DNA from: Candidatus Thorarchaeota archaeon
GTDB lineage: Archaea; Asgardarchaeota; Thorarchaeia; Thorarchaeales; Thorarchaeaceae
NCBI GenBank assembly: GCA_020348985.1
Contig: CP070761.1
Span: 2,283,950-2,300,209, forward strand
Length of the DNA: 16,260 nt
Direction: 5' to 3'
A program made the translations under genes and the position numbers. This document shows positions 1 through 16,260 of this stretch, piece by piece. The stretch's first letter is position 1. Each line of letters starts with the position of its first letter. The notes beneath the pieces are model-generated. The model was not told the DNA's origin and did no database searches. It was given only the letters and a program-made list of their open reading frames with translations.

Positions 1-283
1 GGGTGTGAGAAATAATCCCTTCCTGAGACAGACCCAGAACCGTGCTCAATTCTTCTCTCCTGAATCTATGAAAGACGAGAACAAGAATCAGGAGGGGGAA
101 AAGCTTCGAAGGTAGGATGTTCAGCCACGTGTCTCCAAGTCCAAGTACAAATATGTCAACGATTCTCCACAGTGAGCCTATTGCCAGCATGATTGCGGAT
201 AGGCTAAGAAGACTCGACGTCGTCCACCAAGAATTCTCATCAAGCGGAGTTTGCTTTTCCTGCCGCGTTGTTGTGCTGGTCAT
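1..283 (-). CDS. Membrane protein, N-terminal part only (runs off window start); possibly CPBP/Abi-family intramembrane glutamic endopeptidase
   Basis: Not in ORF track. Manual translation from ATG at 283-281 is open to the edge: MTSTTTRQEKQTPLDENSWWTTSSLLSLSAIMLAIGSLWRIVDIFVLGLGDTWLNILPSKLFPLLILVLVFHRFRREELSTVLGLSQEGIISHT. Two hydrophobic segments followed by a 'LGL' motif, as in CPBP N-termini. The catalytic EExxxR motif is not in the window. Confidence 0.55.
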   Translation of the reverse strand, partial: MTSTTTRQEKQTPLDENSWWTTSSLLSLSAIMLAIGSLWRIVDIFVLGLGDTWLNILPSKLFPLLILVLVFHRFRREELSTVLGLSQEGIISHT

Positions 284-378
284 AGCTTGAGCTCCGCTGT
301 GAACGTATTGCAAGACGGCGTGCCCTTTCAGCCAATTTAAGGCCGTACCAATTCCAGGCCAAGCAAAGGAAGATGACC

Positions 379-726
379 CTACAACTCCCCGTGCACGATG
401 GCTCTGGCAAACTCCTTCACCATGGCCTCCGACTCGGGGTATCTCACGATTGTCGTGAGCCGTTCTCCACATTTCAATGAAAGCTGCAATTCCTTCTCCC
501 TAGCAACAAGCAACACAATCTTCAGGGCGATCACTCGCCAATTCTCGATGTCAATCTCTGCGTCAGCTGTTTCTCCAATTACGTCGCGAACGATGGCTTC
601 GAATCTCCTGGAATGTTCAAACTTGACCCTCTGACCTAACAGCTCGAGGATACGCATCTTCTCGACGTCATTTGCGAGTTCTGCTCTGGAAAGAAGCGAC
701 TCCACAGAAACAGTGTCAGATGTCAA
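379..726 (-). CDS. Hypothetical alpha-helical protein (~115 aa; likely TTG start at 726 rather than ATG at 867)
   Basis: Same frame as ORF 379..867. TTG at 726-724 is preceded by GGGGA and by a TTTATAA box at 767-761. Amphipathic helical composition begins at that codon. Confidence 0.65.
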   Translation of the reverse strand: MTSDTVSVESLLSRAELANDVEKMRILELLGQRVKFEHSRRFEAIVRDVIGETADAEIDIENWRVIALKIVLLVAREKELQLSLKCGERLTTIVRYPESEAMVKEFARAIVHGEL

Positions 727-760
727 ACAGAGTCCCCGAGAATTGAAGACCACCTGTTTG

Positions 761-767
761 TTATAAA
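761..767 (-). promoter_or_regulatory. Archaeal TATA box candidate (TTTATAA)
   Basis: Matches TTTA[A/T]A consensus about 35 nt upstream of the TTG at 726. Confidence 0.5.
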
Positions 768-891
768 TCAGATGCAGAAGTAGGATTTGGCTTTGCGGGA
801 CAAAAACAGACTCATTCAAGTATGGGCTCTTCCACAAGACATAATCTAGACGGAGGTCGAGAACCATTGATATCGGTCGAGAGCTGAAGAG

Positions 892-2082
892 TCACTCTAT
901 CTCGAAGAGCGTTTGTCTCTGGTCTGAAACATCCACTTCTTCAGTTACAAGTCGACGTAGCTTCATTGAGACCTTCCTGTCCCCCATCGCGATTCCTCCA
1001 ACAAGCTTGTCATTCTTGATAACCGCCTTGAAGTACCTGCCCTGCTCGCGATCGATTTGAACTACCGATTCGAACTCTGGGGTCTCAGGCCTTACAATCC
1101 CTATGGAGGTTAGGTCAATCCCTACTACTTGAAGAGTGTTCTGCGGTGTGACTCTTGCGAAGTTGGCGCTGCCTGGCTCAACAATGTTTCGAGCAGCAAT
1201 CCTGGATGTTGAAACAGCCCACGGGATTATCCCGTACCATTCTCCATCACACTCCATACAATCACCTGCCGCGTAAATCCCTTTGGCGGAAGTCTCCATA
1301 TGATTGTCAACGGCGATAGCTTTGCTAACAGCTAGTCCAGATTGCCGCGCCAGGTAGGTGTTCGATCGCACACCGGTAGCTACAACTATCAAGTCCCCCT
1401 CAATTGTGTCTCCTTTTGACGACACGACTCCTGCCACTGAGACGTCTCCTATCACTTGATTACATGTGAAGTTAAGCAAGACTGTGATTCCCATTTCTTC
1501 AAGCCGATGAAGAAGAACGCTGCTAGCCCCAGCATCAAGCTGAAGTGGTAGCAGTGTATCAACATTCGTCACAATGATAGGGTCTCCGCCAACTTGCTTC
1601 ATTGCCGCTGCAAGTTCAACACCGAGTATTCCTCCGCCCACGACAATCTCTCGGCCTGCTCCCTTCACAGCCTCCCTAATGTCTATGGCGTCATCCAAGG
1701 TTCGTAGAACGTGCACCCCCTTCTTCTCAGCCCCCTGAATTGGTGGTACGAATGGATGACTTCCAACGGCAACGAGAATGCGGTCAAACTTCCCATGACT
1801 ATTGCCGAAAGTTTCTAAGCTAAGGTCCTTGGTTCCTATCTTGGTGATTGGAGATGCGAGATTCACTTTGACATCATTCTTCAAATACCAATCATATCCA
1901 AATTGCACAACGTCTTCACCGGTACGCCTTCCTGCAATATAGTCAATGAGGTTGGGACGAGGATAGTAGCCCCATCTCTCATCGGTGAAGATTTCAATGT
2001 CGAAGCTCTCGTCACTCTTCCTAATCTCTCGGATTGCGGTCGTCGCAGCTACACCATTTCCAACGATGCCAACCCTCGTCAT
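892..2082 (-). CDS. FAD-dependent pyridine nucleotide-disulfide oxidoreductase, NAD(P)H:rubredoxin oxidoreductase / NirB N-terminal-like
   Basis: FAD motif GIVGNGVAA, YxRPxL (YPRPNL), VAVGS, NAD motif VGGGILGVE, ATG motif VVATGVRSN, GD motif TSAKGIYAAGDC, and a rubredoxin-reductase-like C-terminus (YFKAVIKNDKLVGGIAMGD). Confidence 0.9.
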   Translation of the reverse strand: MTRVGIVGNGVAATTAIREIRKSDESFDIEIFTDERWGYYPRPNLIDYIAGRRTGEDVVQFGYDWYLKNDVKVNLASPITKIGTKDLSLETFGNSHGKFDRILVAVGSHPFVPPIQGAEKKGVHVLRTLDDAIDIREAVKGAGREIVVGGGILGVELAAAMKQVGGDPIIVTNVDTLLPLQLDAGASSVLLHRLEEMGITVLLNFTCNQVIGDVSVAGVVSSKGDTIEGDLIVVATGVRSNTYLARQSGLAVSKAIAVDNHMETSAKGIYAAGDCMECDGEWYGIIPWAVSTSRIAARNIVEPGSANFARVTPQNTLQVVGIDLTSIGIVRPETPEFESVVQIDREQGRYFKAVIKNDKLVGGIAMGDRKVSMKLRRLVTEEVDVSDQRQTLFEIE

Positions 2083-2217
2083 CCAAATCAGCTTCAGTCA
2101 AAGTCGACCTGCGGTCCTAGGCATGTATTGTGATTAACGACCTATTGAGTATGACGTTAGTTCGATTTGATTGAGCCTCTATGTTCAGTTTCCTTTATCG
2201 AGATGGGCGTGAACATC

Positions 2218-3540
2218 CTATTCTGATTCTGATGCTCCTTCTATCATTTCAGTCTCAGAAGCCTGTGAGGTGTCTTCTCGAGTCCCCTCTTTCTGCCAAA
2301 TAGTTGACAACCTTGAAGTGATTCTGGTTGCCATTGAAGCTACCAGTCTCGCAGGCAACACGGCCAATCCAAACAGAACTCGCGATATCTTGTCTACCAT
2401 TGTTGCCTTCTCTGGATATCCGATGTATGCCAACGTGTGCTCTTTCAGAATGTCCTCCAGAGCAACAGCAAAAGCTTCCTTGGCCAAATTGGAGACATCT
2501 ACTCCGCGAAACACTTCACTTCTGCTGAAGTCCTTTCTGTCCATCACGCTCTTCCACTTCAGGTACTTCGCCTTCTCAAGAACATCTGTCAGGCTATAGA
2601 GAAGCTCCCCCATATTTGGAATCAAAGCTCGTTGGACCTCTGTTGGCGTGGGCTCATCTTTAAGATCGGTGTAGATTCTTTGTACCAGCTTCGTCTGTCG
2701 AAAAGCCGGCTTGAACCAAAGAACATACAGCAATCCCTCAATGCTTCGCAATGTGGCCTTGTTCCTTTCTTCAATGTGATCCGGAGTTTTGTCAAGAACT
2801 GCTTCTTTTGCTCTCGACACAGCTCCTCCAGCCAATTCTGTCCATATCCTATCGAGTTCGACTACTGCTTTTGCGTATCTGTAGAATTTGAAATCCAACC
2901 CATCTTCAATGTCTTCGGAACTAAGAAGAACAATGTCCTTAGTTCTGAATGCCCGGTCTCCGCTTGCTAGCGCCCAAAGCACTTCCAGGATGTTCTTCGA
3001 TCCAGGATGACTTTTCGGTATCTCGAGTCGAAGCGCATGATCACCAGGCTGAGCAACCAAGAAGCATGTGTCCAGAATGTCGTCGATGTCCTGAAATCCT
3101 GAAAGCGATGTGGGAAGTAAATCCATGGACCCGTGACCTGTAGTCGACCATACCACCATCTTCCCAGTGGATGTATTCTTCTCAATTATCACGCGCTCCT
3201 TGTCTCCGAGGTGATCGAATTCGTCAAGGGTGCCTTTGCTATAAGCCAGTACAGTGTACACAATGAATCGTTCTCTGTTCTCTTCCAATCCAGGGACTCT
3301 CAGAATGAGTCCTACCGTATCAAGGGGTTCTCCACTCGAGAGCCAGGCTCCTGTCGCCTGATCCCATTCCCATCTATCTCCTAATTCATAGAAGACCTCT
3401 CTTAAAGAGCGCAAGTCCTTTGCATCTCTTGCCTTTCGAAGAGTCTCCTCCTCCCAATCTTTGTAGTCTTTCTCTATCTTGGACATACTCTTCCTTTCTT
3501 TTTCCAACCACTGCTCATCTATCTTGAATCTTGCCTTCAT
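2218..3540 (-). CDS. Hypothetical protein (~440 aa) with a putative Vps62/NPP1(NLP)-like domain and a C-terminal amphipathic helix
   Basis: Long ORF (track start 3615). ATG 3540 is preferred because an AT-rich TTCAATAA box lies ~35 nt upstream. Motifs DHLGDKERVII, WSTTGHG and VAQPGDHAL occur in the order seen in Vps62/NLP proteins. The CDS is confident; the family call is moderate. Confidence 0.75.
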   Translation of the reverse strand: MKARFKIDEQWLEKERKSMSKIEKDYKDWEEETLRKARDAKDLRSLREVFYELGDRWEWDQATGAWLSSGEPLDTVGLILRVPGLEENRERFIVYTVLAYSKGTLDEFDHLGDKERVIIEKNTSTGKMVVWSTTGHGSMDLLPTSLSGFQDIDDILDTCFLVAQPGDHALRLEIPKSHPGSKNILEVLWALASGDRAFRTKDIVLLSSEDIEDGLDFKFYRYAKAVVELDRIWTELAGGAVSRAKEAVLDKTPDHIEERNKATLRSIEGLLYVLWFKPAFRQTKLVQRIYTDLKDEPTPTEVQRALIPNMGELLYSLTDVLEKAKYLKWKSVMDRKDFSRSEVFRGVDVSNLAKEAFAVALEDILKEHTLAYIGYPEKATMVDKISRVLFGLAVLPARLVASMATRITSRLSTIWQKEGTREDTSQASETEMIEGASESE

Positions 3541-3652
3541 TTTTCGGATTTCCTGTAGATACAGAATGCTGTTGCTTATTGAAAGCCCCACTAAGAACCG
3601 CAACCACTGATGCACACTTATGGATATCGTTCACTCCTTCATGGATATGCTC

Positions 3653-4687
3653 CTATCTGACGAATGCCGATGCAGTTTCGCTGAGGGCGCTGACCAACCA
3701 GTCGAGCTGTTCGTCGATCGCAATTGGTTGCACAAACAGAGAGTCCGCTGTCTTGAATTGGAGGAGTGGAGACGGATTTCTGATAGAGACCATCATCCCT
3801 TTGGGTGTCTCATGAGGCTCCACAAACCATCCTTCAGACTTCACCAGCTTCAGAGAATGGATACGCTCGATTAGGCGGGCTGTGAGTTGCTGTGAAGAGG
3901 TCACTGTAATGCTTTCGTATTCTCTAGAAGGAATTCCCATGATGTATCTTATTTCAGTTGACGTATCAGTCTTCGTATCCAGTATTATGTCAAATGCAAT
4001 ATCGAAGAGGATCTTCTTGTTATTCTTCACCAGCCAAATGACAGAAGGATGGCACTTCCCTCTGACCTTGACTTTCAAGAGTCTTCTTGTGCGATTAAGA
4101 ATGAAGAACTCTAACTCCTCGAAATCTTCTAGAAGATGACGGGTGCTAGTGCTCCAATATCCACTCAAGTATACGACTAGTGCCATTCCCGCCAGAATCG
4201 CTACGGATAGCAATGACGAATAAACGGTTCCAAGAATGCTAAGAAGAAAGGCACTAGAGACAGTTGCCCATACCAGAATGACAAACCATGCAAGATCATT
4301 CATATCATCAGTCTTTTCTGGTTCGCCACTGGAAACGGAGCCATATGCTTTCTCGAACGCCCGTGAAATCATCTCTGGATTTGACCTGACTTCTTCCTTC
4401 TTCCAGTTTGAATTGATGTCTGACGGATCTAGCAGAGTGAGCTGCCCTCGCGCCTTCTGACCCAATGAGTGAAATGTTCTTGTAGTTGGCAGACCAACAG
4501 AGACCTGAGCGGCGAAGAACGCAAAAGAGCTTAACATCGGGTCAGGGAGGGCACAGAGAGTATAGAGAATGAATCCATAGAGGAAGAAATCTACTAGCGA
4601 AAGTGCGACCACCTTTGTGTGCATCCAGTTTACTTGAGTCCAGTCCATGACAACGATTTCCTTGCTTGTATCTAGTGGACTCATCAT
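3653..4687 (-). CDS. Hypothetical membrane protein (about 4 TM segments in two hairpins, soluble alpha/beta C-terminal domain)
   Basis: 344-aa ORF with hydrophobic segments at ~aa 26-64 and ~120-165. No recognisable family motif. Confidence 0.8.
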   Translation of the reverse strand: MMSPLDTSKEIVVMDWTQVNWMHTKVVALSLVDFFLYGFILYTLCALPDPMLSSFAFFAAQVSVGLPTTRTFHSLGQKARGQLTLLDPSDINSNWKKEEVRSNPEMISRAFEKAYGSVSSGEPEKTDDMNDLAWFVILVWATVSSAFLLSILGTVYSSLLSVAILAGMALVVYLSGYWSTSTRHLLEDFEELEFFILNRTRRLLKVKVRGKCHPSVIWLVKNNKKILFDIAFDIILDTKTDTSTEIRYIMGIPSREYESITVTSSQQLTARLIERIHSLKLVKSEGWFVEPHETPKGMMVSIRNPSPLLQFKTADSLFVQPIAIDEQLDWLVSALSETASAFVR

Positions 4688-4797
4688 TGGGCATCACGAT
4701 ATGGTGGATGTCTTTTGCTCAGAGTGTCGCATAAAGACTTGATGCTTCATGTAAAATACTATGCCCGGATCCAGTTTTCTGTGCGTTCCCGAGGTTA

Positions 4798-5196
4798 TCA
4801 ATCTATGAAGAAGACATCGCCTATGTTCTCTGAGGTGACGACACGTATCCGCATGTCGTCTTCAAGGACGTGAGTGGCGTCTCTCACCTTTACTACGCCA
4901 ATTGCTTCTCCAGCGTAGGCTGCAGCCGCGAAGTCCCCTATTGCCTCGCCAAACTCTGCTAAGACCACTGAAACATTCGAGAATAGCAGCTCTAAGTCTC
5001 TTGGGTTTTGAATGAAGTGCTTCTCCAAATCAGAATCGAGGACGGCAATGTCATCTGCCCCCCATTCCCGCTGCAACTCGTCAGGAGTCCTGACGATGAC
5101 AACCCTGCCCGTGTGTTGCTTTGCCTCTCCCACCGATTCACCTCGTAGAATCGGGAAGATTATGACGTCATCCTCGTTTACCTGCTTCTCCGACAT
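4798..5196 (-). CDS. Stand-alone PEP-utilising enzyme mobile (swivelling phosphohistidine) domain-like protein lacking the catalytic His
   Basis: LRGESVG...TGRVVIVRTPDEL...DDIAVL and VVLAEFGEAIGDFAAAAYAGEAIGVVKVRDATHVLEDDMRIRV align with the family pattern G-x-v-r-v-v...gdIlV...aivteeGglTSHaAivArelgiPavvgv.dat..lkdG..v.vd. Confidence 0.65.
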   Translation of the reverse strand: MSEKQVNEDDVIIFPILRGESVGEAKQHTGRVVIVRTPDELQREWGADDIAVLDSDLEKHFIQNPRDLELLFSNVSVVLAEFGEAIGDFAAAAYAGEAIGVVKVRDATHVLEDDMRIRVVTSENIGDVFFID

Positions 5197-5361
5197 TGGC
5201 AGACCCCATTGGTGTCAAATCTACCTAACAGCGTCCCCACTGTACGTGGCATAGGACTTTAACGTTTCGGGAATTTGCTCTTTTCTCTTCTTGGAATCGT
5301 TGACGAGGTCATCTACCCTATAGCTAATATTGTCCATTGGGTATGACCTCGTTGAAAGACT

Positions 5362-5889
5362 ATGACGGTTTACGAGTTTGAAGGAAGAATTCCCAAGATT
5401 GGAGCGGGAACATATGTCAGTTCCAAAGCATCTGTCATTGGGAATGTCACAATAGGAAGAGAATGCTACGTCGCACCTGGTGCTGTGGTAAAGGGCGACT
5501 ACGGTGAGGTCCGTGTTGGTAATGGCTGCAGCATTCAAGACAATGTCATCATCCATGCCCGTCCAGATGAGCTTACTACTATTGGGAATGACGTGACATT
5601 GGGACACGGATGCATTGTTCACAATGCAACAGTCAAGGATGATGCCGTCATAGGTATGGGTGCGATTGTTTCGGACTACGCAACAGTAGGCATTTGGTCT
5701 TTGATAGGAGAAGGTGCAGTTGTCAGGCAACATTTTGAGGTTCCTGATGGCAAGATTGCCGTTGGCGTCCCGGCCAAGGTGATAGCAGATGTTATGAACC
5801 ATCACAAGGAAGAACTCACAAAGTTCAAAGGAATCTATCGAAGTCTTGCCGCAAGATATCCAACTGGGCTGAAGGAAATCTCTGAATAG
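5362..5889 (+). CDS. Gamma-carbonic anhydrase family protein (YrdA/CaiE/PaaY-like, left-handed beta-helix)
   Basis: Hexapeptide repeats (VIGNVTIG, TTIGNDVTLG, IGMGAIV), three metal-ligand His (IIH, GH, VH), and GVPAKV followed by a C-terminal helix. Confidence 0.93.
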   Translation: MTVYEFEGRIPKIGAGTYVSSKASVIGNVTIGRECYVAPGAVVKGDYGEVRVGNGCSIQDNVIIHARPDELTTIGNDVTLGHGCIVHNATVKDDAVIGMGAIVSDYATVGIWSLIGEGAVVRQHFEVPDGKIAVGVPAKVIADVMNHHKEELTKFKGIYRSLAARYPTGLKEISE

Positions 5890-5900
5890 TTCGCCAGGAA

Positions 5901-5928
5901 CAGAAAAGGAGGAGGCTCGGACCTCCTC
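5901..5928 (-). terminator. Stem-loop terminator candidate between convergent genes
   Basis: GAGGAGG (5909-5915) / CCTCCTC (5922-5928) form a perfect 7-bp stem with a 6-nt loop, followed on the minus strand by CTTTTCTG, about 10 nt past the permease stop. Confidence 0.55.
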
Positions 5929-5937
5929 AAAGACGGA

Positions 5938-6696
5938 TTAGACGAGTGATACTAGCCTGTCCCTATTGAACCTCGTCCAAGCAAGCACCCATGTGACACC
6001 CATGAGTGCCAGAGCTATCAGGAGAGTAACAAAGTTGGCAAACCACTGGGCGTTGAGATCTGGAACACCTGTCCCAATTCCTGCGAAGGAACCAAACATC
6101 GGGATGAACATGATTAGTACGATTCCTCCCACCATCTGATAGGCTTCATAGACTCGAGATACTCTCCCACTGACGATTATCATTACTGAAACCGTCGCCA
6201 GGATCATGACCGGAGAGACAACACAAATCAAGAACAAGCCAGGAAGGTCAGGAATGAGAACTGGAGCTCTTCCTGCAAGCACAATTAATACATTCGAGCC
6301 CAACGACGTTATCACTGTGACTCCAGCAAGAATCGCCATGCTAGGTAGGAATGCACTCAATGTCTTCCCGAGCAGCAGCTCGGTGTCTGTTAGCGGAGTG
6401 CAGAGGATTGGTTCCAGAGTGTTCTGTTCTCGTTCGCCAACAAAGGAATTGGCAGAAATCATGGCTGCAGGGATGATGGTAAAAACGGCCAACATGGCTG
6501 ACAAAGTAGGTAATAGATAGCCCATTATGAGGTCAAAAGATGAAGGATCAAGGAATATCGGGACGCCAATCATAGCTATGCCCATTATAGGTCCCAATGC
6601 AGGCAAAGCGAGAATGCCATACTTTACGAACTTGACTTTCAACGCCATTCTCAGGTCTGCCCTGGCAACAATCATTGACTTCGTCAATACCATCAT
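5938..6696 (-). CDS. ABC-2 type transporter permease
   Basis: About 6 TM segments; motif SFVGEREQNTLEPILCTPLTDTELLLGK matches ABC-2 GEKExxTLExLLxxP...LGK. ATGA overlap with the upstream ATPase stop; RBS GGGAGGTGA at 6708-6700. Confidence 0.92.
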   Translation of the reverse strand: MMVLTKSMIVARADLRMALKVKFVKYGILALPALGPIMGIAMIGVPIFLDPSSFDLIMGYLLPTLSAMLAVFTIIPAAMISANSFVGEREQNTLEPILCTPLTDTELLLGKTLSAFLPSMAILAGVTVITSLGSNVLIVLAGRAPVLIPDLPGLFLICVVSPVMILATVSVMIIVSGRVSRVYEAYQMVGGIVLIMFIPMFGSFAGIGTGVPDLNAQWFANFVTLLIALALMGVTWVLAWTRFNRDRLVSLV

Positions 6697-7643
6697 CTGT
6701 CACCTCCCAGAATCACCTCTAGATAGAGGTCTTCAAGCGACATTTCCTCCTCAGCAAACTCAACGACTCTGACTCCCGCGTCAAGGAGTTGGCTTAGTAG
6801 GGTTGGGTTGTTATCGTACGGGTCTCTGATAGTTGCGAGTAATGTGTCAGCCTCAACTGTGACTTCTTCAACGAATTCCGCCGACCTGAGTATTTGCTCC
6901 GCATCTCCCAGGTTGCTGGCAATCCTGAGTCTATACTGCTCCTTTGCTTGAAGCTTTTCTCTCAACTCGTTTGTCTTCCCGTGGAGGATGATCTTCCCGT
7001 TATCGATGATTGCAATCGCGTCACATATCCGCTGAACTTCAGCTAAGTTGTGTGAATTGATGAAAAATGTTTGATTGTACTTCTCGGAAAGGCTGAGAAT
7101 GAGTTCACGTACTCTTTTCGCTGCAATCGGATCAAGCGCAGCTGTAGGCTCATCGAGCAAGAGAACCGAGGGCTCATGAAGAATTGCTCTACAAAGTGCA
7201 AGTCTCTGTCTATTCCCTGTGCTCAGTTCTCCAGCTTTGTCATCCTTCCTCTCCCACAAATCCATGAAGCTCAGAAGTTCCTCGATTCGCCCAGGAATCT
7301 CTTCTAAGGGAACATCGTACAGGCGGGCGAAGTACTCAAGATTCTCGTATGCTGACATCGTTGGATAGAGAGTATGGTTCCCTTCCTCAGGAAGCACGCC
7401 TGTCACTTCTCGCACCTTTACTGGACTCTCAATGATGTCGAAACCTGCCACAGTTGCGGTACCCCTTACTGGTTTGAGGAGAGTACAAAGCAACCTTATG
7501 GTTGTTGATTTTCCTGCGCCATTGGGGCCCAATAGTCCAAAGATGGATCCTTCTGGAACATCAAGACTCATCTCATTTACTGCTATAATATCTCCAAAGT
7601 TCTTTGTAAGTCCCGAAATGATTACTTCTCTGCTAGATTCCAC
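6693..7643 (-). CDS. ABC transporter ATP-binding protein (DrrA/NatA-like exporter), GTG start
   Basis: Walker A GPNGAGKS, signature LSTGNRQR, Walker B LLLDEP, H-loop NSHNL, and C-terminal SLEDLY motif. Confidence 0.95.
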   Translation of the reverse strand: MESSREVIISGLTKNFGDIIAVNEMSLDVPEGSIFGLLGPNGAGKSTTIRLLCTLLKPVRGTATVAGFDIIESPVKVREVTGVLPEEGNHTLYPTMSAYENLEYFARLYDVPLEEIPGRIEELLSFMDLWERKDDKAGELSTGNRQRLALCRAILHEPSVLLLDEPTAALDPIAAKRVRELILSLSEKYNQTFFINSHNLAEVQRICDAIAIIDNGKIILHGKTNELREKLQAKEQYRLRIASNLGDAEQILRSAEFVEEVTVEADTLLATIRDPYDNNPTLLSQLLDAGVRVVEFAEEEMSLEDLYLEVILGGDR

Positions 7644-7758
7644 GTTGAGAACAACCTACTAATCTTCTATGTCTGTCAACCACTTAAGCAATGCAGATTG
7701 CCAGACATGATTCCCTTTCAATAAGAGGATAAGAACCTAGCTAACAATGCGACCGTGG

Positions 7759-8010
7759 CTAAACTGAAATCAGTTTTGCCACGACAGCTGTTGTTGTCTC
7801 CTTTATGCCAGGTATCTTGTGTATACGCTTTGCTGTAATCTCGTAGAGATCTTCTAGAGTTGGCACTTCCAGCAGGACGACAATATCGTAGTCGCCAGTT
7901 GTGATTGCAATTCTTGTTGCCTCGACGATACTTCGAAGCTGCTCAACCACATCATCAGTGTGTCCAATCTCTATGTCCATCAGAATATACGCTTGAATTG
8001 AATTTCCCAT
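7759..8010 (-). CDS. Stand-alone Lrp/AsnC ligand-binding (RAM) domain protein
   Basis: 83 aa with AYILM...ITTGDYDIVV...IHKIPGIKETTTAVV pattern and no HTH. RBS GGTGA overlaps the upstream stop codon. Confidence 0.92.
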   Translation of the reverse strand: MGNSIQAYILMDIEIGHTDDVVEQLRSIVEATRIAITTGDYDIVVLLEVPTLEDLYEITAKRIHKIPGIKETTTAVVAKLISV

Positions 8011-8020
8011 CTTTAATCCC

Positions 8021-9280
8021 TCACCTGAAGTCCTTGATTATGACCTGTGTTTCTATCTCCTCTATGCCAGGAATCTGTTGAATCCTTTTCAAGACCAAGT
8101 TTCTTGTTTTCGCTAAGCTTCTGCTCTTTATGCTGAGTATGTAGTCATGCTTTCCTGCAATCGCCGCCGCAGTTTCAACTCCCTTGACATCAAAGAGGTC
8201 TGGCAGCAAATCTCCAGTGTGTGGCTTCACTTTAATGAAGACAAACGATCTAACGTCCGCAGCCTGTAGCGCCACTATGCCGATCAGCACCAGCAGAATC
8301 CCGAGAACTCTTAGAATCCAAATGAAGGTGTCTCCGGAAACTTGACCAAACGCTCCAGGGACAATCCAGTTCCCAATCAGTGTTAAAGGAATTCCGACGA
8401 GAACAGATACAGCAGAAAGTGAGTTGACAATCGACATGGATCCTTTACCCAACGCGCGGACATACAAGACCATCGAAACGAAGATTGTCAATGATGATCC
8501 AGCCATCAGCCAAAAGAGTGGAGCGAAGTATTCGGACATGACGTTCCAAGTAGCCAGTCCCATGAATGGGAGCATCGTCACTGACATTGACAGATTGAGG
8601 AAAAACAAGGACCATAGTCGCATGTTAAGGGCATCGACTCTTAGGCCTTTCCGAATCTCGTATCTCTTTGTCTTCCTTTGGAAGTAGGTGAACAAAGCCG
8701 AAGAGACATTCATTGGTCCCAATACAATTGCCAGAGCGAGAATGTCGAAACCTCCAGGTGTCACGCCTACAAGTAGAACACCAAAGAGAATGGAGACGAT
8801 ACACTGTACTTCAACAATCGTCGGTGTATCCTTTTCTGCCACTAGGTCTCCTAGTAGCAGGTAGATTATGACTAGCTGGCCATAAGGCAAGACCGTAGTT
8901 ATGTTGGTTTGCTCTACTAGAAAGTAATAGAAGAATGTCGAAATGCCCGCGACGAGTCCTCCACAGACCAAGTAAAGCATCGGTCTACGTGGGAGCAATC
9001 TCATCCTCTCGAAGTCTGGATCAAGGTGATAGCCCAGCTTTCGAGTCCTACCGTCGCTTGATATTCTAATGCTAAGAGTGATCAAGAGAATGAATGATAT
9101 ACCAAAGCTAACCCACTGAGCCATGAACCCATATGTGATTGGATCGATGTCGGTCAAGTTGAGGGCCACTACGTCGAATGCCACTGAAAAGGAGCGCGCG
9201 ATTCCAGAGCCGATTGCAAGTATGTAGAACAAGACCGCAGCGGATAGCTTGCCTACTGGCCTCTGATTCCTGCTACTCAT
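8021..9280 (-). CDS. EamA/DMT-superfamily transporter fused to a C-terminal Lrp/AsnC (RAM) domain
   Basis: About 10 hydrophobic segments in two repeats with DMT motifs (LYVRALGKGSMSIVNSL; LGILLVLIGIVAL). Residues 342-419 (nt 8257-8021) are RAM-like: SFVFIKV...IAGKHDYIL...IQQIPGIEEIETQVI. RBS AGGTGA at 9295-9290. Confidence 0.85.
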   Translation of the reverse strand: MSSRNQRPVGKLSAAVLFYILAIGSGIARSFSVAFDVVALNLTDIDPITYGFMAQWVSFGISFILLITLSIRISSDGRTRKLGYHLDPDFERMRLLPRRPMLYLVCGGLVAGISTFFYYFLVEQTNITTVLPYGQLVIIYLLLGDLVAEKDTPTIVEVQCIVSILFGVLLVGVTPGGFDILALAIVLGPMNVSSALFTYFQRKTKRYEIRKGLRVDALNMRLWSLFFLNLSMSVTMLPFMGLATWNVMSEYFAPLFWLMAGSSLTIFVSMVLYVRALGKGSMSIVNSLSAVSVLVGIPLTLIGNWIVPGAFGQVSGDTFIWILRVLGILLVLIGIVALQAADVRSFVFIKVKPHTGDLLPDLFDVKGVETAAAIAGKHDYILSIKSRSLAKTRNLVLKRIQQIPGIEEIETQVIIKDFR

Positions 9281-9374
9281 GATGACATCTCACCTTTGAC
9301 CAACAAGTAGTTCTAATGACTGAGCAAATCTCCAGTCACTTATCTTGCTTTGTGTTCCCTTCATGCTCGGAATC

Positions 9375-10310
9375 TTAGGACTCTGAATTGTCCTGCGGCT
9401 TCTTTCTGTCGTCTGCAACTTCTCTCTGAGCTAGGATGAATTCGTCGAATGTCAGCCGCTTCCCTGATTGAAGCTTTTCAACTGCTGCATCTACTCTTTC
9501 TTGCTCATCAGCACGCTGTTTGGCTCTCTTCTCAGTTCTAATAGACTCTCGAGATTCGGACTCATACTTTCGTACTTTGCCATAGATGTCGTCAATATCT
9601 GTGCGTAGCGCTTTGAGCTTGGTCTCTCCTTCTTTGACCTTCTTCAGCCATTCAACGAAGTTCTTGTGAGCCGTATCCGCCTGCCGCTTGAACTCCTCAA
9701 GTTGTGGCCGAATCCGTACTACCTCCTGATGATGAACCTGGGACTGCTCAGACAACTCGAGCACCTTGTGATGAATCTCCCCGGCTTCCTCCTTCAGCCT
9801 TCGCGCCATTCTTCTGAGCTCACTTATCCGATCCTGCTTCTCTTTTTCCATTCCGATTTTGACCAGCTTGGCTTCAATCTTGGCTACTTCTTCAACCAGA
9901 GATCTCTCCTCGTCCATCGTCAGCTTCTCTGTCTGCTGACGCCACTCAAGCTCCTCCACGCGCCTCATCATTCTTCGCTGATCTGTTGAGGGACTTCCTA
10001 CAATCTTTCCCCTAAGCTCACGGATCTCCTCATAGACGCTCTTGAGCTGGGCATGAATGGCACCACGCCTGTTCTTTGCCTCGCGAATTTCGGTGTTTAT
10101 CTTGTCTCTCGCCACACGCTCAGCCTTCACCGATTCAATGAGGCCCCTAACCTCCTTATTGTGCTCATCGCGAATGGTCTTGTACTCACGCATCTTGTCT
10201 CTATCCCTGCGAAGGACTTCAAGCTCATCTCTCGCTTGGACCTTCAATTCACGCAATCGTGACCTTAGAAACTCGATGTTCTCTGGCGTTGCTTCTACTG
10301 CTTCTGTCAA
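9375..10310 (-). CDS. Archaeal coiled-coil protein (COG1340-like), TTG start
   Basis: E/K/R-rich heptads along the full length, with family-like motifs RDEHNKEV, RDKIN, LEWRQQTEKLTMDEERSLVEEV, ADTAHKNF and EKLQSGKRLTFDEF. Confidence 0.85.
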   Translation of the reverse strand: MTEAVEATPENIEFLRSRLRELKVQARDELEVLRRDRDKMREYKTIRDEHNKEVRGLIESVKAERVARDKINTEIREAKNRRGAIHAQLKSVYEEIRELRGKIVGSPSTDQRRMMRRVEELEWRQQTEKLTMDEERSLVEEVAKIEAKLVKIGMEKEKQDRISELRRMARRLKEEAGEIHHKVLELSEQSQVHHQEVVRIRPQLEEFKRQADTAHKNFVEWLKKVKEGETKLKALRTDIDDIYGKVRKYESESRESIRTEKRAKQRADEQERVDAAVEKLQSGKRLTFDEFILAQREVADDRKKPQDNSES

Positions 10311-10446
10311 AACCTTTGAACCTCAGAACTGGTTTTGCGAGCCCCGCATAGCAGGACGGATTTCTTCACCCAATCCAATAGGTGTAACAGTGCCGCCTTG
10401 AAAGCTTCTTTTAAGTGTATTCATGTCACCGGAGGATTTCTTCGAG

Positions 10447-11346
10447 CTAGCCTGAGTATAGCGCTTCAGCTATTCTGATGGCAATGTCAAATTCTGTCAC
10501 TTCTTGTATTCCAAACCATCCTGGAGTCGCATTGACTTCCAATAGCCACAGTTCTCCATTCTTATCGGGAATCACGTCAACGCCCACAATCCTTCCCTTG
10601 ACAGAATTGGCAGCTCTGACTGCCAGATCATCAACGTCGATGTCATTCGGTCTTGGTTTACCCCCCGAGTGTACGTTGGTTACAATCCCCTTAGTAGCAA
10701 CGCGTTGCATTGATGCTTCAACCTTTCCATCAATAACAAGCGCCCGAATGTCAAAGCCTGGTCCTTCTATAAACTCCTGAAGTAGGAACGCTCCCTTGCC
10801 GAACATCTGACTGTGGAATTTGAGGTAATCATAGATGTTCTCCAGATCGAAGTCAGTCGAAATAAGTTGCACACCTAGCCCTCCGAAGCCAGTTATAGGT
10901 TTCAAGACACAAGGCCAATGATTTCGGATGAAATCTGCAGCAACCTCTATCGACTCTGTAATCAAAGTTTCAGGAACTGGAAGACCAGCTCCAATCAGCT
11001 TTCGCATTGTTTCAGCTTTGTTTCTCATAACAAGGATGGAGGAAACGGAATTCACGATGTCTACTCCCTTCTCAGCGAGAGCTGACAGAAGCCCTACACG
11101 GCTAAAGAAGGACCCAATATCGTGCCCTCCCAACTCTAGAACGTAGACCCGGTCTAGCCGACTGATATCGTGACCATTAAGAAGTATTGAATGATTCTCT
11201 TTCGATCCTCTCCTATGAACACGCCAAGGGATTATTCTCTGCACATCTACGTTGAGCTTCGAGAATGCAGCCTCAAGGCGCTCCACACGCCATGAATTGG
11301 GGTCTCCCGCAAACAGACCTACACTTGTTCCATTTTTCGGAGCCAA
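10447..11346 (-). CDS. RimK-family ATP-grasp alpha-L-glutamate ligase (MptN-like), TTG start
   Basis: GLPVPET, VLKPITGFGGLGV, LLQEFI, DIRALV, TNVHSGG, GVDVI and LEVNATPGW motifs. RBS GGTGA 6 nt before the TTG. Confidence 0.9.
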   Translation of the reverse strand: MAPKNGTSVGLFAGDPNSWRVERLEAAFSKLNVDVQRIIPWRVHRRGSKENHSILLNGHDISRLDRVYVLELGGHDIGSFFSRVGLLSALAEKGVDIVNSVSSILVMRNKAETMRKLIGAGLPVPETLITESIEVAADFIRNHWPCVLKPITGFGGLGVQLISTDFDLENIYDYLKFHSQMFGKGAFLLQEFIEGPGFDIRALVIDGKVEASMQRVATKGIVTNVHSGGKPRPNDIDVDDLAVRAANSVKGRIVGVDVIPDKNGELWLLEVNATPGWFGIQEVTEFDIAIRIAEALYSG

Positions 11347-11377
11347 TTTACGTCACCGCCACTCTGATGTCGATTCC

Positions 11378-11405
11378 CTTTATACATAGCGAGTCGCTTT
11401 TATCA
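11378..11405. promoter_or_regulatory. Divergent TATA-like boxes (TGTATAAA on - strand at 11385-11378; CTTTTATCA on + strand at 11397-11405)
   Basis: Each lies about 30-35 nt upstream of its start codon (11346 and 11435). The same CTTTTATCA occurs at 13771-13779 upstream of the wHTH gene. Confidence 0.5.
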
Positions 11406-11434
11406 GGAGTGACGTACTCTGATATCGACCAACA

Positions 11435-11821
11435 ATGTCCTTGTTTTCCGATGCCGAGCTAGGTCTAATCAAAGACAAGATACGTGATATCAAAGGAAAT
11501 CTGTTAATTACGTTCAGAAATCGATTTGGCCCCACCCGACTCAAGGAACTATGGCTGGGGCACCTCGAGGGTCTAGGCATAGTCGCTCCGTGTATCAGCT
11601 GGTGGTCTAGTTCCGGGACGGTCGGATTGCTGGAATGCGAATCTGACTCTGGGTTCACCGTCTACGGGCAATGGACACTCGACGACAAGAACGAGTTGAT
11701 TGGCGTCTTCGATGTTAGCAACGAAGAGATTGCAGGCATCAGAGAAGGTTTCGACGCAGGAAATGTGACTTCATCTGCCATGAGAGCATTGAGAATCGGC
11801 GAAACGGGAGATAAGGACTAG
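11435..11821 (+). CDS. Hypothetical 128-aa protein, possible longin/uDENN-like fold
   Basis: Fills the gap between rimK and glmS and has a TATA-like box. LLITFRNRFGP resembles the F-x4-GP hairpin of longin/uDENN domains. Confidence 0.7.
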   Translation: MSLFSDAELGLIKDKIRDIKGNLLITFRNRFGPTRLKELWLGHLEGLGIVAPCISWWSSSGTVGLLECESDSGFTVYGQWTLDDKNELIGVFDVSNEEIAGIREGFDAGNVTSSAMRALRIGETGDKD

Positions 11822-11822
11822 T

Positions 11823-13655
11823 CTAGTCCACTGTAAGTGTCTTCGATAGATTTCTTGGTAGGTCCGGATCTATGCAGAGATCGATAGAGAGAAAGTAACT
11901 AAGCAGTTGCAGTGGTATCACATCAAGAATCGGATTGATCAGAGGGTCAGACTTTGGTACTGCCAGATAGTCTGTTTCCGATTCAACATAAGGTCCAAGC
12001 TTGTCCTCTCTTTCGCCCACTATTATTGTCCGCCCCCCTCTGCAGCTGACCTCGTTGATGTGATTGATCATCATCCAGCTGTCTTCAGTCGTAGTGACAA
12101 AGATGACTGGATAGTTGTCAGTTACAATCGATAGAGGTCCATGCTTGAATTCGCTGGAGTACATGCCTTCGCAGTGGTTGTAGCAGATTTCCTTGATTTT
12201 CCAGGCCCCTTCTCTCGCAACACCGTCTGTGAATCCGTATCCCAAGCAGTAGAGGTCCTTAACGTCCGTCATTGTAGATGCTAAGTTCTTTGCCAGAATC
12301 CCAGTCCTATCGATTGTTTGCTGAGTGAGCTTAGGTAGATCGTTTTGTAGTGTCTCCAAGATTCGCCTCGATTCACCAGCGCTCAGAGTCCCGTTTCGCA
12401 ATCCCAGCATGGCAGAAAGATACGCGAATATGATTGTCTGGGCGAAGTATGTCTTTGTGGCAGGCACGCTCACTTCATACCCGCAGCCCATTGGAACATA
12501 GGAGTCTGAATTGAACATAAGCGTACTCCCAATGACGTTTAGAATGCCAAGAGTCTTGCCAAGATTGTCCCTTCGGACAAGGTTCAGAACATTGAGAACA
12601 TCCTTGGTCTCTCCGCTTTGCGACACGAGTATGCAAAGACTATCCTCGTCTAGAGATTTGCCGTACATTGGTTCGAACTGTCCGCCTATAGAAGGGATAA
12701 TTGGTGTTCCGGCAAGACGATTGAAGTAGTAGCTCCCAACGATGCCTGCGTTATATGAAGAACCACAAGCAACCAGATAGACTCGAGAGGCGTCTTCAAT
12801 CATGCTAAGCCATTCTTCGTTCCTCCCGCCTTCCAGGAGCCCCATCAAATCTTTGGCGACGTTTGGTTGCTCATAAATCTCTTTGAGCATGAAATGAGGA
12901 TAGCCTCCCTTCTCGGCCGCATTCAAATCTACACTTGACAGTTCGGGAACTCGGTCCAACTTCTTCCCATCTTCGATACGGTACACTTTCACTTCATCGG
13001 GTGTCAGATGCAACATCTCTCCATCTTGGAGATAGATGACACTGCGAGTTACAGGAAGGATTGACGGTAGGTCGCTCGAGACAATCGTCTCGCTTTCGCC
13101 AACTCCTGTCACAAGCGAAGAGCCCATCTTGACAGCGAAGATTTCCTGTGCATCTGCTCTCCCAATTGCATAGGCATAGGCACCTTTGAGGTCATCAACT
13201 GATTTCTGAATAGACTCAAGCATGTCGCCTGTCTGCTCGTAGTATTTGTCCACGGCGTGTACACAGAGTTCGCCGTCATTCTCCGACCTAACGATATGTC
13301 CTGTCTCTATAAGCTCACTTCTATATTCGTGGAAGTTGTGTATATTGCCGTTGTGGGCACCGTAGAAGACTTCTTCACAGCCGAAGTGAGGTTGAGCATT
13401 GACTCTCGTGGGTGCTCCATAGGTGGCCCAACGAAGCTGCGTAATCCCCCTGTCTCCCAGCATTTCTGAAAGGCCTAACCTATCGTTGACCTCATCGATT
13501 GTTCCAACATCCTTTCTGAGGTCCACTCGTCCATTGCGGACTGCCGCGACGCCAACTGAATCATATCCTCTGTAGGTAAGCTTACGTCCACACTCTACCA
13601 AGATTTTGCCAATGTCAGATCTACTCAGGCTCACAATCCCAGTAATCCCGCACAA
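11823..13655 (-). CDS. glmS: Glutamine--fructose-6-phosphate aminotransferase (isomerizing), divergent; TTG start
   Basis: N-terminal MCGI, YRGYDSVG, RWAT, HNG, HFMLKEIYEQP, ACGSSY, SQSGET, KIKEI, KHGP and PRNLSKTLTVD motifs; 610 aa. Confidence 0.93.
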   Translation of the reverse strand: MCGITGIVSLSRSDIGKILVECGRKLTYRGYDSVGVAAVRNGRVDLRKDVGTIDEVNDRLGLSEMLGDRGITQLRWATYGAPTRVNAQPHFGCEEVFYGAHNGNIHNFHEYRSELIETGHIVRSENDGELCVHAVDKYYEQTGDMLESIQKSVDDLKGAYAYAIGRADAQEIFAVKMGSSLVTGVGESETIVSSDLPSILPVTRSVIYLQDGEMLHLTPDEVKVYRIEDGKKLDRVPELSSVDLNAAEKGGYPHFMLKEIYEQPNVAKDLMGLLEGGRNEEWLSMIEDASRVYLVACGSSYNAGIVGSYYFNRLAGTPIIPSIGGQFEPMYGKSLDEDSLCILVSQSGETKDVLNVLNLVRRDNLGKTLGILNVIGSTLMFNSDSYVPMGCGYEVSVPATKTYFAQTIIFAYLSAMLGLRNGTLSAGESRRILETLQNDLPKLTQQTIDRTGILAKNLASTMTDVKDLYCLGYGFTDGVAREGAWKIKEICYNHCEGMYSSEFKHGPLSIVTDNYPVIFVTTTEDSWMMINHINEVSCRGGRTIIVGEREDKLGPYVESETDYLAVPKSDPLINPILDVIPLQLLSYFLSIDLCIDPDLPRNLSKTLTVD

Positions 13656-13743
13656 GGTGGTCCCTCTAATTCCTCAATATAACCGAGCTCACCTGGAAAC
13701 CTGTAATAAACTGTTCCTTCGTAGTGTGAATGTCCTAACACTT

Positions 13744-13758
13744 CAATTCCAGGAATTG
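13744..13758. promoter_or_regulatory. Palindromic operator candidate CAATTCC-A-GGAATTG
   Basis: Perfect 7-1-7 inverted repeat in the glmS/wHTH divergent intergenic region, ending 12 nt upstream of a TATA-like box. Confidence 0.45.
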
Positions 13759-13763
13759 GAATT

Positions 13764-13779
13764 CGAAGACCTTTTATCA
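13764..13779 (+). promoter_or_regulatory. BRE/TATA candidate (CGAAGAC-CTTTTATCA) for the wHTH gene
   Basis: Purine-rich element followed by TTTTAT about 50 nt upstream of ATG 13825. Confidence 0.45.
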
Positions 13780-13824
13780 AGCCCATCTCAATTCTAGGCT
13801 GGAGCGAGAGAAGAGGACAAGGTC

Positions 13825-14532
13825 ATGGGTAAACAGAAACGACTGGCATTGCTGCTTCACCCATTCAGACGTGAGCTTTACCAGGTTCTATGTCAGAACC
13901 CGGGAACATATCTTCTAGAGCTAGTGGACATGTTAGAGTCACCTCTGGGTACCCTAACTTGGCACCTTCGAATTCTCGAACGAGAAGGTCTCGTGAAATC
14001 TATCAAGTTCGCTGGGAAGAGGCTTTACTATCCGAGAATGTTGCGGTCGCAAGAAGCCGAGATGGCCTACTTGACAATGAGAAGTGAGACAGCACAGAAA
14101 ATCTTCCTCTATGTCCTGAACAATCAGGGCTGCTATCAAGAGCAGATGGCTGAGAATCTAGGAGTACATCATGACACTGTCCGATGGCACGTTTCTCGGA
14201 TGGAAGAAGTGGGTCTCCTTCGCGTTTTAAGGGAAGGGCGAATGAAACGCCACTATCTAGCCAACCTCGGTGAATCATTGTTGGCTGGAAGTCTGAATGT
14301 TGTAACCGAAGCCTATGTAATGTTCTTAATGGAGAAACTCGAGGATGGCTGCCTCAATCCCGAGATTAGGGAAAGGACCGATGAAGGGGTCACGATCAGA
14401 ATCGACTGCCCGGAGAAAGGACAGGATTGCTTCATAACAATCAGATTGAAGGAATGGGAATTCGGCAAGTTCGATGAAGAAATCTCGGAGCCAGATGTGA
14501 TTGCTAAAGAAGTGAAGGCTCAAGAAACCTAG
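13825..14532 (+). CDS. Tandem winged helix-turn-helix transcriptional regulator (ArsR-like, COG3398-type)
   Basis: Two repeats, RRELYQVLCQNPG...GTLTWHLRILEREGLV and AQKIFLYVLNNQG...DTVRWHVSRMEEVGLL, each followed by a wing (GKRLYY / GRMKRHY), plus a ~75-aa C-terminal extension. Confidence 0.88.
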   Translation: MGKQKRLALLLHPFRRELYQVLCQNPGTYLLELVDMLESPLGTLTWHLRILEREGLVKSIKFAGKRLYYPRMLRSQEAEMAYLTMRSETAQKIFLYVLNNQGCYQEQMAENLGVHHDTVRWHVSRMEEVGLLRVLREGRMKRHYLANLGESLLAGSLNVVTEAYVMFLMEKLEDGCLNPEIRERTDEGVTIRIDCPEKGQDCFITIRLKEWEFGKFDEEISEPDVIAKEVKAQET

Positions 14533-15245
14533 ATGCCTGCATCAAGAAAGTCCTTGATACGTTGGACCACTCTTGCTGATGCGTCTCCTCTTGCTATTAC
14601 GACAAGCAGTCGAGCGTCGTCAACCCTAGCAATAATGAGCCTGACCTCGTTTGTATTCATGACTAGCCAATCAGTGGTCTGTGAAAGTGTAAGTCCATTG
14701 GCAAACATTGAACCTGCAAGTGCGGCTGCTTCTATCTGATTTCTAAATCCTACTGATCCTACCGGCATCCCCTCTGATGTAATCAGCATGGCTTGGCTAA
14801 TCTCTGGTATTGCCTTGACAATCTTACCTAGAATTGTTTCCTCACGAAACTCCGGACTACTTCCCATCAGGAGCTCCACTCTAGTAGCCAATGACTGCAA
14901 TACGGGAAGATTGTCATCAATTACCTTTTCGAAGCCATAGTGCTTCTCGAAAACCACCACAAGCTGATAGTTGTCTTGAATCAGAGAAAGAATCAGGTGC
15001 TTGTCAGTTGAATGGTGATATTGCATAGGCCGCTCCGAACCCACTTGAGTAAGCATACTTGCGCCGGCCCACGTTATGGCGGCTGCGACCGTCGAGAGAA
15101 TGTGAGGACTGATCTCCTCTTTGCGCGCCACTGCAGCCACAACCACACCCTCCTTTGTCGATAAAACAACATGATTCACATATTCGTGAATGTCCAAGAC
15201 ATCCTGCAGGAGTCCTGTCACTTGTGTTAGTGTTTCACCGGCCAT
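14529..15245 (-). CDS. Tandem (double) Roadblock/LC7 (MglB/LAMTOR-like) domain protein
   Basis: Two domains with the helix-beta-(S/T)xEG-beta-helix pattern: VNHVVLSTKEGVVVA...ILSTVAAAI and ISQAMLITSEGMPVG...AAALAGSMF, each ending in an LVV strand plus helix. The track start is 15314; ATG 15245 is preferred because TATAAATA lies at 15299-15292. The stop overlaps the wHTH stop (CTAG). Confidence 0.8.
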   Translation of the reverse strand: MAGETLTQVTGLLQDVLDIHEYVNHVVLSTKEGVVVAAVARKEEISPHILSTVAAAITWAGASMLTQVGSERPMQYHHSTDKHLILSLIQDNYQLVVVFEKHYGFEKVIDDNLPVLQSLATRVELLMGSSPEFREETILGKIVKAIPEISQAMLITSEGMPVGSVGFRNQIEAAALAGSMFANGLTLSQTTDWLVMNTNEVRLIIARVDDARLLVVIARGDASARVVQRIKDFLDAGI

Positions 15246-15291
15246 AGGGGAATCCCACAATGGTTGTTGTGTTCTCAATGTGCGTTCCGCG

Positions 15292-15364
15292 TATTTATAG
15301 CTCATGTTCACCATCGGTTTAGGGATTGTTCAAGTGTCCTTTCTTCGAGCAACAGGTTTATATC
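15292..15364. promoter_or_regulatory. Divergent TATA boxes (TATAAATA on - strand at 15299-15292; TTTATATC on + strand at 15357-15364)
   Basis: Consensus-like archaeal TATA boxes about 45 nt upstream of the Roadblock (15245) and BMP (15408) starts. Confidence 0.5.
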
Positions 15365-15407
15365 AGCCTCACGGGGGAACGGTTGCATTCTCCATGGAGG
15401 AACCATT

Positions 15408-16260
15408 GTGAGTGCTAGACCGAAGATTCTCGCATCAATGGTCATTGTTGCCATTGTCTTTGGGGCAGTCGGCGGCTTTCTCTTCTTGACCAGTCCCTAT
15501 GAGCCCTCAAGAATAGCAGTTGTTGTTATGGACCCAGGGTTTGGGGATTTGAGCATGGCAGACCAGCTTCAAGTTGGAATGGAAGAGCTTCAGGGTGACA
15601 TCTCTGTTTCTTACATAACACCCCTTCCTCTTCCAACGACCGTATCTGAAGCGCAAGAGACAATGTCCAATCTTGCATCAAATACCGGCTACTACGATCT
15701 CATAGTCGCACTCGGATTGGAAATGACGCCTGCCATCCAAGCAGTTGCTGCTAGCTTTCCAAATCAGAAGTTCGCTATTATCGGAGGAAATGTACCGAAC
15801 CTTGACAATGTCGTTTCGGCAACGTTCTCCACAGAACAGGCCGCTTTTCTAGCCGGAGTTCTTGCGGCATTTCTGGCCACATCTGACGATTATTCGGGAA
15901 TCGTTGGAGTCTTGGCGGCCGTGGAAGACGATCCAACACTCGATCCGCTGATCAACGGATTCAGCCAAGGAGTAGCAGCAGCCAACACTGACTACGGTCT
16001 TAATGCAACACTTCTGGCCCCGAGATACATTGGCAGCTTCAACAACTCCGCTACTGCAACGACAGAGGTAGTCAATTTCTTTGACCCGTCTAATCAGAAT
16101 GGTTCGGTCCTCTTTGCACCTGTCAGAGCAAGTATGGTTGGCGTCAGAAACGGTCTTGAGATTGCAAACAGTAGTTGGTACTTTGACGACTACGGTGACA
16201 GACGGCCTATTGTGATTGGTGCAGAATACAATCTTGACTACTACGGCAATCCTCGAATTG
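15408..16260 (+). CDS. BMP/PnrA-family ABC substrate-binding protein with N-terminal TM anchor (3' truncated)
   Basis: Not in ORF track. GTG at 15408 after GGAGG (15396-15400), open for 284 codons to the edge: MSARPKILASMVIVAIVFGAVGGFLFL...PGFGDLSMADQ...YDLIVALG...VAASFPNQKFAII...NVVSATFSTEQAAFLAGVLAA...GFSQGV. These match BMP motifs A..yP..kF.ii, NV.s..F...e..yLAG and GF..G. Confidence 0.88.
   Translation, partial: MSARPKILASMVIVAIVFGAVGGFLFLTSPYEPSRIAVVVMDPGFGDLSMADQLQVGMEELQGDISVSYITPLPLPTTVSEAQETMSNLASNTGYYDLIVALGLEMTPAIQAVAASFPNQKFAIIGGNVPNLDNVVSATFSTEQAAFLAGVLAAFLATSDDYSGIVGVLAAVEDDPTLDPLINGFSQGVAAANTDYGLNATLLAPRYIGSFNNSATATTEVVNFFDPSNQNGSVLFAPVRASMVGVRNGLEIANSSWYFDDYGDRRPIVIGAEYNLDYYGNPRI

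Follow-up and report, generated by a model that had tools for sequence, protein, structure and literature searches.

Fused or soluble ligand-binding domains of the RCK, CBS, STAS, and PII families are well-known regulators of transporters. In the MthK RCK ring, KtrAB/TrkAH, and GlnK-AmtB, a tethered and/or free cytoplasmic ligand-binding oligomer controls a membrane transport protein. In Lrp/AsnC proteins, the ligand sites lie between dimers, and the canonical site needs two dimers. Stand-alone RAM proteins (“demi-FFRPs”), such as DM1 of Pyrococcus horikoshii (2e1a/2z4p and 2cvi) and STS042 of Sulfolobus tokodaii (2zbc), consist of about 80 residues and are RAM only. DM1 can form a hetero-octamer with FL11, in which the stand-alone RAM co-assembles with the RAM domain of a larger protein, and it also responds to metabolites other than amino acids, e.g., 2-oxoglutarate (PMC2995911). 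The physiological role of stand-alone RAMs is described as unclear in a review of the family (PMC2995911). Lrp/AsnC proteins and EamA-like carriers meet in Pseudomonas aeruginosa, in which the Lrp/AsnC regulator PA2577 represses the EamA-like PA2576 gene (PMC8707732). No description of a DMT-RAM fusion, or of such regulation by RAM domains or of DMT carriers, was found in the literature searched, whose coverage did not extend to subscription journals.

The window (the whole stretch of 16,260 nucleotides analysed here, from a Candidatus Thorarchaeota archaeon) encodes a membrane protein that ends in a RAM domain and, next to it, a RAM-only protein. The features are as follows.

8021..9280, minus strand: fusion gene, including its stop codon, for a predicted DMT-fold transporter of 419 aa that ends in a RAM domain (ORF, Pfam, AF2)
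8261..9241, minus strand: predicted ten-helix membrane domain, aa 14-340 (AF2 helix list, positive-inside topology, DMT fold matches, conservation)
8024..8254, minus strand: fused cytoplasmic RAM domain, aa 343-419 (PF01037, secondary structure, alignment column counts)
7759..8010, minus strand: free RAM gene encoding an 83-aa RAM-only protein (PF01037, nearest solved proteins, residue counts)
8021..8026, minus strand: Shine-Dalgarno-like AGGTGA that overlaps the fusion TGA stop, 10 nt before the free RAM ATG (sequence reading)
9290..9295, minus strand: identical AGGTGA, 9 nt before the fusion ATG (sequence reading)

The membrane protein and the RAM-only protein

The free RAM gene lies downstream of the fusion gene at a distance of 10 nt. 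The ORFs and Pfam bear out the original prediction of a fusion followed by a free RAM without an HTH, and the ribosome-binding site was also read correctly, in that AGGTGA contains the fusion TGA. PF01037 matches the fusion protein at aa 348-416 (E = 3.3e-9, 36.9 bits) and the free protein at aa 11-78 (E = 3.6e-13, 49.6 bits), against a Pfam cutoff of 25 bits. Because neither protein has an HTH family match in Pfam, the database name “Lrp/AsnC family transcriptional regulator” is misleading, and the public annotation of the membrane protein under this name is wrong. Pfam likewise gave no RCK or TrkA match, and the cytoplasmic domain is a RAM by both sequence and fold. In the AF2 model, the fused domain (residues 343-415) has the order beta-alpha-beta-beta-alpha-beta and begins 2 to 3 residues past TM10, with no linker. 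RAM fold matches were obtained with DM1, STS042, AsnC, and FL11 at rmsd 0.9 to 2.0. Among solved proteins, the free RAM is closest in sequence to 2zbc (E = 5.5e-10) and 2e1a (E = 7.5e-9), and the free RAM of the orthologous locus L021 is closest in fold to 2e1a (rmsd 0.9 over 75 residues) and 2zbc (rmsd 1.2 over 79 residues).

The AF2 model of the fusion protein (pLDDT 80.5) contains 10 TM helices, the first at residues 14-43 and the last at 318-340. The positive-inside rule, applied to the K/R-rich N terminus and loops 2-3, 6-7, and 8-9, places both termini, and hence the RAM, in the cytoplasm. LicB (7paf) matches the fold of the fusion model (TMt 0.82) and that of the orthologue model (Z 29, 276/278 residues, rmsd 2.9), and YddG (Z 22.8) and TPT (Z 22.6) match the orthologue model as well. 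As modeled, the fusion protein belongs to the secondary carriers of the DMT fold, with 10 TM helices and N-in/C-in topology. The AF2 helices, the PF01037 match, and the fold matches agree with the architecture that had been proposed, a DMT transporter of about 10 TM helices ending in a RAM.

The family assignment rests on fold, because the EamA model (PF00892) matches only the N-terminal half of the fusion protein (aa 19-171) with 23 bits, below its cutoff of 28.2. Of the two domains expected originally, PF01037 was thus confirmed in both proteins, but PF00892 stayed under the cutoff in the fusion. Among relatives, P0153 reaches 38 bits and P0063 has a precomputed PF00892 match. The TM domain has no sequence match at E ≤ 1 to solved structures, including every solved DMT, and the nearest RAM-less relatives are uncharacterised bacterial proteins; for these reasons, the general statement that EamA proteins export amino acids cannot be transferred to this carrier. 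A comparison of N-half and C-half profiles with hhalign gave no signal for an internal 5+5 helix repeat (probability 0.6%), which is implied by the structural match alone. The membrane domain has an invariant D36 in TM1 and an LGxxLDPxF loop. Elements specific to the fusions are E157 with the EKDxPT loop 4-5, DxLNxRLW, and YxRALxxGKMS in loop 8-9; the motifs that are kept in all fusions and missing from the RAM-less sisters lie on the cytoplasmic side.

Conservation of the pair, charge, and ligand-site residues

The fusion gene and the free RAM gene adjoin each other on one strand in 84/84 assessable loci, comprising 49 from Asgard archaea, 2 from Woesearchaeota, and 33 from the P0141 clade labelled Thermoplasmatota (this label, like “Thermoprotei”, is taken from single MAG records). 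Adjacency holds for 49/49 Asgard loci. In 48 of them, the gap or overlap does not exceed 45 nt, and in the remaining one, L049, the fusion gene is interrupted by an in-frame stop. It also holds for both Woesearchaeota loci (2/2), where the genes overlap by 4 nt, and for 33/33 loci of the P0141 clade, where the overlap is again 4 nt in 30/30 cases in which it was measured. The original prediction had named a lack of synteny as one outcome that would refute it, and the pair proved strictly syntenic. Because it recurs at every assessable locus, the pairing is far beyond chance. Gene order is inverted between lineages, with the free gene downstream in Thorarchaeia (the lineage of the window) and upstream in all others, and adjacency is retained throughout.

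Full-length relatives of the fusion exist in 72/151 Asgard genomes, and the spread in DPANN amounts to 2/201 genomes searched in the phylum of locus L051. The lineages carrying the pair are only 25 to 40% identical overall, and in a quick tree the fused and free RAMs form two separate groups, each mirroring the genome families. We conclude that the fusion protein has a dedicated RAM-only subunit in the small protein and that the module appears to be old and broadly distributed among archaea (Asgard lineages, DPANN, and the clade labelled Thermoplasmatota). In the neighborhoods compared, no other neighbor gene is conserved across families. A DUF7121 coiled-coil gene and an ABC ATPase/ABC-2 permease occur beside the pair only in families f1 and f2, and a gene for a RimK-like ATP-grasp protein is lineage specific. 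Neighbor genes were therefore rejected as a clue to the substrate, since none recurs across families.

In the window, the free RAM has a net charge of -6 and the fused RAM one of +3. The acidic/basic complementarity noted at the outset was found in 51/51 Asgard and Woesearchaeota pairs, but it is weaker in the P0141 clade, where the free RAM is often basic (mean charge +1.9) and the fused RAM exceeds it in charge in 23/30 pairs. The other stand-alone RAMs of genome G000 are acidic as well. Basic free RAMs in the P0141 clade and acidic other stand-alone RAMs of the genome rule out charge complementarity as a general pairing rule. An argument from like-charge repulsion in strand 1 (K350/K352 versus D12/E14) was also considered; it was abandoned in view of FL11, which forms homodimers and carries K-V-K at these positions.

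Roles in ligand binding can be assigned to the G-x-x-D and T-x-T motifs from the Grp-glutamine structure, in which they correspond to G99/D102 and T132/T134 (PMC2504300). All four canonical ligand-backbone residues are present in the free RAM (G39, D42, T72, and T74). They are conserved in 52/52, 52/52, 46/52, and 51/52 sequences, respectively, and in 100% of a second set of 31 sequences (30 further pairs and the reference of the window). In the fused RAM, G376 (50/51) and D379 (46/51) are conserved, as are R387 and K391; of the T-x-T pair, only T411 remains, with Ile409 in place of the first Thr. In fused RAMs generally, I/V/M or Y/F occupies the first T-x-T position, and T (42/51) or W the second. 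Judged from these alignments, the free subunit keeps both canonical ligand half-sites and the fused one only G-x-x-D. The two motifs contrasted originally, TTGDYD (free) and AGKHD (fused), were read correctly, but the difference between them counts for little, as both subunits conserve the G and the D. What truly sets the fused RAM apart, as far as sequence can tell, is that its T-x-T half-site has been lost, and because this loss is partial or complete, half of the potential sites would be noncanonical.

A putative RAM complex and alternative explanations

For the orthologue L021, AF2 modeled the fusion and the free RAM as a read-through single chain with pLDDT 91.9 and pTM 0.84 (about 96 for the free RAM segment), from an alignment of paired, TM-only, and free-only rows in which the fused-RAM columns came from only 9 related sequences. 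The two RAMs pack as a canonical RAM dimer, a result that speaks for compatibility of the pairing and not for preference, given that the chain tethers both. Together they fit the tandem RAM-like pair of NirDL (4ch7) with Z 16.8 (164 residues, rmsd 2.8), whereas single-RAM fold matches reach only about Z 10.5 over 80 residues. With this confident dimer geometry, and with the FL11-DM1 hetero-octamer as a precedent (PMC2995911), the proposed co-assembly of fused and free RAMs is plausible. The cytoplasmic ring in which the original prediction arranged these RAMs, and the effects suggested for it, gating of export or sequestration of Lrp regulators, are speculative.

We favor, with a probability of about 0.55, the reading that both genes encode one membrane complex in which a metabolite bound at RAM interfaces switches transport. 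In such a complex, the tethered and the free RAM would form an Lrp/AsnC-type dimer on the cytoplasmic side of the membrane. The ligand, a small metabolite for which an amino acid or one of its close derivatives is the likeliest candidate, would bind at the RAM interfaces and contact the G-x-x-D loop in each subunit and, in the free subunit only, the strand carrying T-x-T. Because Lrp/AsnC sites sit between dimers, the ligand could alter the association of the RAM dimers of neighboring transporters or their seating on the transporter. The change would be relayed by the TM10 junction, which has no linker, and by the cytoplasmic loops specific to the fusions (EKDxPT and RALxxGKMS), and transport would be switched on or off. 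The most likely direction would be export of a surplus cytoplasmic metabolite, and the system would be a posttranslational counterpart of bacterial circuits that combine an Lrp regulator with an exporter gene. More tentatively, one may imagine a membrane-anchored RAM assembly in which the tethered subunits contribute G-x-x-D and the contact with the transporter, the free subunits contribute T-x-T, and ligand binding between dimers gates transport. If true, such an assembly would define a new class of ligand-gated secondary carrier, and a stand-alone RAM protein would receive its first assigned physiological role.

A different use of the same parts would be signal relay. The membrane protein would sense flux or occupancy and hold or release the free RAM, which would then join Lrp/AsnC regulators and alter transcription. 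Sequestration of GlnK by AmtB offers a parallel. The free subunit is soluble with a complete ligand site, genome G000 encodes two full-length Lrp-type proteins, and stand-alone RAMs are able to join regulator assemblies, as the FL11-DM1 hetero-octamers demonstrate. We nevertheless regard this transceptor reading as improbable. The pair persists in Woesearchaeota genomes of about 0.9 to 1.0 Mb with very few Lrp-type proteins, the overlap or tight spacing of the genes suggests 1:1 co-production and not a diffusible pool, the free RAMs are a lineage of their own that is inherited together with the fusion, and three other stand-alone RAMs in the genome could serve the regulators.

About equally improbable is an arrangement in which fused RAMs homodimerise and join two transporters, with the free RAM as a competing cap or modulator and not an obligate partner. 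Since both N termini of an Lrp dimer point to the same side, a parallel transporter dimer is geometrically possible, and alignment shows that the fused RAM shares the K-V-K pattern of strand 1 with FL11, a protein that does form homodimers. AF2, however, sets the free RAM on the dimer face of the fused RAM with high confidence, albeit in a tethered model, and the two genes are tightly coupled throughout, as would suit a stoichiometric subunit. We give still less credence to the RAM pair as a purely structural or stability module that aids folding, membrane insertion, or anchoring and exerts no ligand control. The degenerate T-x-T site of the fused RAM would suit such a role, and, according to prediction, some members of the Lrp family do not bind amino acids (PMC2995911). 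However, lineages of such low identity retain, almost without exception, the G-x-x-D of each subunit and the T-x-T of the free subunit, and a pure scaffold would give no reason to preserve them.

Comparison with known systems

The free subunit resembles DM1 and STS042 in being a RAM-only protein of similar length and in having the same G-x-x-D and T-x-T ligand residues. Stand-alone RAMs are common in archaea; the one described here has a single fixed and identifiable partner. In contrast to DM1-FL11, this partner is a membrane transporter and not a DNA-binding regulator, and the association is fixed as an adjacent, often overlapping gene. The solved DMT carriers LicB (7paf), YddG (5i20), TPT (5y78), Vrg4 (5oge), SLC35B1, and PfCRT have the same ten-helix fold and N-in/C-in topology, but they share only about 10 to 15% identity with the fusion protein, and all of them lack both a RAM domain and a soluble RAM partner. 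NirDL, a siroheme decarboxylase with two Lrp/AsnC-like modules per chain (4ch7/4czc), is similar in dimer geometry only; unlike the transporter pair, it is a soluble enzyme with HTH-like domains.

Circuits of the PA2577/PA2576 type link the same two parts, a RAM sensor and a DMT/EamA-type carrier. There, the RAM acts through an HTH on transcription, whereas here the RAM is part of the transporter and has no HTH; therefore, control would be direct and posttranslational. If confirmed, an Lrp amino acid sensor would be wired directly onto a carrier, allowing control in seconds and not via transcription, by a compact module of two genes and about 500 residues that occurs in many Asgard lineages. 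The likeness to MthK, KtrAB/TrkAH, and GlnK-AmtB is one of logic, i.e., an analogy only. The sensor has the RAM fold and not that of the RCK Rossmann or PII domains, the membrane component is a DMT carrier and not a channel, and the free subunit comes from its own gene, unlike that of MthK, which arises from an internal start. Overall, the pair is probably a ligand-domain-regulated transporter, a known kind of system in a new form.

A DMT-RAM fusion and its free RAM partner

The original prediction placed an EamA-type transporter ending in a RAM domain (the Lrp/AsnC ligand-binding domain, PF01037) next to a free RAM protein and proposed ligand-gated transport. Two adjoining minus-strand ORFs, 10 nt apart, lie at the positions claimed for the pair. 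They are listed here with the neighboring genes.

14529-15314, minus strand: 261-aa protein with a Roadblock/LC7 domain (E 8.9e-7)
10447-11346 and 11823-13655, minus strand: RimK-like ATP-grasp ligase and GlmS-type glutamine amidotransferase/SIS protein, upstream of the block
9375-10310, minus strand: 311-aa coiled-coil protein, next gene upstream of the fusion, in DUF7121 (E 1.9e-14) and with weak SMC-like matches
8021-9280, minus strand: fusion gene, ORF of 419 aa
7759-8010, minus strand: free RAM gene, ORF of 83 aa
5938-7643, minus strand: ABC ATPase (DrrA-like C-terminal domain) and ABC-2 permease, with a 4-nt overlap, directly downstream of the free RAM gene
2218-3615, 3653-4687, 4798-5196, and 5221-5805, minus strand: run of ORFs (465, 344, 132, and 194 aa) without a Pfam family at E <= 0.001

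In Pfam searches PF01037 is above cut-off in both the fusion (aa 348-416, E 3.3e-9) and the free RAM (aa 11-78, E 3.6e-13), and no helix-turn-helix (HTH) family matches either protein, in agreement with the proposed free RAM without HTH. Because this defining domain is absent, we rejected an identity as Lrp/AsnC transcription regulators for both proteins, and several database names are therefore wrong. The claimed overlap of ribosome-binding site and stop codon is also present: an AGGTGA includes the TGA stop of the fusion gene and lies 10 nt ahead of the free RAM ATG, while a second copy lies 9 nt ahead of the fusion ATG. The EamA domain (PF00892) is matched as proposed, but only in the N-terminal half and at 23 bits, under the curated cut-off of 28.2.

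The genome is a single 3.16-Mb contig. The DUF7121 protein varies from about 305 to 478 aa across genomes and is kept in genome families f1 and f2 only; the ABC genes are syntenic with the pair in Thorarchaeia families only, and the RimK-like gene is near the pair again in several f1 genomes only. Roadblock/LC7 proteins in Asgard archaea are of interest as components of eukaryote-like GTPase regulation.

An AlphaFold2 model of the fusion built from 24 diverse orthologues (pLDDT 80.5, pTM 0.77) consists of ten long helices and then, at residues 343-415, a domain of beta-alpha-beta-beta-alpha-beta order. This RAM domain starts two or three residues past helix 10 and is therefore attached without a linker. 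The N-terminus and loops 2-3, 6-7, and 8-9 are rich in Lys and Arg, a distribution that puts both termini and the RAM domain in the cytoplasm. All ten helices align with solved drug/metabolite transporter (DMT) carriers in Foldseek and VIA-align comparisons: LicB (7paf) matches the fusion with a TMt of 0.82 and an orthologue model with Z 29 (276/278 residues, rmsd 2.9), YddG (5i20) matches the orthologue model with Z 22.8, and TPT, Vrg4, SLC35B1, and PfCRT are further fold matches. Sequence searches gave no match of the membrane domain to any solved DMT, nor was an internal 5+5 repeat detectable in the sequence; the protein is predicted to be a DMT carrier because of its fold, the weak EamA signal, and an above-threshold EamA match in its relative P0153. 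One orthologue (L035 in genome G123, family f27; 2693-4099) is lengthened to 468 aa by about 40 residues inserted into cytoplasmic loop 2-3 right before the conserved LGxxLDPxF motif.

Distribution and conservation of the pair

Full-length relatives including the RAM tail are present in 72 of the 151 Asgard genomes searched and in 13 of 27 families (f1, 24/26; f12, 18/19; f5, 9/13; f17, 5/5; f20, 5/7; f3, 3/4), and were not found in f9 (0/25) and several other Asgard families. The close database homologues are Thorarchaeota by name. When 1.84 billion cluster representatives were searched with a profile, the full-length fusion appeared in no more than about 27 clusters. Their records carry the names Thor-, Odin-, Baldr-, Heimdall-, Hod-, and Hermodarchaeota, and single MAG labels add Woesearchaeota, Nanohaloarchaea, “Thermoprotei”, and “Thermoplasmatota”. 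Among 201 genomes searched in the DPANN phylum to which the Woesearchaeota match belongs, the fusion was found in just 2. The next-best matches are proteins of 320-370 aa comprising the membrane domain only, which have no Pfam family and, where named, belong to bacteria (Katanobacteria/WWE3, cyanobacteria).

Conservation of the gene pair, a check set with the original prediction, is confirmed. A free RAM gene adjoins the fusion on the same strand at 49 of 50 Asgard loci, and the 50th ends at a contig edge just past the fusion. Spacing ranges from -44 to +42 nt, with the sole exception of L049 (genome G095), whose fusion gene (2985-4211) has an in-frame TAA. Another fusion gene, on contig C21 of genome G114 (10727-12008), is divided between two segments (aa 6-312 and 318-418); these broken genes could be pseudogenes or assembly errors. 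The free gene is downstream in the window's family and upstream in all others. An intermediate arrangement exists in L041 (genome G092, family f25), where free RAM genes (2756-2995 and 4302-4553), both of strongly acidic products (net charge -10 and -8), flank the fusion (3010-4314). The free gene is also upstream at both Woesearchaeota loci, where it overlaps the fusion by 4 nt. In the P0141 clade, which is labelled Thermoplasmatota and is at most 41% identical to any sampled Asgard fusion, the free gene is found in 33/33 metagenome loci that span the upstream region, with a 4-nt overlap in 30/30 measurable loci. No neighbor other than the free RAM recurs across families; the DUF7121, ABC, and RimK-like genes are beside the pair in f1 and f2 only. 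Adjacency kept through a flip of gene order, in lineages only 25-40% identical, argues strongly that the two products act together.

Fused and free RAM domains

A quick tree of 108 RAM sequences separates the fused from the free domains (SH-aLRT 93). Each of the two groups broadly repeats the genome families, which suggests that they split early and were then inherited together. Ligand positions were assigned by the Grp-glutamine structure, in which one subunit holds the ligand amino group with D102 and the loop of G99, and a subunit of the neighboring dimer holds the carboxylate with T132 and T134 (PMC2504300).

Residues at the assigned ligand positions
Free RAM, Asgard and Woesearchaeota: G39 52/52; D42 52/52; T72 46/52; T74 51/52
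Free RAM, P0141 clade (30 pairs plus the window reference, 31 sequences): G, D, and both Thr 100%
Fused RAM, Asgard and Woesearchaeota: G376 50/51; D379 46/51; first Thr is I/V/M; second is T in 42/51
Fused RAM, P0141 clade: G kept; D kept in 29/30; first Thr is Y/F; second is W

The contrast of TTGDYD (free) with AGKHD (fused) in the original prediction is real but secondary, the systematic asymmetry being in the T-x-T strand. Near-invariant R387 and K391 are specific to the fused RAM. The proposed acidic-free/basic-fused pattern holds in 51/51 Asgard and Woesearchaeota pairs (mean net charge -4.7 versus +4.7) but fails in the P0141 clade, where free RAMs average +1.9 and the fused domain is the more positive in only 23/30 pairs. 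The other three stand-alone RAMs of the window's genome are acidic too. On both counts, we rejected charge complementarity as a general basis of pairing. The genes of these three stand-alone RAMs lie at 789611-789856, 917236-917460, and 2225337-2225612 of the contig (81, 74, and 91 aa). In the same genome, full-length Lrp-type regulators number just two (148 and 161 aa), and a 321-aa protein with two RAM-like domains may be siroheme-decarboxylase-like.

In the orthologue L021 (56% identical to the window fusion), both genes are in one frame. Its read-through chain, with TAG codons read as Gln, comprises the fusion, an 18-residue spacer, and the free RAM, and was modelled with a block-structured alignment (9 paired, 39 membrane-domain, and 36 free RAM rows). 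The AlphaFold2 model (pLDDT 91.9, pTM 0.84) scores 83-96 in the fused RAM and about 96 in the free RAM, and is low in the spacer only. VIA-align fits both RAMs of the model jointly onto the RAM-like domain pair of NirDL (4ch7; Z 16.8, 164 residues, rmsd 2.8) and onto tandem alpha+beta-barrel proteins of one chain (5f9p_B; Z 12, model residues 342-521); for single RAM proteins, Z is no higher than about 10.5, with about 80 residues aligned. In the model, of a tethered chain with shallow fused-RAM columns, the free RAM thus packs against the fused RAM as in a canonical RAM dimer. It shows that a heterodimer is structurally comfortable and does not imply preference over other pairings; mixed RAM assemblies have a precedent in the FL11-DM1 hetero-octamer (PMC2995911).

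Proposed mechanism and known systems

Comparison of 24 diverse fusions with 13 RAM-less sister proteins separated shared positions (D36 in helix 1, the LGxxLDPxF loop, W223, the PGxFG loop, G327, and G334) from those conserved in fusions only: P153 and E157 (EKDxPT, loop 4-5 into helix 5), R221, Y118, Y140, and YxRALxxGKMS (helix 8 into loop 8-9). By positive-residue topology, loops 4-5 and 8-9 face the cytoplasm, on the same side as the RAM pair, and we infer that the fusion-only motifs form a RAM docking or transmission surface. More speculatively, D36 and E157, both embedded in the membrane, could point to coupling with protons or cations.

What is established is a DMT-fold carrier with a RAM tail attached on the cytoplasmic side without a linker, a free RAM gene dedicated to it, and conserved ligand-type residues whose asymmetry is fixed. 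On this basis, fused and free RAMs would form a heterodimer, and a small metabolite, probably an amino acid, would bind at RAM interfaces through the G-x-x-D loops and the T-x-T strand of the free subunit. Ligand sites of Lrp/AsnC proteins sit between dimers; binding would therefore switch transport by changing how the RAM dimers of neighboring carriers touch one another or how the RAM pair touches its carrier. We give this full mechanism a probability of about 0.55. A dimer of two fused domains, with the free RAM as a modulator, is unlikely; the read-through model puts the free RAM itself in the partner position. A signalling (transceptor) role of the free subunit, the one that keeps the complete set of ligand residues, is just as unlikely. 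Less likely still is a purely structural RAM pair, which leaves aside the retained ligand-type residues. Under the preferred, ligand-switched reading, the pair fits best among transporters under the control of a ligand-binding domain.

The individual parts (DMT fold, RAM domain, stand-alone RAM proteins) are all known. A literature search covering few subscription journals found no description of a RAM domain on a transporter or of a transporter-dedicated stand-alone RAM; the pair is real, strongly conserved, and apparently undescribed. Lrp-regulator-plus-exporter genes are known from the circuit of PA2577 and the EamA-like PA2576 (PMC8707732), of which the pair is proposed to be a direct protein-level counterpart. 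With the RCK rings of MthK type and with GlnK-AmtB, it shares a likeness in logic, not in family.
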